Positions 1-64,000 of a stretch of 64,000 nucleotides of DNA are shown one piece after another. Position numbers and translations under genes: made by a program. Within the stretch, counting starts at the first letter, position 1; each line of letters starts with the position of its first letter. Below the pieces are notes generated by a model, which saw only the letters and a list, made by a program, of their open reading frames with translations, was not told where the DNA came from and ran no database searches. The stretch is from an archaeon (lineage in GTDB: Archaea > SpSt-1190 > DYHY01). The stretch lies in assembly GCA_043803745.1 (NCBI GenBank), contig JAZDJS010000049.1, positions 13,920 through 77,919 on the forward strand. Direction: 5' to 3'.

Positions 1-378
1 GCACCGATAAAACCGACAATTCCTTTCTCCGACCTTGAGAAAATAGATGTCAGGGTCGGGACAATAGAGGCAATCGAGGATGTCGAAAAATCCGACAAAC
101 TCGTCCGGATGATTGTCGATTTCGGCGATCACAAGCGGAAAATACTCGTCGGAATGAAGAAGGAGAGACCCAATGTTTCCCCCGAGGACCCGCCGCTCAG
201 GAGAATCCGGGACGAACTCCTTGGAAGGCAGGCGCTCTTCGTCGTCAACCTAGAACCGAGGAAAATAATGGGAGAGCTTTCCGAGGGGATGATTTTCGAT
301 ATCGGATATGCCGACGGGCTCCTGCCCGTTCTCGCAGTCCCAGAAAAGCCGGTGCCTGCGGGCACGCGGGTCGGGTAG
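1..378 (+). CDS. tRNA-binding OB-fold protein (CsaA/Trbp111-like), 5' partial
   Basis: Frame 1 is open from base 1: PIKPTIPFSDLEKIDVRVGTI...SDKL...VVNLEPRKIMGELSEGMIFDIG, typical of the family. Carries an apparent 12-aa insertion near 165-200. Confidence 0.85.
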   Translation, partial: APIKPTIPFSDLEKIDVRVGTIEAIEDVEKSDKLVRMIVDFGDHKRKILVGMKKERPNVSPEDPPLRRIRDELLGRQALFVVNLEPRKIMGELSEGMIFDIGYADGLLPVLAVPEKPVPAGTRVG

Positions 379-428
379 CGAAAATCAGTTAGATATTTAT
401 CCGAGAAGTTCCGGGGCGTTTTTCAGCC

Positions 429-1382
429 GTGGCCGAAACTCCGCATAAGAAGAAAAGGGCGTTCTCCCTCCCGAAGGAAAATTTAAGGCTTCTTCTTGCG
501 GCGATTAAGCCGATACCGTTCATTCCCTTCGAAGGAAGGTTCCAGGAATACAAGGGGAGGATCGCGCCCATGGAGAACCTGACAATGATCTCTCCTGTGA
601 AAAGCTTCCTTTTCCCCGACGGCGCTGAAAGCTTCCGCTTCAACCTGAAAGGCCAGGCTGTTGTGAAAAAGGGAAACGCGCAGAAGGAGAAGATAGTTTT
701 TGGAGTAAATCCCCTCGACATTCTCGCGCTCGAAACCCTTGAGAGCATCTTCAGAAAGAACCCTGCATATTCCGGGAGAAGGAAGGCAACCCTGATTATC
801 GGAATGGGCGACTATTCCCGGGCGGGAGCTGCCTTTGACGTTTTCTTCCATGACAACGGACTTGACTATCTTGCTGTTGCGGGAACTCCCCGGGGGGAAA
901 GGTTCCTTGCCAAATACAGGAAATTCTTCGGGGCAACCGATACGCAGGTCCCTGAAACTGGCAGGAGGGATTCTCTACTGATTGACCCCGAAAAGCTCCG
1001 AGAGGCGGTCAAGAACGCCCCGAAGGAAGTTTGGGAAGAGGTTGCAAGAACCTGCCTTGGCTGCGGGATATGCTCATATGTCTGCCCGCTCTGCTACTGC
1101 TTCGAGGTTGACGATTCGGTCCCGATTGGCGAGAAAACCGGCGCCCGCTGCACCCGCTGGGATTCCTGCATGCTTGAGAGCTTCTCGGCCGTTGCCGGGG
1201 GGCACGTTTTCCAAAAGGAGCTTTCCTCGCGGATAAAGAACTGGTATTATCACAAGTTCGCGCGGGCAACTGCTGAGCGGGGGACGCCGGACTGCGTTGG
1301 CTGCGACAGATGCTTCCATTTCTGCCCGGTTGCAATAAATTTCAGGGAGGTTTTGTCAAAATGCCAGTCGAAGAGCCGATAA
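429..1382 (+). CDS. hydB: Group 3b NiFe (sulf)hydrogenase beta subunit, 4Fe-4S dicluster
   Basis: CLGCGICSYVCPLCYCF, RWDSC and CVGCDRCFHFCP motifs; first gene of the hydBGDA order. Confidence 0.85.
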   Translation: MAETPHKKKRAFSLPKENLRLLLAAIKPIPFIPFEGRFQEYKGRIAPMENLTMISPVKSFLFPDGAESFRFNLKGQAVVKKGNAQKEKIVFGVNPLDILALETLESIFRKNPAYSGRRKATLIIGMGDYSRAGAAFDVFFHDNGLDYLAVAGTPRGERFLAKYRKFFGATDTQVPETGRRDSLLIDPEKLREAVKNAPKEVWEEVARTCLGCGICSYVCPLCYCFEVDDSVPIGEKTGARCTRWDSCMLESFSAVAGGHVFQKELSSRIKNWYYHKFARATAERGTPDCVGCDRCFHFCPVAINFREVLSKCQSKSR

Positions 1383-2167
1383 GGGCAAAGGTTGCCGAGG
1401 CGAAGCGGATTTCTTCAGATGTCATACATCTGACCCTGAGGCCTGAGAGACGGATGGAAAACTGGAAACCGGGGCAGTTCCTAATGCTTTCGGTTTTCGG
1501 GTTCGGCGAAATCCCGGTCGGGTTCGCGTCATATGGAAAGAATGAGTTCGATGTTGCCGTAAGGACGATAGGCTCGGTTTCCGGCAAGCTCTTTTCAGCT
1601 GAAAAGGGAGATTATGTTGGCGTGAGGGGCCCCTTCGGGAACGGATTCGATGTCAAGGCCCTGAAGGGACGGGATCTGATAATGGTTACCGGCGGCTGCG
1701 GAATCCCGCCGTTCCGCTCCCTGATACATTATGTCGAAAAGCACAGGAAGGATTTCGGGCAGGTCTGGCTTGTCTATGGGGCGCGGACGCCGCAGGACCT
1801 CCTCTTCTCCGAGGAATTCCCCAACTGGGAAAAGTTCATGGAAGTGCTGGCAACAATTGACAGGGCCGCTCCTGGATGGGCGGGCTGCGTTGGCTTTGCG
1901 AACCAAAGGCTCGCGGACATCAAGCTCGAGAAACCTGAGAATGCGACGGCAATACTCTGCGGTCCCCCGATGATGTATCGGCCGACCGTCGAATCCCTCA
2001 AGAAAATGGGGCTTGCCGACCAAGACATCCTTCTCTCCTTCGAGCGGAGAATGAAGTGCGGGGTTGGCGTCTGCCAGCATTGCGCAATAAACGAGAAATA
2101 CGTCTGCAAGGAAGGGCCGGTTTTCAGCTACAAGCAGGTAATGGAGGAAATGCCCGATGCGTTCTAG
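1361..2167 (+). CDS. hydG: Sulfhydrogenase gamma subunit (FAD/NAD-binding, 2Fe-2S)
   Basis: KPGQF, RGPFGNGF, GGCGIPP, CGPPMM and MKCGVGVCQHC...CKEGPVF motifs. Start moved to ATG 1361, which follows GGAGG at 1346-1350. Confidence 0.9.
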   Translation: MPVEEPIRAKVAEAKRISSDVIHLTLRPERRMENWKPGQFLMLSVFGFGEIPVGFASYGKNEFDVAVRTIGSVSGKLFSAEKGDYVGVRGPFGNGFDVKALKGRDLIMVTGGCGIPPFRSLIHYVEKHRKDFGQVWLVYGARTPQDLLFSEEFPNWEKFMEVLATIDRAAPGWAGCVGFANQRLADIKLEKPENATAILCGPPMMYRPTVESLKKMGLADQDILLSFERRMKCGVGVCQHCAINEKYVCKEGPVFSYKQVMEEMPDAF

Positions 2168-2969
2168 CAAAAAGGCGGGTGCGGACTTGCGTCCTACAGT
2201 CCTCCGCAGAGGACTTGCGGACTTGCGTCCTACAGTAGCAATCTACGACCTTACCGACTGCGAGGGCTGCGAGCTTGCGTTTGTTCCGATTGTCGAGAAG
2301 ATTTTGAAAAACGCGCGGATTGTGGAATGGCGGCTCGGACAGGAAAGGAAGATTCCCGTGGAAGGGAAAATCGACGTTTCCTTCGTTGAGGGCTCGCCAA
2401 TGACTCCTGAAGACAGGGAGCTCATGATTGAGCTGCGGGAGAGAAGCAAGACAATAGTCTCACTTGGAGCATGCGCGTGTGTCGGCGGGGTCCCGAGCCT
2501 TGCTGACAAGAGGGTCAGGGAGAAATTCATGTCCCTCATCTATTCCCCGGAATACAAGTCGAAAAGCAATGTCCCGGCGGAACCCCTTGACAGGACAATA
2601 AAGGTCGATTATTACCTCCACGGCTGCCCGGTTCTTCCGGAGACTGTCGGATGGTTCCTTGAGCGGATCCTCATAGGGAGGATTCCGGACAAGTTCGGGG
2701 GATATCCGGTCTGCCTTGCATGCAAGGCGCGCGAGAACAAGTGCCTCCTTCTGGAAGGCAAGCCCTGTCTTGGTCCGGTTTCGGCCGGGGAATGCGGGGC
2801 GCCCTGCCCAAGCTTCGGAAAGGTTTGCTATGGCTGCACAGGAAGGGTCCGGGGCGCGAACATTCCCCAGATGAAAGCTGAGCTTGTGAGAATCCTGGGA
2901 AGTGAGGCGCTTGCCGAAAGCCATCTGAGGATATTTCTGAAAGACTGGAAGGTGGAGGAGAGAGGCTGA
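2157..2969 (+). CDS. hydD: NiFe hydrogenase small (delta) subunit
   Basis: CEGC, VEGS, LGACA..GG and GCP motifs plus a C-terminal Cys cluster (VCLACK...CLGPV...CGAPCP...CYGC). Confidence 0.88.
   Translation: MRSSKKAGADLRPTVLRRGLADLRPTVAIYDLTDCEGCELAFVPIVEKILKNARIVEWRLGQERKIPVEGKIDVSFVEGSPMTPEDRELMIELRERSKTIVSLGACACVGGVPSLADKRVREKFMSLIYSPEYKSKSNVPAEPLDRTIKVDYYLHGCPVLPETVGWFLERILIGRIPDKFGGYPVCLACKARENKCLLLEGKPCLGPVSAGECGAPCPSFGKVCYGCTGRVRGANIPQMKAELVRILGSEALAESHLRIFLKDWKVEERG
2180..2236 (+). repeat. 36-nt in-frame insertion: 21-bp direct repeat around a hairpin
   Basis: TGCGGACTTGCGTCCTACAGT at 2180-2200 and 2216-2236; hairpin AGTCCTC-CGCA-GAGGACT spans the junction. Confidence 0.85.
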
Positions 2970-3023
2970 AGCGGATGCCGAAGTCTGAACCCAAACCAAA
3001 TCGGATGAAGTGAAGAAAAAATA

Positions 3024-4223
3024 ATGGCAACTGACTATATTTCAAAAATCGAGGGGCATGGGCGGATTGAGGTCGACTTTCTCAAGGGAAAAGCAGAACT
3101 GCACATAGAGGAAGGGGAGCGGCTTTTCGAGGGGATTGTCGTTGGCCGCAGGTATGAGGACGTCCATTTCATTACTCCGCGGATATGCGGGGTCTGCCCG
3201 ACAGCCCATAACCTGGCGACAATACGGGCTATTGAAGATGCGTTCAAAATCAGGGCAACTCCGACAGCGGTCGCGCTCAGGAAGGCGATGCTTTCCGCGC
3301 AGATTGTCCAGAGCCACACGCTGCACCTCTTTTTCCTTGCCCTGCCCGACTTCCTCGGGGTTGATTCCGGGGCGGACCTGATGAAGAAGAATCCGAAGCT
3401 GCTTAAGAAAATCCTCGCAGTCAAGAAAATGTGCGACGCGGTTCTTCGGGGAATCGGGGGGCGGGAGGTCCATCCGACCACGACCATTGTCGGCGGCTTC
3501 ACCCAGTTTCCGGAGTTCCACCGGGCTGAAGAGCTAATAGACCTTGCGCGGGAAACCATACCTATTGCTGAAGAGCTGATGGAGGTCGCCAAAAAGGCAA
3601 TCGGAGATTTCGCGCCGGTCCACAGGAAAACTACCTACCTCGCCCTTGAGGATTATTACGGCGATTCCTTCGTCGAGACGAGCGAGCGAGCCCGCTTCGA
3701 CCCGAAGAAATACCAAGAAAACATTTCCGAAACTGTCAAGCTTTACTCAAGCGCCAAGTTCGGAACCCATAAGGGGCGCGGTTTCCTCGTTGGCGCGCTT
3801 GCGAGGAGAATCCTCGCCGGGAAGATGCAGCCGACAACAAGCATTTTTGACAACAACATTGCCCAGGGAGAGGAGATTTTCGAGTTCACTGAAGAGATTG
3901 AAAAGCAGCTTGCCCTTGCAGTCTCGACAGGCCTCCGGAAGGATGACTGGTCCGTTCCTGTCGAGCCGAGGGAGAGCTTTGGGGTGGGGGCTGTCGAAGC
4001 GCCGAGGGGAACGCTCTATAACAAGCTCTGGTTTGATTCGGGCGGGATATGCACAAAGGCTGACATCGTCACCCCGACCGCGCAGAACCTGACAAACATC
4101 GAGGATGATGCAAACGCGCTCCTTGAGCAGAACCGGGGGAGGAAGACTGAAGCCGACTTAAAGAGGCTTTTGGAAATGCTTGTTAGGGCATATGACCCGT
4201 GCATCACCTGCTCGGTGCACTAG
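3024..4223 (+). CDS. hydA: NiFe hydrogenase large (alpha) subunit, group 3b
   Basis: KIEGHG, L1 motif RICGVCP, EAPRG, and L2 motif DPCITCSVH at the very C-terminus. Confidence 0.93.
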   Translation: MATDYISKIEGHGRIEVDFLKGKAELHIEEGERLFEGIVVGRRYEDVHFITPRICGVCPTAHNLATIRAIEDAFKIRATPTAVALRKAMLSAQIVQSHTLHLFFLALPDFLGVDSGADLMKKNPKLLKKILAVKKMCDAVLRGIGGREVHPTTTIVGGFTQFPEFHRAEELIDLARETIPIAEELMEVAKKAIGDFAPVHRKTTYLALEDYYGDSFVETSERARFDPKKYQENISETVKLYSSAKFGTHKGRGFLVGALARRILAGKMQPTTSIFDNNIAQGEEIFEFTEEIEKQLALAVSTGLRKDDWSVPVEPRESFGVGAVEAPRGTLYNKLWFDSGGICTKADIVTPTAQNLTNIEDDANALLEQNRGRKTEADLKRLLEMLVRAYDPCITCSVH

Positions 4224-4738
4224 CTCCGGGCAAGGATTTCATTCATCTTCTGAAAGAATGCTTCCTCGCCCTTCCGCCAGTACTCGACAATCGGGATTTC
4301 AAGCACGTTTTCCTTTAGAACGAGTTCGAGCTCTTGGAAAAATATGCCTTTGGCAGCCACCCTTTTTGGAGAGCCCGCCTCCATAATGTGCGTGAAGTTT
4401 ATCCCGCAAGACGGACTTCCTTTGATTCCAACGAACGCGAGAACGTTCTGGCCGTCGGAAAGATAGTTTTTAGCGATTGCAACTTGCTCTTCTGCAATTC
4501 TTCGGCAAAGCTGTCTGAACTCGGTAGTGAAAAGCTCCGGGAAAATTAGGCAGTCCCGATTCAACCCCTCAAAAACGTATTCCTGACAGGGCATCTGAAT
4601 TATTCCTATTTCTTTCGTCTGGAGCCAGTCGACAACGCTGTGGACGATTGAAGGATGAATCACCTCGCCGCCTTTGCATCTTGAGTTCGTGTTGAGGATG
4701 CAGTGGGAGACAAAAACCACTTTTCTGCTCTGCTCCAT
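4220..4738 (-). CDS. DUF523/TudS-related (thiouracil desulfidase-like) Fe-S protein
   Basis: SHCILNTNS, IIQMPC.E and GIKGSPSCG motifs; start taken at ATG 4738 (MEQSRKVVF). Confidence 0.75.
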   Translation of the reverse strand: MEQSRKVVFVSHCILNTNSRCKGGEVIHPSIVHSVVDWLQTKEIGIIQMPCQEYVFEGLNRDCLIFPELFTTEFRQLCRRIAEEQVAIAKNYLSDGQNVLAFVGIKGSPSCGINFTHIMEAGSPKRVAAKGIFFQELELVLKENVLEIPIVEYWRKGEEAFFQKMNEILARS

Positions 4739-4794
4739 ATTGATTGAATGGGAACTGAAAAGTTTAAAAGAATGCCTGCTCGTCGTCCCAGAAA

Positions 4795-5019
4795 ATGTGC
4801 CTAGCAATACCCGAAAAGATACTGAAAGTCGACAAGAAAGCGAAGAAGGCAACGGTTGCCGGGGGGAAGAAGATAGACATCACCCTTGTTCCGGACGTGA
4901 AGGCTGGCGAGTATTTGCTGGTACATGCTGGGCTTGCGGTCCAGTCAATGAAAGCCGAGGAAGCTGAAGAAACCCTCCGAGTAGCAGCAAGCTGCGAGCA
5001 TTCACATCCGGGAAAGTAA
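4795..5019 (+). CDS. hypC: Hydrogenase maturation chaperone HypC/HybG/HupF
   Basis: MCLAIP N-terminus and GEYLLVHAG motif. Confidence 0.95.
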   Translation: MCLAIPEKILKVDKKAKKATVAGGKKIDITLVPDVKAGEYLLVHAGLAVQSMKAEEAEETLRVAASCEHSHPGK

Positions 5020-5104
5020 TATAAAGCAAGTTCCGGAAAGAACAAAATGTCTGGCGTGAAGTTTCTGACATATCGGGCCTGGCTGTATTACCTTTCGACC
5101 AGTT

Positions 5105-5115
5105 CCCCCCCCCCC
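5105..5115 (+). repeat. Poly-C(11) tract at an apparent frameshift in the FkbM gene 5' region
   Basis: The ORF from ATG 5047 stops at 5127; removing one C joins it in frame to 5177..5854. Confidence 0.75.
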
Positions 5116-5176
5116 GTCGAAACTTAAACTGACTTTTTGGATCTTTTCCAGAAGCCTCCTCAGGCTTTTTCTGGGG

Positions 5177-5854
5177 ATGGAAAAAACCGACTCTCTTTTG
5201 AAACATTTGGCGGAATTTGAAATAGAAACCAGAATAGGCAAGGCAAAATTCGTGAACACTTGTTTCGGAACGTTGAACCTCTGGGAACTTTTTTCTGGGG
5301 AGTTTTGCAGGGATGTTTCTCTGAGGCGCAAGGACGCAATAGTGCTCGACGTCGGAGCTAACTGGGGACTTTATTCTATAAAGGTCGCGGTGGCGAACCC
5401 TCAAGCCGAAATATATGCGTTTGAACCGGTAGGTTTCCTTTATTCAAAACTGAAAAAAAACATTGAAATTTCTGGAGCCAAAAACATAAGACCTTTCGAA
5501 CTTGGTCTTGGAGACTTCAAAGGAAAAGCAAAGATACGTGACGACGGTTCTATTTTGAGCAAAGGTGCAGTCATAGAAACGGTGAAAATAGACTTGCTTG
5601 ACAATTTCGTCTTGAAGAATAGAATAAATCGTGTCGATTATGTGAAAGTTGATATTGAGGGCGCGGAATACAAGTTTCTTCTTGGGGCGAAAAGATCGCT
5701 CAAAAAGTGGAAACCCTCACTGTCTATAGAGCTACACCCTTGGAATTGCAAAAATGTCGATGTGAAAATTTCAAAACTGTTGAGAACGCTAGGATATGAA
5801 CACGTGTGGGTTCCGAAAGAAGACAAACGGCTCCTCAGAGCGGAGCCGAATTAG
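5177..5854 (+). CDS. FkbM-family SAM methyltransferase (true start probably 5047, across the poly-C tract)
   Basis: VLDVGANWG, YAFEP, VKVDIEGAE and IELHP motifs; visibly more AT-rich than its neighbours. Confidence 0.88.
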   Translation: MEKTDSLLKHLAEFEIETRIGKAKFVNTCFGTLNLWELFSGEFCRDVSLRRKDAIVLDVGANWGLYSIKVAVANPQAEIYAFEPVGFLYSKLKKNIEISGAKNIRPFELGLGDFKGKAKIRDDGSILSKGAVIETVKIDLLDNFVLKNRINRVDYVKVDIEGAEYKFLLGAKRSLKKWKPSLSIELHPWNCKNVDVKISKLLRTLGYEHVWVPKEDKRLLRAEPN

Positions 5855-5870
5855 CCGCGTTTTTCCTCAA

Positions 5871-5909
5871 GTTGCCGCAAGCTGCGAGCATAGCCACGGC
5901 AAGCACTAG
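5871..5909 (+). repeat. Displaced, recoded copy of the hypC 3' end
   Basis: GTT GCC GCA AGC TGC GAG CAT AGC CAC GGC AAG CAC TAG (VAASCEHSHGKH*) versus hypC 4981-5019 (VAASCEHSHPGK*); preceded by CCTCAA. Confidence 0.85.
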
Positions 5910-5922
5910 CTGAATCCCCAAG

Positions 5923-6624
5923 TCAACCTAGGACTGCATCCAGATTCCGCCTATTGATTTTCTCAAGCAGCTTCGCCTGGCGCTTTGTCAGGATTTCCGC
6001 CGCAAAATTCCAGTGCAAGGCGAGATAATCCCCTTTCTCCGGGGCGCGCCCCAGGAATTCGGCGTCAATCTTCACATTGGTTTTCCGAAGCTTGCCGAAC
6101 CTTCCGTTCTTCTCGACAAAGCGCCTTTCGGCAAATCCGTTCCCGAGATACCTTGCCGGGGAAATTATGCAGTTGTTCTCGGTTGCGCGGGTAGCCGGAA
6201 CTGAGCCGGTTATCGTGTGTATGAAAAAGACGTGGAATGAGTGATGCGGCACAGCCGAAGCGGGAACTTTCGAAGCAAGGCTTTCGGCAATTCTCCTAGG
6301 GAGCCCCCGCTTGGAAAAGGTTCCCCTGATTAGATTGGAAAGTTCCGCTTGCCAGCTGCCCTCAATCAGCTTTCCCCCGGTGAAATGGGCGCGGACGACC
6401 TTTTCGTCAAGCGGGTCCCTTATTCCGCGGGCCCTGGAAATCATCCGCAGGTATGGATAGAGGGCTTCGAACCTTTCAAGGGCTTTCCTTACCTGGGGGG
6501 CGCCTTTTCCCGTACAAACAAAATTATACAAGGAATCTCCAGTCCCCTTCGGCCCGCAATAGCCAAGGCTGTTCGTGACATAACCGTATCTTGCGGCAAG
6601 CAGGATTCCTTCCGAGTCTGACAT
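5923..6624 (-). CDS. DUF6390-like protein (hydrogenase/hypC-associated)
   Basis: ARY...N.LGYCGP, LYPYL, PHHSFHV and C-terminal HW motifs. Confidence 0.75.
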   Translation of the reverse strand: MSDSEGILLAARYGYVTNSLGYCGPKGTGDSLYNFVCTGKGAPQVRKALERFEALYPYLRMISRARGIRDPLDEKVVRAHFTGGKLIEGSWQAELSNLIRGTFSKRGLPRRIAESLASKVPASAVPHHSFHVFFIHTITGSVPATRATENNCIISPARYLGNGFAERRFVEKNGRFGKLRKTNVKIDAEFLGRAPEKGDYLALHWNFAAEILTKRQAKLLEKINRRNLDAVLG

Positions 6625-6630
6625 TTCGCC

Positions 6631-7512
6631 TCAAGCCGAAGAGGCGGGTTTTCCGGATTCGAAGGCGAAAAGCGCAAGGGCGCCTGCCAAGACAAGCCCC
6701 GCCCCGAGCCCTTGGGAAACTGTCGGAAATGAAATTCCGGAGGAGAGGGCGAATGTGACTAGGGGCGAAAGCGAGAGAACCGCCGTTGTGCTGAAAGCTC
6801 CGAAATGCTTTATTGCCGAGAAATACAGGAAGGAATACGCAAGCAAAACTCCTGCAAGGGCAAGCGTCCAGCCAAATGAATTGAATGCAATTGACCAGTC
6901 AGTAGTCCTCCTGAAAAGGAGGAATGCCCCTAGAACCGGGAGCCCTCCCGCGAACCTGAAAAATGAAATCGTTTTCGCCGGGATTCCCGAAAGGAACTTT
7001 TCGGCAAGAAGCGCCTCCCCCGCCCATAGGGCTGTTGCTCCAAGAATCATCAGGTCGCCGGAATTGAAAGAAAGATTCGCAACCCTCCAGAAAAGGAAAT
7101 TCCCGGCAAGAAGCGCTGCCGAGATAGCTGCCCTTGATGCGGAAAGCTTCCTTAGGGCAAATACGGAAGCAACGAGGACAAACACAAACATCGACTTGTG
7201 GAAGAAATTCGCCGAAACCGCCGAGGTTTCCTTCAGCCCGAGGAAGAAAAGGAGGAATGCGAGTCCTCCGGACAGGAAGGCGACATATGCAAGCGGGAGA
7301 GCAGTCTTCCCGGAAAATGCGGATTTCGCGCTTTTGATGTTTCTGACAAGAAAAAGCCCGAGGAAAACGGCAACAATCAGGTTTTTCAGGAATGAGAAGA
7401 GGACCGGGTCGGTCTGGCCAACCGCAAACCGGTTCAGGTAGATTGAAAACCCGCTTGTGGCTGCCGCGCCCAGCGCGAAAAGAAACCCCTTCCTGTTTTT
7501 TCCGACAAACAT
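6631..7512 (-). CDS. DMT/EamA-family transporter
   Basis: About 10 hydrophobic helices arranged in two repeats. Confidence 0.8.
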   Translation of the reverse strand: MFVGKNRKGFLFALGAAATSGFSIYLNRFAVGQTDPVLFSFLKNLIVAVFLGLFLVRNIKSAKSAFSGKTALPLAYVAFLSGGLAFLLFFLGLKETSAVSANFFHKSMFVFVLVASVFALRKLSASRAAISAALLAGNFLFWRVANLSFNSGDLMILGATALWAGEALLAEKFLSGIPAKTISFFRFAGGLPVLGAFLLFRRTTDWSIAFNSFGWTLALAGVLLAYSFLYFSAIKHFGAFSTTAVLSLSPLVTFALSSGISFPTVSQGLGAGLVLAGALALFAFESGKPASSA

Positions 7513-7556
7513 TCAAGCTATCTGGAACTGACAATTAAAAAACGTTTGGATTCCTT

Positions 7557-9185
7557 TTATTCCAGGGCAATCTCAAACCCGACCGAAGGCTGGTCAATCC
7601 CGTGGTTCTCAAGAACCTGCGGATGGAGTTCCCCAATGTGGCCCAGAACCGCCCCTTCGGAGGAAATCTCCGCCTGCCTCCCCGGAAGGAACGTCGCCTT
7701 CTCCGAGGGCGAGAAGGAAACCTGGGAAATTCCAAGCTGCTTCAGGAGGCGCTCAATTTGCCCCTTGACAGTCTCAAAAGTCCCGCCGGAAAAGATTGCT
7801 GCAAGCCGCCGCTCGGTCCGGCAATTGACGTCTATCTCAGAGTCAAGGACAACGACGTCGCCAGCTTCGAAAATCGCCTGGGGATATTGGTTGTGCTTGT
7901 TAAGCTCAAGTATTGCGACAAGCGAGGGCAGGAGCTCGTCTCTGAGAAGCGTGAATTCCTCGGTTTTCGGGTTCGAGACCTGCGCAACCGGGCGCTCCGG
8001 CTCGTTCATTTTCCCAAAAAGCTTCTGTGCGCTTGTCATTGCAAAGGTATAGACCTCCTGATAGCCTAGGCCAATCATTGCGTCCTTTGCCTTGTTGCTC
8101 CGCGCAATTACCGGATGCTCGCGCCCGATCGAGGGGAGGGCGGGGATTTCCGGATCGAAGCTCGGATAGCCCAAACCTATCGCAACATCCTCGACAAGGT
8201 CGAACTGATGGAGAATGTCCGTGCGATATGCGGGGACCGAGACTTCCAGCGTGTCCGAATCAATTTCCCCGACTCCGAACCTCATGCGCTCAAGAGCGCC
8301 GGCAATTTCGTCGGCGGGAAGCTCAGCTCCAAGAAGCTTCCTCGCATAGGAAAGGGAAAACTTCATTTTCTCGGGGGAAAGGAACGGCGTCACATCATCC
8401 CCAGAATGGACAAGCTCTATCTGCGCGCCGCGCTCGGCAAGCCCGGTTGCGATTATCGTGCAGGCTTTCTGGACCGCATCCTCGTCAGTTCCGGTAACGT
8501 CAATCAGGAGGTTCCTCGTTGCCGGAGTCACGCGCGTAGCCCTGCTGTTTATTATCGGGGGCATTGAAAGGACCTGCCCGGATGAGTCGACAATCAGGGG
8601 GTAGAGCTTCTTCCCCTCGAGGAGGTGCGCGTATTCCTGTCCCTTCGGATGCCTTTCGAGGATTTTCCGGCAGGTGAGGGAGAATTCCATCTCAAGGGGA
8701 ATGAAGGAAACGCTGTCAGGTTCGACCGCTGTGTAGGTTATCGGGAACTTGATTTTGTCGAAATCATGTATGCCGATCGCAACCTTCCGCCTTTTCCGCC
8801 CGTGCGTCTGGTGGAGCTTTTCCTGGATTTGCATTATCGAGGCAACGGTCTGGTCGTCCATCGCAACTCCGCGGACAATTGCAAAGGAAACGAAGGGCCT
8901 TACATCGCGCACGAGCGGGTCTATCTTCGCCGAATTTCCGGCGGGAATCGGGGAGTAGAGCCGCAGCCCCCGCTCAATTCCGAGGATTCCCTTGAGGGCG
9001 CGCGCAGCGCCTTCAATCATCAGTAGGTCAGGCCTGTTCGGGAAAACCTCTATTTTGAGCAAGTCCCCCTCCGGAGCTTCGGGCGGGCAGCCATACATTG
9101 CGAAAAAGTCCAGGAGCTCGCCCTTGGAAATCTCCGGGTTCCCCATGAGCCGCATGAGGTCGAAAAGGGAGAACTCAGTTATCAT
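7557..9185 (-). CDS. pheT: Phenylalanyl-tRNA synthetase beta subunit (archaeal type)
   Basis: PNRPDLL, QEKLHQTHGRKRRKVAIGIHD, PAYRTDILHQFDLVEDVAI and GELHP motifs. Confidence 0.96.
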   Translation of the reverse strand: MITEFSLFDLMRLMGNPEISKGELLDFFAMYGCPPEAPEGDLLKIEVFPNRPDLLMIEGAARALKGILGIERGLRLYSPIPAGNSAKIDPLVRDVRPFVSFAIVRGVAMDDQTVASIMQIQEKLHQTHGRKRRKVAIGIHDFDKIKFPITYTAVEPDSVSFIPLEMEFSLTCRKILERHPKGQEYAHLLEGKKLYPLIVDSSGQVLSMPPIINSRATRVTPATRNLLIDVTGTDEDAVQKACTIIATGLAERGAQIELVHSGDDVTPFLSPEKMKFSLSYARKLLGAELPADEIAGALERMRFGVGEIDSDTLEVSVPAYRTDILHQFDLVEDVAIGLGYPSFDPEIPALPSIGREHPVIARSNKAKDAMIGLGYQEVYTFAMTSAQKLFGKMNEPERPVAQVSNPKTEEFTLLRDELLPSLVAILELNKHNQYPQAIFEAGDVVVLDSEIDVNCRTERRLAAIFSGGTFETVKGQIERLLKQLGISQVSFSPSEKATFLPGRQAEISSEGAVLGHIGELHPQVLENHGIDQPSVGFEIALE

Positions 9186-10684
9186 GGGAGGACAACCTCC
9201 GAAAGCCAGGAAAGGTCGTTCTGATAGTTCATTCGTATGTCCGTTTGCGCGAGTTTCAGCATTGCAAGCCGGTCAAGCCCGAGGCCCCACGCAAGGACGG
9301 GATACTCAAGCCCCGTCAGCGGCTTGACAACCTCCGGCCTGAAAATCCCCGCCCCTCCAAGCTCCATCCATCCCTTGCCCTCGATATAAACTTCCGGCTC
9401 AACTGACATTTCAGTATATGGGAAATATGCCGGACGGAACCTCACCCGCTCGAAACCCATCTGCCCTACATAGAACTCGCGCAAATAGCCGAGGAGGTTC
9501 CTGAAGGTAACGTTCTCGTCAAAAACAATACCCTCGACCTGGTAGAGCTCGGCAAGGTGCTTGTAGTCGAGGGTTTCGTTCCGGTAGACTTTGTCAATTG
9601 TGAATATTTTCGCGGGGGGTTTGTATTTGACAAGGGAGCGGGCGGAAACTGCCGTAGTGTGCGTGCGGAGAACCAGCTGGCGGGTTATTTCCTCGGACCA
9701 GGTGCCCCCCCAGCCCCTTCTTGAGCCAGTTATTCCGTGCTCGTGTGCCGCCTTCACCTTCGGAACAAGAAGTTCCGGGACATTCGCCCTTGAAGGGGTT
9801 GAGAGATAGAAAGTGTCCGCAAGGTCGCGCGCGGGATGGTCCTGGGGCTGGAAAAGGGCGTCGAAACACCAAAAGGTCGATTCGACGAAGGGGCCCCGCT
9901 CCTCGGTGAATCCCATCTGGAGGAAAATCCTCCTTACCTGCTCGATTATCGAATGAAGGGGGTGGTGTTTCCCTGTCCTTGGAACGGGGGCTTGCGCATT
10001 CATATCGAACGCGCGGAATTCCAACTCCCGCCATTTCCCGGTTTCCAAAAGCTCCGGGGTAAGGCTCGTTTCCTTCGCCCTTATTCCCGAGGCAACCAGG
10101 TTGAGACCGGCTTCAGTTATCCTTGCCCTGTGTTCTTTCCGCTCGACCGGAACCGCCCATTTCCTGTGGACAAGGAGTTTTGCGACATCCTCCATAAGGG
10201 GCCCTGCACTTGACAGGATTTTCCCAAGCGCGTCCTCTTCGGGGGTTTTCAAGCTTAGGAAATCCGCGCCCCGGGGGGTTACCGAAACTATTGTTTCTCC
10301 GTCAATTTTGGTTATTTCCACAAGCCCGGCTTTCTTGAGATGGCCAATTGAGATTGAAACAAGCTGTTCGTCAAGCCCGACTTTTGCGGAAATCCTTGGA
10401 AGCGAGGTGTTCCCGGTTGAAAGAAGCGCTAAGATGATTTTCTTTTCCGGGAGGCCCTCCTTTGCAACCTGCGCGCCCTCCTGGGTTATCTTGAAAAGGA
10501 GGTCCGCCTTTTCCGCAAGCTCGGCGAATCCCTTCGTTGAGAGGAAATAGGCAGTCCTCGTCGCCGAGATTTTCTCGATTCCCGCAACCTTTGCAAGCTG
10601 CTCTGTTGAGATTTCCCCGCCGGAGGCTCCGGCAAGAGCCTTGAGAACCGCTATTTCAAGCGGGTGGAGGTCTGGTCCGATCAT
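9182..10684 (-). CDS. pheS: Phenylalanyl-tRNA synthetase alpha subunit (archaeal type)
   Basis: FDALFQPQDHPARD, LRTHTTAVS, YRNE, FPYTE and WGLGLDRL motifs; start taken at ATG 10684. Confidence 0.96.
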   Translation of the reverse strand: MIGPDLHPLEIAVLKALAGASGGEISTEQLAKVAGIEKISATRTAYFLSTKGFAELAEKADLLFKITQEGAQVAKEGLPEKKIILALLSTGNTSLPRISAKVGLDEQLVSISIGHLKKAGLVEITKIDGETIVSVTPRGADFLSLKTPEEDALGKILSSAGPLMEDVAKLLVHRKWAVPVERKEHRARITEAGLNLVASGIRAKETSLTPELLETGKWRELEFRAFDMNAQAPVPRTGKHHPLHSIIEQVRRIFLQMGFTEERGPFVESTFWCFDALFQPQDHPARDLADTFYLSTPSRANVPELLVPKVKAAHEHGITGSRRGWGGTWSEEITRQLVLRTHTTAVSARSLVKYKPPAKIFTIDKVYRNETLDYKHLAELYQVEGIVFDENVTFRNLLGYLREFYVGQMGFERVRFRPAYFPYTEMSVEPEVYIEGKGWMELGGAGIFRPEVVKPLTGLEYPVLAWGLGLDRLAMLKLAQTDIRMNYQNDLSWLSEVVLP

Positions 10685-10740
10685 TCTTCTAGGGAAAAAA
10701 CGGGGAAGAATAAAAGGGTTTTGCTGGGCTGAGCTTTGCA

Positions 10741-11529
10741 CTAAAAAGCTTCCCTTTCCCGTGCAGCCAACGCTTCATATGCGCCGGTTAGGAAACCCGT
10801 TTCGCTTGAAAGGACTGCGAAGTGCGTTGGCGGGCCGATTGCCCCGCACAATCCGCTTATTTCCTCGCAAACTGCGCCCAGATATGCAACGCAGCCGGAA
10901 AAGTCGCCAAGCGAAACGGCTCCTGCTGGCGGCGGCCAGGCGGTTTCCTTCAAATCTCCCTTGTGGCGAAGCGCATGCCCGCCAAGAGCGGATTTGTAGG
11001 GCAGTCCCGCAGAATCCAAGCAAGTGCTGACTGTTCTTTTTCCAATCTCCTCAAGAGCGGCCTTTTTTTCTCCGAGTTCATTCCAGAGTTCAATGTATTT
11101 GTCTATATCCGGGTCAACCGAGCTCAGGTAAATTGCAGTCCCGTCAAGGCCCGCCACAAGAATTCCGACGTTATACTGTAGGTCTGGCGCGGCATTTTTG
11201 AAAAAATCCGTTCCTTCGTAGCCGTTCGTCAATTCGTTGAAAATTTCTTGCCTTCTCCTTCTGAAGCCTTGGATGCTTTCGAAATATCTGCTGACAACAT
11301 CCTCAACGCAAGCATCCGAAGGGATTTTCTTTGCGAGCCTTCGGGATCGTATGGCATCTCCTGCAGTTCCGAGGAGAAGCTTTCCGCGTTTGAAGATTTT
11401 CCTGTTAACATAACCCGGAAGCGGGTTGGCTGTGCAGGCAGTCCCATCTGGGCCTAGTTCAGCAACTTCCTGCCCGTCGGAAACAATGAAAACTTTCCCT
11501 GGCGCGGCAATTGCTCCAAGATAGGTCAT
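10741..11529 (-). CDS. Hypothetical protein, proteasome-beta/Ntn-hydrolase-like
   Basis: Met-Thr start, Asp at mature position 17, then RKIF and GTAGDA. Confidence 0.5.
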   Translation of the reverse strand: MTYLGAIAAPGKVFIVSDGQEVAELGPDGTACTANPLPGYVNRKIFKRGKLLLGTAGDAIRSRRLAKKIPSDACVEDVVSRYFESIQGFRRRRQEIFNELTNGYEGTDFFKNAAPDLQYNVGILVAGLDGTAIYLSSVDPDIDKYIELWNELGEKKAALEEIGKRTVSTCLDSAGLPYKSALGGHALRHKGDLKETAWPPPAGAVSLGDFSGCVAYLGAVCEEISGLCGAIGPPTHFAVLSSETGFLTGAYEALAAREREAF

Positions 11530-11581
11530 TAAACCACTTGGAAATGGTAAGTTATTAAACTTTGCGGGTTTTACTGGTTTC

Positions 11582-11884
11582 CTAGGACATTACAAGCCCG
11601 AAACCGGCTTCGGCAGCCTTTTCCTGGTCCTTGACTGCGGTGATTATCTGCGCGCCTTCATCTCCCTCAACCTCCGGATATGGCTTGAGGTTTTCGGCGT
11701 TCTTGAGGAAGAATTCAATTGGCGCTGAAACTATCAGGAAATAATCCTCGCCCTTGAGGTTTAGCGCCTTCGCAGACTTGAGAAAATACCCTTGGGTCTT
11801 GAAATCATCCTTCTCGAGAAGCTCGGACTTCGCCTTGTCAAGTTCGGAGGGGGCAATCTTGAAAACCTTCTCGGCAAAGGACAT
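11582..11884 (-). CDS. Hypothetical protein, translationally coupled to sepF
   Basis: 100-aa ORF overlapping the sepF stop; C-terminal AEAGFG. Confidence 0.75.
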   Translation of the reverse strand: MSFAEKVFKIAPSELDKAKSELLEKDDFKTQGYFLKSAKALNLKGEDYFLIVSAPIEFFLKNAENLKPYPEVEGDEGAQIITAVKDQEKAAEAGFGLVMS

Positions 11885-12279
11885 CAGAACGCGCTCTCCT
11901 TCTCAACCCGTATCTTGTCGGAAACGACAAGGAGCCACTTTGTGTCAAGCCCCAGTATTTCCCCGCCGAGCCGAGCGCAGGCAACCTTGACCTTCGAAAT
12001 GCCCCGCTTGACTTCCTCAACATCGTTTATGTTCGCAATGTTAATAAGAATCAGCTCGTGGGATTGGAGAAGGGTCCGAACAAGATCCATTTCCTCCGCC
12101 CGGGTTGCCCTGATTATCTTAACCCGGTAGGGCTTCTTTCGTGCAGTCCCCGGCTCGTTCGGATTGTTCGCAAGCTCCTCAATGGATTCCTCGAACTCCA
12201 TGACATATTCGGTTGGAATTTCCTTTTTCTGGATGAATGGAAGCCGCCTCTTAATTGAACGGATAAGATTCTGTGCCAT
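11884..12279 (-). CDS. sepF: Cell division protein SepF
   Basis: LILINI...KVKVACARLGGEILGL...LLVV, the archaeal SepF pattern. Confidence 0.8.
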   Translation of the reverse strand: MAQNLIRSIKRRLPFIQKKEIPTEYVMEFEESIEELANNPNEPGTARKKPYRVKIIRATRAEEMDLVRTLLQSHELILINIANINDVEEVKRGISKVKVACARLGGEILGLDTKWLLVVSDKIRVEKESAF

Positions 12280-12306
12280 TCCGGGGTTCAGACGACAACG
12301 CCCGTT

Positions 12307-13275
12307 TTAATCCTTTTCTGTTTTGCCCATCCGATGCAGCAGTATCCCGTTGCGCTCGGAATAGTCGACCGCTGATTTCCGGAATTCCGTGGCGAAAAGG
12401 TGGAGGTGTGCCGGAACGCCGAGGAGGATTGACTTTTCCCTGAGAATGCGCACGGCCTGGACGGATGCATCCCTCGGGGAAATGTCGCAAAGGTGGAGGG
12501 AACCGTTCACCGGCTGGAAAACGACAAGGTCGAAGGAAAGCCGCCGCTCGACAATCCCCTCCTTCCTTTCGAAGGAGAATCGGGAGAACTTGAAATTCCT
12601 CGTGAATTTTCCGCCGGGAAACTCTTGCTCGGCAAGGGGAAGAAACCCACCTTTCCCGCCCGGGCGCTCGGCCGGTCCCTCCGGCAAAGCAAGTTCCCTG
12701 TCCGGAAGAAAAAGCACCTGTTTCCCGCCCGGCACCTGCTCTTCCCCGACAAGGGAAAATTCGAAAAGCGGCTTGAGGGAGTGCTCAGCCTGGCTCCTTG
12801 GGCAGGGAAGGCTTTCCACTGGAAGAAAATTCCTCCGTTCAAGAGCAAGGAGAACCTCCTTTCCAAGGGATTTCTGGCGGGCCGAAAGGTAGATTTTCCT
12901 CAGCTTCTCAGCCGCCTTCGCCCTGTCAGTGAAGAAAATGAGGCCGTGCTTCCCGCCTCGGCCAATCTGGATTTTGTTAATTGATTTCTTGAATTCGGGA
13001 GGCAGTTTCGAGAGGAGCGGGCCGAGAAGGTGTCTTACCGAGCGGTTCAACGCGGAAACCGCGCTTTTGTTGCTTAGTGCTCGGGAGAATTGGATTGAAT
13101 AAAGGCGTTTAAGCTCGGAAACGGTCTGCTTTCCTCCCGCCTCCGCAAGCGCAAGCTCGAAAAGCTCCTTTTCAGTCCTTGGCTCAGAAGAGATTTTTTC
13201 CGGGAGGGCGCTTGAAAGCCGTGCGGTAAGAGTTGCCTCCCATTTCTCCCCGAAATCTATCTTAGCCCTTGGCAC
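12307..13275 (-). CDS. Hypothetical protein with C-terminal PD-(D/E)xK restriction-endonuclease-like domain
   Basis: FDLVVF...CDIS followed by FATEFRKSAVDYSERNGILL, an Mrr-like tail. Confidence 0.5.
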   Translation of the reverse strand: MPRAKIDFGEKWEATLTARLSSALPEKISSEPRTEKELFELALAEAGGKQTVSELKRLYSIQFSRALSNKSAVSALNRSVRHLLGPLLSKLPPEFKKSINKIQIGRGGKHGLIFFTDRAKAAEKLRKIYLSARQKSLGKEVLLALERRNFLPVESLPCPRSQAEHSLKPLFEFSLVGEEQVPGGKQVLFLPDRELALPEGPAERPGGKGGFLPLAEQEFPGGKFTRNFKFSRFSFERKEGIVERRLSFDLVVFQPVNGSLHLCDISPRDASVQAVRILREKSILLGVPAHLHLFATEFRKSAVDYSERNGILLHRMGKTEKD

Positions 13276-13376
13276 GGCTTGAAAAGGCGCCGGGCAGTTA
13301 AATTAGTTTCTTTGGGGTTTAAGGGAGGGTCCCCTGGAGGTAAAACCTTATTTACCTCAAGCTCCGGCCTTTTGCC

Positions 13377-13586
13377 ATGGTAGAAACTGGGACGATTGCA
13401 GTACAAGTCAAGCTTGCGGACGGCAAATCCGCAACTGTCGTGGGAATCCTAAAGAACGACGGGGACGATGTTGTTCTGAGGACTGAAAAGCCGGGGGTTG
13501 AGCTGCATTTCAATTATGTCCCGCTCCTGGAATACCTTTTCTCGGTTGAGAAGGAAAGGAAGAAAATAAAGCTAAAGCGGATGTGA
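13377..13586 (+). CDS. Small hypothetical protein (SH3/Sm-like beta fold possible)
   Basis: 69-aa ORF about 25 nt after the TATA-like TTATTTA; co-oriented with the next gene. Confidence 0.6.
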   Translation: MVETGTIAVQVKLADGKSATVVGILKNDGDDVVLRTEKPGVELHFNYVPLLEYLFSVEKERKKIKLKRM

Positions 13587-13598
13587 GCTGGAAAGGGA

Positions 13599-14057
13599 AT
13601 GGTTTTCGAGGGAGAGCTCGTAATTGTCCTTAACGAGCCCGCTAGCGAGGAGGAGCTTGTTTTTTTCGCGCGGACCGTTTTCGAATTCCCCTCGCCAACG
13701 TTCGTAATCTGCAATTCCCCGCCTTCCGTGAAGAAGGGTGTTGCCGAGGTCAATAGGATTGCGGGCAATATGGGGAGGAGTGTCCTGATTGTCCCGGACT
13801 GGGGCGCGGCAATTGAGATGTTCAAGCCCGAACGGGTCTTCTATTTTGACCACAAGGTTACGAGGGGGCTTGATGTAAGGAAGATTGCCGAACCCCTCAA
13901 GGCGGACAAGACAGTTGTAATTGTTTTCGGCACCGCGCCCCTGAAGGGCATGGAACACCTAGGACTCGAGTCCGAGCTTCTCCTGCCAACCGCCGTCGGG
14001 ATTGCAATCTACCTTGTGCAGGAAGCCCTCAATCCGGCAACTCCGACGCTAGTTTGA
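13599..14057 (+). CDS. DUF2122-like archaeal protein (SPOUT-like fold)
   Basis: VIVLNEPAS...FFARTV...GVAEV...VLIVPD...AIEMFKPERV pattern. Confidence 0.65.
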   Translation: MVFEGELVIVLNEPASEEELVFFARTVFEFPSPTFVICNSPPSVKKGVAEVNRIAGNMGRSVLIVPDWGAAIEMFKPERVFYFDHKVTRGLDVRKIAEPLKADKTVVIVFGTAPLKGMEHLGLESELLLPTAVGIAIYLVQEALNPATPTLV

Positions 14058-14819
14058 GATCTCCCTCTCAATTACAGGGAGGGCTTCCCTTGCTATTTCA
14101 GAAACGTTGAGGAGTTTGAGGTCATGGGGTGCTTTGATTGAGTATTCCCTGCATCCCTTGTAAAGGACCCTTAGCTTTCCTTTGGAGGAAGGATCAATAA
14201 CCCTGTCGTTTTTTGAGTTTATTAAAACGACTGGCAGAGAAACTTCCTTTCCCGGCAAAGGGAGTTTGTAATTAACTATTGAAAGCCACTGCTCGTTTAT
14301 GCTCCTTAGGTCAACTGAATAAAGCCCTGAAAGCGCGGGGATTGTTGAAACGACAAGAAAGCGATAGATTTTCCGGAGGGTTTCGGAAAATCTGCAGGGA
14401 TAAAAGAAGAAATTTATGGCCGCCTTGCCCACTGGGCGGAAATATTCCCCGCCTAAGACTATGAACGCCTTTTCAAAATCGCACCGTTTCCCGCGGGCAA
14501 TTATCTCGTTAGCAACGGCTGCACCGAAGCTCACTCCTATCAGGACCGGCCTCTTTAGCTTGAGGGCCCTCTTCCAGGCAAGAATTCTTTCGGCAAGCGC
14601 GGGGATTGAATTGTCCTCTGTGCAGTCCGACTCCCCCCGCCCCGGGTAGTCCGGGGAAAGAATCCTGAACTTGAGATTTCTCTCCCTTAGGAAGTCTTCA
14701 ATGGAATTCCCAAGGAGGTCGCCTGGCTGGAGGAAGACAAGGGTCTTTTCCGGGTTCCTGCAGCAGTTGTCATAGTAAGATATTCGACTTCCTTTGACCT
14801 TGACTCTCTTCTTAGCCAT
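14049..14819 (-). CDS. Alpha/beta hydrolase
   Basis: PDYPGRGES, nucleophile elbow GVSFG, and D/H positions (NDRVI, APH). Confidence 0.85.
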   Translation of the reverse strand: MAKKRVKVKGSRISYYDNCCRNPEKTLVFLQPGDLLGNSIEDFLRERNLKFRILSPDYPGRGESDCTEDNSIPALAERILAWKRALKLKRPVLIGVSFGAAVANEIIARGKRCDFEKAFIVLGGEYFRPVGKAAINFFFYPCRFSETLRKIYRFLVVSTIPALSGLYSVDLRSINEQWLSIVNYKLPLPGKEVSLPVVLINSKNDRVIDPSSKGKLRVLYKGCREYSIKAPHDLKLLNVSEIAREALPVIEREISN

Positions 14820-14910
14820 CCCTTCAATTGGAATTGTCTTTAGAGGATATTATCCTTTTCTCTCGCCGGAAACAAATAAAAAGGACGTTTTCCACCAAAA
14901 CGAATCAACG

Positions 14911-15025
14911 CGGGTCCGTGGGCTAGTGGGCTAGTGGCCTGTGTCCTCCTCAGAGGACACTGATGCTCTGAGGAGCATTATGATATAAGGCACTAGACCG
15001 CGGGACCAGCTGAACAGAGACAAAC
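14911..15025 (-). repeat. Fold-back insertion at the 5' end of tRNA-Val(CAC)
   Basis: Displaced tRNA 5' copy at 14911-14929, antisense copy CACTAGACCGCGGGACC at 14991-15007, and two hairpins at 14941-14978. Confidence 0.8.
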
Positions 15026-15098
15026 GGGTCCGTGGTCTAGTGGTTATGACGGCGCTCTCACACAGCGCAGGCCGCCGGTTCAATTCCGGCCGGGCCCA
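15026..15098 (+). tRNA. tRNA-Val(CAC)
   Basis: GGGTCCG/CGGGCCC acceptor stem, anticodon arm GCGCT-CTCACAC-AGCGC, T-loop TTCAATT. Confidence 0.96.
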
Positions 15099-15186
15099 CT
15101 TGAACTCAACTTACCGCTTCGCGGATTTATCTTTGAGTTCAAGGACTTTCGCCTTCGCCCTTTTGGGGCTCGGCTCCAGCCACCAT
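15099..15186 (+). repeat. 88-nt hairpin element shared with tRNA-Val(TAC)
   Basis: Matches the reverse complement of 55196-55283 with 1 mismatch; stem CTTGAACTCAA/TTGAGTTCAAG, tail GACTTTCGC...GCTCGG. Confidence 0.92.
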
Positions 15187-15380
15187 GAATCCTACCGGTT
15201 CCCGAACATTAGTGAGGCCCGTGCATTTCAGCACGGGAATTCCGGCCGGGTCCCTCCGACTTCGGCTGGATTGTCTGCAGGCAACTCTGAGGAGGAACTA
15301 CGCACTGCGTGCCTATGCTCGGTCACCCCTCGCTTTCCGTCCGGTTCGTAAGCGCTAGCGAAATCCGTGCCTCAACCGGA
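15187..15380 (+). repeat. Further stacked hairpin units with a tRNA-Val 3'-end copy
   Basis: AATTCCGGCCGGGTCC (15238-15253) with antisense arm CGGCTGGATT; tails ...ATGCTCGG and ...CGAAATCCGTGCCTCAA, the latter also present at 55034-55072 on the minus strand. Confidence 0.7.
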
Positions 15381-15971
15381 CCTGACAATTTTCCCTTCGG
15401 GCTTATCCTCGGAAAAAATCTCGGACTGGAATTTCGAGAAGGTCAGGGAACTGAAATTGGTAACCCAGATGTCTGGGGGGAGTCCCGCTTTCTGGCAGGT
15501 TTGGGAAATGAACTCCGGGACATTCCAGCCAAGTTCAACGGGAACCTGGGGAAGGAGGAGTCCTGAGAAGGAACGGTACCTGACGATAAGCCCGTCCGTT
15601 CCGATTTCGACCGAGGAAATCAGCTTCTTCACGTCCTTGGCAAATATCCTTTTCGGCTTTGTAAGGACAGAAACCTCGAAAAGCGTTTTCGGAAGTTCCC
15701 CTTCCCCGAGCGGCGGGAACCGGGAATCCCGGAACGCTGCCGAGAAAGCGGCCTCGAGAAGAGCGTCCTTCAGGGGGAAAATCGGCTCGGTGAAACCAAC
15801 ACAGCCGCGCAGGGCTTTTCCGGGGTATGTTGAAAGGGTCACGAAACAGCCCAGTTTCTCCTCGCATGCTTTCGGCCAGTCAAACTCAATGCTGCTGCGG
15901 GGATTGGCGAACTTTGCCTTGAGATAGGTTCTCGCAGCCTTGACAAGGAATTTTCCGACAAGGAGGTTCAT
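15372..15971 (-). CDS. AMMECR1/TIGR00296 family protein
   Basis: GCFVTL, LRGCVG, AAFRDSRF, EVSVLT, GLLLPQVPVE and CQKAGL motifs. Confidence 0.93.
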   Translation of the reverse strand: MNLLVGKFLVKAARTYLKAKFANPRSSIEFDWPKACEEKLGCFVTLSTYPGKALRGCVGFTEPIFPLKDALLEAAFSAAFRDSRFPPLGEGELPKTLFEVSVLTKPKRIFAKDVKKLISSVEIGTDGLIVRYRSFSGLLLPQVPVELGWNVPEFISQTCQKAGLPPDIWVTNFSSLTFSKFQSEIFSEDKPEGKIVRSG

Positions 15972-16579
15972 TCGCGCCGTCGACCTCTTTTTTCAGTTGA
16001 ATAAATCAGCCCGCCAACAATTCCCAGAAGAAGGATTCCGCCGAAGCCAATTGACGGGGTGCTTACCGTGAAAACGCCCTTTTTGTTTGCCTCGACAAGG
16101 AAGCTGGTGCATGCCTTCGAATTCGGGTGTGTGTTGTTGACCTCTGCAAGCAGGGCATCCTCGGCGTTGATGCAGACGGAATATGCGCCAATGGCGCCCC
16201 CGAGGAAAACAATCGGGATTTTCCTCGTCTCATTCTGGGAGACTATCACTGAAATGCTCGGTGTCCCTCCGACAAATTTTGTGAAATAGCGTCCCTCACC
16301 GGAGAATGAAAGGCGGATTTCCCGGATTTCCGGAAGGGGCGAGGCAAGAAGGACCGAGAAGGTTTTCCGCTCCCCGAGGGGAACCCTCACGAGAGGCGGC
16401 TGGGTATATGCGAAATCGGAGAGGTAACACTGGTCGAAAGTCGGGCTGCAGCTTTCGCCGCCCGGGCAGTCCGAATCGCTTGTGCAGGCGGAAAAGGCCG
16501 GGGAACTTAGGAAAGCTAGGACAAGGAATGTAAGAAATGTCTTTGCTGCTGCAGCTGTTTTCCTTGCCTTTGGAACCAT
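15968..16579 (-). CDS. Secreted/membrane-anchored hypothetical protein
   Basis: Signal peptide, CTSDSDCPGGESC Cys motif, Ig-like middle region, C-terminal TM helix with basic tail. Confidence 0.7.
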   Translation of the reverse strand: MVPKARKTAAAAKTFLTFLVLAFLSSPAFSACTSDSDCPGGESCSPTFDQCYLSDFAYTQPPLVRVPLGERKTFSVLLASPLPEIREIRLSFSGEGRYFTKFVGGTPSISVIVSQNETRKIPIVFLGGAIGAYSVCINAEDALLAEVNNTHPNSKACTSFLVEANKKGVFTVSTPSIGFGGILLLGIVGGLIYSTEKRGRRRE

Positions 16580-16633
16580 CTGGGAGGAAGCTCCCGCTAG
16601 CCCTGAATAAATAGTTTCTTTTCCGGGAAAGCC

Positions 16634-17119
16634 CTAGCCCTTGATGTCTTCCTGGAGGTTCTCGAGATCCTCCTCGTGCTTGACCTCATCCTCGAGAATT
16701 TTCCTAATCATGTTGAAGGTGATATAGTCTTCCGAACCCTTGAGGGTCTTGAGAATCCTGATGTAAACCCCTATTACGCACCTTTCGCCCTTGATATTCT
16801 GGGCAAGGAGAGCTTTTGTAGACGGGTTGGTTGGAGCGGCATATCCGCAGTTCCCTTCCTTCAGAAGAGCTGAAAACTCGAGAATCGGCTTGCCGCCAAG
16901 CTCGATTATGCGGTTGGCAAGCATGTCTGCGTGGCCCTTCTCCTCGTTGGCATGCTCGGAAAGCTCCTTGGCAACGTCAGGCCTCATCGGTCCCGTTGCG
17001 ACAAGGGCGCCAGTCCAATACTGGTAATAGGCAAGCCATTCGTCAGCAAGAGCCTTGTTAAGGAGCCTGATTAGTTCGTCAACCTTTTCCCCTGCAATTT
17101 CCCTTCCTAGTTTTCCCAT
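16634..17119 (-). CDS. Ferritin-like DPS-like (DpsL) protein
   Basis: ALADEWLAYYQYW, EE..HA, GERC and EDEVKHEEDL di-iron motifs. Confidence 0.9.
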   Translation of the reverse strand: MGKLGREIAGEKVDELIRLLNKALADEWLAYYQYWTGALVATGPMRPDVAKELSEHANEEKGHADMLANRIIELGGKPILEFSALLKEGNCGYAAPTNPSTKALLAQNIKGERCVIGVYIRILKTLKGSEDYITFNMIRKILEDEVKHEEDLENLQEDIKG

Positions 17120-17235
17120 ACCGCCGATGACAAGGGTGCATTTAAGATTTCTTTTCCGCCCGGAACGGACTCGGGGGGTTGTTTTCCGGGCAAATTCCTG
17201 GCAAGCGTTTTAAATCGGGCAAGCGCCCTTTGGAA

Positions 17236-17814
17236 ATGCCGCAGGCAAATCCGCAAAAGGAACCGTGGGCAAGCGTTAGCGAGGATGGCGGAGTTCTCCG
17301 AGTAAGGCTTCCGGACGCCCTTGAACGGAAATATCTCTCATATGACGAGGGGGATTTCCAGGAGCAGGCTGAAGATGCATTAGCGCTCCTTTCCAAAGGG
17401 CAGGTTGGAAGAATAGTTTACCAGAACGAAGCTCCCGGCGGGGATGACTTGCTAAGGAAGGGCTTTGAAGCAAGCGTCATGGAAGCTGCCATCTACGAGG
17501 AGAAATACGGAAAATTGCTCTCAAGGCTAGGGGCCTATCTTAGACAGGCCGTTTCCCCGGCATTCTGGTCGCTAGTAACTATCGGGGCTGTGGATTTCGG
17601 ATATGACGTTATTCAATCTGACGCTCCAGTCCAGCTCAAGGTAATTGGCGGGGTAACCTCCCTTGTCTTTGGAGGGCTGGCTGCATTCGAGGGCTGGCGC
17701 GGTTTCCAAAGCCTGAAGGAAGCTTTTGAAGCTGACAAAACCGCTACGAGGAACGCCGAACTTGCCATAGAATACCTCGACCTTGCGCAGGATGCCGGTT
17801 CCTATGCGAACTAG
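17236..17814 (+). CDS. Hypothetical membrane protein
   Basis: Open ORF with two C-terminal hydrophobic segments; ATG 17236 follows TTTTAAA. Confidence 0.6.
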   Translation: MPQANPQKEPWASVSEDGGVLRVRLPDALERKYLSYDEGDFQEQAEDALALLSKGQVGRIVYQNEAPGGDDLLRKGFEASVMEAAIYEEKYGKLLSRLGAYLRQAVSPAFWSLVTIGAVDFGYDVIQSDAPVQLKVIGGVTSLVFGGLAAFEGWRGFQSLKEAFEADKTATRNAELAIEYLDLAQDAGSYAN

Positions 17815-17870
17815 CTTTTGGCAAGACAAGGAAACCGGGGAATGAAATCTTTTCATCCGGGGCCTCGGAT

Positions 17871-17884
17871 AACAATATAAACCG
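17871..17884 (+). promoter_or_regulatory. Putative BRE/TATA box of tRNA-iMet
   Basis: AACAATATAAA about 25-30 nt upstream of the tRNA. Confidence 0.55.
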
Positions 17885-17905
17885 CCAAAAGTCCTTTCTT
17901 GCAAC

Positions 17906-17983
17906 AGCGGGGTAGAGTAGCCTGGAGTGCTCGTCGGGCTCATAACCCGAAGATCGGACGTTCAAATCGTTCCCCCGCTACCA
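17906..17983 (+). tRNA. Initiator tRNA-Met(CAT), CCA encoded
   Basis: A1-U72 pair (AGCGGGG/CCCCGCT); three consecutive G-C pairs in the anticodon stem TCGGG-CTCATAA-CCCGA. Confidence 0.96.
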
Positions 17984-18201
17984 TCTTTTTTACCCGCGGG
18001 GGAACTAATTGGGTGGTTCTCCAGCCGCGGCTGGATCCAATCCGCGGATTGGAAAATCCACTCCCCGCTACCATTCTTTCCATTATGCGGGGGAACGAAT
18101 ATTGGTGGTTCTCCGGACTGCAACACGAGTCCGTGCATTGGCACGGAAAATCTCCGTGTGACTGCACACAGACCTCGCCAAGGCTCGGCACTCCCCGCTA
18201 C
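17984..18201 (+). repeat. Two stacked fold-back units at the tRNA-iMet 3' end
   Basis: Each unit has GCGGGGGAAC (antisense to the tRNA 3' end; 17996-18005, 18087-18098), GGTGGTTCTCC, hairpins, then CTCCCCGCTAC(CA) (18061-18073, 18191-18201). Confidence 0.88.
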
Positions 18202-18289
18202 TCTTTAATCTACGGTTATTTCAGAGGTTTCTTGCTTGATAACTAGTTCGCAAATTCAATTCCTGTAAGAGCATATACTTTTAGTTCTG

Positions 18290-19150
18290 TTATCTCTTGA
18301 GCAATCCAAAGGAACCCAATATTTCCCGTATGGCGTTAAGGGTTCTCCCATCATCTTTGGTCGGGTTGTATTCTGAAACACTGAATCCAATGAGTTCATA
18401 TCTTCTCAACAAGCCCGTTAGCAGTTTAGTTGACTCTTCAACACTCAAGCCCTCCGGAACGGGCATAGCCGCAGAAGGGCTTTCTTTCGGATCGAGTACG
18501 TCAACATCGAAATGGATGAACGCTTTTTTCACCTTGGAAATCTTTGGATCCTTACCAATCGTCTCGAAAAATCTATCCACCCCGCCGACAGAAATCTCAT
18601 CACTTGAGAACTTCAAGATTCCTTGCTTCCTTATGAAAAGCGTTTCAGGGGCGTCGAGGTCTCTTGTTCCGACCAGGACAAGTTTATCATTGGTTATTGA
18701 TTTTTTCTTCTTTGATACCGCCACCAGGCGTTTGTCGCCATATCCCAATGCAATTGCCAAAGGCATCCCGTGAACGGTTCCGCTTGGCGAACTCTTTGGA
18801 GTGTTTATGTCTCCGTGAGAATCGAACCAGAATGCCACAAAATCTTTGTGAACCTCGGCAAGCCCCGCAAGTATGCCGAAAGTGTAACTGTCGTCTCCAG
18901 TTATTACTGCAGGAACCTTGCCTGATTTAGCGGCCCTTTTTACAGATTCTTTAGTCTTCTTTGATACTTCCAGGCATTCCGACAAATATTTCACCTTGCC
19001 TCCGGCATTCGTTGGATTTCCCTGTGGAACGGCAATCCACTCTGCATCTGCCGAGAGGTTGAATGATTCCAAAATTTTCTTCGGTCCCGCTTCAACGCCA
19101 TCCTTGTGTGCTCCGCCAAACCACGCAGGAACCGCTATTATCTTGAACAT
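18290..19150 (-). CDS. Arginase/ureohydrolase family protein
   Basis: DSHGDINTP..SPSG.VHGMP, HFDVDVLDP and SEYNP motifs. The usual GGDHS reads TGDDS, so one Mn-ligand His is replaced. Confidence 0.88.
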   Translation of the reverse strand: MFKIIAVPAWFGGAHKDGVEAGPKKILESFNLSADAEWIAVPQGNPTNAGGKVKYLSECLEVSKKTKESVKRAAKSGKVPAVITGDDSYTFGILAGLAEVHKDFVAFWFDSHGDINTPKSSPSGTVHGMPLAIALGYGDKRLVAVSKKKKSITNDKLVLVGTRDLDAPETLFIRKQGILKFSSDEISVGGVDRFFETIGKDPKISKVKKAFIHFDVDVLDPKESPSAAMPVPEGLSVEESTKLLTGLLRRYELIGFSVSEYNPTKDDGRTLNAIREILGSFGLLKR

Positions 19151-19196
19151 CTACAAGAAAGGAACGGTTTGTAATAAATACATTTCTTCAAGCGAG

Positions 19197-19535
19197 TTAA
19201 TACTTGAACCTCTTCTCGTAATCCTTGTGGCAGAACCATTCGAGTATGACGCTCAGAATCATCACCGCGTTCTCTTTGATGGTGTAGATAAGACGCCAGC
19301 CGTTGGGAAGGTCGTATTTCCATAGGTTCGTCAGTGCGTATTGCTTGTACTCCTTCGGCCACAGCTTCTTGGGCATCTTTATTCCGCAGGAAGCGTCCTT
19401 CTTGAGGTCGGAGATCGCCCTGTTGATGAATCCGTAGAGGGCCTTGTCCTCGAACTTGCCGGCATTCAGCTCTTCAAAGTCGCTTTCTAGCTTTCTTGAA
19501 GCGAATGCTACGGCAAGTTGCTTGTCCGGACTCAT
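19197..19535 (-). CDS. RelE/ParE-like toxin
   Basis: NLWKYDLPNGWRLIYTI...HKDYEKRFKY; coupled to a small upstream gene. Confidence 0.7.
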   Translation of the reverse strand: MSPDKQLAVAFASRKLESDFEELNAGKFEDKALYGFINRAISDLKKDASCGIKMPKKLWPKEYKQYALTNLWKYDLPNGWRLIYTIKENAVMILSVILEWFCHKDYEKRFKY

Positions 19536-19819
19536 CTCAGCTTCACGCCTTGGGCGAGGATCTTCCGTATTCCTTCGGGGTCGTATGTCCAGATGACAGT
19601 TCCGTCCTTGTCTATCAGTATCTTACCAGAAGACTCCAGGTAATCTAGTATCACCTGAAAAACCTGATACATCATCTTCTTGGGAAGCCTCTTCCACAGC
19701 TGGTATTTGCCGTATTCCTGGCTATATTTCTGTATTGTTCTCTCCACCATTATCACAGATTCAAGGGTCGGATTGTAGGCAAGCTGGACTTGCATTTGCT
19801 TCGTTGTCGTCTTAATCAC
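19532..19819 (-). CDS. Putative antitoxin (winged-helix-like)
   Basis: PTLESVIMVE...LWKRLPKKMMYQ...ILDYLESSGKI; overlaps the toxin start by 4 nt. Confidence 0.6.
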   Translation of the reverse strand: MIKTTTKQMQVQLAYNPTLESVIMVERTIQKYSQEYGKYQLWKRLPKKMMYQVFQVILDYLESSGKILIDKDGTVIWTYDPEGIRKILAQGVKLR

Positions 19820-20058
19820 CTATATTGGTACATATAATATATTCATTTATATAGCTTTGGGCTGCGAACAAATATTGGCCGTTTAATAATACTTAAAGAT
19901 AAGTTAAAGATTCTTCAAAGCTCAGAGAAAAGGTCCTTTCTATGACCCTTCCGTCGGTGCCCACAATTTCAAACTAGCGCGTTTCTATCTTAGCTGTCTT
20001 TGTAGTGGGGAACCGACATGGAAAAACTTAAAAAGGCGGTAGGCACTACATAAGTAAC

Positions 20059-20982
20059 ATGGCGTTCATCAGAAGAAAAACAAAGGGTCTTGCGACATAT
20101 TACGAACTCGTGGAATCTACGCGAGTTGGCAAAACAGTCAAGCAAAAGGTCCTCAAGTATTTCAAAAACTGGGACGCAATGCTCAAATACGCAAAGGAAA
20201 CTGGGGTTTCCGTCCCAAAGGAAGGCGCAAGCGAACCGCTTGACAAGAGAACGGCTGAAGAACTCGAGCTGCTGCTGAAAAAACTGGAGAGCCTTCGCCC
20301 CCTGCCACTAAACACCGTCGAAAGCCTCAGAAAAAAGCTCGAAGTTGAGCTAACATACAACTCTAACGCAATAGAGGGCAATCGCTTGTCGTTGAAGGAG
20401 ACTTTTCTTGTCCTTGAACGCGGAATGACCATCGGCGGCCGCTCTGTGAGAGAACACCTCGAGGCGACGAATCACAGGGACGCTCTGGTATCCTTGGAAA
20501 CGCTTCTGAAGAAAAAACGGATAAGCGAAAAAGACATTCTCAGTCTTCACGCACTGATACTCGACAAGATCAGTCCGTTTGATGCTGAGCTTTACCGAAC
20601 GGAACGGGTATACATTACGGGTTCAGGGCACATTCCGCCCAGTTGGAAGGAAATACCTCAGCTCGTCGATGAACAGATCGTTTCCAAAATTAATTCCAAC
20701 AGAAGGGGGCATTTTGCGATTGAGATAGGCGCAAAGGTCCAGCATTCTTTAACCTGGATACATCCTTTTGCGGATGGGAACGGGCGGATTGCAAGACTCC
20801 TCACAAACTTGGTCCTTATGCGAGCGGGTTTTCCGCCGATAATTCTTGAGAAGCGAACAAGGAAAACCTATTATCGGTGCCTTGAACTAGCGGACAAAGG
20901 AAACCTGACGCCGTTTACTCGCCTAATAGCAAGGCAGGCGAAAAAATCGCTGAATCTGTGGATATCTGCCGCAGAAAAATAG
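20059..20982 (+). CDS. Fic family protein (AMPylase)
   Basis: Intact HPFADGNGRIAR motif and inhibitory-helix motif SNAIEGN. Confidence 0.93.
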   Translation: MAFIRRKTKGLATYYELVESTRVGKTVKQKVLKYFKNWDAMLKYAKETGVSVPKEGASEPLDKRTAEELELLLKKLESLRPLPLNTVESLRKKLEVELTYNSNAIEGNRLSLKETFLVLERGMTIGGRSVREHLEATNHRDALVSLETLLKKKRISEKDILSLHALILDKISPFDAELYRTERVYITGSGHIPPSWKEIPQLVDEQIVSKINSNRRGHFAIEIGAKVQHSLTWIHPFADGNGRIARLLTNLVLMRAGFPPIILEKRTRKTYYRCLELADKGNLTPFTRLIARQAKKSLNLWISAAEK

Positions 20983-21033
20983 AGTGGCCTGGCGTGCTCG
21001 TCGGGCTCGTGAGAACCCGACGATCGGCGGTTC
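20980..21033 (+). pseudogene. Degenerate internal fragment of tRNA-iMet
   Basis: TAGAGTGGCCTGGCGTGCTCGTCGGGCTCGTGAGAACCCGACGATCGGCGGTTC aligns to 17913-17963; anticodon loop altered, no acceptor stem. Confidence 0.85.
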
Positions 21034-21265
21034 TCCGTTCCACATGAAAGGTTTCCTCTGTAGGGACTCAACGCACATCACACGGAAATATCGCCAAATA
21101 TGCCGCAGGACGGATAGGAAGACCGAAAATTTGCGCGGGTCATTCTGCCTAAGTTTTTCGAGCGCGCTTGGGGTGAAGCAACCTCAGGCAACTGACCGTC
21201 GGCAAAATTCAGTACCTCTCAAAAGAGGTCATTTTATATAGCTAGATTTCATTCCGACACTTCGC

Positions 21266-22129
21266 ATGAAAGCCATACGCATCATCCGAGGAACCCACAG
21301 GAACGAGTTCTCTGCATTCGAACTTGCGAGTGAGGTGGCGTCGGAAGTGCTCTCTGGGGGCGTGCCTTGCGATCTCATAACGGTTCCTTACGAGAGGACC
21401 GTGCAATTTCTCTTCGATGGACTTGAAGCGGGCGGTTGGCCGGAGGTAAGTTCAAGGATAAAAAAGGCAATTGCCTTGGAGGAAGATGGCGCTGAACTGG
21501 CGCAACGGTGCTTTGCTTGGTATTCTTGGGCGGGCAGAAAACTCGGCTTTCCAAGCGCCAATAAATTAAGAAAACTCGATGAAAATCCGGCCTCCGGCCT
21601 CGCTTTGAGCAAAGCTGCCGCTATGATAGACGGCCTCGCCGAAGACGAATACTCAAGGCTCCCTGGCGAAGTCCTCTCCTGCTCTTTCCACAACTATTGC
21701 CTAGATATGGGAGGTTGTAACTCGCCACAAATACCCACCAGATTCTATCCATACTTCCCCGGAGATGAGCCTCCCGGGAGATTCGTCCATGTGGTCGGAG
21801 CGGAAGACCCGCTGCTTTCGGGAGAAATCGCCTTTTCCCGGAAAGGGAACGCCGAGAGATACCAGGAAGTGCACGTTCTGGAGATTCCTGCAGTCTACGA
21901 GACCGCGCCCTTCCTAAGGGTTCCCGAACTTAGAGGAGACCTGCACGAATTTTATCTATATCGCGTTGACATGGAAAAGACCGGGGAGGCGGGCCTCATT
22001 GGTCCGGGTTTCGTGAGGGCGATAGCGGAAGGACTCGTGCTGGCTGCTAGCGGGCGGGGTTCCCCGGAAAGCCGGCCCTCTCGGCCAGGCCCGTATCTGA
22101 AGTTCCGCCGGAATTTTGCTACGCCTTAG
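21266..22129 (+). CDS. Hypothetical protein (possible zinc carboxypeptidase-like remnant)
   Basis: 287-aa ORF after TTTTATAT; GTHRNE...SFHN...LEIP loosely recall M14-type ligands. Confidence 0.55.
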   Translation: MKAIRIIRGTHRNEFSAFELASEVASEVLSGGVPCDLITVPYERTVQFLFDGLEAGGWPEVSSRIKKAIALEEDGAELAQRCFAWYSWAGRKLGFPSANKLRKLDENPASGLALSKAAAMIDGLAEDEYSRLPGEVLSCSFHNYCLDMGGCNSPQIPTRFYPYFPGDEPPGRFVHVVGAEDPLLSGEIAFSRKGNAERYQEVHVLEIPAVYETAPFLRVPELRGDLHEFYLYRVDMEKTGEAGLIGPGFVRAIAEGLVLAASGRGSPESRPSRPGPYLKFRRNFATP

Positions 22130-22194
22130 AGAAATCGGGAAATCTCCGTGCGTGCACGGATGGTCTGCGGACCACACTCCCCGCTACCAATAAT

Positions 22195-22503
22195 TCATCC
22201 GTGATAGAGTTTAGCTTCGACGAACTCAATCCCTCTCTCACGGTAAACTCTGAGCCTCGTTACGCCGTCCCCGACAACGAAGAGTTCCGCATTAGGCTCA
22301 AGCGACAAGTCGATTGGGTAGGGTTTCTTTCCCGCGTCAAGGAGCTCCCGTATGCGCCGTTCCTTGGAAACCTGCCACACATCGTTGTCCGTGAATATGA
22401 CTTCTTTCTGCCGCTCCATTTTCAGGTGCTCGACAATATAAGAAACCGGAAAAGTGAACCTTGCTCCGTCCCTGAACTTGCGTTCGAGCCAAGGCTTGTC
22501 CAT
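22195..22503 (-). CDS. Small ParB/Srx-like hypothetical protein
   Basis: YPIDL...VVGDGVTRLRVY...GIEFV pattern. Confidence 0.55.
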   Translation of the reverse strand: MDKPWLERKFRDGARFTFPVSYIVEHLKMERQKEVIFTDNDVWQVSKERRIRELLDAGKKPYPIDLSLEPNAELFVVGDGVTRLRVYRERGIEFVEAKLYHG

Positions 22504-22621
22504 ATTGAACAGACGAAAAGCAAGCCTTTAACTTTTTCTGGTTCGGATAGCTGCTGAATGCGCAACGTTCTTTTGACTTTTTCGTGGGCGGTTGAGCCAC
22601 TAGGGGATGTTCAACGCAGAA

Positions 22622-23029
22622 CTATCTTTCAGAGAACGGCGTTTTTCCCGGACGGGAGTATGGCTCTTCCCTTCCCCGGTAGAAATTGTAGCCCACGCCG
22701 CTTTTCTTCTCGAACACTACCGCCCCATAGAATTTTTCGCCCTTGGCATAGAACGGGCTGCCGTTATAGATCTGGTTCGCGACAACCTTTCCCTCCTGGG
22801 CAGCGCCCCAATTGGTGAACTCGGGGGATTTTATTTCAAGGGCGGAATATTCGGCAAGGTTCTTGCTTCTTGCGAATTCGGCAAGTCCGGGATCGAAATC
22901 TGCCGCATTTTGCTTGAAATCAAAACTTACCTCTTTTGGAACGCCGAGGGCATCTTTTACCGAATCAAGATAGGAAAGGACCTGACCTTTGGGAGGCTGT
23001 TTCTCCAAAAGAAGATATGCTGTTCCCAT
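22622..23029 (-). CDS. Hypothetical protein
   Basis: 135-aa ORF with AAGAAAGG upstream of the ATG. Confidence 0.5.
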   Translation of the reverse strand: MGTAYLLLEKQPPKGQVLSYLDSVKDALGVPKEVSFDFKQNAADFDPGLAEFARSKNLAEYSALEIKSPEFTNWGAAQEGKVVANQIYNGSPFYAKGEKFYGAVVFEKKSGVGYNFYRGREEPYSRPGKTPFSER

Positions 23030-23359
23030 GCCTTTCTTCGCTCTCCATTATGTAAGCTATTGGCGCTCTTTGCGTATATAGTTGTCATTCAATGGTAACA
23101 ATTTGAGGCCATTTGCTTAAAGCTATCGCCGAGAAAAGGGCTAATTGAAAATGAGGTTTTCTCCGCTTTTCCAAGGAACTGATTTCACCTTGCCTGGGAA
23201 AAACCTCAGGTCTAAACGCAACTGTGCATTGCTTCTATTTCAAGAAGACCTGGACAGCAGGGGAGTTCGCACGGGGCCGGTCGAGGATAAGGGTCGGCCG
23301 AGTCCGAAAGGCGGGAAAAGCAAGCAAACTTAATTAGCAGAAGAATCGGAAAATCCAGG

Positions 23360-23995
23360 ATGTCTGGGAAAAAACTCCTGTCGCGGATTGCGCTCTTCCT
23401 CATCTTGGCAGCAGTCCTTGCAGCAATTGTCTGGCATAATATTTCGCCGGAAACCGGTCCCGAGCCCTTCGGGGAAATCCTGCCCTACAACGGGAAGGTT
23501 GTCAAACCGGTCGCGGGATATTCTGTCTGCTCAAACTACGGGCTGCGCCTCGACCCGTTCACCGGGAAGCTCGACTTCCACAACGCGATTGACCTTTGCG
23601 CTCCCGAGGGGCGACTTGTCAGGGCGGCAAAGGACGGGAACGTTGTTGCAATTGGGAACGATTTAGTCGCAGGGAATTTCGTCAGAATGCAACATCCCGA
23701 CGGGACATATACTTCTTATTTCCATCTTCTCTCCGTTTCCGACCGGGTTTCTGTCGGCTCGAACATCGGGGCTGGAACCGGAATAGGCCTTGTCGGGAGC
23801 ACGGGAAGGAGCACCGGGCCCCATCTTCACTTCTCCCTGCAGGATGGGAACGAAACATTCATTGACCCAAGCGGCTTGCTTGGTATCAGGAACGATGGGA
23901 ACGGGATTGGAGAGGACGGAACGGTTTCGCTCCTGACAAGAATCACCAGCTTTTTCACGCCATCGACCTGGGCGAATTGGCTCAACCCCAAATAA
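23360..23995 (+). CDS. M23 family metallopeptidase with N-terminal membrane anchor
   Basis: HNAID (HxxxD), YFHL and GSTGRSTGPHLHF (HxH) motifs. Confidence 0.92.
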   Translation: MSGKKLLSRIALFLILAAVLAAIVWHNISPETGPEPFGEILPYNGKVVKPVAGYSVCSNYGLRLDPFTGKLDFHNAIDLCAPEGRLVRAAKDGNVVAIGNDLVAGNFVRMQHPDGTYTSYFHLLSVSDRVSVGSNIGAGTGIGLVGSTGRSTGPHLHFSLQDGNETFIDPSGLLGIRNDGNGIGEDGTVSLLTRITSFFTPSTWANWLNPK

Positions 23996-24019
23996 AAACG
24001 GCAGAAATTTATAAGACGG

Positions 24020-24781
24020 TTGCCGGAAAGCCAACCCGTGCCAACAACAGACTGGTTCTCGATGAGGGTTTTCTACCCCCTCTTCGGAAAGCTCTTCAAC
24101 TTCGGGCACAAGGGGATTGAAGGCGCGCCTCCCGGGGAGAATTTCATTTTCGTAATGAACCATGCCGGGGCACTCGACGTCTTTTTCGCACCGGCCGCAA
24201 TAGTCCCATTCCGGAAAAGGCCCCTCCGAATCCTCCTTGATGTGAAAGTCTACCAAGTTCCCGTGCTAAACTGCCTTTTCAGGGGATGGAATCCGATTGT
24301 CTTCGATGTCGGGGATCCGGAGAGCCGAACGCGCTCAGTCCGGGAAGCTGTCGCGGCTCTTGGGGCGGGAGACGATGTCCTGATTTTTCCCGAGGGGAGC
24401 GTCAACGCAGACGGCAGGTGGAAGCTGAGGCTCCATACCGGAGCAGTGAAGATCGCCCTCCTTGCAAGGAAGCGGATCCTTCCGGCGAGAATCAAGGGAA
24501 GCTACGATGCATGGAAATTTGTCCTCTACAGGAGGCTCGAAATGTCCGACTTTCCGAGCAAGCGGAACAACGCCAAGTATGCCAGGGAATTTGCAAATGG
24601 AATGCACAACCCGTTTGCATTCAACTTCCGAACTCCCGTGCGGATTTCCTTCGGGAAGCCGGTTTCCCTTGAGAAGAATTACGGGAAATTCGACCTGCGG
24701 AAGAAATCCAGAAGGACGAAGGGCTTCCTTGTAGCGGAAATCAATGAGCTAATGAAGGGAATCGGACGCATTCGGCTCTGA
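24020..24781 (+). CDS. PlsC-like lysophospholipid acyltransferase
   Basis: NHAGALD (HxxxxD), IFPEG and RISFGKP motifs. Confidence 0.88.
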   Translation: MPESQPVPTTDWFSMRVFYPLFGKLFNFGHKGIEGAPPGENFIFVMNHAGALDVFFAPAAIVPFRKRPLRILLDVKVYQVPVLNCLFRGWNPIVFDVGDPESRTRSVREAVAALGAGDDVLIFPEGSVNADGRWKLRLHTGAVKIALLARKRILPARIKGSYDAWKFVLYRRLEMSDFPSKRNNAKYAREFANGMHNPFAFNFRTPVRISFGKPVSLEKNYGKFDLRKKSRRTKGFLVAEINELMKGIGRIRL

Positions 24782-24843
24782 TGAGCGCTTATAACCCTCC
24801 GGGGAACGCTTAATAGCGTGGCTTGCCCAGTTCCAAGGGCAGA

Positions 24844-25638
24844 ATGGTGATTCCGGAGACTCAGTTCGAGTCTTGGGCTTGCCAAGGCTCTATGATCCGC
24901 GCGAGGGAAACCTATGAATCAGTCCGTGCGGCGCTGAAACCCCTCCGCGCGCTTGGATCAACGGAAGTTTATCTCCAGGGTTCCTACGGAAACAACACGA
25001 ACATCCTTGCCGACGGAAACGTTGACATTGTCGCGCAGTTGAACGTCCCCTCTCCGGACCCGCTCCTTTTCAGCTCTTTCAGGAAGCGCGTGCTCTCCGC
25101 CCTGCAGGCATACTACAGCATTTCAACGGTTACCGAAGGGAATTTTTCCCTCAGAGTCAGGGATCCGAAGAACCGCCTTCCTGTCGACATCCTTGTCGGG
25201 CTCAAGTGCGTTGACGGACAGGGTTTCGAGGGGCTTTGGTTTTCATCTGCAAACGGGACCCAGATAACTGACTATCCGAAGCTCCACATCGAGAACGGGG
25301 AGAGAAAGGACCAGGAATCCGGCGGGAGATACAAGGAGACCGTCCGGGCTTTCAAGCGGGTCAGGGCGCACCTTTCCGAGAACGGCTTGATTGAAAAGGG
25401 CGGCGTCCCGTCTCCTTTCCTCGAAAGCCTCCTTTACAACGTCCCGACAGGGCTTTTCAGCAAAAGCCGCCAGGAAACTTTCTGCAATTCGGTCGGCTGG
25501 CTCCTTGGCGCGCCTTTTGAGGAATTCAAGTGCCAGAACGGAAGGCGGGAACTTTTCGGAAGTTCGCCCCGTCAGTGGTCCGTTGAGCCGGCGCGCAAGT
25601 TCCTTGCAGCTGTCGAAGACCTCTGGAACCGGTGGTGA
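24844..25638 (+). CDS. CD-NTase/SMODS nucleotidyltransferase (CdnE-like)
   Basis: YLQGSYGNNTN, DGNVDIV, YPKLHIENG..K, YKETVRAFK, PS.FLESLLYNVP and QNG...LFG....QW motifs. Confidence 0.82.
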   Translation: MVIPETQFESWACQGSMIRARETYESVRAALKPLRALGSTEVYLQGSYGNNTNILADGNVDIVAQLNVPSPDPLLFSSFRKRVLSALQAYYSISTVTEGNFSLRVRDPKNRLPVDILVGLKCVDGQGFEGLWFSSANGTQITDYPKLHIENGERKDQESGGRYKETVRAFKRVRAHLSENGLIEKGGVPSPFLESLLYNVPTGLFSKSRQETFCNSVGWLLGAPFEEFKCQNGRRELFGSSPRQWSVEPARKFLAAVEDLWNRW

Positions 25639-25687
25639 CCTGGTGGTGAACCGAAGGCAATATATTCTCCAGAGGCGTCCCGGGAAC

Positions 25688-26164
25688 ATGGAAAAAGGAG
25701 AGACTGGCTGCTGCCCACGATTCGCGCCAAAGGGCTGGGATGGGAAAATCCTCAAATGGAAGGGGAAAAAATTCGTGAAGGGAAGCGTTTTGACGCTCTT
25801 CTACATTCCGCTCAATTTCGGGCAGGTGATTTCCGGACTCATGAAAAAGATCTCGGCGGCAGGTGCGAAAAGCCCCGGCTGGATGGGACTCTCGGACCAC
25901 ACATCCCTGTTCAACATGGACATTTACGTTGCAGTCGACCGGAAGGTCCCGGCACTTAGGAACGTCGAGCTGAGCGGGAAATTCTTCAGCAAGGTCTATG
26001 AGGGAGATTTCAAGGAAACCGGGAAATGGTGCGGGGATTTTTCTGCCCTGGCAAAGAAGAAGGGCTTCAAGATAGGGAAACTCTACATGTGGTACACGAC
26101 CTGCCCCAAGTGCGCGAAGGCATATGGGAAGAACTATGTGGTTATCGTCGGGAAAATCGGCTGA
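25688..26164 (+). CDS. Conserved GyrI-like 'hydrolase' family protein
   Basis: ETGCCPRF...WD and WYTTCPKCAKAYGKNYVV motifs; start at ATG 25688. Confidence 0.78.
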   Translation: MEKGETGCCPRFAPKGWDGKILKWKGKKFVKGSVLTLFYIPLNFGQVISGLMKKISAAGAKSPGWMGLSDHTSLFNMDIYVAVDRKVPALRNVELSGKFFSKVYEGDFKETGKWCGDFSALAKKKGFKIGKLYMWYTTCPKCAKAYGKNYVVIVGKIG

Positions 26165-26194
26165 ACAATTGGAAACTATTTTTCTCAAAAAAAA

Positions 26195-26572
26195 ATGGAA
26201 AGAAGCCTCGAGGAACTGCTTGCCGGACTGAAGCTAGCCGCCCCCGCAAATTCCGAGGAAATCGGAAAGGTCGGAGCTGCGCTTCCTAGTGATTACTTGG
26301 AATTCCTGAGAATTTCCAACGGATGCAGCGGATTCTTTGGCAAGCGTTACCTGATTCTTTACTCCCTCGAACGGATTGCCGCAGTCAACAAGACTCTAAA
26401 TCCGAGAGGAAATATCGTTTTCTTCGGCTCGGACGGGGGCGAAACCGGCTATGCCTTCGGCTTCAAGGGAGATGTATTGGAAATCCCCTTCGACACGAAC
26501 CTTGAGAAAAGGAAAGTTGTCTCGGCGGGTTTCCTGGGATTCCTTGAGAATCTGAGAAAATCGCAGGAGTAG
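26195..26572 (+). CDS. SMI1/KNR4 (SUKH) family protein
   Basis: LPSDYLEFLRISNG and FFGSDGGETGYAF motifs. Confidence 0.85.
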   Translation: MERSLEELLAGLKLAAPANSEEIGKVGAALPSDYLEFLRISNGCSGFFGKRYLILYSLERIAAVNKTLNPRGNIVFFGSDGGETGYAFGFKGDVLEIPFDTNLEKRKVVSAGFLGFLENLRKSQE

Positions 26573-26583
26573 GAAATTCGCAG

Positions 26584-27255
26584 CTACCAGATTCCGGGAA
26601 CGAGCCGGTATTTCGTTTTCCTGCAGTATTGCCGGTAACCCGGAAGGGTTTTCAAAAGGAGCTTTTCCTCGTCAAGGAGCCGCAGGATTATCACGGGCGG
26701 TATTACAAGGAAGGGTATCAGCGCAAGGAAAGAGCCGAGCGCAAGCGGGGTCAGGAGAAACATCGCAATAACTCCCGAATACATCGGATGCCTGACGATA
26801 GAATAGGGTCCGGTTGCAACAACCTTCTGCCCCTTCTCGACCTCGACAACCCGGGAAAGGTTGCTGTTCTCCCTCATAACAAAAAAGACGAGAAGGTAGC
26901 CGAGGAAAACGCCGACGCTTGCTGCAATTGCAATTTCCGCCGGCACTGGCGACCATTTGTAGCGGTAGTCGAACCCCGGTATCGCAAAGCCGATGAGGGC
27001 CAGGATTGTCGAGAAAAATATGAACTTTCCCTGGCTGGCCCGCTTTTCCTTGAACCTCATCCTGCGCTCAAGGAGCTTCCGGTCGTTCTTCAGGAAATAC
27101 GCGATAACGAAAAGCGTGGGGAGGATGACTAGCCCTGTGTAAACCCAGGCGTTCCAGTAGGAAAGCGAACCTGCCGGGAGGAATAGGATTGCTAAAATTG
27201 AAACTATCGCGGCCAGGAACTTGGAAATTATACTCCACGCCGAGAATTTGCCCAT
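26584..27255 (-). CDS. Isoprenylcysteine carboxylmethyltransferase family protein
   Basis: TGPYSIVRHPMY, EEKLL and YRLVPGIW motifs; multiple TM helices. Confidence 0.9.
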   Translation of the reverse strand: MGKFSAWSIISKFLAAIVSILAILFLPAGSLSYWNAWVYTGLVILPTLFVIAYFLKNDRKLLERRMRFKEKRASQGKFIFFSTILALIGFAIPGFDYRYKWSPVPAEIAIAASVGVFLGYLLVFFVMRENSNLSRVVEVEKGQKVVATGPYSIVRHPMYSGVIAMFLLTPLALGSFLALIPFLVIPPVIILRLLDEEKLLLKTLPGYRQYCRKTKYRLVPGIW

Positions 27256-27288
27256 ATACTCAGAGTGCGAATTCAGGTATTTATCATC

Positions 27289-28215
27289 TTACCTGAGGAC
27301 CTCGTCATATCCTATGTGCCTGAAAAAGACCTCCAGGTCGCCCTCGTAGAGGCTGAACGGGTCTATGGAAAGCGCAGTTATTCCCTCGGTCTGCTGGAAC
27401 GGTGAACTTGGAAGATTCGGGCCCCTTATTGAGAATGTCGTGAGGGGATGGATGTGCCCTTTTTTGGAGGAATCCCTGTAAGGGGGCAAGTCAGTCCTCC
27501 AAAAGACCGCTCCACCGTCCTCCGCAATCTGGATTACGCCCAAGCGACTCCAGTTTCCCTTGACATCTAATTGGTAATCCCGCCCGTTATAGTTCCCGAA
27601 ATGGCTCCAGATTTCACCGGCGCCCGGGAGCCCTTCCCCGATAGGCTTTGGGAACAAATAAGGGTAGAAATCCAGGTGGAAGAATACGGGCCTATATGTC
27701 TTGAGTGGATTGTCGTTCCTTGAAAAGACAATTCCCGATTTTCCTGAGAAAGTTTCATCGGGAGGAATCGGGACGCCCGTGTTCGCGTATGCCGGAACCG
27801 AGAATCCTTCTATCGGGAACTTGAACGAAACCTTTTCGGCGCCACACTCAATTGAAGTGCCTGCTTTCTCAAGTGCGGTCTCTTCAATCTCCGGTCTTAG
27901 GCGGGCAAGCAGGGCTTGCGGAGTTTTGCTTTTTTTGAGCAGCCTTAGGAATCCCTTCGAAGCGTTCTCATCAACGCACCACCAGTTATCGGGATATTCA
28001 GAGTCTTTTTCGGCTGAGCGGGCAAGTCCGTTTTGAAAAGCATCCCCATAAACCGAAGCAAGCCAGGGAAGGGCAAACTCCTTCGCAGCCGAAAAGTCGT
28101 ATCTCTCGCCCCTCCACCAGTCGAAATAATCCTTCTGGGAATTGTGGGGCGGGCGGGTCCCTCCGGCTGCCTCGTAAAGGCCTTTCAGGAATTTCGAGAG
28201 TTCAAGAGGCGGCAT
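27289..28215 (-). CDS. Hypothetical protein
   Basis: Likely start MPPLELSK at 28215; the longer upstream frame is the antisense shadow of the NosD gene. Confidence 0.6.
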   Translation of the reverse strand: MPPLELSKFLKGLYEAAGGTRPPHNSQKDYFDWWRGERYDFSAAKEFALPWLASVYGDAFQNGLARSAEKDSEYPDNWWCVDENASKGFLRLLKKSKTPQALLARLRPEIEETALEKAGTSIECGAEKVSFKFPIEGFSVPAYANTGVPIPPDETFSGKSGIVFSRNDNPLKTYRPVFFHLDFYPYLFPKPIGEGLPGAGEIWSHFGNYNGRDYQLDVKGNWSRLGVIQIAEDGGAVFWRTDLPPYRDSSKKGHIHPLTTFSIRGPNLPSSPFQQTEGITALSIDPFSLYEGDLEVFFRHIGYDEVLR

Positions 28216-28306
28216 GGGAAGAATTTTCCGGGGGAGATTTATCAGCTTTTCCGTGGTCACTGGAAAAATCCCCAAGGCTTTTATTCGGACGGCTCTTTTC
28301 AGCCGG

Positions 28307-29653
28307 ATGGAAATGAAAAAACTGGTTTTTGCTTTCGCCCTTGCGCTTTCCGCGCTCTTGTTTGCACCGGCATATTCCGCCTGCGTGAACCCCCTCGACA
28401 ATTCGACTTTCGCGGGGAAGATTGAATCGCTCGGGACAACCAGCTTCTGGCTAACCTCGAACGTAACGCTCTGCACCGGAAGGTATGAGCTCGGGTCTAG
28501 GAGCTTCATCCTGAGCTCCGGCCACACCGGGATAACCCTTGACTGCAACGGCTCGACAATAGTCGGCCCCGGAAAGATCGGGGGCGCTAGCGGAGGGGTT
28601 CTCTTCGGATGTTTTTCAGGGAACACATATTTCACCTGCACGCTGAACTCGGCGGTCAGGAACTGCGTTTTCGAGGAGCAGAACACCGCAATAAGCGCGA
28701 CAAACGTAAACAGCATCACAATCGAGAACAACACAATCAGGAACGTCAACTACGGAATTTCCGTCAGCGGTTCAAAGAACCCGGTGATAAGAGACAATTC
28801 GATTTCCGGCGCGATTTTTGACGGGATAAGCATCAGGGAGGGAATCGGGAGCTGGAAGACAATAGGGGCTGACGTTTCAGGCAACCTTGTCTCCGGCTCG
28901 GGGCATTACGGGCTCAACATGCTTTTCGTTAATTCAAGCACATTTGCCGGAAACAGGATTACCGGGAACGGGTATGGCGGCATTTACGCGCTGTTCACCA
29001 ACGCAAACACCTTTTACAACAACCATTTCGAGAACTCAAAGAACGTCCGCCTCTCGAACTCGACCGATTTCTGGAACATCCAGAAGACTGCCGGGACAAA
29101 CATAATCGGAGGACCCTATCTTGGGGGGAACTACTGGTCGAACTATAACGGGACCGATTCCGACGGAGACGGGCTCGGGGATTCCTCGCACTCCGAGAAA
29201 CTCCTCGGCACGGACAAGGGACTGGAGCTTTCCGACAACCTCCCGCTAGCGCGCGTTCCGACCTGCTTTGCAAAGGAGGTTTCCTCGCAGTTCGGAGTCG
29301 GGACGGGATTCCAAATCCCTGCTGCGCTCCCCTACAAGAACGAGATTTTCAACGTGAAGCTCTGGGCGAACCAGACCCCTGCCGGGAGCTTTGTCGTTTC
29401 CGGGGGGGCGGTTTCCTCTATTTCCTGTTCCCAGGAACAAAAGCCTACATATACAGTCTATGTAACGAGGCCTGAAGCAGTCGGAGAGGTTGCGAACTCG
29501 GCTGACCCGCTGGCGGAATTGAACCAGAAAATCTCCTTGAAGGAAATCGACATTCGGGGGGAGACCCTGCCAAAGAAAATAGGCGCGTTCTTCACAAAGG
29601 TCGGGCTGAAGGTCGCGAATTTCGTCCGTTCCTTCGGCAAACGGAGAAAGTGA
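28307..29653 (+). CDS. Secreted NosD/CASH parallel beta-helix surface protein
   Basis: Signal peptide, repeated N.I..N..GI units, NIIGGPYLGGNYWSNY and DSDGDGLGD. Confidence 0.88.
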   Translation: MEMKKLVFAFALALSALLFAPAYSACVNPLDNSTFAGKIESLGTTSFWLTSNVTLCTGRYELGSRSFILSSGHTGITLDCNGSTIVGPGKIGGASGGVLFGCFSGNTYFTCTLNSAVRNCVFEEQNTAISATNVNSITIENNTIRNVNYGISVSGSKNPVIRDNSISGAIFDGISIREGIGSWKTIGADVSGNLVSGSGHYGLNMLFVNSSTFAGNRITGNGYGGIYALFTNANTFYNNHFENSKNVRLSNSTDFWNIQKTAGTNIIGGPYLGGNYWSNYNGTDSDGDGLGDSSHSEKLLGTDKGLELSDNLPLARVPTCFAKEVSSQFGVGTGFQIPAALPYKNEIFNVKLWANQTPAGSFVVSGGAVSSISCSQEQKPTYTVYVTRPEAVGEVANSADPLAELNQKISLKEIDIRGETLPKKIGAFFTKVGLKVANFVRSFGKRRK

Positions 29654-29698
29654 ATTTTCCGGCCGTCAGAATTATAAACCTGTAAAGCAGTCTCACCT

Positions 29699-30298
29699 AT
29701 GGCTGTTCCCTTCGGGAAAATCGCTTTTGAGGAAGGCGGCGACAGGACTTTTGACGAAACGAGGAAAATCTCGAAATATTACGTGTCCTGGGAGGAGTTC
29801 CTAGGGCTTGCCGAGTCAGTTGCCGAGAAACTAGACCCGCTGAAATATGACATCGTGCTCGGGGTTGCGAACGGCGGGCTTTCCTTCGCGCAGACGGTTT
29901 ACGAAAGGATACGGGACGGGAACCGGGAACTTTCCTGCGGAAGCGTCCAGCTTCGGAGATACCGCCAGGAGGGGGACGGGCGCGGAGTCGAGTTCTTTTA
30001 TTTCCCGGATGAGCTTCTGCGGGGAAAAAGGACTCTTGTGTGCGACGAGGTTGCCGATGACGGGATCACCTTGCAGGCGCTCAAGACAAGGCTTGAGGAA
30101 ATAGGATGCTCGACGGAATATGCAACTGTTTTCGTGAAGGAAGGCTCTGCTTTCAATCCAGACTATTACGGAAGGCGGATCCCAAAAACTGTCCGGCATA
30201 ACGGCGAAGCATATCTCAACTGGCTCGTCTTCCCCTGGGAGAAGGAATGGGCGGAGTTTTATCTCGGCAGGAGGGCTCCGGCAGCCAAGAGAACCTGA
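29699..30298 (+). CDS. Type I (purine) phosphoribosyltransferase
   Basis: GVANGG, PRPP loop LVCDEVADDGITL, PDYY and WLVFPWE. Confidence 0.85.
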   Translation: MAVPFGKIAFEEGGDRTFDETRKISKYYVSWEEFLGLAESVAEKLDPLKYDIVLGVANGGLSFAQTVYERIRDGNRELSCGSVQLRRYRQEGDGRGVEFFYFPDELLRGKRTLVCDEVADDGITLQALKTRLEEIGCSTEYATVFVKEGSAFNPDYYGRRIPKTVRHNGEAYLNWLVFPWEKEWAEFYLGRRAPAAKRT

Positions 30299-30831
30299 CG
30301 CGTCCGTTCGGGAACCGTTCCAGTTACCGTGATGTATGGGATTTCTTCCTCATCCAGGAGCCGCACAAGCTCCGAATCTATCGCAAGCCTCAGGTCCGGC
30401 CTGTCAGGCCTGACGCCGTCCCGCTCAAAGGGGATTTCGGGAGGGAGATAGACAACCAATTCATACCTCCTTTTCGCATGACCGATTCCCGCGGTCCGCA
30501 GGGGGAAGAGAAGCTCCCGAGGAACCCCGAATTCCTCTGTGAAAACGTACGCGGACGCTACTCCGTTAAGAGTCCCGCCCTCCGTGACGAAATGGGCTTC
30601 CCTGTTTTCGAATGTTGCCGTTTCCGCTAGGGCCGCAAGGGAAAGATATGCCGCCTCAATGGGCCTGTCAAGGACGCGCAGGTCGCCGGCGCCCCTCGCT
30701 TCCCGGAATTTTGCTTTCACGGAATCCGCCGAGACCGGAAGCGCAAGCTCGCGCGAAAGCTCGGCAACAAGAACCGATTTTCCCGAGGAATACGTGCCGA
30801 CAACCGCGATTCGCGTGTATTTCGAGGTCAC
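30259..30831 (-). CDS. NadR/Ttd14-like AAA (P-loop kinase) protein
   Basis: RIAVVGTYSSGKS, YLPPEIPFERDGVR and VTGTVPER motifs. Confidence 0.8.
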   Translation of the reverse strand: MTSKYTRIAVVGTYSSGKSVLVAELSRELALPVSADSVKAKFREARGAGDLRVLDRPIEAAYLSLAALAETATFENREAHFVTEGGTLNGVASAYVFTEEFGVPRELLFPLRTAGIGHAKRRYELVVYLPPEIPFERDGVRPDRPDLRLAIDSELVRLLDEEEIPYITVTGTVPERTRQVLLAAGALLPR

Positions 30832-30907
30832 TTCGGCTGGAATCGGGGCGGATTTTTAGCTTTTTGACTGACTTTTTATATCGGGAGTCGCTTGAAATGG
30901 ATTCAAA

Positions 30908-32377
30908 ATGAATGCAGTTTTCAAGAGGCACAAGTCGGCGCTGGTCCTCCTCGCAATACTCGCCTTCGCCCTTTCCCTCCGGCTCCAGTACTTTGTCGGA
31001 CCGGGACTCAACGATGACGTCGATTATTTCTACAGCGCAAGAGCGGTTTCCAGGGGGGATTTCGGCTCCCTTTACGGGGGAAGCATAAACGCGATAAGGT
31101 CCATGGTGACCGCCCCGATTGCGTTCTTCTTCCGGCTTTTCGGGAGGACTGACAAGTTTGTCGCTGAAATCTGGCCCCTCCTTTGCTCCCTAGGAACTGT
31201 TGTCCTTACCTATTTCCTTGGGAAAGGGCTTTTTTCGCAAAGGACGGGCCTGCTCGCGGCGTTCGTTCTTTCCTTCTTCCCTGTCGATGTTGCCTTCTCA
31301 ACCCAGATAGTTCCCACAACGCAGGTCGTCTTCTTCTTCACCCTGACGCTTTTCCTGCTTTTCCGCTCCCTGACCAAAAAACGGGCGCCGGGGAAATTCC
31401 TTTTCCTTGCCGGGATTTCCGGCGGGCTCGGATATCTTGCCAACATAATGATGGTTTTCGTCCTCTTCTTCTCGGTCGGGCTCTTCCTGTTGATGTACTG
31501 CCGCGGATTTAGGAGGCTTCTGCGCGCGGCAATCCCGATTATCGTCGGATTCCTCCTTGTCTTCCTTGTCGAGGCGTGCTTCATGTTCGCTTTCACCGGG
31601 AACCCCCTGCACCGGCTGCAGGTAATACACGAGACTGAGAAGATGATCGGGACGAACACTGCAATGGAATATTATCCGAAGGTGATGGGAACCATCACGA
31701 ACCCGGACTATTCGGCCCATCAGGGGAACCTGGGGCTGCATTTTTTCGCCTTCGTTGCGGGAGCTGCTTTCCTGACGGCTTTCCGGAGAAGGAAGGGAGC
31801 GATTTTCCTTGCGCTAACCTTTCTCCTGATAATGTCCTATTTCCAGTTCGGGATAATGACTTCGACGCTCAAGCCAATCGCGAAATGGGTCAGATACCTG
31901 ATAATATTCGGCCCGATTTTCTCCATCTCAATCGCGGAATTCTTCCGTTCGCTTCTTCCATGGGAAAAATTGACGGCGCCGCTCGCCGCCCTGGTTCTCC
32001 TCTTCGCAACGATCCCGTATCTTGAGGGAACAACAAGGGCATACAACGAGCAGCTGGAACCGTTCAGGGAAACCGCAGAATATCTGGACTCCCTGGAAAC
32101 GGATTCGCCCGTCTATGCGGACGGGACTGCCGCCGCCTTCTTCTCGATTGAGCTCGGGTTCGGAAGGATGATCCGTGTTTTTGACAAGAAGACCGAACCG
32201 GAAAATGTCGCCGGGAGTTATGTTGTACTGAACGGCTCTCGAGGCACCTCCGAAAACCAGGAAATGAGAGGCTATTTGCCGGAATTTGCAAGAAACCCGC
32301 CTGGGAACTTCCGCCTTGTCAGAAAGATAGAGGGCAAGTTCTTCTCGCCGGAAATCTACTATGCGGAGAAAACCTAG
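30908..32377 (+). CDS. GT-C (ArnT/PMT, GT39-like) membrane glycosyltransferase
   Basis: LRL...DDVDY in the first loop, many TM helices, RYL motif. Confidence 0.82.
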   Translation: MNAVFKRHKSALVLLAILAFALSLRLQYFVGPGLNDDVDYFYSARAVSRGDFGSLYGGSINAIRSMVTAPIAFFFRLFGRTDKFVAEIWPLLCSLGTVVLTYFLGKGLFSQRTGLLAAFVLSFFPVDVAFSTQIVPTTQVVFFFTLTLFLLFRSLTKKRAPGKFLFLAGISGGLGYLANIMMVFVLFFSVGLFLLMYCRGFRRLLRAAIPIIVGFLLVFLVEACFMFAFTGNPLHRLQVIHETEKMIGTNTAMEYYPKVMGTITNPDYSAHQGNLGLHFFAFVAGAAFLTAFRRRKGAIFLALTFLLIMSYFQFGIMTSTLKPIAKWVRYLIIFGPIFSISIAEFFRSLLPWEKLTAPLAALVLLFATIPYLEGTTRAYNEQLEPFRETAEYLDSLETDSPVYADGTAAAFFSIELGFGRMIRVFDKKTEPENVAGSYVVLNGSRGTSENQEMRGYLPEFARNPPGNFRLVRKIEGKFFSPEIYYAEKT

Positions 32378-32385
32378 GGAAACCC

Positions 32386-32781
32386 TTAGGGCGCGCCCAT
32401 CCGTCCGGAGAATTCCTGGCTTATTTCAAGCGACGAGCCCTTGACGGATACGAGGGTTCCGCAGCTTTCGGAAAGGCATCCGCCTATCTTCGCGGTTGAA
32501 CAATCGACCTTCCCGACACAGGAAATCGCAATCTGGCTTGAGAAGCTCGAGCCCTTCTGGATTCCGAGCTGGAAGGACTGGATGTTCCGCCGGAACGAGT
32601 AAGGGGCGGCGTATATCTCCGAAATCGTCCTGTTGAAATCCGAGACAATGGAAATTTCCTGGCTCGGCCTCTCCGCCCCGCCCCGGTACCCATTCCGAAC
32701 AATTGCGCCAATTGCAAGAAGGTTCAGGACTATTATCACCGCGGCAATCACGAAGAACTGGGCTCGGCGCCGTCCCCCCAT
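32386..32781 (-). CDS. Pilin-like protein with class III signal peptide
   Basis: MGGRRRA|QFFVIAAVIIV; TGATG overlap with the upstream gene. Confidence 0.75.
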   Translation of the reverse strand: MGGRRRAQFFVIAAVIIVLNLLAIGAIVRNGYRGGAERPSQEISIVSDFNRTISEIYAAPYSFRRNIQSFQLGIQKGSSFSSQIAISCVGKVDCSTAKIGGCLSESCGTLVSVKGSSLEISQEFSGRMGAP

Positions 32782-35153
32782 CAGGATTTCCTCCAAAGCA
32801 TTATCTTTATCGACCCGCCCCTTCCGGTTCCCGGATTGAACGCGAAAATCTGGGAAACCGTCGCGTCTGTCGCAGGCGAAACTTCCCGGTCGGAGTATCC
32901 GGGGTTGTCCGGCGGGGAAACCCAGTATGTGCTTCCGGAATGGCGCGATTCTCCGAAATCAACGTATGCCTCAGCAATCGTGTTGTTCCCCAGGGAAACG
33001 GGATAAAACGGGATGGCGCCCCCGTAGGGAATTCCCTCCGCAACCAGGCTGCTTGCCGGGAAAGGAACATCCTCTCTCGAGAAAATTATCTCCCGGATTC
33101 CGACGCGTCCTCCCGGAACAAACGCGCGGAAGGAAATAGTGTCGCCGGACGAAAAGTCCGCCCGCTCGATTGACGAGGTTTCCGGATTCAGGACGAAAAC
33201 CCGTCCGGGAACGTAGGGGATTCCCGCCTGCGAAAGGTTAAGGGAGACCTCGAAGGTCCGGTCGCCCAGACCCCAGTTCTCAATTGTTATCGGCGCCGAC
33301 TCGAAGCCCTCCTGCAGAGGAACGTCTATCTCCTCAAGGGCAATCGACTGGATTGTGGCGTTTGTCTGGTTGACTGCGCAAAGGAAACTGTTGGCTCCCT
33401 GCGAGAAGAACGCCGAGGGAAGAGAGAAAATCTTCTCAACGAACCTGTCCTCGGAGATCGAAGAAAACCCGGGGATTACTAGGCCGGAGAATACCAGGTT
33501 GCTCGAAAGGTTGCAGGAAAGCTCGACCGTTATGTTGAACCGCTTCCGTATCGTGAAGTTCGCGATTACGAGTCCCGGAGCATCCGGAAGGAACTCGTTG
33601 ATGAAGGGTATTTCGGTCTGCGTCGTGAGTATGCTTGCCGACGAGGAGTCTATTTCCTTCTTTTCGTTCCCGAAAAATCCGGCGGGCCTAAGATCCCTTG
33701 CGGTTGCTGATTCGCCGAATGTGAAAAGGGTCGCAGTCTCAATCGGAGTCTGCGCAGAGTAGGAGCCGACCGTTATCGGCTCGTCAGGATAGAGAAGGGT
33801 TCCGTTGAAGGAAAAGCTTTTCTGCCGCTCCGGGAAAACCCCGACCTTTGAAGACGCCCCGTCCGAGAAAAGGAGCCCCTTCTTCAGGGCCGTCCCGGCT
33901 GGGGAGGAAGGCCAGGAATCGACAAGGAGGAAATCTCTCGGGAATGTTATTGAATCAAGCCGGGGCGCATAGCTCCCCCCATCCGAAAGCCTCAGCCGCC
34001 TTTGCACCAGCAGCCTGCCGTCGTCGAAAAGGGTCGCGGAATATTCTATTTTCCCGTCGCTTCCCGAAATCTGCCAGTTGGCAGTCACCCTTCCGACCGC
34101 CCTCGTCGAATTCACAAGATGGGGTGCGGTCGAAACCGCAAGGGAACTTCCAGGAAGCTCCGGAATCCCCTCAAGAACGAGCCCCCCAGTTGCGTTCAGG
34201 ACCTTGTAAGTTCCGAAGGTTTTGTCGATCTGGACCGAATAGTTCTCGGATTGCAGCGTGAAAAGGAACGCGCTTTCTTGGAAGGAAAGGTTCGACTCGC
34301 GGGACCTCGGAGAAACCGGATAGCCTATCCTCGAGACAACGAAAACGGTTTTCCTCTCGGCTGGCGGAACGAAGGTGACTGTCGCGCGCGGAGCCTGCTC
34401 AATTGCCCGCGTGAGTATCCGCACGTCCTGACCTGAAACGTCGCGCTCGGTCCATACGGGCCTGACAATCCTCGGGTTCTGCTCCCCGGTGGAGAAGTAA
34501 ACATACCCGTGGATTGCCTCGCCAGCCCCGATTGTTGCGTTGAACAGCAGGGTCGGGACGAGAGTCCCGTTCGTTTCCTGGATGTTGTGGAGGATGAATG
34601 AGGTCCGCGCGCCCCGGGCAAAAAGATCGAGCGAGGAAACCGAAGGAACATCAACGGTCCCGTCGCCGTTTGAATCGAGCTTCGGAAGGGTCACGGTCAA
34701 ATACACCGGAGCGTCCATGATTTCGCCGCCGAGGTTCTGGACTGCGAAGGGCACCCGGTAAAAATTGAATGAAATTGACGAAGGGTATTCCGTCGAGGAA
34801 AGGTCGGTTACGAATATGTCCGTTGAGTTGATGATTGCGGGAAAATCGACGTAAACCGTCTGGGGATTCTCAAGCGGGTTCGCCGAAATTGGCGTGAAGA
34901 AATCCCCGAAAACCTTGTAGGAAAAGCTTGAGGGGACTGCATAGGAGATGAACTGGTCGAACGAGTAGAAATCGGAAAGGGCGAGGCTGTTCACCGATTC
35001 GGAATATGCCGAAAGAACGTCGTATCCGACCTGTTTTGCCACTGAGGTGCTCCTGTCCCCCGTATCCCAGTTTATGAACGCCTGGAAAGTCGCGATGACC
35101 ATCACTATTGCTATCAGGGACTCGACAGCCCGAAGGAAGGATTTCCTGCCCAT
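32781..35153 (-). CDS. Large minor-pilin/adhesin-like protein
   Basis: MGRKS|FLRAVESLIAIVMV N-terminus, beta-rich 790 aa, C-terminal IKIMLW. Confidence 0.72.
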   Translation of the reverse strand: MGRKSFLRAVESLIAIVMVIATFQAFINWDTGDRSTSVAKQVGYDVLSAYSESVNSLALSDFYSFDQFISYAVPSSFSYKVFGDFFTPISANPLENPQTVYVDFPAIINSTDIFVTDLSSTEYPSSISFNFYRVPFAVQNLGGEIMDAPVYLTVTLPKLDSNGDGTVDVPSVSSLDLFARGARTSFILHNIQETNGTLVPTLLFNATIGAGEAIHGYVYFSTGEQNPRIVRPVWTERDVSGQDVRILTRAIEQAPRATVTFVPPAERKTVFVVSRIGYPVSPRSRESNLSFQESAFLFTLQSENYSVQIDKTFGTYKVLNATGGLVLEGIPELPGSSLAVSTAPHLVNSTRAVGRVTANWQISGSDGKIEYSATLFDDGRLLVQRRLRLSDGGSYAPRLDSITFPRDFLLVDSWPSSPAGTALKKGLLFSDGASSKVGVFPERQKSFSFNGTLLYPDEPITVGSYSAQTPIETATLFTFGESATARDLRPAGFFGNEKKEIDSSSASILTTQTEIPFINEFLPDAPGLVIANFTIRKRFNITVELSCNLSSNLVFSGLVIPGFSSISEDRFVEKIFSLPSAFFSQGANSFLCAVNQTNATIQSIALEEIDVPLQEGFESAPITIENWGLGDRTFEVSLNLSQAGIPYVPGRVFVLNPETSSIERADFSSGDTISFRAFVPGGRVGIREIIFSREDVPFPASSLVAEGIPYGGAIPFYPVSLGNNTIAEAYVDFGESRHSGSTYWVSPPDNPGYSDREVSPATDATVSQIFAFNPGTGRGGSIKIMLWRKS

Positions 35154-35807
35154 CTAGCTAGAAACGACCCCCACGGATATTTCGCGCGTACCGTAAAGCC
35201 GCTCAACCTTGTCATATGAGAAAATGAACAGGGTGTAGACCCCCTCCCCGGCCGGGACAAGGGAAACCCGTCCGGAAGGGTCAGTCTCCCGGGAGTCGAT
35301 CAGACTGTCCGAGGAATTGACGAGAAGGGCATATGTCCTTCCCGACGGGATTCTCCCGTCGAACGCCCTCGGAATGATCGTTACGTTGATCGGAGTCGAG
35401 TTTGAGAACGTGTCGAAGGAGAACGCGGCTTCCCCGGGGGCCTTTGCAAGAGGGTTCTCGAAATATGTTCCGATTACAATCGAAGGAAGGAAAGAAATCC
35501 GGAAGTTGTAATCCTCCTTGATTCTCACCCGCTCGCGGAGGGCGGAATAATTCCCTTCCGGGATTTCCATCAGCTTCGTGTAGTTGAGACTTCCGTCGCC
35601 TTCGGCGAATCCGTTCGAGCTGCTCGCGGAAAGCTCGGTCACGACCTTCTGGGCCTTCGTTTCAAGGAGCGCGGTTTTCGCGGAATCGCTGACGCTGAGA
35701 TAGCCGCGGAAGACCGCGGAAACCACGAGCATCGTGGCGAACAGGAAAATCATCGCTGATGCGACGAACTCGATTGCAAGCTGAGCTGAGCGCGACCGCC
35801 TCACCAA
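35154..35807 (-). CDS. Pilin-like protein with class III signal peptide
   Basis: RRSRSA|QLAIEFVASAMIFL. Confidence 0.78.
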   Translation of the reverse strand: MVRRSRSAQLAIEFVASAMIFLFATMLVVSAVFRGYLSVSDSAKTALLETKAQKVVTELSASSSNGFAEGDGSLNYTKLMEIPEGNYSALRERVRIKEDYNFRISFLPSIVIGTYFENPLAKAPGEAAFSFDTFSNSTPINVTIIPRAFDGRIPSGRTYALLVNSSDSLIDSRETDPSGRVSLVPAGEGVYTLFIFSYDKVERLYGTREISVGVVSS

Positions 35808-36334
35808 ACCAGGACGGATACCTCCACGGGCAGCTTTCTTCCTGCAGAGGGAAGCTCGACGACCGTCTGCCTAATCGCCTTTGTTGCAACGACGGAGGGC
35901 GGCACATCCCTTCCGCGGAAATAGAATTCCCCGGGGACCGGAAAGAAGCGCACGGTCCGGTTTTCGATGCCGCCGATTTCAACCCAGATTGTGTGATTCT
36001 CAAAGGAAACGTCCTCCGGAATCCCCTCGGTTGAAAGGTAGAATGTCGCACGCTTGGTCAGCCCGACGAACCCGCCTCCGTTCCAGTTCCGGCTGTCGGA
36101 GTAGAGGGAAAAGAACGGCGCGAGGGCTTCGTTGGAAAAGTAAAGCCTTACGGGAACGTTCTCCCCTGCGAAGGAGGGGGTTACCTCGAACGCGGTCTGG
36201 GAAATGTCCCCGACCCTGCCGACAAGATATCCGGATGAACGGGTTTCGGCGCCTCTTGAAACGGCTGCCGAAAGGAAAATCGCGAGCAGAAAGACGATGA
36301 CGAAGAGGGCGGGCCTCCTCTCTCCGGCTGCCAA
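35801..36334 (-). CDS. Pilus-cluster membrane-anchored hypothetical protein
   Basis: N-terminal TM helix, C-terminal VSVLVW; lies within the operon. Confidence 0.65.
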   Translation of the reverse strand: MAAGERRPALFVIVFLLAIFLSAAVSRGAETRSSGYLVGRVGDISQTAFEVTPSFAGENVPVRLYFSNEALAPFFSLYSDSRNWNGGGFVGLTKRATFYLSTEGIPEDVSFENHTIWVEIGGIENRTVRFFPVPGEFYFRGRDVPPSVVATKAIRQTVVELPSAGRKLPVEVSVLVW

Positions 36335-36335
36335 C

Positions 36336-37538
36336 TCAACGGCTCACCAGCACGCTTATTGTTTTCGTAAGCGGTTTGTTCGAGCCTCCCGGCTCAAGGG
36401 TCACGTCAACCTTGTATTTTCCGGGCAGCGCGGGAACTTTGAGCTTGTACTCGATCTGGCCGCTCTGCTGGGTCGTTGTCTCATACCGTACCCCGTCTAT
36501 CACTATGATCACCCGGCCGCCCAAGACGGGGGTGCCGTCCGCGAAGAAGGCGGATCCCTGCAGCGTGTAGAACGCGGCAGGCCTCGTCTGGGTTTCGGAT
36601 TCGTTTATGTCGAGGAGGAGCGCCTGCGGCGGAAGAGCGACCATGAAAATCGCGACCCCGATAAGAAGCATTATCGCGGCGTGCTTTATTCCGGCGACGA
36701 CCCTTCCCTCGCCAAGCTGCCCGGCAAGAAGCCCGTTGAAAACGGCCTGGATTATCACCATTGAGAAGAACATCTTCCGGTAGTAGGACGGCCCGAACTG
36801 GGAGGACGTTCCCCCGCCGCTTCCGAAAAGCCCGCCTCCTCCTGCGGAAAGATTCATCGCGAAAAGGGGTCCCAAAATCTTCTGGAGGACTATGACCATC
36901 CCCAGGAAGATGAAGAAAATCACATACATCACGAGGACCTGCTGAGCCAGCTTGTTCTGCCTATCCGCCTCAAGATCCTTTACGAGCACGGCATTGCTTG
37001 CAACCGAGGACATTGCCTCCGCGATGTCTCCGCCGGATTCGAAGGCTTCCATCACGACGGTAACAGTGTGCTTGATGAAATCGGAGCGGCTCATCCGGTC
37101 CTCGAACATCCGGATTACCTTCGGGAACGGGACGCCCCAGGAAAGCTGGGCGGACATCTTCTGTATTTCCGGAGAGAGGGCGCCATAGTCGACGTCCCTT
37201 GCCTGGAGTATTGCATCGATAAGGGTTATCCCCGATTTCTGGGCTTCCGCAAGGGAACGGAGAAAGTCCGGGAACTTGTCCTCGATTGCCTTTGTCCGCT
37301 TGTAATCATAGTACTGGTAGAAAAGATGCGGCGCCGCGCCGATTCCGAACACGAACGGAAGGTACTGGACCGATGTCGGGACATCGAAGCCGTTGATGTA
37401 AAAGTCGATGAACAGCAGGGCGATTGCAAGGACCCCGGAGAAATACATCACCTTGTGCTTTGTATCGGTTACCCTGCCGAGGACTATTTGGAGGTCGCTT
37501 GGCTTCTTAATTCTCGCTTCGTCTTCGGTTTTTTCCAT
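36336..37538 (-). CDS. Type II/IV secretion F-family (TadC/ArlJ-like) membrane platform with C-terminal Ig-like domain
   Basis: FPDFLRSLAEAQKSG, DYGALSPEI..M...LSWG, ESGGDI and GLLAGQL..G...AGIKH motifs. Confidence 0.9.
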   Translation of the reverse strand: MEKTEDEARIKKPSDLQIVLGRVTDTKHKVMYFSGVLAIALLFIDFYINGFDVPTSVQYLPFVFGIGAAPHLFYQYYDYKRTKAIEDKFPDFLRSLAEAQKSGITLIDAILQARDVDYGALSPEIQKMSAQLSWGVPFPKVIRMFEDRMSRSDFIKHTVTVVMEAFESGGDIAEAMSSVASNAVLVKDLEADRQNKLAQQVLVMYVIFFIFLGMVIVLQKILGPLFAMNLSAGGGGLFGSGGGTSSQFGPSYYRKMFFSMVIIQAVFNGLLAGQLGEGRVVAGIKHAAIMLLIGVAIFMVALPPQALLLDINESETQTRPAAFYTLQGSAFFADGTPVLGGRVIIVIDGVRYETTTQQSGQIEYKLKVPALPGKYKVDVTLEPGGSNKPLTKTISVLVSR

Positions 37539-37562
37539 TTTGTTCCCTCCTCTTTTGCTGGT

Positions 37563-38441
37563 TCAGGTCGGCGAAATCATCGAAATCAGGAGCATGAAAC
37601 CGACCGAGATCATCGGCAGGACCGCGTAAATGACAATGTTCTGTATCATCACCATCGCTGTCCCGGTCGTCCCTATCATGTTCATTATGGTCGACATTAT
37701 TATGAAGAAGATGCTTCCGACAATAACCGCCGTTATGTAAAGCTCCGTGAAAAGCGAGAGCTCCTCGACGTAGTTGTCGATGTTCCGCCGGTAGTTCTGC
37801 ATGTAGCCCTTGCCCTTCTCAATCAGGAACGAACGCAAATCCCCCCCGGTCACCAGGGTCGACCTCATCCCCCAGAGGAGCCCCTTCAGCTCCTCGGACG
37901 GGGTCCGGTCGGCTGCCCGTGAAAGGGCTGTTGCGATGTCGGTGCCGAAAAGCTCGGTGTCGGCAATTATCCCCCGGGCCTCCCTCGAGATTTCCCCGTA
38001 TTCCGGGAAGTCGGCAAGTATCTTGAAGATCGCGTCCGTCGTCATCCCGGTTCCCGCGAGGGTCGAAAGGTAGATTGTCGCGAAGGGAAGGGCGTTCTCG
38101 ATCGATTTCTTCATCGATTCGGCCTTGATCGTCGGATAGAAGTACAGCAGGGAAAGGATCAGCGCGGCGGTCGTTACGCCGACCAGGAAGGTGACGCCGA
38201 CGGTCGTGGAAATCGGAAGCCCGAGCGCAATGCAGAGAACGAAGGCCATCGGGGCTGTCATGAGCGGGGTCAGCACCCCTGTTAGGAGGCCGGATGAAAC
38301 GAACTCGTCAACTGACATCCGTATCCCCGCCTTGCGCAAGTCCTCCTTGAGCGGCGCGAAAATTACCGAGTTTGAATCGACGAACCCGCCGAAAACGGCA
38401 AGGGACATCTTAGTGTATGGGTCTACGTCCGCTATTGCCAT
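37563..38441 (-). CDS. Type II/IV secretion F-family (TadB/C-like) protein
   Basis: LPFATIYLSTLAG.G, YGEISRE, RTPSEEL and TGGDL motifs. Confidence 0.9.
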   Translation of the reverse strand: MAIADVDPYTKMSLAVFGGFVDSNSVIFAPLKEDLRKAGIRMSVDEFVSSGLLTGVLTPLMTAPMAFVLCIALGLPISTTVGVTFLVGVTTAALILSLLYFYPTIKAESMKKSIENALPFATIYLSTLAGTGMTTDAIFKILADFPEYGEISREARGIIADTELFGTDIATALSRAADRTPSEELKGLLWGMRSTLVTGGDLRSFLIEKGKGYMQNYRRNIDNYVEELSLFTELYITAVIVGSIFFIIMSTIMNMIGTTGTAMVMIQNIVIYAVLPMISVGFMLLISMISPT

Positions 38442-38444
38442 GAA

Positions 38445-40343
38445 CTACTTCTTTTCCGCCCCCGGGACAATCTTTCCTGGCACCGGCTCATGGAGCTCCC
38501 TTGAAACCATCTGCATCATTTCAGCCGGATTCGTGTAATACTTTGCAACATAGCTTGCGAACAGGCGGTAATCCTTGACGTGCTTCAGTTTCAGCCATTC
38601 GAGAAGCTTTGCGCGCCGCGCGATTTCCGAAAGGATGCTTGCCTCGGTAATCCCCCTGAAATGGGCGAGCTTCTCAAGGATTATGCTCGGATCCTTCGGG
38701 ACGATCTTGTCCTCGATTGCGTTCCACTCGAAAACTGTGTTGCTTTTCAGGGTTCCGTCCTTCAGCATGACCTTCCTGATCTCGACAATCTGGCTCGCCC
38801 TGCGGACATACTGCCCCTTCAGTTTCGTCCGCACTATGAATATTATCGCATCGAGGTTCTCGAGCATTGCCGGTGAAAGCGAAATCGGCGGGGTTACGAG
38901 GCGGTCGACCACCTTCTGCACGTTGTCGGCGTGGAGCGTCCCGAGGGCGGGGTGCCCGGTTGCCATTCCCTGGAACATTACGTTGGCTTCCGCGCCCCTG
39001 ACTTCCCCGACGATTATGTAGTCCGGTCTCTGACGGAGCGACGCCTTCAGGAGGTCGAACATCTCAACGGAGCCATATCTTTTCTCGCTTGAGACTGCCC
39101 GGGCGACCTGGGGAATCCAGTTCGGGTGAGGCAACTGGAGTTCGGCAGTGTCCTCGATTGAAACTATCTTCTTCGTCGGCTGGATGAAAAGTGAAATCGC
39201 GTTGAGCGCGGTGGTCTTCCCCGTTGCGGTCGCCCCGGAAACCAGGATTGACTTGCCCTGTTCGATAAGGAACCAGATGTACGCAAGAGCGAGAGTCGAA
39301 AGGGTCCCCATTTCAATAAGGTCGACCGGCGTGAAGGGCCTCTCGGAGAATTTCCGTATCGTGAAATTGCTTCCCCTGCGCGCGATGTCCGAGCCAAGGG
39401 TTGCCTGGAGACGGCTTCCGTCGGGGAGGGTTGCGTCGAGAAGCGGGGTTGCGACCGAAATCGCCCTGCGGCACCTCTGCGCAAGCTTGACGGCGAACGA
39501 GTCGAGCTCGGCTTTCGTCTTGAACGTGATGTTTGTCCGCATTTCCCCGTATTCCGGGTTCCGGTGGACGATGTATGCGGGGATGCCCACCCCGTCACAG
39601 GAAATGTCCTCGATTTGCGGGTCGTGCATCAGCGGCTCTATCTCGTTGAGCCCGACGAAATCCCTGAATAGGTAATATTCGAACCGCGCCCTCTGCTCCT
39701 CGCTAAGCTTGATGTTGAAAAGCTCGACAATCCTGTAGAAATTCTCCTTGAGATATGCGAACTGGCTTGTCTGGGAGACTGCGGCGAAGTCGATGTCAAG
39801 CTTCTCCTCGAGTTTCTTCTCTATTTTCCTGAGGAGCTCATTCTCCTCGGGGCTTATCTGGGGCTCGATCACCTGATAGATGAGGCACTGCTCCTCGGGG
39901 CTCCAGAAAATCTGGACGTATGAGAAAACCTGACCTGTCTCGGATGCGATGAGCGGATAGGATTCCCTTATGTTCGCCTTGCTTTTCTCCTTCCATTCCG
40001 CGGAAACGGGGGCGCTTGTTTCCCCGGCAAGCCCCTCGTGAAGCAGGAATCCCTTGAATTTCGAATCCTCGTCTTCGTCCTCATCCTTCTTCTCCCGTTC
40101 GAATCCGTCAATGTGAAGCGTCTGGGAGAATGGATATGCCTGCTGCGGCGAGGTGACGTTCACGTTTATCCTCTGGCCGGAAGCGGCGCCGGCCGCAAGA
40201 AACCGCCTTGCAAGGACGCGGTTCCGCATTTTGGAAATCGCGCCTCTCACAATTGCCGAAGAGGTTATCGATCCGGGGCGGGCCGGCTGCCTGAGGAGGC
40301 GCTTTCTCATTAGTTTCTTTTTGTTTATTGGCATTGGGATCAT
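38445..40343 (-). CDS. Type II/IV secretion/pilus assembly ATPase (VirB11/ArlI/TadA family)
   Basis: IEDISCDG, Walker A GATATGKTT, SIEDTAEL, LRQRPDYIIVGEVRG and TGH...TLHA motifs. Confidence 0.95.
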   Translation of the reverse strand: MIPMPINKKKLMRKRLLRQPARPGSITSSAIVRGAISKMRNRVLARRFLAAGAASGQRINVNVTSPQQAYPFSQTLHIDGFEREKKDEDEDEDSKFKGFLLHEGLAGETSAPVSAEWKEKSKANIRESYPLIASETGQVFSYVQIFWSPEEQCLIYQVIEPQISPEENELLRKIEKKLEEKLDIDFAAVSQTSQFAYLKENFYRIVELFNIKLSEEQRARFEYYLFRDFVGLNEIEPLMHDPQIEDISCDGVGIPAYIVHRNPEYGEMRTNITFKTKAELDSFAVKLAQRCRRAISVATPLLDATLPDGSRLQATLGSDIARRGSNFTIRKFSERPFTPVDLIEMGTLSTLALAYIWFLIEQGKSILVSGATATGKTTALNAISLFIQPTKKIVSIEDTAELQLPHPNWIPQVARAVSSEKRYGSVEMFDLLKASLRQRPDYIIVGEVRGAEANVMFQGMATGHPALGTLHADNVQKVVDRLVTPPISLSPAMLENLDAIIFIVRTKLKGQYVRRASQIVEIRKVMLKDGTLKSNTVFEWNAIEDKIVPKDPSIILEKLAHFRGITEASILSEIARRAKLLEWLKLKHVKDYRLFASYVAKYYTNPAEMMQMVSRELHEPVPGKIVPGAEKK

Positions 40344-40352
40344 TCCTTGTTC

Positions 40353-41060
40353 TTATCCTACCGAGAGCGCAAGATTCATCCTGTCATTGCTATTATATGT
40401 TACTGCCGCAAGTTCCGCCGAGGAGCCGAATATTTCCCCTAGGACGCTGCGGGAAAGCTTCACCGGGTAATATGCAACCTTCCCGCCCGCGAAAGCCCTT
40501 ACGCAGGAAGGAGGGTCGTTCCCGATCCGGCAGGACGAGTCGTTGGCCTTTGAGAAGGAAATCTCATATGACGCTCCCGAAAGCTCCCTCGGGAAGCGCA
40601 GGAAAAGGGTGAAGTTGGATTCAGGATTCCGGTCTGCGAGGATGTCCGCCTGGGCAAGGGCAAACGCAAGGTCGCTTGCAGCGGCGGAAAGGCTGTTCTT
40701 TATTTCCGAATCCTTGATTCCCTCGGAGATTTTCCCGAACATCATTGCGACAAGCGTGAGAATCATGAAAGCCGAGAGGGAGAGGAGGGAGAATTCGATA
40801 ATTTCCTTTTGTGCGCGGCGAGCCTGCCGGCATATTTGCGCACAAAAGACTTCGCTCCGCTCAGCCTTCTGAGCCCGCCGATACCCGAATCCTATTGGGC
40901 TCAGAAACTTCCGCTTCGCTGCAGCTTTTTGGACTCTGCCCAAAAAACCTCGCTGATGCTCGGCCTTCTGGCGTTTCAGTCCAGGAAATTCCGCCAGATT
41001 TCTCCAGTGCTGAAGCACGGACCCTCTAAGGAGGGGCTGAAGCTCAACCTTCTTTCTCAT
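40353..41060 (-). CDS. Pilin-like protein whose leader is extended by four in-frame insertions
   Basis: RRA|QKEIIEFSLL plus a hydrophobic helix; upstream leader repeats RRAQK, RVQK and KRQK. Confidence 0.75.
   Translation of the reverse strand: MRKKVELQPLLRGSVLQHWRNLAEFPGLKRQKAEHQRGFLGRVQKAAAKRKFLSPIGFGYRRAQKAERSEVFCAQICRQARRAQKEIIEFSLLSLSAFMILTLVAMMFGKISEGIKDSEIKNSLSAAASDLAFALAQADILADRNPESNFTLFLRFPRELSGASYEISFSKANDSSCRIGNDPPSCVRAFAGGKVAYYPVKLSRSVLGEIFGSSAELAAVTYNSNDRMNLALSVG
40805..41047 (+). repeat. Four stacked fold-back insertion units (60, 60, 39 and 84 nt)
   Basis: Each starts C(C/T)TT(T/C)TG, folds onto its own antisense copy, and ends GCTCAG, GCTGCAG, GCTCGG or GCTCAA. Confidence 0.9.
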
Positions 41061-41181
41061 TCTGGCTGTGTAACGTAACTCAGTGAATATAAACCTTTTT
41101 GGGGCCCTTCGGAATTTAGATTGCTGTTGTTGTTGCGGATTGAATCCTCAGTCTTTCCGGGTGGGGGCGGGAAATTTGGGA

Positions 41182-41943
41182 TTAGTTTGTATCAACTGAG
41201 CCCCTGTCGGGGACGGCCTTAGCGGCAGCTGCTTTTTTGGACTCCGCTTCGGCGCGCGCCTCAGGGTCCCCGTATGCAGCGGCAAGGCGGCTGCTCAGTT
41301 CAGTCTTTTTCTCATATGTCATCCTGAAAACCTCATCCGCAAGCCCCAGGAGGCCGGCGTAGATTGTCACGCGGTCAGTCTCGGAAATTCCCGTGGGAAC
41401 ATCGGCGCGCACGCTAAGATTCCCGTTCAGAAGGCATACTGTATAGGGATTCAGGGAATTTTCGCCATATGCGAATTGGCCGACAACCAGAGACAGACTT
41501 GGAGCGGGTTTGTCATAATTAGACTCAGACCTAGTTATTGACCTAGTTATTGCAGTTATTAGTATTCCTGCCTTTACGTCTGCAAGAGCAAGTCCGCCTG
41601 AAACATATTCGCCGCCCTTGAAAAACGCTGAGGGAAGTCCTCCAAGAACTCTGTTTTTGGCAAGCTCTTCGAACGCTTCGTAAATCGCTTGATATTGCAG
41701 GGTTTCCCCAGACACGTCCGGGTAAAAAGGCGTTTCCATGCGGAATGGGTCAATATTGACCGTGATTTCGTGTTTCGTTACAGCAAGCTCAGAATCATCG
41801 TCATCATACCTGAACGTTACGGTATGCTGCGGCGAGCCCTTGCTTACGCCATCCATTATCCCTGGAAGTGCTGCAGCAGTGCTCCTTATGCCATATGCCG
41901 TTCTCTCGTCTTGGTCGATTGCAACGCTTGTCAGCTTTATCAT
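41182..41943 (-). CDS. Hypothetical protein (possible paralog family with 44200-46428)
   Basis: 253-aa ORF with an AT-rich promoter at about 41965-41978. Confidence 0.65.
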   Translation of the reverse strand: MIKLTSVAIDQDERTAYGIRSTAAALPGIMDGVSKGSPQHTVTFRYDDDDSELAVTKHEITVNIDPFRMETPFYPDVSGETLQYQAIYEAFEELAKNRVLGGLPSAFFKGGEYVSGGLALADVKAGILITAITRSITRSESNYDKPAPSLSLVVGQFAYGENSLNPYTVCLLNGNLSVRADVPTGISETDRVTIYAGLLGLADEVFRMTYEKKTELSSRLAAAYGDPEARAEAESKKAAAAKAVPDRGSVDTN

Positions 41944-42011
41944 GTCTCAGACCAGGGAGTTTGGCTTTATAATATTATCTACTGGGGAATGGTTTATTTC
42001 AGCTATCCGGC

Positions 42012-42932
42012 CTATTTCATCATAATCGAAATAGTTACTGTCCTTACCTTCCTTCCGGCAACAATCGAGAGCGTCGAACCCTCGTTCTTCAGTATTACCG
42101 AGAAGGTGCCCCTTGTTGTTACGCTCGTTCCCTCGGCGGGAACCGCCTTAATCACGAGCTGCTCGCTCCCGACCGGGTCGAAAATGTTCCTTGGCTTGAG
42201 CTTGAGGCGCGTCCTGAAAAGCTTGCCAATCGGTTCGGACTGGGCAAGGACTGCTCCGGGCTTGTCTTTTCCTAGGAGCCCCGTTCCGGTCTCGTATTTC
42301 TCGGAAACAACGCTTGCGTAATTGTTCGCATAGTCCGCGGCATCGAGGCGGAACTCGGTCCCCTCGACATTCGGGAAGAATGTCCCGACAATCGAATATG
42401 ACTGGCCAGTCCCAGGGAACTTTATTGAATTGTCCGGGCAGAGGCAGACTTCCTTCCCGTATATTTCGGGGGGCAGGTCAGTTGCGGAAGTGAAAGTCCC
42501 GTTCTTGCTGCAGGCAGTGTAGATTCCGCTTGCGCAGGTTCCGCTGGAAATCGGCTCGGCAAGGAGCCAGGCCTCCTTCTGGATGTACGGGGAAATCGAA
42601 TCGTCGATCGTCGTCTCCCTCGGGGCGAAGAAGCGCATTTCAGTCGAGAGCGTGTAAGTAAGGACGTAGTTGTCGGTCTGGTCGGGCTCTATCTTCATTT
42701 CGCCCTTGTCAACCTGGACCGTTGTCGCTGACTGACCGCCCTCCCGGGCAACCCGCGCGAAATCGTTCGAAATCCGCCCGAAGGTCTGCTTCACATATTC
42801 TATCCTGTTGGCATCCCCGCTCTTTGAAATGAGGGGCATTCCCCATGTATATGCGGCTGCTATCGAGCCGAGAACTATTGCAACGAGGACAACTGTCCCG
42901 ACGATTTCAGATTGGGAAGGTCTTTTAGCCAT
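42012..42932 (-). CDS. Pilin-like protein with class III signal peptide
   Basis: KRPS|QSEIVGTVVLVAIVLG..AAYTWGMPLI. Confidence 0.8.
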   Translation of the reverse strand: MAKRPSQSEIVGTVVLVAIVLGSIAAAYTWGMPLISKSGDANRIEYVKQTFGRISNDFARVAREGGQSATTVQVDKGEMKIEPDQTDNYVLTYTLSTEMRFFAPRETTIDDSISPYIQKEAWLLAEPISSGTCASGIYTACSKNGTFTSATDLPPEIYGKEVCLCPDNSIKFPGTGQSYSIVGTFFPNVEGTEFRLDAADYANNYASVVSEKYETGTGLLGKDKPGAVLAQSEPIGKLFRTRLKLKPRNIFDPVGSEQLVIKAVPAEGTSVTTRGTFSVILKNEGSTLSIVAGRKVRTVTISIMMK

Positions 42933-42970
42933 TCTGACAGTCCCTCGTCCCGCTCATTATTAATGTTTAC

Positions 42971-43057
42971 TGAATCGCGAACGCCTCGGCCTTTAGGCCG
43001 AGGTGAGATATCCCGCGATTCATGTCAAGCCCCGCCCTTCAGGGCGAGGTCTTTGAC
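42971..43057 (-). mobile_element. Non-autonomous IS200/IS605-type miniature element (PATE-like)
   Basis: Two related hairpins, CCTCGCCC-TGAA-GGGCGGGG (after GTCAA) and CCTCGGCC-TAAA-GGCCGAGG, resembling IS200/IS605 left and right ends; no ORF between them. Confidence 0.7.
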
Positions 43058-43151
43058 CCGAAATTCCCGATGATTAATCAGTTAATGCAAATCGGGGGGG
43101 CCTGCCGGGCAGCCGAGCGGCTAAGAAACCAACCGAACCCGCAATCCGCAA

Positions 43152-43676
43152 TCAGTTGGGGGAATACTGGTAGGTTGTCATGTCGAGGCTGCCATAGGGC
43201 GGCTGGACCTTCACTGAAAGGCGCGGATAGCTTCCCCCGACCGGCGAGCCGTACGTGCTGTTGCAGGTCAGCATCATCACAGTGTCAATGCCGAAGTTTC
43301 CGCCAAGCGCGTCAAGTTCGGAGCCGAGATATGTGCAATCGGCGGTGGCAAGCGTTGTCGGACCGACCGAAGACGGCTTGCTGTCGAAGTAAACGATTGT
43401 CTTGTCAAAGTCCGTTGCCGGAAGCTCGTAGGAGCCCGTGTTCCTGACAACGATGAAAATGTCGGAGGACTCGTTCCAGATTGAGTCGATTGTATATCGC
43501 GTGTTCTGCCTCTTCAGGTCGTCGGTGAGGCGGTTCGTCCCTTCGCTCCTGAGCATGTCGCCGAGCTTCACAATCCACAAATATGCCGCTCCCGCGGCTG
43601 CGATTGTCATTAGCAAAAGCAGGATTACCGCAACTACCGGCGTTATCCCTTTTCTTCCCTTTCTGTTGGTTCTCAT
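43152..43676 (-). CDS. Archaeal type IV pilin (archaellin/pilin N-terminal domain)
   Basis: RKG|ITPVVAVILLLLMTIAAAGAAYLW; start at ATG 43676. Confidence 0.9.
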   Translation of the reverse strand: MRTNRKGRKGITPVVAVILLLLMTIAAAGAAYLWIVKLGDMLRSEGTNRLTDDLKRQNTRYTIDSIWNESSDIFIVVRNTGSYELPATDFDKTIVYFDSKPSSVGPTTLATADCTYLGSELDALGGNFGIDTVMMLTCNSTYGSPVGGSYPRLSVKVQPPYGSLDMTTYQYSPN

Positions 43677-43677
43677 T

Positions 43678-44091
43678 TTACTTTTCCCCTCCGGAAACCC
43701 GCGACATTTCCTTTGCAATCACGCTGAGCGAGTTTATCAGCGAGTTGTTCTGGTCGATTATCTTCTCAAGCCGCTCGTCCGGCTGTCCGGCTGCCTGGAT
43801 TGCGTTGGCTTCCTCCTCCGCTCCGGAGACGAGTTCCTCAACAAGGCGGTTTATCGATTCCGCGAGCTTGTCAAGCTTCGAGTTGGTTTCGCTTATCTTG
43901 TTTATCAGCTCACCCTGTTTCGTTGAAAGCTGGTCGACAATTGCCTGGTTCATCCTGAGAATCTCGACAATCTGGTTAACGAGGACCGACTGGTCCGGGG
44001 AGGCTTTCATCTGGTTTCTAAGGGACTGGATCTCCCGCTCAATCTTCCTAACCGGTGTTATCGGAACTAGTTCAAAGTCGTCTTCTGACAT
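43678..44091 (-). CDS. Coiled-coil hypothetical protein
   Basis: DFELVPITPVRKIEREI followed by heptad repeats; directly upstream of the pilin. Confidence 0.7.
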   Translation of the reverse strand: MSEDDFELVPITPVRKIEREIQSLRNQMKASPDQSVLVNQIVEILRMNQAIVDQLSTKQGELINKISETNSKLDKLAESINRLVEELVSGAEEEANAIQAAGQPDERLEKIIDQNNSLINSLSVIAKEMSRVSGGEK

Positions 44092-44199
44092 TGCAATCAG
44101 TTACAAACTGCTCGCCGGATATAAAAGCATTTTGGCCTTTTTTCAGTAATTCCGGAAAAGGGCGTTTCCAGTCCGATTTAGCGGCGTTGAGGGGTTATC

Positions 44200-45273
44200 T
44201 CAGGCAGGTGAATATTCCGAATCAACATATTGAAGAGCTTTGCAGAAAAGGTTGACAACGTGCCTTGAGGGCGCTGTTGCGGATGCGGTTACTGTAATGT
44301 CCCGACCTTTTCTCCGGATTTCCGCGACGTTGCCGAACGCTATTTCCGTCCAGCCATGGCGAACGACTTCCTCACCAAGAACGGTTTCCGGAAGAGCTTC
44401 CCACAAATCTTCCATCAAGCCGGGAGAGTTCCCCCAGAATGAAGTATAGAGTCTCGGAAGCCCGGTTTCATCCTTGACGGCGCCATAGCCGGCGGGCTTT
44501 GATGTTGCAAATATTATCGGTGAGTTTGGTACAAGGCCGTTGCCACAGGAAACGTATCTGTCGCAAGCGTGCCCGGAAATTCTCAAATGCGCGCCTGGAT
44601 TCGCCCTTGCCGCATCAAGCCCATTCGCAAGAGCTTTTCTTCCCGGATACGCCGAAAGCTCCGCCGCCCCCTGTTTCAGATCACTTATGACCATTTGGAA
44701 ACCGTCCTGATTCTGGTATGCTTCCTCAAGCTCAGCCAAGGTCTTCAAGAAAAGCCACGCAACCTCGCCTGAAGGCGCGTTCTGTTGTGCGGTAACTGAA
44801 AGGTTCCAGCCTCTGCTTCTTGCGGTGACAATTTTGCCAACCGTCAGGGTTCTTCCGGAATAATAGGTTGTCTCGCCACCCACTTCATCCGGAAATGCCT
44901 CGAAACAATCTTCTGGAAGAAATCCCGCATCCTCAAACGCGACATGCATCCGCGGCGTTTTTCCCGTTTTTCCAGCCCCAAACCCTCCGGTTTCAGAAGT
45001 TATCGTTATTTTCGGCTCGCGCGGGAGAAGGAAGGTTTCACCAAGACCGGCGTAAAATCCTGAAATTGGCTTGCCATCGATAACAACCCTTGAGCCAGGG
45101 TCTATTGCAACCGAATCCAATGACTTTTCTAATAGGCAAATTCCTTTTTCTGAAGGGGTTTTCCAATCTGTCCGCCTGCGGGCTCCGGGAGCGCTGCTTG
45201 GAGGTGGGCAGTTATGCCAGTAAACAGGGCGGTTTCTTTCATCTCCCCAATATATTGGCGCGCCAAGAGGCAT
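44200..45273 (-). CDS. Hypothetical protein, apparently two internal repeats
   Basis: Halves end LSVTAQQNAPS..VAWLF..L....Y and ITVTASATAPS..VVNLF..L....Y. Confidence 0.65.
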   Translation of the reverse strand: MPLGAPIYWGDERNRPVYWHNCPPPSSAPGARRRTDWKTPSEKGICLLEKSLDSVAIDPGSRVVIDGKPISGFYAGLGETFLLPREPKITITSETGGFGAGKTGKTPRMHVAFEDAGFLPEDCFEAFPDEVGGETTYYSGRTLTVGKIVTARSRGWNLSVTAQQNAPSGEVAWLFLKTLAELEEAYQNQDGFQMVISDLKQGAAELSAYPGRKALANGLDAARANPGAHLRISGHACDRYVSCGNGLVPNSPIIFATSKPAGYGAVKDETGLPRLYTSFWGNSPGLMEDLWEALPETVLGEEVVRHGWTEIAFGNVAEIRRKGRDITVTASATAPSRHVVNLFCKALQYVDSEYSPA

Positions 45274-45294
45274 TTCGTTTTTCTTTCCTCCTTT

Positions 45295-45861
45295 TTAAGA
45301 CGGTGCTAACTCCTTGTAAGATTCGGAAAGGGCATGGAGCCCCCTGCAAAGGTCCCGAAGGATTATCTTGTCAGCATAGCCGGGCTGGCAGAACGACTTG
45401 GTTGTCACGACCCCTTTTTCGAAAAGGATGTCAACGCTCGGTTTCCCGTTAAACTCAACCGAAAAATGTTTTTTCCCCCCATTTTTGGCAACAACCGAAT
45501 ATCCGCGCGCTTTGCAGAATTCCTGGCATAGCCCGTTTTCAAGCTCATCTGGCAGAGCAGTTCCGCCCAGTTCAATTGCAACTGAAAGGCCGGTCCAGCT
45601 GTATTTCGGGTCATCAAGGCTATCTGCCGGAATCCCTTCCGCTGAGACGAGAGCGGGGTTTTCATAGGTTCCCTTCTTCGCATAAGTTATTTCGAATTCC
45701 GTGGGGATTGCGCCTTCAAGGGACAAATCGGCCGCTTCGACGCGGCTCGGTTCCAGAGCCTGCATTCCCGGGGCTTTCAGCTTGGCAAGTTTCCCCATCA
45801 CCTTCGAAACAGTTGGGTTTTCCTCAAGGCCTGCGTATCTCCGGTATCCTTCGCTAGGCAT
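45295..45861 (-). CDS. Hypothetical protein
   Basis: 188-aa ORF in tandem with its neighbours. Confidence 0.65.
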   Translation of the reverse strand: MPSEGYRRYAGLEENPTVSKVMGKLAKLKAPGMQALEPSRVEAADLSLEGAIPTEFEITYAKKGTYENPALVSAEGIPADSLDDPKYSWTGLSVAIELGGTALPDELENGLCQEFCKARGYSVVAKNGGKKHFSVEFNGKPSVDILFEKGVVTTKSFCQPGYADKIILRDLCRGLHALSESYKELAPS

Positions 45862-45864
45862 TCC

Positions 45865-46428
45865 CTAGGGCCCTCCTCTTGCTTCGGCCGCAACTGGAGT
45901 GTACGCAGCCCTCACCGCCCCGAGCGCAGCGCAGAAATTTCCATACAGCTGCCTGTCGGTCATTCCGAGAGAATAGCATGCGCTTACTGAAACGAGTCCA
46001 TTTTGAATCCCTTCTTCATCGAACCTTATCAGCACTAACTGTTCCGCATCAGCTGAGCTTGTCGTAACGTTTTGATATGTCATGCGGGATTTGGGCGACA
46101 CATCAATCTGCCTAGAATCGCAAAGGACAATTCCCTTTTCGTCTCTACTCGCTTCCAGGGCAGTTTTAGTCCGGTTTACAAGGGCGGAATAATCAGAAGC
46201 CTTAGGAACGCCCATGAACAATTCTGTCCCGATTATAACGGCGGCTCCGTCTTTTTTGATGAATAGCTTTATTTCTGTCGGAAGAGCTCCTCCGTCGGAG
46301 CCAAGAAGCAATTTGGTGGAATAAACGTCCGAATCGACAGTTCCACCTCGCCTGGCTCTGGCAATCCTGCTGATTATTTCGTCGTCAAATGTAATGATGC
46401 TGGCTGGCATTTTCCAGCTCGGAGACAT
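45865..46428 (-). CDS. Hypothetical protein
   Basis: 187-aa ORF, first of three co-oriented ORFans. Confidence 0.65.
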   Translation of the reverse strand: MSPSWKMPASIITFDDEIISRIARARRGGTVDSDVYSTKLLLGSDGGALPTEIKLFIKKDGAAVIIGTELFMGVPKASDYSALVNRTKTALEASRDEKGIVLCDSRQIDVSPKSRMTYQNVTTSSADAEQLVLIRFDEEGIQNGLVSVSACYSLGMTDRQLYGNFCAALGAVRAAYTPVAAEARGGP

Positions 46429-46535
46429 CTGGAGCTTTTAAATCCTTCCTTTTTTAACCATTTCAAAGTAGTCTATTCTGGCAAGATACACGTTAGCGGC
46501 AAAAAGCAAATAAACCGGGAACCGGCCCCTCCGGG

Positions 46536-47528
46536 ATGCCAGTTGAAAATTCTCCGCAAACTAAGACCGCAATCTTCTTCCATTCGGACCCGGACGGGAT
46601 TGTCTCGGCAGTGAACGTTCTCCTCTCATTTTCCCCCGCCGGAAGGAAGGCAACTAAACTCTTCCCAATGAGGCAGCAGGAGCTCCTTCCGGGAAAGCTT
46701 CGGAAAGCCAAGGGTAAGTTCGACCAGGTTTTCATCCTGGACCTGCCCCCCAGCGAGAAGGAGGTCCGGGGGCTTTCTCCGAGGACTGTGATAATAGACC
46801 ACCACCAGGGCAAGCCGATAACGGGAAAGGGAACCGTTCACCTCAACCCGAGGTTCTCCGGCAAGCCGTCCTATCCCGTCTGCTACCAGACATATGTCCT
46901 GATGGGCGGCAGGGATTGGCAGGCTTTCGTCGGCGTTGTCGATGACTGGGGCGTCGGGCTTTTGCCAAGCTTCGCTGCGAGGATGTGGAAGCCTTACGGA
47001 TGGATTGGAAGCCAGGAGAACCTCTATCTTTATTCGGATGCCGGAAGAATCGCCTTTGCAATAGAATCCGCAGTCAAGTTTTACGGGGAGGAAAAGGGCG
47101 CGCTCCTTGCTGTCAAGTCCCTCCTTGCCTGCAAAACCCCGCAGGAATTCCTTTCCGGGAAAGGCGGCGCGAGAAAGCTGCTGAAAGCTGCTGAAAAAAT
47201 CTCAAGGGAGGTTTCGGAAGCGCTCGGGAAAGGCGTTGTCTATGTTGGCAAGCGCCTCGAGATATACGAGCTCAATTCGAAATACAACATCAAGCGCGAG
47301 GTAATCCAGAGGCTGAAGATAGAGAGACCGGGAAAATACGTCCTTGTCTACATCAGGCAAGGGAGCCAATACAATTTCTCCCTTCGGGGGCCGGGAAAGA
47401 TCCCGGAACTCATTTCCCCGTACGGAGGCGGACATCCGGAAGCCGGCGGGGGACGAGTTCCGGCGAAGGAACTCTGGAAATTCCTGGGCAGCCTCAAGAG
47501 GCAGATTGAGAAATCCGGGAAGAAATGA
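46536..47528 (+). CDS. DHH/DHHA1 phosphoesterase (RecJ/NrnA-like)
   Basis: HSDPDG, ILDL, IIDHH, FSLR and GGGHPEAGG motifs. Confidence 0.9.
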   Translation: MPVENSPQTKTAIFFHSDPDGIVSAVNVLLSFSPAGRKATKLFPMRQQELLPGKLRKAKGKFDQVFILDLPPSEKEVRGLSPRTVIIDHHQGKPITGKGTVHLNPRFSGKPSYPVCYQTYVLMGGRDWQAFVGVVDDWGVGLLPSFAARMWKPYGWIGSQENLYLYSDAGRIAFAIESAVKFYGEEKGALLAVKSLLACKTPQEFLSGKGGARKLLKAAEKISREVSEALGKGVVYVGKRLEIYELNSKYNIKREVIQRLKIERPGKYVLVYIRQGSQYNFSLRGPGKIPELISPYGGGHPEAGGGRVPAKELWKFLGSLKRQIEKSGKK

Positions 47529-48250
47529 CTTCTCTTTCTCGCCTGAAAAGGGAAATCCATTCATCCCTTGAAAAACGCTCCTGCAAAAAGCATGCCGAAG
47601 GGATGAGGCGCTATTTCAAGGAGGATATCCGACCCCTCGGGGTAAGGACGCCTATTGTCCGGAAGCTTGCAGCGGATTTTTCCGATGCGCGCAAACTTCC
47701 GAAGGAGGAAAGTTTCTCCCTTGCGGAACTGCTTCTTGAAAAATCCTTCGAAGAGGGGATTTTCGGACTTTATCTCCTCTCCCGGACGAAACGGCAGTGG
47801 GATTGCTCGGATTTCCCTTCCCTGAAAAGGATTGCGGGAAAACTCTCGAACTGGGCGCATTGCGACGAGTTCTCCTGCCATACAATCAATCCCTTCGTTG
47901 AGCGTTTTCCGGATTCCGGAAAGGGACTTGTGGGCTGGGCTGGCTCGGAAAACAGATGGCTCAGGCGGGCTTCGGCGGTTTCCCTCGTTCCCTCCGTCCG
48001 GAAGGGGAAGTTGACCTCCCTCGCTTTCCTAGTTTCGGGGAAGCTTCTTCCTGACGGGGAGGAGATTGTCCAAAAGGGCGTTGGCTGGCTCCTGAAGGAA
48101 CTGGCGAAAGCGAAGAAAGGAGAGGTGGTCGGATTTCTCAAGAAACGTAGCGCTTCCCGGATGATCTACCGTATTGCCTTCGAGAATTTCCCGGAGGGGG
48201 AGCGGCGCGCGCTGCTCAACGGGATTTTCCCGAAGGGTTGCCGCCCGTGA
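47525..48250 (+). CDS. DNA alkylation repair protein (AlkD-like)
   Basis: LGVRTP, NWAHCD, W..SENRWLRRAS and VQKGVGWLLKE motifs. Confidence 0.9.
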   Translation: MTSLSRLKREIHSSLEKRSCKKHAEGMRRYFKEDIRPLGVRTPIVRKLAADFSDARKLPKEESFSLAELLLEKSFEEGIFGLYLLSRTKRQWDCSDFPSLKRIAGKLSNWAHCDEFSCHTINPFVERFPDSGKGLVGWAGSENRWLRRASAVSLVPSVRKGKLTSLAFLVSGKLLPDGEEIVQKGVGWLLKELAKAKKGEVVGFLKKRSASRMIYRIAFENFPEGERRALLNGIFPKGCRP

Positions 48251-49514
48251 AATTCTGATGAAGGTGGCTGTCATCGTTGAAGCGGATGATCCTCGGCATT
48301 TTCCCGAGGGAAACCGAAAGCTCGGAAATCCTGCAGTTCCCCGGGAAGAAGGGCCTTGCGTCGAGGGGGCTTATCCCGAGAATGACCGCAAGCAGGATTT
48401 TCAAAAAGTTCCCGTGCGAAACAATTGCAACCGTCTTTCCCCTGAAGCTGGAAAGCCGCCTCTCAAGGAATTTCTTCGCGCGAAGCTCGACTTCCTTCTG
48501 GCTTTCCCCGCCATGGCTTTTGTCAGTGTAATCCGAACGCCCGGACGTTTCCCTCCAGGAAATCCAGTCCGCAAGGGGCCGACCCTCAAACCTTCCGAAA
48601 TCCCGCTCAGCCAAAAGGGGCTCGATCGAAACGCGGGCGCCCTTCAACTGCGCGATTGCCTCCGAGGTCTCCCTCGCACGGGAGAGCGGGCTTGAGAAGA
48701 TGAAATCGAGTTTCTCCCCGTAAAGGACCCGGGCGGTCGCCCTCGCCTGATTCTTCCCCTCCGCTGAAAGGGGAATTTCGGTTTTCCCGCGCATTATCCT
48801 TGAGCTGTTTGAAAGGGTTTCCCCGTGCCTGACAAGTATCAGCCGGGTTTCGTCATACCTCCTTTTTTTGCGCGCGGCAAGACCGCCAAGATGCTTCGTG
48901 ATGTTGAGCTTCTCAACGTAAACCCTCCCGAGCTTCCTGTCGAGGATTATCTCGGTTATCGAGCAGTTGTCGAACTTGAGTGTCTTGACGTGGCTCAGGG
49001 GGATTCCAGTCAGTTCAGAAAAGAGGACTGAGAGGGTGCCCCCGTGCGAAACCACTGCGACCGTGCCGCGCGCTCCGAGGAGCAGCCTGCCGAAATCTCC
49101 TATCCTCGCGCGCATCTCCGAGAGGCTCTCCCTCCCGGCAACCTTCTCGTTGATGTCAGCCGGATGCTTCCGAAGGCGCTCCCAAAGCTCGCCCGGCAGC
49201 TGGGAATGCTTCTTCCCCTGGAAGCTCCCGTGATACTGCTCCCTCAGGGATTTCACAACCTCGACTTTCGTGAATCCGCGCTTCTCCTGGGCGCGGGCAA
49301 CCTCGTCGGCGGTTTCCTTCGCGCGCCGGAGCGGACTTGAGTAAATTTTGTCAAACCGCTCCCTCGAAAGGAACGCTCCGAGGGCCTTGGCCTGCTTCTT
49401 TCCAAGCCCGGTCAGGGGGGAATTTATTGTCCCGCCGAAAACCCGCTCCCTATTGGTTGTCGTTTCCGCGTGCCTGATAAGGATTATCCGCGCCTGATTG
49501 TTCTTTTCAGCCAT
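48216..49514 (-). CDS. Histidine phosphatase family protein with two tandem domains
   Basis: RHAE...SSPLRRA...GRES...SHGG followed by RHGE...SSPLSRA...GGES...SHG. Confidence 0.9.
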   Translation of the reverse strand: MAEKNNQARIILIRHAETTTNRERVFGGTINSPLTGLGKKQAKALGAFLSRERFDKIYSSPLRRAKETADEVARAQEKRGFTKVEVVKSLREQYHGSFQGKKHSQLPGELWERLRKHPADINEKVAGRESLSEMRARIGDFGRLLLGARGTVAVVSHGGTLSVLFSELTGIPLSHVKTLKFDNCSITEIILDRKLGRVYVEKLNITKHLGGLAARKKRRYDETRLILVRHGETLSNSSRIMRGKTEIPLSAEGKNQARATARVLYGEKLDFIFSSPLSRARETSEAIAQLKGARVSIEPLLAERDFGRFEGRPLADWISWRETSGRSDYTDKSHGGESQKEVELRAKKFLERRLSSFRGKTVAIVSHGNFLKILLAVILGISPLDARPFFPGNCRISELSVSLGKMPRIIRFNDDSHLHQNFTGGNPSGKSR

Positions 49515-50150
49515 TCAGACTTTCCCCGCCAGGTGGCTGGTGTCATTTGCAAGGTTCAGCTGGGGCTGACCATGGTGCCTATGGGCAGTTATTTCGGAGA
49601 CTGAAGCGTTCGAAAGCCAGAATATCCTGCAGTTCTCAATCGGGAGGTTGAGCGCCTTTGCTAGAAGGACCTTGCCGAAAGCCCCGTGGGTAACGAGGAC
49701 CACGGCCTCTTCTGAGCCGGCGCCTTTTGCCTTTGAATGAACCTTCCAGAGAAGCTTTCCCGCCCGTTTCTCGGCAGCCCTGTACGTCTCGCCTCCGTGG
49801 GCGGAATATTCCGGGTCGACGGGATGCATGTAAAGCTTTTTTACGTGCTTCTTGAGAAGACTTGAAAACGCCAGCCCCTCGAAATCCCCGAAATCTATTT
49901 CCGCAAGGAGCGGCTCTTGGGCAATCTTTTTCCCCGGGTGGAACCTGGCGATTTCCCGCGCAGTCTCAAGAGCCCTTCTTATCGGCGAGGAATATATCGC
50001 AACGACTCGCTCCCTTGAAAGCCGCTTCCCGAGCGCGCGGGCCTGGGTGCGCCCCGTCCCTGAAAGCGGATAGTCCGCGCCCGATTTCCCGATCATGAGG
50101 TCCTTGGAATTGAACGCGGAGTGGCCGTGCCGTGCAATAATCAGTTTCAT
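49515..50150 (-). CDS. Histidine phosphatase family protein
   Basis: ARHG, SSPIRRA, GGET and VTHG motifs. Confidence 0.9.
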   Translation of the reverse strand: MKLIIARHGHSAFNSKDLMIGKSGADYPLSGTGRTQARALGKRLSRERVVAIYSSPIRRALETAREIARFHPGKKIAQEPLLAEIDFGDFEGLAFSSLLKKHVKKLYMHPVDPEYSAHGGETYRAAEKRAGKLLWKVHSKAKGAGSEEAVVLVTHGAFGKVLLAKALNLPIENCRIFWLSNASVSEITAHRHHGQPQLNLANDTSHLAGKV

Positions 50151-50875
50151 TTGGAAACGAACCCGCAGTAGAAGGCGATGTGGTCCCTCTCGAACGGCTC
50201 AAGCCGCCTTTCCTGGAGGATTTTCATCCCCCCCGCTTCGAGCTTTTTCTTCACTTCGGAGAAAACGTGGGCGGGAACCTTCCTGACATCGATTGAACGC
50301 GCCTTCACCATGAGAAGCCCGCGCCCGTTCTTTTTCAGGAATGCCTTGCAGTTCTTGAGGAAAATTTCCGCCTGCGCCCTCTGGGCAACGTCCTGGTAGA
50401 CGAAATCGACCTTCGGGACAATTGAGGAGTATTTCTCCGGGAATTCCGCGCCGCCGAAAATCGGGGCGAGGTTCGCCCGCTTCTTGGAAAGCATGTAAAA
50501 GTCCCGCATTACGCGCTGGGCGGGGTCGATCCCGAAAATCATCCCCGTCCTGCAGATGTCCGAAACGTGGGACGCCGTCGTCCCTGAAGAAACTCCCAGA
50601 TAGAGGGTCAAAAAATCCTCGGAAATGTGGATGTCCATCCCCTTCAGAATTGCGGCGCAGAGCTTGCTTTTCTTTGGATTCCACTTGCGGTATTCCAGGC
50701 CGTCCCTTTTCACGAGGTCCTCGTCGTAGACCGTCTGGCCGGGCACGAGGTTCTCCGTTGCAATATCCCTTCCGACAAGAATTGTGCGGGGCGGAAGCTT
50801 CCCTGGCGGACCGGACCGCTCCCCATCAAAGTGCCGTCTCCCCGCTATCGGTTTCCCTTTTTGGAAGTTTCCCAT
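50147..50875 (-). CDS. flpA: Fibrillarin-like rRNA/tRNA 2'-O-methyltransferase
   Basis: WNPKKSKL, LYLG.SSGTTASHVSD, YQDVAQ, KARSID and LEPFERDH motifs. Confidence 0.95.
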   Translation of the reverse strand: MGNFQKGKPIAGRRHFDGERSGPPGKLPPRTILVGRDIATENLVPGQTVYDEDLVKRDGLEYRKWNPKKSKLCAAILKGMDIHISEDFLTLYLGVSSGTTASHVSDICRTGMIFGIDPAQRVMRDFYMLSKKRANLAPIFGGAEFPEKYSSIVPKVDFVYQDVAQRAQAEIFLKNCKAFLKKNGRGLLMVKARSIDVRKVPAHVFSEVKKKLEAGGMKILQERRLEPFERDHIAFYCGFVSK

Positions 50876-50915
50876 TTTTCCTCAGTTGCCTGTAGCCTGG
50901 TGGAGCGGAAAAATC

Positions 50916-51173
50916 CTACTTTGCCTCGAGCCTGTCCGAAATCTTCCAGACGAATATCGTGTTAACTAGTATTGCCTGGAGTATGAGGGCAAGCAGGACC
51001 CCGTTGAAGAACTCGGCCGCAATCGTTTCCTTCATGTAAAGGGATTTGGCAATTGTGCCTATGAATCCGAGGTTGACGAAGCCGACGATTCCGACAGCCA
51101 AAAGGAAAACCTTCTCGAGAAGATCCATTTCCTTGACCGACTTTGCATATTTGTCTTTTTGAGATTTTGCCAT
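50916..51173 (-). CDS. Small two-TM membrane protein
   Basis: Starts MAKSQKD at 51173; two hydrophobic helices. Confidence 0.65.
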   Translation of the reverse strand: MAKSQKDKYAKSVKEMDLLEKVFLLAVGIVGFVNLGFIGTIAKSLYMKETIAAEFFNGVLLALILQAILVNTIFVWKISDRLEAK

Positions 51174-51198
51174 TCTTTTTTTGTTACAACCCCTTCTT

Positions 51199-52080
51199 TT
51201 ATTTGTTTTGATTTCCCGGACCCGAAAAGTGGTCAATGCGGGCTGCGATTGCGAGCTTTCCGGCAAGGTGCCTTGCGATCTTCCCGCGCTTCTCCTTGGG
51301 CGCGCTCTGGATTTCCGGATACTGGAAAATCAGCCCGTGCTTGGGACAGGGAACCCCGCGGGTTAGGTGCTTGAAAAGCGCCTTTTCCGCCCCGAGGACC
51401 TGGACCGTGCTCGAAGGCATGTACGCGAGCCTTTCGAGGCTTCCCGCCTTTGCGATAAGGCGCGCGCAAAGTATTCCGCCGCAAGCCCCCGCAAGCCTCG
51501 GCGCGATTTTCGCCGCAAGCCCCTCGATGTTCTTCTCTATTTCCTTGCGCTCCTGATAGAGGGCGAGGATTGCGCGGGCGAATGAGGAGATTTTCCCGAG
51601 CTCCTCCGCGGGTATTTCCGCCCCGATGCTTTCCAAGGGCCTCTCTATCCCCTCGGAAACCTTCCTAGCGAAAACCTCGTTGTCCGGGGAATCGAGCTCC
51701 GGATAGTAAAGGCCCCAGAGTTCCCGGAGCCGGGTTGAAAGGGCGTTAAGGACGACGTTGAGCTCGTCAAGGGTGTTTATCTCGTTTATCAGAAGATAAT
51801 CAAGCCCGACTCTCTTCCTCATCCGGGCGCCCGTGATTTCGATTGCGACGTTCCTCAGCGCGGCAAGGGCCGCTTCCCTAGAAACGCCGTTTTTCTCGGC
51901 AGCGGCGAGGATGTCAAAGCCGGACTCGGCAACCTGGACGTTGAAGAACGCGCCCTTGTCGGAATCGGACATTTCAAGGATTTCTATTTCCCGCCCCTTT
52001 TGCAGCGGGCTGATTAGGGACAGATCATCTGCCGAAAAGACCCCGAGGGCAGTGACTGCGGCGACTTTCTTTCCACCCAT
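51199..52080 (-). CDS. nop5: Nop5/Nop56/58 C/D-box sRNP protein
   Basis: RLRELWGLYYPEL, PSSTVQVLGAEKALFKHL, PKHGLIFQ and GKIAR.LA.K.AIAARID motifs. Confidence 0.95.
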   Translation of the reverse strand: MGGKKVAAVTALGVFSADDLSLISPLQKGREIEILEMSDSDKGAFFNVQVAESGFDILAAAEKNGVSREAALAALRNVAIEITGARMRKRVGLDYLLINEINTLDELNVVLNALSTRLRELWGLYYPELDSPDNEVFARKVSEGIERPLESIGAEIPAEELGKISSFARAILALYQERKEIEKNIEGLAAKIAPRLAGACGGILCARLIAKAGSLERLAYMPSSTVQVLGAEKALFKHLTRGVPCPKHGLIFQYPEIQSAPKEKRGKIARHLAGKLAIAARIDHFSGPGNQNK

Positions 52081-52197
52081 GATGCTCTAAAGCGCGTTCC
52101 CGCCTTTATAAAACCTGGAGAGGAACTTGGGGAAGTTGTCGGGGCCTGTCTGAAACAACCATTATATACTGAAACGGGAGGAATATCCGCACCCAAT

Positions 52198-52524
52198 ATG
52201 GTTGCCCTTGACGCAATATTCGACATAATAATCGCGTGCGAGTTCGTTTTCCTTGCAATATATTCCGGGAAGCTTTCAAACAAAGTGGGGGTTTTCCGGA
52301 TTGCGAACGCATGGATAATGTTCTCGGTCTCGGCCCTGATAATGGCTTTCCACCACCTTATCGACCTCATAAGGATTTTCGGCCCGATACAGGATATTCT
52401 CTTCGTGCAGGGAAGCCCGCTCTGGACCCTTTCGAACACAATCTATCTTGTCTCGGCGGGAACCTTCCTGATGGCAACCAAATTCCTGCTCGACTCTTTC
52501 CTCAAGCCTCTGGAGGGGCGCTGA
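52198..52524 (+). CDS. Three-TM membrane protein
   Basis: Hydrophobic ORF, first of a three-gene unit. Confidence 0.65.
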   Translation: MVALDAIFDIIIACEFVFLAIYSGKLSNKVGVFRIANAWIMFSVSALIMAFHHLIDLIRIFGPIQDILFVQGSPLWTLSNTIYLVSAGTFLMATKFLLDSFLKPLEGR

Positions 52525-52530
52525 TAGGAA

Positions 52531-52818
52531 ATGGCAGACACCCTCTCGGTAATGATTTCCGCGCTGGTTTTCTCGTCGTTCCTGCTTGCAACTATTTTCT
52601 CGTTCAACGTCAAGAAGCTTGCAAAGGGGTCGAGGAAGCTCATGTGGATAATGCTCCCGGTTGCGGGAATCCTTTTTACGCTCTCGTCCCTCATAGGCGC
52701 GTTCGCCGCAACGGGCTACCTGAACGTCTTCATCTATGAGGCGACGAAGAAGCTCTCGATAATAATCGCCGGGATTTTCCTCTTCTTTTTCTTCAAGGAA
52801 ACCTCGGAGGTGTTCTAG
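52531..52818 (+). CDS. Three-TM membrane protein
   Basis: Similar topology to the previous ORF (KL..G between TM1 and TM2). Confidence 0.65.
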   Translation: MADTLSVMISALVFSSFLLATIFSFNVKKLAKGSRKLMWIMLPVAGILFTLSSLIGAFAATGYLNVFIYEATKKLSIIIAGIFLFFFFKETSEVF

Positions 52819-52822
52819 AGGG

Positions 52823-53170
52823 ATGGATTCCGTCGAGAAGATTTACAGCACGCTCATGAAGGACACCCTTGAGATGGTCTGCCGGATGGCCGGACCCTCC
52901 CTCGCATTCCACGCCGTTGCGTCAGCCCAGGAAAAGTTCTCGGAAAAGCTGAAGGGACTCGTTTACACGCGCTATGACATGTCGATTGAGCTCAAGGATT
53001 CGGGCAAGAACGAAAAAGCCCAGCTCCTTTCCCAGATTTTCCAGGAGATAATAAACTATGCGCGCGAGGTAATAGGGGACAACATTTACATTTACGCCGA
53101 GAAGGGGATTGACGGCGTGAGGGGCGATGCTGAGAAGGAAAAGGTTGCCCTGCCCAAAATAGCGTCATAG
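52823..53170 (+). CDS. Small soluble helical protein (output-domain-like)
   Basis: Two related helix-G-helix motifs (CRMAGPSLA, REVIGDNIY); resembles the C-terminus of 56731..57813. Confidence 0.6.
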   Translation: MDSVEKIYSTLMKDTLEMVCRMAGPSLAFHAVASAQEKFSEKLKGLVYTRYDMSIELKDSGKNEKAQLLSQIFQEIINYAREVIGDNIYIYAEKGIDGVRGDAEKEKVALPKIAS

Positions 53171-53351
53171 ATTTTTCTGCTATTTTGGACTTTGCTACAC
53201 TCAGCCGAAGATTGCCTCCTAAGCGAACTTTCTGCACTCTTCGACTTTGCTCCGCTCAGCCCAAAATAGCGTCTTAGAAGTTTTAGGCTATTTTGGACTT
53301 TTGCCCATGCTCGGCCGAAGATTGCGTCTTGAACGTAATTTGCAATCTTCG
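53153..53351 (+). repeat. Four stacked fold-back units, each starting with a recoded PKIAS* gene end
   Basis: Units start at 53153, 53205, 53260 and 53315; tails ACTTTGCTACACTCAG, ACTTTGCTCCGCTCAG and ACTTTTGCCCATGCTCGG. Confidence 0.92.
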
Positions 53352-53471
53352 ATGCTGTTCCAACCCGACCTGAAATGGCCTTCCGAGCGCCTTTCTTTTG
53401 GAAAATTTTCCCTGTCCGAATAGGGGAAACCCAGTAAAAAAGTTTATTAGTGTGTTACGCTGTATTACTCT

Positions 53472-53695
53472 CGGCCACTGACACACACCAGCAAACCGAA
53501 AAGGAACCCGAAAGGGAAGCTGGAAAAAAGCCCTACGAAACGAGGGCGACAAGAACTTCAGTATGGCTTTCGCTCCCCGCCACAGAACCTCCGGTTCACA
53601 CGTGGCTAAAGGGAGTCCAAAAGCAAACAGTTGGGGAGGTGGCCGGGCGTCCCGGAACGGGCGAATTAACTACCCGGAGGGACGCCTCCCAGATT
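53472..53695 (+). ncRNA. Candidate structured non-coding RNA of unknown family
   Basis: AAAAAGTTTATTA promoter at about 53437-53449; CCAGC..CCC-GAAA-GGG..GCTGG junction; GGCGTCCC/GGGACGCC stem; no convincing ORF. Confidence 0.4.
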
Positions 53696-53702
53696 TCTAC
53701 CT

Positions 53703-54893
53703 TCACTCGGAAGGCTCGAAATAGGGAACTGGAAGTCTTGAGGCATCTTCTCTCGCGTCACTCTTGCTCGTAACTGGAAGGAAGGCCTGCGCAAGGGAGT
53801 TTCTCGAAATCCTTGCGGTCAGATTTCCCGGAGTTGAGAGGTATGCGTCCTTGGTGGTCTGCTCGAAAGCTTCGTAAACGTGCGTCCGCATAAGGGAAAC
53901 CAAATTCCCTGTCCGGAGAAAGTCAAAGTAAATTTCTAGATTCGCCTCAGCGTCTGCGAGCGCCTCGCTGCCGTCAGCGCCCCATCTTGAAAGTAAGTCT
54001 GTTGTCTCTGAAATTGCTCTAACTTCGTCAAGAAAGAGCGTACGGAAATCGAATGGAAAGTGTCTCCAGTAATCAAGATGGTCGCCTTCATGCAAAAGGG
54101 TCTCTGCAATTCGGGGGCTCGTTCTTCCTTTGCGGTCGCAGCCGAAAAGAATTGCGTTCGGGGAAGGATAGTCCCTGTGATAAGGAGCTGAGCAATTCAC
54201 GCCCTTTGAAAGGAAAATATAAGAAATTCCGTGAAGCTTTGTACGCTGGCGCTCGGACAGGAACGGGTAAGCTTCTTCAAAGGCGATAGCAATCTCACTC
54301 GTTCCTCTTTCAGCAAGCCACTCACTTAGCTCATCGGAAACCGGAACGTATTTCCAGGGGACCCGTTTGTCCGAGACTGTTGCAAAAGTTTCCTTGGGTC
54401 CCGTCTTTTTGGACAGCATTAAATCAGCATAATCTTTCGGAAGGCGCAAGATTTCAGTCATTCCGTCGCCAACAAGACTCAACTCGACTGGCGGAGCAGA
54501 TTCAGTTAGCCCAAGGTTTCCTGAAAGATCATCTAAAAGCGCCGCCTCAAAGACGGGACGTATAAGGAGCCTATCTGCAAGCTCCGTCTTCATTACGATT
54601 TGAGGTAACTCGTTTTCCGAAAATCCGTATTTCGGGCCCCAGATTGAAAGTCCGTCTCGAACCTGTTCAATCAAACTTTCAGCTGAACCGGTTGCCGAAC
54701 CCCAGAGGCGGACGTCTTCGAGCTTTTTCGTCAAATAACTAGAAGGTCCCGAAACTTCCCTTGAAATTTCCGTCAAAAGCGCTCGTTCGGCAAGGGTGTA
54801 TTCCACCAATCTGTCAACTAGGGGGGGTCTTGGAGGACACTTCAAAGTTGCTTCCGGAACGTTTACTGTTGCTCCTGAAGTTGTTCCAAGCAT
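53703..54893 (-). CDS. Hypothetical protein with HExxH zincin motif
   Basis: ETLLHEGDH followed by a downstream E (DEVRA); GGAGG upstream of the start. Confidence 0.6.
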   Translation of the reverse strand: MLGTTSGATVNVPEATLKCPPRPPLVDRLVEYTLAERALLTEISREVSGPSSYLTKKLEDVRLWGSATGSAESLIEQVRDGLSIWGPKYGFSENELPQIVMKTELADRLLIRPVFEAALLDDLSGNLGLTESAPPVELSLVGDGMTEILRLPKDYADLMLSKKTGPKETFATVSDKRVPWKYVPVSDELSEWLAERGTSEIAIAFEEAYPFLSERQRTKLHGISYIFLSKGVNCSAPYHRDYPSPNAILFGCDRKGRTSPRIAETLLHEGDHLDYWRHFPFDFRTLFLDEVRAISETTDLLSRWGADGSEALADAEANLEIYFDFLRTGNLVSLMRTHVYEAFEQTTKDAYLSTPGNLTARISRNSLAQAFLPVTSKSDAREDASRLPVPYFEPSE

Positions 54894-55025
54894 TTCAAAT
54901 CCTCCTGAAGCCCGACATCACCACTCAAAAGAGGTCAATATTTAAAAGACTTGACAAAACTGGGCGCTTTTAGGACCTTTTTCAGCCAGGAACTAGAAAC
55001 GGGCGGGCTGTATTAAGGTAGCTAA

Positions 55026-55283
55026 GCGAGGCCGTCCGGCTGAGGCACGGATTTCGTTAATGCTCAAGAACCTGCTTGAAGACTACGCGCGTTCTTTACG
55101 CCCGTCAACGGATTTTTCTTTCAAGAAAACTGGGTTGTAGTGGGCCCGGCCGGCTGAGGCGTAGCAACCGAAGTCGGAGGGAACAGGCCGGAATGATGGT
55201 GGCTGGAGCCGAGCCCCAAAAGGGCGAAGGCGAAAGTCCTTGAACTCAAAGACAAATCCGCGAAGCGGTAAGTTGAGTTCAAG
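55026..55283 (-). repeat. Stacked units downstream of tRNA-Val(TAC), including the shared 88-nt element
   Basis: 88-nt element at 55196-55283; GCCTCAG|CCGGCCGGGCCCACT (tRNA 3' copy at 55139-55153); GCCTCAG|CCGGACGG at about 55032-55046. Confidence 0.85.
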
Positions 55284-55356
55284 TGGGCCCGGCCGGAATT
55301 GAACCGGCGGCCTGCGCAGTGTAAGTGCGCCGTCATAACCACTAGACCACGGACCC
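55284..55356 (-). tRNA. tRNA-Val(TAC)
   Basis: Same body as tRNA-Val(CAC); anticodon arm GCGCA-CTTACAC-TGCGC. Confidence 0.96.
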
Positions 55357-55473
55357 ACTACTACTCTCTGTCCTATTGGGCTCATGTGTCTAAATATCTT
55401 TCAGGGGTTTTTGCGAAACCCCTTTTTTGGTGAAACTTTCGTAAAGTTTCCCATCTAGACCACGGACCCACTA
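55357..55473 (+). repeat. Fold-back insertion at the 5' end of tRNA-Val(TAC)
   Basis: CTAGACCACGGACCCACTA at 55342-55360 and 55455-55473; degenerate antisense arm at 55377-55392; two hairpins in between. Confidence 0.82.
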
Positions 55474-55599
55474 TCTGCAAAAGACCGTTTTCTTCTTTAA
55501 AAAACCTTCAATTGCGGGGGATTCTTCGATTTGCGCTAGAGTAGTTTCTCTCTGCTCAAAGTCAATTATATAATCCGAAAAGAACCTTCCAAACAAGAA

Positions 55600-56178
55600 A
55601 TGCGGGAAAATTCGCTCTACGAGAAAACCCTTGAGTTCGTAGAAAAATCATTTGGGAAACGGAGGACGCAGGGGCGCCCCCTTCACTTGGAAAGAACCGC
55701 CTACTGGGTGAAAATCCTGAACCCAACTGCTAGCGAAGCTCTTCTGATTGCGGCAGTCTCCCATGACATTGAACGAGCGTTCATGAACGCAGAGCACGCG
55801 CAAAAACATATACTTGAAGGCGCGGGGTTCATGGACGAGAGCCATTTGTCAATTCATCAAGAAGAAGGCGCAAGAATAATCAAGAAATTTCTGGATGAGA
55901 ACGGCGCGGAGACCGATCTCTCAAACGAGGTTGCAAGGCTTGTGTCAAAGCACGAGTCCGGGGGCGATGAGGATCAAAACCTACTCAAGGATGCTGACAG
56001 CATAAGCTTTTTCGAAAACAATGTCAAGTCTTTTCTGACCAAGCAAACCGGGCGCTTCGGCAAGAAAAAGGTGAGGGAAAAATTCGGCTGGATGTTTGAC
56101 AGGATTTCAAGCGAAAAGGCGAAAGAAATCTGCAAGGATTGGCATAAAAAGGCGATTGAGGAGATAGACAAGAAATGA
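55600..56178 (+). CDS. HD-domain protein (DUF4202-like)
   Basis: HLERT, SHDIERAF, HQEEGA, KHE and DADSISFF motifs. Confidence 0.8.
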   Translation: MRENSLYEKTLEFVEKSFGKRRTQGRPLHLERTAYWVKILNPTASEALLIAAVSHDIERAFMNAEHAQKHILEGAGFMDESHLSIHQEEGARIIKKFLDENGAETDLSNEVARLVSKHESGGDEDQNLLKDADSISFFENNVKSFLTKQTGRFGKKKVREKFGWMFDRISSEKAKEICKDWHKKAIEEIDKK

Positions 56179-56759
56179 TACCGGACCAGCTGATTGACAA
56201 GGCAAAGGGCATTGCTAGGGGAGAAAGCGAGGGCACCGGGCTCCCGGTCTGGGAGGTCGTCGGCCTTTCGAACGAGAAGGGGCAGGCTTTAGCTGAAGCC
56301 CTTGGCGCTGACAAGAGAATAGTCCTTCTTGGAACGATTCTAATGGATGCGTGGCTGGGAAAGGCAGTTGCCGAGGGAAAGCAGCCGGAGCATGCCGAGT
56401 TCTGCGCAAGGAAAGCCGGGAAGCTTTTGGAGAGCTTTCCTGAAGTCACGAAGGAGGAGCGGGAGAACATTCTTTCATGCATACGGGAGCATCACGGCGG
56501 GGTCAAGTTCAGCTCGAAAGAGTCGGAAATCTGCTGCAACGCGGACTGCTACCGCTTCGCTTCCGCAAGGGGGATGTTTGCGACAATTGCGGGGATAAGG
56601 CCGATGCCCCTTAGCCTGCTTCAGAAGCTCTGCCTTGCCAAGCTTGAGGAAAAGTGGAAGGCGATTTCCCTGCCGCAAGTGAGAACGGAATTGGAACCGG
56701 AATACCTGGCAATCAGGGAATTCCTCTCCGCTATTGATTTTTCCCGGGACTCTTGCTAG
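56175..56759 (+). CDS. HD-like phosphohydrolase-fold protein (degenerate HD motif)
   Basis: LMD in place of LHD, EH, EHHG, EICCNADCYRF. Confidence 0.65.
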   Translation: MIPDQLIDKAKGIARGESEGTGLPVWEVVGLSNEKGQALAEALGADKRIVLLGTILMDAWLGKAVAEGKQPEHAEFCARKAGKLLESFPEVTKEERENILSCIREHHGGVKFSSKESEICCNADCYRFASARGMFATIAGIRPMPLSLLQKLCLAKLEEKWKAISLPQVRTELEPEYLAIREFLSAIDFSRDSC

Positions 56760-57813
56760 ACTGCTCGACAATCACCTCGGAAAGGGCTGCCCTGACTGCC
56801 GAGGAAATCTCCTTCTCGTCGGAAAGCAACCGGTCGTCGGAAAGCAGGTCTTCTGCTATTTTCTTCGCAAGCTGGCCTGTTATCTTCCAGTAGCTTGAGA
56901 ATATCTCTTTTAGGAGGCGCTGGGAGCTCTCCCTGGAAAGCGGCCTGCCCTTTTCAACAACAAAGTCCGGATTCCCCGAGGTCTCCCTGAACGCCGCAAC
57001 CCCCCGCTCGCAAAGGGAATAGCTGACGGCCCCTATCACCCGCCCGTATCTTTCAGCGTATTTGTGGATGAAGGAATATAGCGGCGTTCTCGTCCTTTCC
57101 GAAACTCGTTCGGGGAGCGTGAGCAGGTCCTTGAGAAGGAAGGCCCCAGGCGCCGCCGCGAAAATCCCTCCGGCCAGGAGGAAAATATAGGACAGAAAAC
57201 GCAGTTCGAAAAAGATTGTCCCGCCGCCTGACGTGGCAAGCAGGAAAATCACTATGTTTGCGGATGCGGAAACCGCCCCAATATATCCAAGATATGCATA
57301 TTTCGTGCCGAACTTCCGGTAGAGGTTCGTCAGAAGGACATAGCTTGCCGAAAGGGAAACCCATGAGGAAACGTAAAGCCCCTTGAGAATGGCGGAGAAA
57401 ACGCCGCCTGAACTTGCGGATTCCACTATTACAAGGAGCCCGGTTGTTGCTGAGAAAAGCCCGGCAATGAACCTATATCCCGAAACATCTTCGGAAAAGA
57501 GCTGAGAATTGAGCCTGGATATTCCGAAATGGAGAAAAGAAACTCCTGCAACGAGAAGAATTGCCGAGATTAGCAAAATCGGTGAGATTTCCGCCGAAAG
57601 TTCTCCAGGGAGGCTCCTGAAGAACAGCACATATTCCCAGATGAAATAGTGCGCCGCTGCGAGGAGAAAGTATGCGGCGATGAACTTGAACGACTTTTTC
57701 AGGCCCCCGCCTGCCCGGTCGTATTTTGATGCAAGTAGCGCAAGGGGCACGAAAGAAACGCCAAGAAAGAGGAGGCGTAGCACTGAGCCCGCTACAACAG
57801 TAAAATCCACCAC
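56731..57813 (-). CDS. Multi-TM membrane protein with a C-terminal soluble domain
   Basis: About 7 TM helices, then YGRVIGAVSY...YWKITGQLAK. Confidence 0.7.
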   Translation of the reverse strand: MVDFTVVAGSVLRLLFLGVSFVPLALLASKYDRAGGGLKKSFKFIAAYFLLAAAHYFIWEYVLFFRSLPGELSAEISPILLISAILLVAGVSFLHFGISRLNSQLFSEDVSGYRFIAGLFSATTGLLVIVESASSGGVFSAILKGLYVSSWVSLSASYVLLTNLYRKFGTKYAYLGYIGAVSASANIVIFLLATSGGGTIFFELRFLSYIFLLAGGIFAAAPGAFLLKDLLTLPERVSERTRTPLYSFIHKYAERYGRVIGAVSYSLCERGVAAFRETSGNPDFVVEKGRPLSRESSQRLLKEIFSSYWKITGQLAKKIAEDLLSDDRLLSDEKEISSAVRAALSEVIVEQSSKSPGKNQ

Positions 57814-57868
57814 TGCCTGGAACCCGGGCGCAGAGAGTTAAATAGATTCACGCCCTCTTTTTTCCGGA

Positions 57869-58324
57869 ATGGATTATCTATCCAAAATAAGGGCGGAAAC
57901 CTCCGGCGGGACCCTTCGAGCCGAGCTTGTCGAGCATCCGGAAATTGACGGGACGAAATCCGAGGCTGCCGCAAAAGCGCTAGGGATTCCGCTAGGGGAA
58001 ATACTGAAATGCCTGCTCCTTGTTCCGGAACGGGGCGGGGTTCCGATAGTTGCAATCCTTCTTGGGCCCGACAGGCTCGACCTGAAAAAGAAGTTCCCGA
58101 ACCACCGGCTTGCAAGGCTAGAAGAACTAAAAGGGGTTTTGGGGGTTGGTCCGGGGGAGGTTCCCCCAGTCTTCCTCCCAGTTCCGGTCGTAATTGACGG
58201 GAAGGTCCTCAAAAAGGAACTTGTCGCAGGTTCGGCGGGGACGAAATTCGCGGGGATTAAGCTGAAGCCGGAAGAAATCCTAAAGGGGAACAAGATTGCA
58301 AAGGTTGCCGAAATCTCCGTCTAG
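57869..58324 (+). CDS. YbaK/EbsC aminoacyl-tRNA editing domain protein
   Basis: AAAKALG...ILKCLL, G..PGEVPP, VVID and GSAG motifs. Confidence 0.88.
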   Translation: MDYLSKIRAETSGGTLRAELVEHPEIDGTKSEAAAKALGIPLGEILKCLLLVPERGGVPIVAILLGPDRLDLKKKFPNHRLARLEELKGVLGVGPGEVPPVFLPVPVVIDGKVLKKELVAGSAGTKFAGIKLKPEEILKGNKIAKVAEISV

Positions 58325-58887
58325 GCGCGCTTGCAGACGAGGAGGTTGCCGCTGCCCTTTCCGGAACGGATAACGCTTTCCAGGAAAGTTTTCGTTGGGA
58401 TTCTTTTCTTCCGGCCGACTGCCTTGTGGGGATCGCTTATCAAGACGGATTCGTTTGAAGCAGACAGGACAATTACGAAATGGTTGGAATGCGTTCGGTC
58501 TTCCCACTCCGTTTTTCTGGAAAGCAGGGGCGTTTTCCGGTCATATGCAAGCCGGTTAAGGAGGACTATTGCCAGCTCGCCCGTTCTGACTGAAGTTTCC
58601 AGAGCCCGAATAAAATTCTTTTCTGAGCGCTGGAAAACCTTCGCAGAAACCTTGCGCCCAGAAAGCCGGGAAATTGCTTTTGCAAGTCCGGCAAGCTCAG
58701 TTCCCGCGCGGAGGGTGGTCCCGGCAACGGTCGCAATGCGTTTCTCCGAAGGGGCTTTATTTTTCCCGAAAAACGCCATCACCGACCTTGCGCATGCGGG
58801 CCCGCAGGTGTAAAGGGTCTTTTGCGAGAAATAAGGAACTTTCTTCAGAGCGCGCGACTTCTTTGGCAGCTGCCTCAAGCTACGCAT
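58321..58887 (-). CDS. Peptidase C39-like protein
   Basis: VPYFSQ....TCGPAC, HFVIV and ISDP catalytic triad. Confidence 0.82.
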   Translation of the reverse strand: MRSLRQLPKKSRALKKVPYFSQKTLYTCGPACARSVMAFFGKNKAPSEKRIATVAGTTLRAGTELAGLAKAISRLSGRKVSAKVFQRSEKNFIRALETSVRTGELAIVLLNRLAYDRKTPLLSRKTEWEDRTHSNHFVIVLSASNESVLISDPHKAVGRKKRIPTKTFLESVIRSGKGSGNLLVCKRA

Positions 58888-58893
58888 TTCTGA

Positions 58894-59073
58894 CTATGCT
58901 TTTGCTTTCACGGCTTTCTTCTTCGCACGGAGGCCCTTGTACCCGCATTTTCTGCAGCTTACAAGTCCGCGCTTGACCCTGATTGGGTCTGAACGGGTCT
59001 TGCAGTTGCACCTCATGCAGATGAAGACGCCCCTGAAAAGACGGGATTGCGTGATTGGATTAGGTACTGCCAT
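58894..59073 (-). CDS. rpl40e: 50S ribosomal protein L40e (not in the supplied ORF track)
   Basis: Manual translation: MAVPNPITQSRLFRGVFICMRCNCKTRSDPIRVKRGLVSCRKCGYKGLRAKKKAVKAKA*. Confidence 0.92.
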   Translation of the reverse strand: MAVPNPITQSRLFRGVFICMRCNCKTRSDPIRVKRGLVSCRKCGYKGLRAKKKAVKAKA

Positions 59074-59590
59074 TTTTTCTCTTTGAAAGGACGCTTTCTT
59101 GAGTTTTTAATACTTGGCTTCGCGTCCTGCAGGAGGCGTAAAGGTCGAGAAGTTCGCCGTTGAGAGCTGCGAATGTTTTGCCCCACTTTGGCTGGGCCAA
59201 GAGAAGTTCGGCCTGCTCCTTCCGCCCAAGAATCCAGAGTGCGCCTGCAAAAGCCTCGAGCGTCGAGAGTTTCGTTGGCTTGCCGAAATTCACGGGGTTT
59301 GCGGGGACAAGATACGGGAGGGCGCGGGAGGTCATCGCGGAAATGAACGAGTTCCTTTTCACAAGCTCGTTCCAGGAGCAGTCGAAAACGGTAATCCCTT
59401 CCGCGCTTGCGAGCTCAGAGTCCTCCGGAGAGAGCGCTTCCGGGGAAAGCGGGTTGAGGAGAACTCCCCGCGGCGCCTTGATTTCGGAGGCAAGCCCTAT
59501 TTTCAGGAGGATTTCGCCCGTGCATCTCTTAGGGTCGCATTCGTGGGAATGGACCAAGTGCAGGAGAATCGGCGTTACGGTCGGGACCAT
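59060..59590 (-). CDS. tsr3: 16S rRNA aminocarboxypropyltransferase (DUF367)
   Basis: ECDPKRCTG, DCSW and RALPYLVPANPVNFGKPTKLSTLEA motifs. Confidence 0.93.
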   Translation of the reverse strand: MVPTVTPILLHLVHSHECDPKRCTGEILLKIGLASEIKAPRGVLLNPLSPEALSPEDSELASAEGITVFDCSWNELVKRNSFISAMTSRALPYLVPANPVNFGKPTKLSTLEAFAGALWILGRKEQAELLLAQPKWGKTFAALNGELLDLYASCRTRSQVLKTQESVLSKRKNGST

Positions 59591-59670
59591 TAGATTCTTT
59601 CCTTTTACTCGGTTTAAATAAACCCTTTTTCCCGGAAACGGTTAATAACGCGTTTCAGATAGATTCGGGC

Positions 59671-60291
59671 ATGAAAAAGGGATTCCTAAAGTTCTTCCAC
59701 GCATGCGAGAAATTGAAGGACGAGCTGCGCCGCTCGCACACTACCAAAGGCCGGCGGGAAAGCGTTGCAGACCATTCCTGGCGGGTTGCGCTCCTTGCGC
59801 TTGTTCTTGCGCCCAAGAAGGTTGACCGGGAGCGCGCAATAAAATTAGCGCTTGTCCACGACCTTTGCGAGGTTTTCGCAGGAGATACGTATGTTTTCGG
59901 AGGGAACAGGAAGGCTGGACGAGCTGCGAGAGAGAGAAAATCAATGAGCCGGCTTGCTGAGCTTCTCCCGGACGAGAAGGTCCGAAAGGAAATCCTTTCG
60001 CTCTGGACCGAAGTTGAAGAGCGGAAAACTCTTGAAGGAAAATTTGTGAAAGAGCTTGACAAACTTGAAGTTCTTATCCAGTACAATGAGGCGCCCCTCA
60101 GGACATGGGGTGTTGCCGAAAAGAGAATGCATTGGGGGCTTGCGGGAAGACATGCTAAAACCCTCGGGTTCCTAAAGGAATTTGCGGAGGAAATAGATGC
60201 GGAAACGAAGGTCAAGCTTGGAAGGAAAGCGCGAAAGCTTACTGAATCCGATTATGAAACCTATTTCGCTTCGCTTGCCGGAAAATCGTGA
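59671..60291 (+). CDS. HD-domain 5'-deoxynucleotidase (YfbR/HDDC2-like)
   Basis: LKDELR, ESVADHSWR, LVHDLCE..AGD and DKLE motifs. Confidence 0.88.
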   Translation: MKKGFLKFFHACEKLKDELRRSHTTKGRRESVADHSWRVALLALVLAPKKVDRERAIKLALVHDLCEVFAGDTYVFGGNRKAGRAARERKSMSRLAELLPDEKVRKEILSLWTEVEERKTLEGKFVKELDKLEVLIQYNEAPLRTWGVAEKRMHWGLAGRHAKTLGFLKEFAEEIDAETKVKLGRKARKLTESDYETYFASLAGKS

Positions 60292-60522
60292 GTTGCATCG
60301 GCAAAACGGCTTTTCCAAACAGTTATAAACCGTCCGCGGGAACTTCACTTGTTCTTAAAAAAGCGAGTTGCGGATTTTCTTTTGAAGAAAAAACGAGTAA
60401 CAACCGAACGGTTTTAAGATAGCGAGAGGGAGTCCGCGGCGTATGCCGAGGTCCGAACTTGAGCGAAGCGAAATCCAGCGCAGCTGGACAAAAAAGAAAC
60501 AAGAGAAAGTGAATTAGGAAAT

Positions 60523-61851
60523 ATGTCAGTTGAGATTACCGCTATTGGCGGATATGACGAAATTGGAAAGAATATGACCGTCGTTTCATTCGGCGGGGAG
60601 GCGATTGTGCTTGACATGGGAATACATGTCGAACGCCTCATGGGCGAGGATTACAACATTGCCCGGATGAGCCGGGAAGAACTCCTCGGGATAGGCGCGA
60701 TTCCGGACTACCGGCGCATCAGGGAAATCAGGGAGAAGGTTGTCGGGGTTTTCATCGGTCACGCGCACCTTGACCACGTTGGAGCCGCAGGGAAACTTGC
60801 CGGGCTTTTCAAGGGGGTGCCGTTCTACATGACCCCGTTCACGGCAGGGGTTTTCAAGAGCCAGATTGACGATGAGGAAAAGTACAGGGGCCAGAAGCCT
60901 GACGTCAGGATAGTGACTGCTGGCGCAAAGATCGCAGCCGGGCAGAATTTCGTGGTTGAGTTCATCGCGGCGGCGCACTCGATTCCGGATGCAACGATAC
61001 TTGCGGTGCACACCCCGAAGGGGATTTTCCTCTATGCGCTCGACTGGAAGTTCGACGAACATCCCGGAATCGGGAACCGGACGAACATCGCGCGGCTCGC
61101 GCAGCTCGGGGAGAAGGGACGGGTCCTTGCGGTCGCCTTCGACACAACGAGGATTGAGCGGAGCGACCCCACGAAGGGGGAAGCCTGGGCGAAGGAGCAG
61201 ATTGTGAACAAAATCGGCGAGCTTGACGGGGAGGGGATAATAGCGACAACCTTCGCATCCCACATTTCCCGGCTCCAGACCCTGATAGATGCTGGACGCG
61301 ACCAGAAGCGGAAGGTCCTCCTTCTCGGGCGGAGCATGGAGAAATACACCAATGTTGCAAAAGAGCTGCGGCTGATTTCCCTCGGACGGGCGGATGTCTG
61401 GGGGAGGCCGAAATCTATTCAGGCAACCCTTTCGAAGATAAAGAACGACAAGGAGAAATACCTGCTCATCGTGACCGGGAACCAGGGGGAGCCGGGTTCG
61501 GTGCTCGACCGGATGGTCCAGGGGGTCCTGCCCTACAAGTTCGACAATCTTGACAACGTCCTGTTCTGCTCCGAGGCAATCCCGACCCCGATGAACCTTG
61601 CCTGCAGGAAGGATATAGAAAGGCGGCTCAGGTCAATGGGCGCGCACGTTCACCTCGGCTTGCATGTCTCAGGGCACGCATCCGCAGCGGACATTGAAAG
61701 GTTCGTAAAGCTCGTGAAACCGGAGGAAATAATCCCGACGCACGGGGGTATTGACAAACTGCTCCGGGCAAGGAAGCTCATGGAAAGCATCGGCTATCCG
61801 GCTGACAAGGTTCATCTACTGCACGACGGAGAGTCAGTTAGGCTGAATTAG
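60523..61851 (+). CDS. rnj: Ribonuclease J (archaeal beta-CASP)
   Basis: GGYDEIGKNM, HAHLDHVGA, HSIPD, DWKFD, TTFASHISR, HVSGHA and PTHG motifs. Confidence 0.92.
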   Translation: MSVEITAIGGYDEIGKNMTVVSFGGEAIVLDMGIHVERLMGEDYNIARMSREELLGIGAIPDYRRIREIREKVVGVFIGHAHLDHVGAAGKLAGLFKGVPFYMTPFTAGVFKSQIDDEEKYRGQKPDVRIVTAGAKIAAGQNFVVEFIAAAHSIPDATILAVHTPKGIFLYALDWKFDEHPGIGNRTNIARLAQLGEKGRVLAVAFDTTRIERSDPTKGEAWAKEQIVNKIGELDGEGIIATTFASHISRLQTLIDAGRDQKRKVLLLGRSMEKYTNVAKELRLISLGRADVWGRPKSIQATLSKIKNDKEKYLLIVTGNQGEPGSVLDRMVQGVLPYKFDNLDNVLFCSEAIPTPMNLACRKDIERRLRSMGAHVHLGLHVSGHASAADIERFVKLVKPEEIIPTHGGIDKLLRARKLMESIGYPADKVHLLHDGESVRLN

Positions 61852-61969
61852 GTAGCAACTGACTCGAACGTCCTCGGCAGGGGACGGAGAAAGCGTGAAG
61901 TTGAGTTAGTCTCGCTTTCGACATCCGGGCAACGGGAGCCTGGGCGGAGAGTCAGTTAAGCTGAACTAG
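61825..61969 (+). repeat. Three copies of the rnj 3' end with fold-back arms
   Basis: DGESVRLN* (61825-61851), DGESVKLS* (61883-61909), GGESVKLN* (61943-61969); antisense arms at 61857-61865 and 61910-61919. Confidence 0.88.
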
Positions 61970-63372
61970 AGTTCCCCGGTTGCTTGCCTTTGCCTGAGCG
62001 TTTCCATCAGCCCTTCCGGGTCGGTTCCGAGCCTTCTGGCAAGGGCCATTCCGTAGCCGCCCTGGGAAATCCCCTCAAGTATCCTGTATTTGTTGGAGGG
62101 GTCGTCGTAATCGGCAACCCTCCTGAACGCAACACAGGGCGTTCCTTGGAATTCTCTCACAAGGCCGACATCGTGGGTGACAACAAATGAATTGAAACCG
62201 GCCGCCTGTGCAAATTTTATCAAACCTTCGGAGAGTGCTCGTTCAACCTCGGGCTCCGTCCCGCTTGACGGCTCGTCAATAAGAAGGAGGTCGTAGAGGT
62301 TTGCGTCCCTGTTCATCCTGGCAACATATGCCTGACCAGTCTCAAGATGTCCCTTTCCAGCAGAATCCCCGAAATCGAAGCAGGGCCACAGCCGTCTTAC
62401 CGGGGAAAACTCGATTTCGTCGGCAAGTGCATAGAAGCCATTCATCGGCAGGAGGATGTTGATCCCTATTGTTCGCAGATAGACGCTTTTCCCCATTGAA
62501 TTGGAGCCGGTAATCATTGTCGTCCTTTTTTCAGGTCCCCATCCGGCATCGTTCGGGACCGGTCTTATTCTGGCGGTCCTGCTCCTGCTGTAATCGCATT
62601 TTTCATATGCCCGGTGCACTGCGTTCCCGATTCGTCCCCTCCGCTCCTCCGGGTCGAGGAATTTCGGCCTGGCGCCGTCTTCGCAAATGTATGCAAGGGC
62701 GAGGTAACCGGCGAGCTGCTCTTTCAGGACCCGACCGTATTCCGCGAACTCCGGGAAATGTTCGAGGAGGCTTGCTGCAGCTGCGAGGTTTTCCTCGTCA
62801 ATCTCAAATAGCCTTCTCGGGCGCCCAGTGTCCCGCGCCCTCAGTTCAACAACCCCCCTCGGAGGATATTCTTCCCTGACCTTCCTGGTCGCCTCCAAAA
62901 AATCCGGCGACTGGAAAAGCACTTGCCTGGCGTATTTTTTCAGGTCGTGCGCAACCGAGGAACGGGAATCCAGATTCTCGATTTCAGCCAAGACGAGGGG
63001 AAAATTGGCAAGCCGTTCAGCGGCAAGGGCGCGGGCCTTTTCAACCTCGCCGTTTTCGCGCCAGCGAGAAGAGTAGATTTTGGAATCGGGAATTGCTCTG
63101 GCGAGCCCCTGCACCTTCCTCAGGAAATCCGGCGCGTCCATCAGCTCTGAAAAGAACTGCAGCCGATAGTCCCGGGTAGCCTCGTCTATCGGGGTTTCAA
63201 GAATCCTTCTGACCCTGCCGAAAGTGGCGCTTCCGCCGAACCCGGGCGTGTTCGCAACAATAAAATCCAGGTTGGTTACTTTCAGGGCTTCGAGCTCCTG
63301 CTCAGAATAAGTTAGAGGTGTTCTTCCGGGAATCTTCAAGATGTCGAGTTTTTCCGGAGGACGCGGTTTCAT
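61966..63372 (-). CDS. MutS-related ATPase (domain V, lacking mismatch-binding domains)
   Basis: VPND, ITGSNSMGKSVYLRTI, LLIDEPSSGT, VVTHD and GYG.ALA..LG motifs. Confidence 0.8.
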   Translation of the reverse strand: MKPRPPEKLDILKIPGRTPLTYSEQELEALKVTNLDFIVANTPGFGGSATFGRVRRILETPIDEATRDYRLQFFSELMDAPDFLRKVQGLARAIPDSKIYSSRWRENGEVEKARALAAERLANFPLVLAEIENLDSRSSVAHDLKKYARQVLFQSPDFLEATRKVREEYPPRGVVELRARDTGRPRRLFEIDEENLAAAASLLEHFPEFAEYGRVLKEQLAGYLALAYICEDGARPKFLDPEERRGRIGNAVHRAYEKCDYSRSRTARIRPVPNDAGWGPEKRTTMITGSNSMGKSVYLRTIGINILLPMNGFYALADEIEFSPVRRLWPCFDFGDSAGKGHLETGQAYVARMNRDANLYDLLLIDEPSSGTEPEVERALSEGLIKFAQAAGFNSFVVTHDVGLVREFQGTPCVAFRRVADYDDPSNKYRILEGISQGGYGMALARRLGTDPEGLMETLRQRQATGEL

Positions 63373-63412
63373 CCGAGGAATAAACAGTTACCATTTTTTA
63401 AAGGTATTTGGT

Positions 63413-64000
63413 TTAAATAAGGGAAACCGCGACAAGTCCGAGGACAGCAAGCCCGATCCCGACCATCTGCTTGGCGGAAATCCTCTCCTTCAGGAAAAGG
63501 AACGAAAGGGCTGCAACGACTGCCGGGGAAAGCGCCGAAACCAGGGCGGGAAGGGAGGACCCCGTCTTCTCAACCGCAAGATTGTAGAGGATGAAGCTTG
63601 CCGAATTGAAAGCGCCGATGAGGAACATCCGGCCGAACGGGAGCGAGACTTTCTTCTCCTTTTCCGGAAACATCCTTGAATAGGGGAAGAATATTGCGAA
63701 GAAAACTATCCTCGTTATTATCACCGGATAGAAGGCGCCCCCCTCGGAGACAATCGGCTTGGTCAGGAACATTGCGAACCCCCAGAAAGCCATTGCGAAA
63801 AGACCCCATTTGGCATCGGGACCGAGGCTGCCCCTTCCCGGAAATGCAATAAGGAAAATCGAGGCTGCCGCAAGAGCTGCGCCAACCAGAAATCCAATTC
63901 CGACAATTTCCCCGAGGAACGGAACTGAGAGGGCAATTGTGACAAAGGGCCATAGGTATGTTATCGGCTGGGCAATCGAGAGCTTCCCGCCCTCAAGAGC
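63413..64000 (-). CDS. DMT/EamA-family transporter, 5' partial
   Basis: Frame is open from the window end; LSVPFLGE and LSFLFLKERIS repeats. Confidence 0.85.
   Translation of the reverse strand, partial: ALEGGKLSIAQPITYLWPFVTIALSVPFLGEIVGIGFLVGAALAAASIFLIAFPGRGSLGPDAKWGLFAMAFWGFAMFLTKPIVSEGGAFYPVIITRIVFFAIFFPYSRMFPEKEKKVSLPFGRMFLIGAFNSASFILYNLAVEKTGSSLPALVSALSPAVVAALSFLFLKERISAKQMVGIGLAVLGLVAVSLI

What the first reader, a model, noticed from the sequence alone, without database searches (positions are those of the whole stretch)
53153..53351. Four synonymously recoded copies of one gene end (PKIAS*), each with its own matching antisense arm
The copies read CCC AAA ATA GCG TCA TAG (53153), CCG AAG ATT GCC TCC TAA (53205), CCC AAA ATA GCG TCT TAG (53260) and CCG AAG ATT GCG TCT TGA (53315). 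All differences are silent, and all three stop codons are used. Each copy is followed by its own complement (GCTATTTTGG, TCTTCG, GCTATTTTGG, GCAATCTTCG), and the first three by the ACTTT..CTC(A/G)G tail. Copies 2-4 lie past the stop, so neutral decay after simple duplication should not stay synonymous. Inference: each copy was once the functional end, perhaps imported from diverged relatives, so the array may record successive insertions.
Basis: partly seen in the sequence, partly recalled or inferred. Interest (0 to 1): 0.88.

Follow-up and report, generated by a model that had tools for sequence, protein, structure and literature searches.

The report
Recoded gene-end copies in hairpin repeats
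Behind a small archaeal gene lie four tandem hairpin units, each carrying a silently re-spelled copy of the gene's last five codons and stop; they belong to a repeat family special to this genome that copies the ends of neighbouring genes.

Summary
Four 52-56-nt units at 53153-53351 each begin with P-K-I-A-S-stop. Seven of the 18 core columns vary and every variant is silent (P about 1.5e-5 for 8 random events). Each unit forms its own 10-bp hairpin. The two alternating types differ by three fully compensated pairs.

Main new result: the "tail" is a junction motif, ACTTYGC...GCTCAGCC. It occurs 24 times in this 1.23-Mb Micrarchaeota-like genome against 1 for a reversed control, and 0-5 times in each of 60 other archaeal genomes.

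The same design (gene end, pairing arm, motif, second copy of the gene end) appears at four other kinds of site:
- after 7 of 40 tRNA genes;
- in the ~90-nt direct repeats around a Fic-gene islet;
- upstream of a methyltransferase gene;
- inside the translated leader of a pilin-like gene.

Four orthologous loci end in PK(I/F)AS-stop and have no array, so the ~185 nt here are lineage-specific.

Best reading (about 0.45): an array of a terminus-copying hairpin module that grows and turns over at the gene boundary, so each copy has at some time been the real gene end. No recombinase was found. No reads could be checked.

The parts
52823..53170 (+). 115-aa gene of unknown function whose last six codons (PKIAS-stop) form copy 1
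   Evidence: ORF list. No Pfam family. Orthologs in 4 of 61 genomes searched, G000 included, all in family f1, plus metagenome contig L029. C-termini are PKIAS, PKFAS, PKIAS and, in G002...SLSKA.
53153..53206 (+). Unit 1 (type A): core 53153-53170, arms 53154-53163 / 53179-53188, loop with stop TAG and a T5 run, junction motif 53189-53206
   Evidence: (I10: 10/10 complementary).
53205..53261 (+). Unit 2 (type B): core 53205-53222 (stop TAA), arms 53206-53215 / 53234-53243 (9 of 10 paired), junction motif 53244-53261
   Evidence: Duplex energy -9.7 kcal/mol.
53260..53316 (+). Unit 3 (type A): core 53260-53277 (stop TAG), arms 53261-53270 / 53287-53296, junction motif 53297-53316 (diverged: ACTTTTGCCCATGCTCGGCC)
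   Evidence: (I4).
53315..53351 (+). Unit 4 (type B): core 53315-53332 (stop TGA), arms 53316-53325 / 53342-53351. No junction motif follows it.
   Evidence: (I8: 10/10). Model R1, which was not trained on it, finds it at E = 1.3e-3.
53358..53373 (+). Probable start of the native downstream flank (TTCCAACCCGACCTGA). It resembles TTCCAGCCCACCCGGA, which follows the stop directly in L029, and lies at the same distance (~84 vs ~83 nt) from the promoter-like box.
   Evidence: By eye, coordinates. MAFFT did not align it this way, so this is an inference.
53436..53450 (+). Promoter-like box AAAAAAGTTTATTAG, conserved in G001 and L029, in front of the RNA candidate
   Evidence: Reading it as an archaeal BRE/TATA box is from recall.
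53466..53700 (+). Conserved structured-RNA candidate next to the array. It is context, not part of the repeat.
   Evidence: 36 predicted pairs, 11 with compensatory change in 4 genomes. No Rfam family.
40807..41020 (+). Second array of the same family: four hairpins a-d with related junction motifs. It lies inside the translated 5' part of pilin-like ORF 40353..41060 (-). Copies of R-R-A-Q-K are re-spelled silently (CGC CGC GCA CAA AAG vs CGG CGG GCT CAG AAG).
   Evidence: Orthologs in G001 and G003 also have repeat leaders.
55130..55473 (-). tRNA-Val(TAC) 55283-55356 with a second copy of its 3' end (55140-55153) behind two junction motifs, and a second copy of its 5' end (55455-55473)

Best explanation
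The four copies are four tandem units of a small repeat module special to this archaeon's lineage. A unit has three pieces: a copy of the end of the neighbouring gene (here P-K-I-A-S-stop); 15-18 nt further on, a 10-nt arm that pairs with that copy to form a hairpin; and a junction motif ACTTYGC...GCTCAGCC.

I read the array as accretion with turnover at the gene boundary. A hairpin module became attached to the gene's last codons. An A-B pair then arose and later doubled. Units are gained, lost and exchanged by recombination, either within the repeated gene end (types A1 and A3 share 15 identical nt) or at the junction motif (16 of 18 nt identical between neighbours). Each copy has therefore at some time been the functional gene end.

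This accounts for the pattern. Selection on the protein kept every copy reading PKIAS-stop. Selection on the hairpin forced each silent change in the first arm to be matched in the second arm. The evenly spaced differences between A and B also stop neighbouring hairpins from mispairing.

The likely role of the hairpin-plus-motif is at the 3' end of the transcript (end formation, stability, or insulation from the promoter ~85 nt downstream), or as a folded DNA site for the recombination itself.

Shown: the anatomy, the silent-only and compensated variation, the genome-wide family, and its absence at orthologous loci. Inferred: turnover, the route of addition, and the function. The enzyme is unknown.
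For: - Silent-only variation. Seven of 18 core columns vary, all four copies read PKIAS*, and all three stop codons are used. P = 1.5e-5 for 8 random events. For the roughly 3 events that must lie on non-coding copies after the A-B doubling, P = 0.014.
- Similarity between units ends at the stop codon and resumes at the second arm.
- Hairpin selection. A and B differ at stem positions 2, 5 and 8, and all three differences are compensated. Duplex energies are A-A -11.9, B-B -9.7 and -13.6, and A-B -0.8 and -3.4 kcal/mol. The stems of A1 and A3 are identical, while their loops and junctions have diverged (the 108-nt period shows 79% matches).
- Across 5 units from 3 loci, 49 of 50 stem cells pair and 6 of 10 pairs change on both sides; 0 of 500 shuffles reach this. 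I picked those units as hairpins, so this count is partly circular.
- A family, not a one-off. The junction motif occurs 24 times in G000 against 1 for the reversed control, and 0-5 times in each of the 60 other genomes. Model R1 finds 10 hits in G000, 1 in G001, 1 in G010 and 0 in the other 38 genomes.
- Gene-end copies. 12 of 41 relaxed motif sites have a direct copy (8-15 nt) of the sequence after the motif lying 32-128 nt upstream.
- tRNA genes. 6 of 40 are flagged by the motif, all downstream in sense orientation. A seventh, tRNA-Arg(TCT), was seen by eye.
- A Fic-domain gene sits between two ~90-nt direct repeats, each made of tRNA-Ser 3' end, hairpin, motif and second end copy.
- Lineage-specific gain. 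The orthologous gene ends in G001, G003, G002 and L029 have no array.
- At the methyltransferase locus, G001 has one hairpin where G000 has hairpin-motif-hairpin.
- tRNA-Phe is followed within about 120 nt by a copy of its own 3' end in 3 of the 4 family genomes. Each copy matches its own genome's tRNA. So end copies keep step with the gene.
Against: - No recombinase or transposase of the families tried was found in the 90%-complete genome: Phage_integrase, RVT_1, Cas1, Y1_Tnp and the TnpB zinc ribbon gave no hit, and Resolvase reached only 16.9 bits, below its cut-off.
- Types A and B share at most 2 consecutive identical nt inside the core. Exchange between A and B cannot go through the core and would need the junction motif.
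- Copy-number variation, the heart of the turnover idea, could not be examined: no runs were listed and there is no closer relative.
- The hairpin cannot form in RNA if transcription stops at the T5 run in the loop of unit 1.
- In the pilin-like gene the silent pattern is explained simply by translation, so it is not independent support.
- Everything rests on one metagenome-assembled genome.
Confidence: 0.45

Rival explanations
1. Serial import. Each unit, or each type, arrived from a diverged relative as the replacement gene end of a small integrating element. It recombined at the junction motif just upstream of the resident end, made the incoming copy the working end, and pushed the older end downstream. 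This would be accretion of decayed elements.
For: - It explains silent-only differences and private hairpins without special pleading. A and B differ at the third position of all six codons, a divergence like that between genera (compare G003 and G001).
- A known precedent is prophage e14 in E. coli icd. There the gene extends into the prophage, a displaced C-terminal fragment icdC lies at the far end, and excision produces a set of synonymous changes (PMC13626634, passages read).
- The Fic islet between module-bearing repeats shows that integration happens in this genome.
- End copies after tRNA-Ser, tRNA-Phe and tRNA-Thr(TGT) carry CCA although the genes themselves do not. That is what copies brought in from elsewhere would look like.
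Against: - No integrase was found.
- Only 34-38 nt lie between a core and the next junction motif, so there is no element body.
- The A-B-A-B order with a 108-nt period points to an internal doubling.
- No ortholog end matches type A or B; 4 were examined.
- Nothing matching either unit was found in viral contigs (0 hits each).
- The junction motif in this form is confined to this genome, so donors would have to be very close kin, yet the cores look far apart.
Confidence: 0.2
2. Static duplication with structure-only selection. A 3'-flank hairpin that uses the last codons as its first arm was duplicated by slippage, first A to A-B and then to A-B-A-B. It is kept only as a row of RNA hairpins. 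The silent look is a by-product: evenly spaced compensated changes best prevent mispairing between neighbours, changes on the coding copy are silent by necessity, and the rest is luck.
For: - The period-108 array.
- A-B cross-pairing is abolished: -0.8 and -3.4 against -9.7 to -13.6 kcal/mol.
- The region folds better than its shuffles: z = -3.64 on the + strand and -4.63 on the - strand.
- tRNA-linked hairpins use G.U pairs on the gene's sense strand (tRNA-Thr; C38 hairpin y).
- All 6 regex-flagged tRNA-linked motifs lie downstream in sense orientation.
Against: - It needs about 3 silent hits out of 3 on non-coding copies (P = 0.014), including stop-to-stop changes, and the right codon phase for the stem changes (1 in 3).
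- It does not explain why similarity ends exactly at the stop.
- It does not explain the second copies of tRNA ends, or why the motif is a burst in one genome.
Confidence: 0.15
3. The junction motif is itself a tiny mobile insert. It has conserved ends ACTTYGC and GCTCAGCC around an interior that varies from 2 to 28 nt. It enters palindromic sites at gene ends and duplicates the palindrome, as spacer uptake duplicates a CRISPR repeat.
For: - The array topology is n hairpins with n-1 motifs. The focal array has 4 hairpins and 3 motifs, the pilin-gene array 4 and 3, and C38 2 and 1.
- The motif has conserved ends around a variable middle, some with inverted ends GGCTGA..TCAGCC.
- G001 has one hairpin where G000 has hairpin-motif-hairpin.
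Against: - No Cas1 or other integrase was found.
- The length of the duplicated piece is not constant: about 11-15 nt at tRNA-Val, Phe and Ser, but a whole hairpin elsewhere.
- The C50 and C19 arrays have as many motifs as hairpins.
- Freshly duplicated hairpins would be identical, not silently recoded.
Confidence: 0.1
4. Assembly artefact: alleles of co-existing strains were strung together.
For: The genome is a metagenome bin of 51 contigs. No reads could be laid.
Against: - Units share at most 15 identical nt.
- Each junction is unique sequence.
- The same architecture recurs at other loci and in other assemblies (L029, G001, G003).
Confidence: 0.03

Closest known systems
Prophage e14 (and phage 21) in the E. 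coli icd gene: the element carries a replacement 3' end and the native end is displaced as the fragment icdC
   Same: A second copy of a protein gene's 3' end lies downstream of the working one. The two differ by a set of mostly synonymous changes, and either can serve as the end (PMC13626634, passages read; phage 21 is from recall).
   Different: There a 15-kb prophage with its own integrase lies between two copies. Here there are four copies spaced 52-55 nt apart, no element body and no integrase found, and each copy has a private pairing arm and a shared junction motif.
Site-specific accretion and cis-mobilizable elements (the ICESt1 family and similar)
   Same: [quoted passage not shown]
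   Different: Bacterial, kilobase-scale, and dependent on a tyrosine or serine recombinase, with att repeats that I recall share a common core. Here the cores of neighbouring units share no run longer than 2 nt, and only the junction motif is conserved.
REP/BIME clusters of enterobacteria (from recall, not looked up)
   Same: Extragenic rows of palindromic units of two alternating types, separated by conserved linker motifs, mostly behind gene 3' ends. Stems show compensated differences between types.
   Different: REP stems are the conserved part genome-wide and alternate in orientation. Here the stems are locus-specific copies of the neighbouring gene's end, all in one orientation, and the linker is the conserved part. 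No Y1 transposase was found.
Partial tRNA 3'-end duplications flanking genomic islands (classical att sites; from recall)
   Same: Second copies of tRNA 3' ends lie downstream of 7 of 40 tRNA genes, and one pair brackets a Fic islet.
   Different: Most copies here are only 32-128 nt from the gene, with a conserved motif directly in front of them and often a pairing arm. No island lies between them.
CRISPR arrays and casposon target-site duplications (from recall)
   Same: The topology of n palindromic units and n-1 inserts, and a preference for gene 3' ends.
   Different: The roles are inverted: the inserts are conserved and the palindromes vary. There is no cas1.

Membership tests
Integrative-element att-site accretion (CIME-like) | [quoted passage not shown] | tested here: met
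   Four PKIAS-stop copies. tRNA-end copies.
Integrative-element att-site accretion (CIME-like) | A tyrosine or serine recombinase in the element or genome | tested here: not met
   PF00589 gave no hit. PF00239 reached only 16.9 bits, below its cut-off. The genome is 90% complete, so absence is not proven.
Integrative-element att-site accretion (CIME-like) | A shared identical core between successive att copies for strand exchange | tested here: inconclusive
   Inside the gene-end copy, A and B share at most 2 consecutive nt. The junction motif is 16 of 18 identical between units 1 and 2.
Integrative-element att-site accretion (CIME-like) | Element DNA, even if decayed, between att copies | tested here: not met
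   Only loop, arm and motif lie between cores, at 52-55 nt spacing.
REP/BIME | The same palindromic unit repeated many times across the genome | tested here: not met
   The array sequence is unique in G000. Only the motif recurs.
REP/BIME | Successive units in alternating orientation, and a RAYT (Y1) transposase | tested here: not met
   All units and motifs have one orientation. PF01797 gave no hit.
CRISPR array | Conserved repeats, variable spacers, and cas1 | tested here: not met
   The hairpins vary and the inserts are conserved. PF01867 gave no hit.
Integron cassette array (attC) | An IntI-type tyrosine recombinase and cassettes with ORFs between folded attC sites | tested here: not met
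   No PF00589 hit. No ORFs in the units. The attC core motif was not tested with a model.
Diversity-generating retroelement (variable and template repeat) | A reverse transcriptase, and differences confined to template adenines | tested here: not met
   No PF00078 hit. The differences include C/G and T/C and are silent.
Intrinsic (bacterial-type) terminator | A G+C-rich hairpin with a 3-8-nt loop followed by a T run | tested here: not met
   The scan of 52000-55500 lists no site in the array. Loops are 15-18 nt. The T runs lie inside the loops and at 53393-53402.
Any Rfam RNA family | A match at the gathering score | tested here: not met
   Only 3 tRNAs in the window. At E up to 10 over 53100-53800 there are only chance-level hits.

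The most novel reading that the evidence does not exclude
A so far undescribed kind of gene-boundary element in DPANN archaea. It is an 18-36-bp core with fixed ends (ACTTYGC...GCTCAGCC) that enters at the terminal sequence of a gene (tRNA or protein-coding) and regenerates that terminus beside itself, with a pairing arm. Arrays then become stacked, still-competent spare gene ends: a running record of the alleles of a gene's last codons. All this would happen without any recombinase of a known family.
Probability: 0.15. Interest if true: 0.9.

Novelty: new variant of a known kind. Interest (0 to 1): 0.62.

Why it matters
If the reading holds, non-coding DNA behind a gene can stay under protein-coding selection because repeat turnover keeps moving spare ends into service. 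That is a clean natural case of three constraints acting on 18 nt at once: codons, a stop, and base pairing.

It also marks out a repeat family specific to one lineage that copies gene termini in an ultrasmall archaeon with no recognisable integrase. That points to an unknown recombination route, or an unknown 3'-end RNA module, in DPANN genomes.

In practice, such arrays are read-outs of strain history, and they are traps for gene callers and tRNA-fragment annotation.

Tried and rejected
- Sequencing runs: none was listed for 52900-53650, and no RNA holder was listed.
- Rfam: nothing at the gathering score or at E up to 10.
- C/D-box or H/ACA guide RNA: I found no box C/D or ACA elements by eye on either strand. 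The box motifs are from recall.
- Bulge-helix-bulge intron, or a spliced alternative tRNA 3' end: the stems are perfect, without bulges. By my count of the listing, 28 of 40 tRNA genes lack an encoded CCA, and only 7 of the 40 carry the module, so the CCA-bearing copies are not needed as ends.
- Degenerate tRNA gene: ARAGORN finds none in the array.
- Own small ORFs for units 2-4: none.
- TAG read-through: units 1 and 4 share a frame, and the only stops between them are two TAGs, so read-through would again end in PKIAS. However, orthologs stop at the same place with TGA or TAA. I treat this as coincidence (rough chance about 6%, my estimate).
- General habit of hairpins over stop codons: 4 of 2402 ORFs of at least 120 aa against 2 of 2402 mid-gene controls. 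The 115-aa focal gene fell below that length cut.
- Viral contigs: the junction motif gave 11 stretches and a tRNA-type flank motif gave 14, near the number I estimate by chance and in unrelated contexts. Both unit types gave 0.
- Recombinase and transposase families.
- Origin of replication, or operator sites for a dimeric protein: compensated change argues for base pairing, not for protein half-sites. I did not pursue this.
- Alignment of the downstream flank with relatives: MAFFT gave a noisy result. The flank homology rests on my reading.
- The crude ORF set is unreliable. It contains ORFs lying over tRNA flanks. I use only '10 of 24 motif sites lie outside a set that covers 88.5% of the genome'.
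- Supplementary files of papers were not consulted.
- First literature search: nothing on such repeats in Micrarchaeota among the 12 listed of 1,332 papers. I make no claim that the family is unpublished beyond that one search.

Full report
**What is there**

ORF 52823..53170 (+) encodes a 115-aa protein with no Pfam family. Its last six codons, CCC AAA ATA GCG TCA TAG, recur at 53205, 53260 and 53315 as CCG AAG ATT GCC TCC TAA, CCC AAA ATA GCG TCT TAG and CCG AAG ATT GCG TCT TGA. All four read PKIAS-stop. Seven of 18 columns vary, all silently.

Each copy is followed after 15-18 nt by a 10-nt arm complementary to its own codons for P-K-I-A. Units 1, 3 and 4 pair perfectly. Unit 2 has one mismatch. 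Units 1-3 then carry ACTTTGCTACACTCAGCC, ACTTTGCTCCGCTCAGCC and ACTTTTGCCCATGCTCGGCC.

Tandem Repeats Finder sees one array, 53152-53352, with period 108, 1.9 copies and 79% matches. The order is therefore A-B-A-B.

**Is it more than chance?**

From copy 1, eight sequential random substitutions stay silent with P = 1.5e-5. Five substitutions confined to the seven core positions outside the stem give P = 0.005. Three give P = 0.014.

Similarity between units stops at the stop codon and returns at the second arm.

A and B differ at stem positions 2, 5 and 8, and every difference is compensated. Own-arm duplexes are -9.7 to -13.6 kcal/mol, while A-B cross duplexes are -0.8 and -3.4.

Units 2-4 lie in frames 0, 1 and 2 and have no usable ORF.

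**Artefact?**

The longest exact repeat in the region is 15 nt and every junction is unique. A mis-join of strain alleles is therefore unlikely, though it is not excluded.

**Relatives**

The gene occurs in 4 of 61 genomes searched, all in one family, and on one metagenome contig. The record titles name Micrarchaeum and similar MAGs.

| Source | Gene end |
|---|---|
| G001 | CCA AAA TTC GCC TCC TGA |
| L029 | CCC AAA TTC GCT TCC TAA |
| G003 | CCC AAG ATA GCG TCC TGA |
| G002 | ...SLSKA |

None of the four has a repeat behind the stop. None of their ends equals type A or type B.

In L029 and G001 about 85 nt separate the stop from a conserved promoter-like box. In the window the same distance separates 53358 from that box. 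The array is therefore about 185 nt of extra DNA. This is my own reading; MAFFT did not reproduce it.

**The tail is a genome-wide motif**

A 19-nt search with the tail found it, with flanking hairpins of other sequence, at window 40807-41020 and at contig C38. The two-part form ACTTYGS-N2-24-CTCAGCC occurs 24 times in this 1.23-Mb genome against 1 for the reversed control. It occurs 0-5 times in each of 60 other archaeal genomes, and once in the same-genus G001. G001 uses a variant, GATTTCGCTTCGCTCAACC.

A covariance model built from five units finds 10 hits in G000, 1 each in G001 and G010, and none in the other 38 genomes.

Ten of the 24 sites lie outside a crude ORF set that covers 88.5% of the genome.

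**A recurrent design**

Twelve of 41 relaxed motif sites have, 32-128 nt upstream, a direct copy of the 8-15 nt that follow the motif.

Six of 40 tRNA genes (Thr-CGT, Thr-TGT, Phe, Ser-CGA, Val-GAC, Val-TAC) carry the motif downstream in sense orientation, followed by a second copy of the tRNA's 3' end. tRNA-Arg(TCT) carries two hairpin-motif units.

For tRNA-Thr and tRNA-Ser, an arm complementary to the tRNA's 3' end precedes the motif, just as in the focal array. The tRNA-Thr hairpin uses a G.U pair on the sense strand.

Several second copies carry CCA although the genes themselves do not.

On contig C45 a Fic-domain ORF lies between two ~90-nt direct repeats, each made of tRNA-Ser 3' end, hairpin, motif and end copy.

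tRNA-Phe is followed within about 120 nt by a copy of its own 3' end in G000, G003 and G002. Each copy matches its own genome's tRNA.

Upstream of a methyltransferase gene, G001 has one hairpin where G000 has hairpin-motif-hairpin.

**The second array in the window**

At 40807-41020 four hairpins with related motifs lie inside the 5' part of ORF 40353..41060 (-). This ORF starts 26 nt after a promoter-like box and runs into a pilin-type hydrophobic N-terminus. The array is in frame throughout. It holds the copies LKRQK, GRVQK, RRAQK and RRAQK. The last two are spelled CGG CGG GCT CAG AAG and CGC CGC GCA CAA AAG, four silent differences at period 3. Orthologs in G001 and G003 also have repeat leaders. 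Because these copies are translated, their silent pattern needs no special explanation.

**Interpretation**

The focal array is a local amplification of a lineage-specific module that builds a hairpin on the terminus of the adjacent gene. Three layers of constraint are visible: codons and stop, pairing, and the motif.

A static duplicate kept only for structure would need several lucky silent hits on non-coding copies, including stop-to-stop changes. I therefore favour a history in which every copy has served as the gene end. One route is turnover within the array: unequal exchange in the 15-nt identity of A1 and A3, or exchange at the motif. The other route is import of ready-made ends.

The 108-nt period shows that at least one step was an internal doubling. 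The e14-icd case (PMC13626634, passages) and accretion of decayed integrative elements (PMC5704250, passage) are the nearest known parallels. The present units, however, are 52-56 nt with no element body, neighbouring cores share no identity run, and none of the recombinase, transposase, reverse-transcriptase or Cas1 families searched was found above its cut-off.

**Function**

All 6 regex-flagged tRNA-linked motifs sit downstream in sense orientation. So do the focal array and two motif copies 10 nt behind the stops of pilin-like genes on C36. That fits a role on the transcript's 3' end, or a polar DNA site. Neither could be tested.

**Limits**

The evidence comes from one metagenome bin. There are no reads, no RNA data and only four comparators for the focal gene. 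Several counts rest on my own regular expressions and on a crude ORF set. The mechanism is inferred.

Noticed in passing
window 53466-53700 (+): A conserved, apparently structured RNA of about 200-235 nt behind a promoter-like box. It is present in G001, L029 and G003. It has 36 predicted pairs, 11 with compensatory change. It has no Rfam family. It is not the SRP RNA (C28) or the RNase P RNA (C19) of this genome.
   Followed up: partly
window 40353-41060 (-): A pilin-like precursor with an unusually long (~85 aa), basic N-terminal leader built of hairpin-forming repeats that contain the junction motif in frame. Orthologs in G001 and G003 also have repeat leaders with AQK or RKAAG units.
   Followed up: partly
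window 53703-54893 (-): A 396-aa ORF with an HEGDH (HExxH-like) motif and no Pfam family. It lies between the RNA candidate and tRNA-Val. It is not present at this position in G001, L029 or G003, so it is probably an insertion.
   Followed up: no
window 55130-55480: tRNA-Val(TAC) has a second copy of its 3' end at 55140-55153 and a second copy of its 5' end at 55455-55473. L029 shows three copies of the 5' end of its tRNA-Val, one of them with G.U-compatible changes.
   Followed up: partly
G000 contig C45:3421-5100 (locus L075): A 1.4-kb islet with a Fic-domain ORF (HPFGDGNGR motif, 297 aa) lies between two ~90-nt direct repeats that begin with the 3' end of tRNA-Ser(CGA).
   Followed up: partly
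window 53153-53332, frame of the gene: Units 1 and 4 are in the same frame, 54 codons apart, and the only stops between them are two TAGs. Read-through of TAG would give a longer protein that again ends in PKIAS.
   Followed up: no
G000 contigs C14:7069-7236, C21:52591-52767, C21:74725-74867, C19:1-116, C50:1-238: Several 99-100% identical tandem repeats of 44-111 nt, some at contig ends and some containing tRNA 3' ends. They may be true arrays or assembly loops.
   Followed up: no
locus L131 (G000 C38) positions ~1080-1400, with L133 and L132: A block conserved in G000, G001 and G003 upstream of the methyltransferase gene (for example ...CACTGGTGAATCC......CCAGTATTTGCCGCA...). It looks like the end of a structured RNA gene. 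It has not been identified.
   Followed up: no

Follow-up and report, generated by a model that had tools for sequence, protein, structure and literature searches.

A tandem array of candidate alternative RNase J gene ends in a small-genome archaeon

Results and discussion

Three versions of the rnj end

The window, i.e., the whole 64,000-nt stretch of archaeal DNA that was analysed, belongs to a genome (G000) that is 90% complete, and was compared with other genomes of the same family (G001, G002, and G003) and with a metagenome contig (L037). On its plus strand lies rnj (60523..61851), an ORF encoding a 442-aa RNase J with the Pfam domains RNase_J_b_CASP, RMMBL, and Lactamase_B and the C-terminus DGESVRLN*. 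The final eight codons and stop of rnj, GAC GGA GAG TCA GTT AGG CTG AAT TAG (61825..61851, plus strand), constitute the end in use and are referred to as copy 1 or cassette A1. Two further versions follow on the same strand, namely cassette B (copy 2; 61883..61909), which encodes DGESVKLS* with AGC for serine and TTG for leucine, and cassette A3 (copy 3; 61943..61969), which encodes GGESVKLN*. Both lie in the +1 frame relative to rnj and were classified as spare ends by sequence and codon comparison, with an orthologue of cassette B being in use in L037.

The three copies start 58 and 60 nt apart, and outside the duplicated 27 nt the units hold 31 and 33 nt. Across 25 nt, copies 2 and 3 share 68% and 92% identity with copy 1, respectively. 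Cassettes A1 and B differ at 8 of 21 nt, amounting to four synonymous and two non-synonymous codon changes that include TCA/AGC and CTG/TTG, and cassettes A1 and A3 differ at 2 of 21 nt, each being 4 of 21 nt away from the G001 orthologue. Cassette A3, probably an older and displaced rnj end, adjoins the stop of a convergent gene for a 468-aa protein with MutS domain V (Pfam MutS_V; 61966..63372, minus strand), and its TAG and the convergent stop share the tetranucleotide CTAG. Because a TAG in the frame of copy 2 (61853-61855) precedes that copy, with no intervening ATG, GTG, or TTG as read from the sequence, copies 2 and 3 are untranslated in the present DNA. The original prediction of a gene end present three times at 58- and 60-nt spacing, and recoded with a switch of serine from TCA to AGC, is reproduced in full.

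In the 118-nt spacer, two windows of eight amino acids plus stop match DGESVRLN at no fewer than six of eight positions, whereas among 100,000 shuffles of the spacer one such match occurred in a single shuffle and two in none. In addition, when copies 1 and 3 were searched for as a nucleotide pattern, the window held two matches and 100 shuffles held none. The rnj array is real and well beyond chance, and it withstood both objections foreseen with the prediction, i.e., similarity no greater than in shuffled intergenic DNA and an assembly artefact, orthologous arrays being present in two other genomes and one metagenome contig. The 145-nt stretch is best read as a tandem array of three alternative rnj end cassettes, each comprising the final eight to nine codons plus a stop, among which the first is in use and the second and third are out-of-frame spares.

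Hairpins of the rnj array

Each of the first two cassettes is followed by an arm complementary to its own codons, which places the stop codon in a hairpin loop. In hairpin 1 (61831..61865, plus strand), supported by complementarity and by both the MFE and centroid folds, GAGTCAGTT (61831-61839) pairs with AACTGACTC (61857-61865) at 9/9 positions and the rnj stop codon lies within the loop; the arm AACTGACTC likewise complements copy 3 at 9/9. Hairpin 3, GAAAGCG(TGA) x (TCT)CGCTTTC (61889..61919, plus strand; complementarity and fold), carries the stop of cassette B in its loop, and its arm TCTCGCTTTC (61910-61919) is complementary to GAAAGCGTGA in copy 2 except for a single T.T mismatch. The predicted complementarity and covariation of the arms with the preceding copies were therefore confirmed, perfectly for arm 1 and apart from this mismatch for arm 2.

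A GC-rich tail hairpin follows each of these two arms. The tail-1 hairpin, CGTCCTC-GGCA-GGGGACG (61869..61886, plus strand), has 7 bp with one G.U pair, overlaps the start of cassette B with its 3' arm, and represents, according to sequence, fold, and genome-wide pattern count, a degenerate member of a genome-wide GTCCTC..GAGGAC class. The tail-2 hairpin, TCCGGGC-AACGGGA-GCCTGGG (61924..61944, plus strand), was identified by folding, has 7 bp with two G.U pairs, and aligns by eye with the L037 tail GTCCGGC-TATCC-GCCGGAC.

Searches for known RNA features yielded no match to Rfam 15 in 61700-62100 at E <= 10, and three tRNAs and nothing else across the whole window at the gathering score. Moreover, no terminator-like hairpin with a T-run was found in 61600-62200. 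Stop-spanning stems of at least 8 bp were not enriched at gene ends (119 of 1151, versus 121 of 1156 interior control sites), and a stop-in-loop hairpin as a general gene-end feature was rejected on this frequency. Readings of the M1 core (see below) and the rnj unit junctions as K-turn, C/D-box, or bulge-helix-bulge motifs were also discarded, as the required GA pairs, bulges, and junction helices were absent by eye.

Dispersed hairpin modules

The hairpin modules occur well beyond rnj. The M1 module (GGAYTTYGC..GCTCARCC) had 66 matches versus 4-8 in shuffles, the GTCCTC..GAGGAC pattern had 16 strand matches (8 loci) versus 0-2 in shuffles, and the M3 module, likewise counted against shuffles, had 20 matches. 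Six of the eight GTCCTC-loop-GAGGAC loci lie beside duplicated gene termini, in agreement with the proposal that the GC tail at rnj belongs to a class found elsewhere. The M1 boxes covary, with one pair being Watson-Crick in 58 of 66 cases (Fisher p 1.7e-8); a strand preference of M1 was unsupported, as wobble pairs among the mismatches numbered 5+5 on the sense strand and 3+8 on the antisense strand. M1 was restricted to the family, with 11, 7, and 5 matches in G000, G001, and G003, respectively, compared with none or one in each of 14 further genomes from the class. In viral contigs, the 18-nt M3 core had no match, and the M1 pattern matched at least 120 contigs with one match each, these being taken as coincidental for a 17-base gapped pattern.

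A family-wide pattern of duplicated termini

A second array in the window (53153..53352, plus strand) contains four copies of a gene end encoding PKIAS* (53153-53170, 53205-53222, 53260-53277, and 53315-53332), each with its own arm and M1 tail. These copies comprise types A and B, which differ at every wobble position, stop included, and have no codon in common, their cassette starts sharing no identical stretch longer than 3 nt. In hydD, encoding an Oxidored_q6 (Pfam) protein, a 21-nt direct repeat (2180-2200 and 2216-2236; 2180..2236 in total, plus strand) encloses a 15-nt GC-hairpin insert and is read in frame near the N-terminus as ADLRPTV-LRRGL-ADLRPTV. The hydD case, cited in the original prediction as sharing the second tail class of rnj, is corrected in one respect, in that its duplication lies in frame at the 5' end and not at the 3' end.

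Genome-wide, protein genes were scanned for recurrence of the final six amino acids plus stop (at least 5/6 matching) within 260 nt downstream. In G000, 12 of 3110 ORFs of at least 100 aa had a repeated end, compared with 1, 1, 1, 0, and 1 in partner-shuffled controls, and at the stricter 6/6 match seven genes remained versus 0, 0, 0, 0, and 1; in G001, the count was 11 of 2356 versus 0, 0, 0, 0, and 0. Such peptide-based scans catch only spares that still encode the peptide, and decayed spares, such as rnj B in G001 and the SepF spare in G003, are under-counted. For tRNAs of G000, the 3'-terminal 13 nt recurred downstream in 22 of 40 genes and upstream in none, the 5'-terminal 13 nt recurred upstream in 8 of 40 and downstream in none, and the middle 13 nt, serving as the control, gave 0/40 and 1/40. 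The corresponding values in G001 were 15 of 41 downstream and 0 upstream for 3' ends, 7 of 41 upstream and 0 downstream for 5' ends, and 0 and 0 for the middle. The direction was thus invariable, 3' termini always being duplicated downstream and 5' termini always upstream, and the repeats of tRNA genes begin in the T-loop or T-stem and extend to the 3' end. Across all units, the repeats vary from 13 to 55 nt, each target has its own arm, the spacing between repeats is 15-130 nt and holds no gene, and arrays reach four units.

The rnj array is one case of this family-wide pattern, (terminus - short hairpin module)n - terminus, which also occurs in two relatives. The family is likely DPANN, and Nanobdellota was the phylum most often represented in the RNase J cluster that matched best.

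Apparent exchange of roles and coding-like divergence

A metagenome scan with RNase J retrieved 17 loci, of which only L037 was close (77% aa identity to G000); L038 and L039 (47-48%) had no gene-end copy by eye. The RNase J proteins of L037 and G001 are 94.8% identical at the aa level, whereas the rnj genes of G000 and of G001/L037 are 71-73% identical at the nt level. The end in use in L037 is of the B type (GAC GGA GAA AGC GTA AAG TTG GGT TAA) and has behind it an arm that matches it, GACGCTTTC, then a GC tail, and lastly an A-type spare encoding ESVKLN*. The B-tail-A part of the G000 array aligns with L037, and G001 has type A in use with a decayed B, compared with the order A-B-A in G000. 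From these arrangements we infer that cassette types swap roles between close relatives. Across the split of G000 from G001/L037, spare B differs at 3 of 21 nt and spare A at 5 of 21 nt, the changes in spare A all being synonymous, and the A-B-A order predates the split. Orthologous types were accepted only for rnj A and B, on the basis of the TCN/AGC serine switch and alignable tails; "allele types" common to genomes for the SepF-like and aIF2-beta genes were set aside, as synonymous encodings share about 75% identity anyway.

The differences among cassettes were further examined by codon. Between A3 of G000 and the L037 spare A, four synonymous and no non-synonymous changes were counted (randomisation P 6e-4), and between the aIF2-beta spares of G000 and G003 there were five and none (P 4e-4). 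Within G000, the end in use and the spare differ by 5/0 synonymous/non-synonymous changes for aIF2-beta, 7/0 for the SepF-like gene, and 4/2 for rnj A1/B (P 0.005). The SepF-like gene combines a 35-nt exact block with a following stretch in which 7/7 codons are recoded, and the cassette peptides are identical or one to two conservative residues apart. These comparisons, which span three or four related genomes and are few and non-independent, indicate that the spare cassettes evolve like coding sequence, with differences that are almost only synonymous.

Origin of the arrays

Events that look young offer a view of the possible mechanism. In G001, the thermosome gene has a 26-nt direct repeat around a 15-nt insert (CATCGGGG+ACTTGCA), the first 8 nt of which are the reverse complement of the repeat start. 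Since this insert already carries, in inverted form, the opening 8 nt of the duplicated segment, the complementary arm is produced by the insertion event itself. The hydD case, with its 21-nt repeat and 15-nt insert, is counted as a second young event. We propose that small non-coding hairpin modules would insert in or beside gene termini with a long and variable direct duplication of the terminus, and that insertions would survive only where the gene remained whole upstream of them or, in the case of 5' ends, downstream. Arrays could then change through deletion of the first unit across the 8-nt GACGGAGA repeats with which units begin, and also through patchy gene conversion, for which the SepF-like mosaic and the closeness of A1 and A3 in G000 relative to the G001 orthologue speak; each cassette would therefore be in use at times, and all would stay translatable, while wobble positions and hairpin arms would drift together. 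This account, in which hairpin insertions generate alternative 3'-end cassettes and remodelling alternates their use, is in our judgement about evenly balanced between right and wrong. Unit loss alone cannot sustain long-term selection on the spares, which speaks against it, and exchange based on microhomology cannot be general because the starts of the PKIAS A and B cassettes lack any identical stretch longer than 3 nt.

No ready candidate for a responsible enzyme emerged, as G000, at 90% completeness, had no match to Phage_integrase, Y1_Tnp, RVT_1, Cas1, the TnpB Zn-ribbon, Resolvase, or the IS110 Transposase_20, and its one DDE_Tnp_1 ORF lies on a different contig, away from any array examined. 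Among the four family genomes, only G001 had a Phage_integrase (PF00589) ORF; neither Phage_integrase nor Resolvase (PF00239) was matched in G000, with its 90% completeness, or in G002 and G003. A more far-reaching version, in which the family has a dedicated machinery that relies on hairpin structure to assemble and swap spare ends for tRNAs and essential genes, seems unlikely, albeit worth stating for its consequences. If true, each spare would be a self-contained module of terminal codons, stop, complementary arm, and recognition hairpin; selection would keep all modules usable and force neighbours to be orthogonal in nucleotides; and cassette switching would alter the DNA and RNA of the gene end while the protein stayed unchanged. 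Possible roles would include protecting gene ends from damage where the genome is very small and escaping sequence-guided attack, and an unrecognised enzyme producing long target duplications and a templated inverted copy would be implied.

Alternative explanations

A doubtful alternative, of about the same weight as such a dedicated system, is that the units are attachment-site products, i.e., that tiny non-autonomous elements or their scars bring in a synonymously diverged replacement end. The strong bias to tRNA 3' ends, with repeats running from the T-loop or T-stem to the 3' end as at integrase sites, would fit this, as would the Phage_integrase ORF in G001, the direct repeats containing the gene 3' end that flank the inserts, and the SepF-like identity block plus recoded end, which resembles a crossover core. 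Precedents exist as well. In one study, 3' parts of tRNA genes form direct repeats at genomic islands, among them a 21.4-kb island at tRNA-Gln bordered by a repeat of 44 bp (PMC9897764), and, in an account of prophage e14, a replacement end and a displaced end differ mainly synonymously at icd/icdC, either of them completing the gene (PMC13626634). The archaeal arrays share with e14 and the tRNA islands the succession of an in-use gene end and a displaced partial copy; however, such integrative elements are of kb scale and carry an integrase, whereas the archaeal arrays have only 15-130 nt and no gene between repeats, and those of G000 and G003 exist without a Phage_integrase or Resolvase match. 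Also unlike integrative elements, the arrays comprise up to four units with a target-specific arm per unit, and with repeats of 13-55 nt no single recombinase site is evident. Moreover, 5' ends are duplicated too, one insert sits in frame inside a coding N-terminus, and the arm in young events is an inverted copy of the target.

Somewhat less probable still is that the spares are ghosts of allelic replacement, in which recombination with a diverged relative swapped the 3' part of the gene, the crossover falling within the conserved tail modules. The end displaced in this way would have stayed downstream, and the coding appearance of the spares would reflect only a recent coding past. The homology could indeed come from tail modules that are conserved from locus to locus, exact and recoded blocks form mosaics, and the spares of G000 are at least as near to the in-use ends of relatives as are its own in-use ends (nt differences from G001, spare versus in-use, 3 versus 8 for the SepF-like gene; spare versus in-use for aIF2-beta, 3 versus 6). 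Nevertheless, with synonymous encodings sharing about 75% identity, this closeness rests on very few sites. The rnj spares A and B remained intact across the split, which is unexpected for unconstrained ghosts, and the exact match of the SepF block within G000 does not suit a tract from a diverged donor.

A functional 3' UTR of several hairpins between the two convergent genes, serving transcription termination or mRNA stability and expanded by replication slippage, with the coding appearance as a by-product, is an improbable reading. Folding of the sense strand gives four hairpins in a row at -56.2 kcal/mol (z -2.9; 1 of 200 shuffles as good), compared with -44.6 kcal/mol (z -2.25) for the antisense strand, the wobble pairs of the four rnj hairpins are all G.U on the sense strand, and the array parts two genes whose stops would otherwise overlap. 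However, the lack of enrichment of stop-spanning hairpins at gene ends, of a T-run hairpin, and of an Rfam match argues otherwise, RNA structure cannot explain amino-acid conservation through the TCA/AGC, CTG/TTG, and AGA/CGC switches, and the 5' ends of tRNA genes and a coding N-terminus undergo the same process.

In translational bypassing, as in phage T4 gene 60, with matched GGA take-off and landing codons across a 50-nt gap, and in the mitochondrial "byp" elements, matched codons bound a gap that contains a hairpin and a stop codon, and small GC-rich hairpin inserts lie within or beside coding sequence. The rnj array resembles gene 60 in having matched codons (GAC GGA at 61825-61830 and 61883-61888, 58 nt apart) around a gap with hairpins and a stop, and translation of downstream cassettes in a fraction of the products, by ribosome hopping or other recoding, would directly explain selection on the spares. 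This seems very improbable, as the stop lies seven codons past the putative take-off codon rather than adjacent to it and other loci do not fit: spare frames vary by locus (offsets of 31, 86, and 141 for PKIAS, and 33, 91, 29, and 122 elsewhere), PKIAS cassettes have no identical codon, and tRNA arrays of the same architecture involve no translation. Finally, the possibility of a coincidental resemblance or of an artefact of assembly or amplification, to which the frequency of arrays at contig ends might point, is negligible in view of the shuffle test (1/100,000), the shared unit order of orthologous arrays in independently assembled records (L037, and arrays in G001 and G003), and units that by eye have no exact shared word long enough for an assembly-graph loop.

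Comparison with short repeats and cassette systems

The reading as alternative end cassettes built by hairpin insertion was also compared with other known systems. Short hairpin repeat families include REP/BIME, MITEs, Rickettsia palindromic elements, mitochondrial GC clusters, and sponge mitochondrial hairpin elements. These families are constant in sequence, and their target duplication is short or absent. Like REP/MITE-type repeats, the archaeal modules are short, non-coding, structured, dispersed in many copies, and mostly just outside genes but sometimes in frame, with covarying stems. Unlike them, the duplication (13-55 nt) is variable rather than fixed and short and often exceeds the insert, the target supplies part of the hairpin, and its duplicate remains under coding selection; no cognate transposase was found (no Y1_Tnp, and a lone DDE_Tnp_1 off the arrays). 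In silent-cassette systems, such as Neisseria pilE/pilS and yeast MAT/HML/HMR, promoter-less partial copies beside an expression site are alternately expressed. The role exchange among L037, G001, and G000 and the mixture of exact and diverged blocks in the archaeal arrays would fit such a system, the latter suggesting gene conversion, but silent cassettes change the protein, whereas the archaeal cassettes encode an equal or nearly equal peptide and change only nucleotides and the hairpin, and their exchange is deduced from genome comparison. CRISPR spacer integration by Cas1-Cas2 also combines a short insert with a long direct target duplication of about 30 nt; the arrays differ in the absence of Cas1 from G000, in targeting gene termini instead of the leader-repeat junction, and in variable duplication length. 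A few narrow literature searches returned no published description of such spare-end arrays.

Implications

If the cassette reading holds, untranslated DNA past a stop codon would be under amino-acid-level selection as a reserve gene end, which annotators and dN/dS scans would entirely miss. In this poorly known, small-genome archaeal lineage, termini are duplicated in over half of all tRNA genes and in core genes, namely those for RNase J, aIF2-beta, the thermosome, and the SepF-like protein, and the combination of features, including the 15-nt inserts, is unaccounted for by known transposase or integrase families. Defined junctions are at hand in young exact events (G001, where such arrays are more numerous than in G000) and old recoded events (G000), from which the insertion enzymology and the exchange rate could be derived. 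In practical terms, the arrays break assemblies, and partial tRNA copies can mislead tRNA annotation. Arrays were often located at contig ends (C10, C14, C19, C24, and C50 of G000, and C27 of G003), indicating that they are hard to assemble.

Architecture of the rnj array

The rnj gene (60523-61851) encodes a 442-aa protein with RNase_J_b_CASP, RMMBL, and Lactamase_B domains. The original prediction placed its 3' end three times, in recoded form, at 58- and 60-nt spacing, and this was found as claimed at 61825-61969. Copy 1 (A1), GAC GGA GAG TCA GTT AGG CTG AAT TAG, is the gene's own end, whereas copy 2 (B, 61883-61909) encodes DGESVKLS-stop and copy 3 (A3, 61943-61969) GGESVKLN-stop, A and B denoting codon-usage types. 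Such a repeated end (terminal codons plus stop) is referred to as a cassette, termed the working end when translated as part of the gene and a spare when lying untranslated downstream. When the 118-nt spacer was shuffled, one peptide-plus-stop match (at least 6/8) arose in 1 of 100,000 trials and two in none, so the two observed exceed chance. Copies 2 and 3 occupy the +1 frame, in which a TAG (61853-61855) follows rnj and start codons are absent ahead of copy 2, indicating that both are untranslated in the present DNA. The TAG of copy 3 overlaps, as CTAG, the stop of a convergent MutS_V gene.

Behind the first two copies lie arms that match the copy in front, as had been proposed: AACTGACTC is complementary at 9/9 positions to codons 3-5 of copy 1, and TCTCGCTTTC is complementary, with one mismatch, to the recoded codons of copy 2 itself. 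In addition, two GC hairpins (tails) separate the units (61869-61886 and 61924-61944), the first being a degenerate GTCCTC..GAGGAC hairpin. The array matched neither an Rfam family nor the terminator consensus. A stop-codon-spanning hairpin was also considered as a general trait of gene ends and was rejected, as gene ends in general do not show it.

A second array in the window (53153-53352) comprises four units behind a 115-aa gene without a Pfam family. This gene ends at 53170 with PKIAS-stop, and three further copies follow, repeating every 54-55 nt. The four copies are arranged A-B-A'-B', and each has a complementary arm of its own. Type A (CCC AAA ATA GCG TCA TAG) and type B (CCG AAG ATT GCC TCC TAA) differ at all six wobble positions, stop included; the orthologues in G001 (same genus) and G003 (same family) lack the array. 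The tail class had also been noted in 'hydD', where a GTCCTC..GAGGAC-type hairpin was confirmed. It lies within an in-frame 36-nt insertion (2180-2236) near the start of an Oxidored_q6 protein (hydrogenase small subunit-like), in its N-terminus; the insertion is made up of an exact direct repeat of 21 nt enclosing a 15-nt GC-hairpin insert.

Terminus duplication across the genome

In the 1.23-Mb source genome (G000), a scan for the last six residues plus stop (match of at least 5/6 within 260 nt downstream) detected a repeated protein end in 12 of 3110 ORFs of at least 100 aa, compared with 0-1 in five partner-shuffled controls, the genes including those for aIF2-beta, the thermosome, a SepF-like protein, and a pilin-like pair. 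The main targets of terminus duplication are tRNA genes: their last 13 nt recurred downstream in 22/40 and upstream in 0/40, and their first 13 nt upstream in 8/40 and downstream in 0/40, versus 0 and 1 of 40 for the middle 13 nt. All three tRNA genes of the window (15026-15098, 17906-17980, and 55284-55356) have duplicated termini. Specifically, tRNA-Val(cac) has a 5'-end copy upstream, tRNA-Met a 3'-end copy 77 nt downstream, and tRNA-Val(tac) both a 5'-end copy upstream and a 3'-end copy downstream.

The arrays follow the pattern (terminus - R)n - terminus rather than being plain tandem repeats, with R assembled from recurring modules. Module M1 (GGAYTTYGC..GCTCARCC) gave 66 matches versus 4-8 in shuffles and showed covariation between its two boxes. 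A genome search for the GC-hairpin tail class located GTCCTC-loop-GAGGAC at 8 loci. Further modules were an oligo-T/A hairpin followed by TCCGTTGACGGGCG and, on the 5' side, GAAACTTT..GAAAGTTTC.

Some downstream partial copies were longer than at first sight, being interrupted by a 28-41-nt hairpin module (G000 C4:8573-8830 and C21:19903-20157; G001 C6:73435+), which in the tRNA cases separates TTC from GA within the T-loop. Contigs C10, C14, C19, C24, and C50 of G000 and C27 of G003 start or stop within arrays (in G003 C27, four identical units of 53 nt follow a tRNA before the contig ends); arrays therefore break assemblies.

Arrays in relatives and young insertions

M1 is confined to the family: G000, G001, and G003 have 11, 7, and 5 matches, compared with 0-1 for the other 14 genomes in the class. 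Across the whole G001 genome, downstream 3' copies were present at 15/41 tRNAs and peptide copies behind 11 ORF ends (five controls, all 0), nearly all of them exact. The rnj, aIF2-beta, thermosome, and TrxR-like arrays are common to G000 and G001, and the remaining arrays are lineage-specific. In the G001 thermosome gene, a 15-nt insert lies between two copies of a 26-nt direct repeat; the repeat's start reappears in reverse complement as the first 8 nt of the insert, whose remainder resembles the M1 left box. This inverted copy within a young insert indicates that the complementary arm was made by the insertion event and did not evolve later.

The suggested comparison of rnj 3' ends revealed arrays with arms in G001, G003, and the metagenome contig L037. 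The G001 gene (77% aa and 73% nt identity to G000) has an A-type working end (GAG TCG GTA AAG CTT AAT TAG), followed by ACTGACTC, which pairs with a G.U, and a B-type spare, GACGGAGAAAGCGCGAAGCC, that has lost its stop. G003 has a different end (GGG GAA GCG CTG AGC ATC TGA), which has an arm of its own (GCGCCATCCCC) and is accompanied by a partly decayed second copy. L037, whose RNase J shares 94.8% aa identity with that of G001, has exchanged the roles: its end in use is B type (GAC GGA GAA AGC GTA AAG TTG GGT TAA), followed by the matching arm GACGCTTTC and a GC hairpin tail, and its spare is A type (GAG TCG GTA AAA CTG AAC TGA). Since the B-tail-A portion of the G000 array is alignable with L037, and A precedes B in both G000 and G001, the simplest history from these three sequences would be an ancestral A-B-A array whose first unit was lost in L037 between two GACGGAGA repeats, which would have made B the in-frame working end.

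Coding-like divergence of spare cassettes

Spare cassettes evolve like coding sequence. A3 of G000 and the A-type spare of L037 differ by 4 synonymous and 0 non-synonymous codon changes (randomisation P 6e-4), and the aIF2-beta spares of G000 and G003 by 5 and 0 (P 4e-4); because these cross-genome comparisons used loci already chosen, the values give a small chance of so many all-synonymous changes in each case. Within G000, working and spare ends differ by 5 synonymous and 0 non-synonymous changes in aIF2-beta and by 7 and 0 in the SepF-like gene. The recoding noted between rnj copies, including Ser TCA/AGC, was borne out, with 4 synonymous and 2 non-synonymous changes between A1 and B (P 0.005). 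Codon switches among these changes (TCA/AGC, CTG/TTG, AGA/CGC) kept the amino acid and no particular nucleotide position. Spare B of G000 differs from its L037 counterpart at 3/21 nt, the rnj genes being only 71% identical. Decayed spares also exist, in G001 (rnj B) and in G003 (SepF, AGLWRA-stop), and are missed in genome scans because these locate spares by peptide.

In the SepF-like gene, 35 exact nt are followed by 7/7 recoded codons, and in the thermosome gene exact and fully recoded blocks adjoin in the reverse order. Moreover, A1 and A3 of G000 rnj differ at 2/21 positions from each other and each at 4/21 from the G001 orthologue. These adjoining blocks and the closeness of A1 to A3 suggest patchy gene conversion inside arrays.

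Proposed mechanism and comparison with known elements

For rnj-type arrays, we prefer the reading as cassettes. Small hairpin modules would insert at gene termini, each insertion bringing a long, variable terminus duplication plus a templated inverted copy of the terminus start, and those leaving the gene intact would survive. How the arrays are built and how far they exceed chance, where the arm of young insertions comes from, the coding-like pattern of divergence, and a single role exchange are shown by the data above; the insertion chemistry, the rate of later remodelling through unit loss and conversion, and the regain of cassettes are inferred. Each cassette would serve as the working end from time to time, and all would therefore stay translatable.

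That the arrays stem from a dedicated system is a real possibility. No candidate enzyme was identified in the 90%-complete G000, which gave no matches to Phage_integrase, Y1_Tnp, RVT_1, Cas1, TnpB Zn-ribbon, Resolvase, or IS110 Transposase_20. Its sole match among the transposase families searched was DDE_Tnp_1 (C15:86409-86936, a 343-aa open frame between tRNA-Ile and tRNA-Leu). Among the family genomes, an integrase occurs in G001 only; Phage_integrase-family proteins were found in none of G000, G002 (another family member), and G003, and thus no XerA-type recombinase was found in G000 at 90% completeness. The search of viral contigs yielded nothing informative.

The nearest documented analogue is e14 integration at icd. 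There, the 3' end in use comes from the prophage, and a C-terminal fragment, icdC, is left behind; when icdC is used after e14 excision, this is visible as a series of synonymous changes (PMC13626634). A second analogue is the partial tRNA copies flanking integrated islands (PMC9897764). Unlike these integrative elements, the present units have neither a recombinase nor any genes. Their size and dispersal recall REP, MITE, and organellar hairpin repeats, from which they are set apart by long, variable target duplications, a target-derived stem, and selection acting on the target after its duplication. In operation they are like silent cassettes, yet the protein stays unchanged. A narrow literature search found no description of such arrays, which is weak evidence for novelty, and we file them as a variation on hairpin repeat elements and gene-end duplication, both already known.

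Several smaller observations concern the copies themselves. At G000 C2:74838-74960, a TrxR-like gene has a second copy of its end that includes 25 exactly matching nt; beyond these, the spare encodes a shorter variant C-terminus (RYLNET-stop versus RYLTEQEV-stop), the use of which would alter the protein. The stop codon frequently differs between otherwise exact copies (TAG/TAA, TAA/TAG, TAA/TGA), as at G001 C6:73435, C7:50139, and others, and in G000 arrays, and twice in G001 the direct repeat stops one base short of the stop codon's end.
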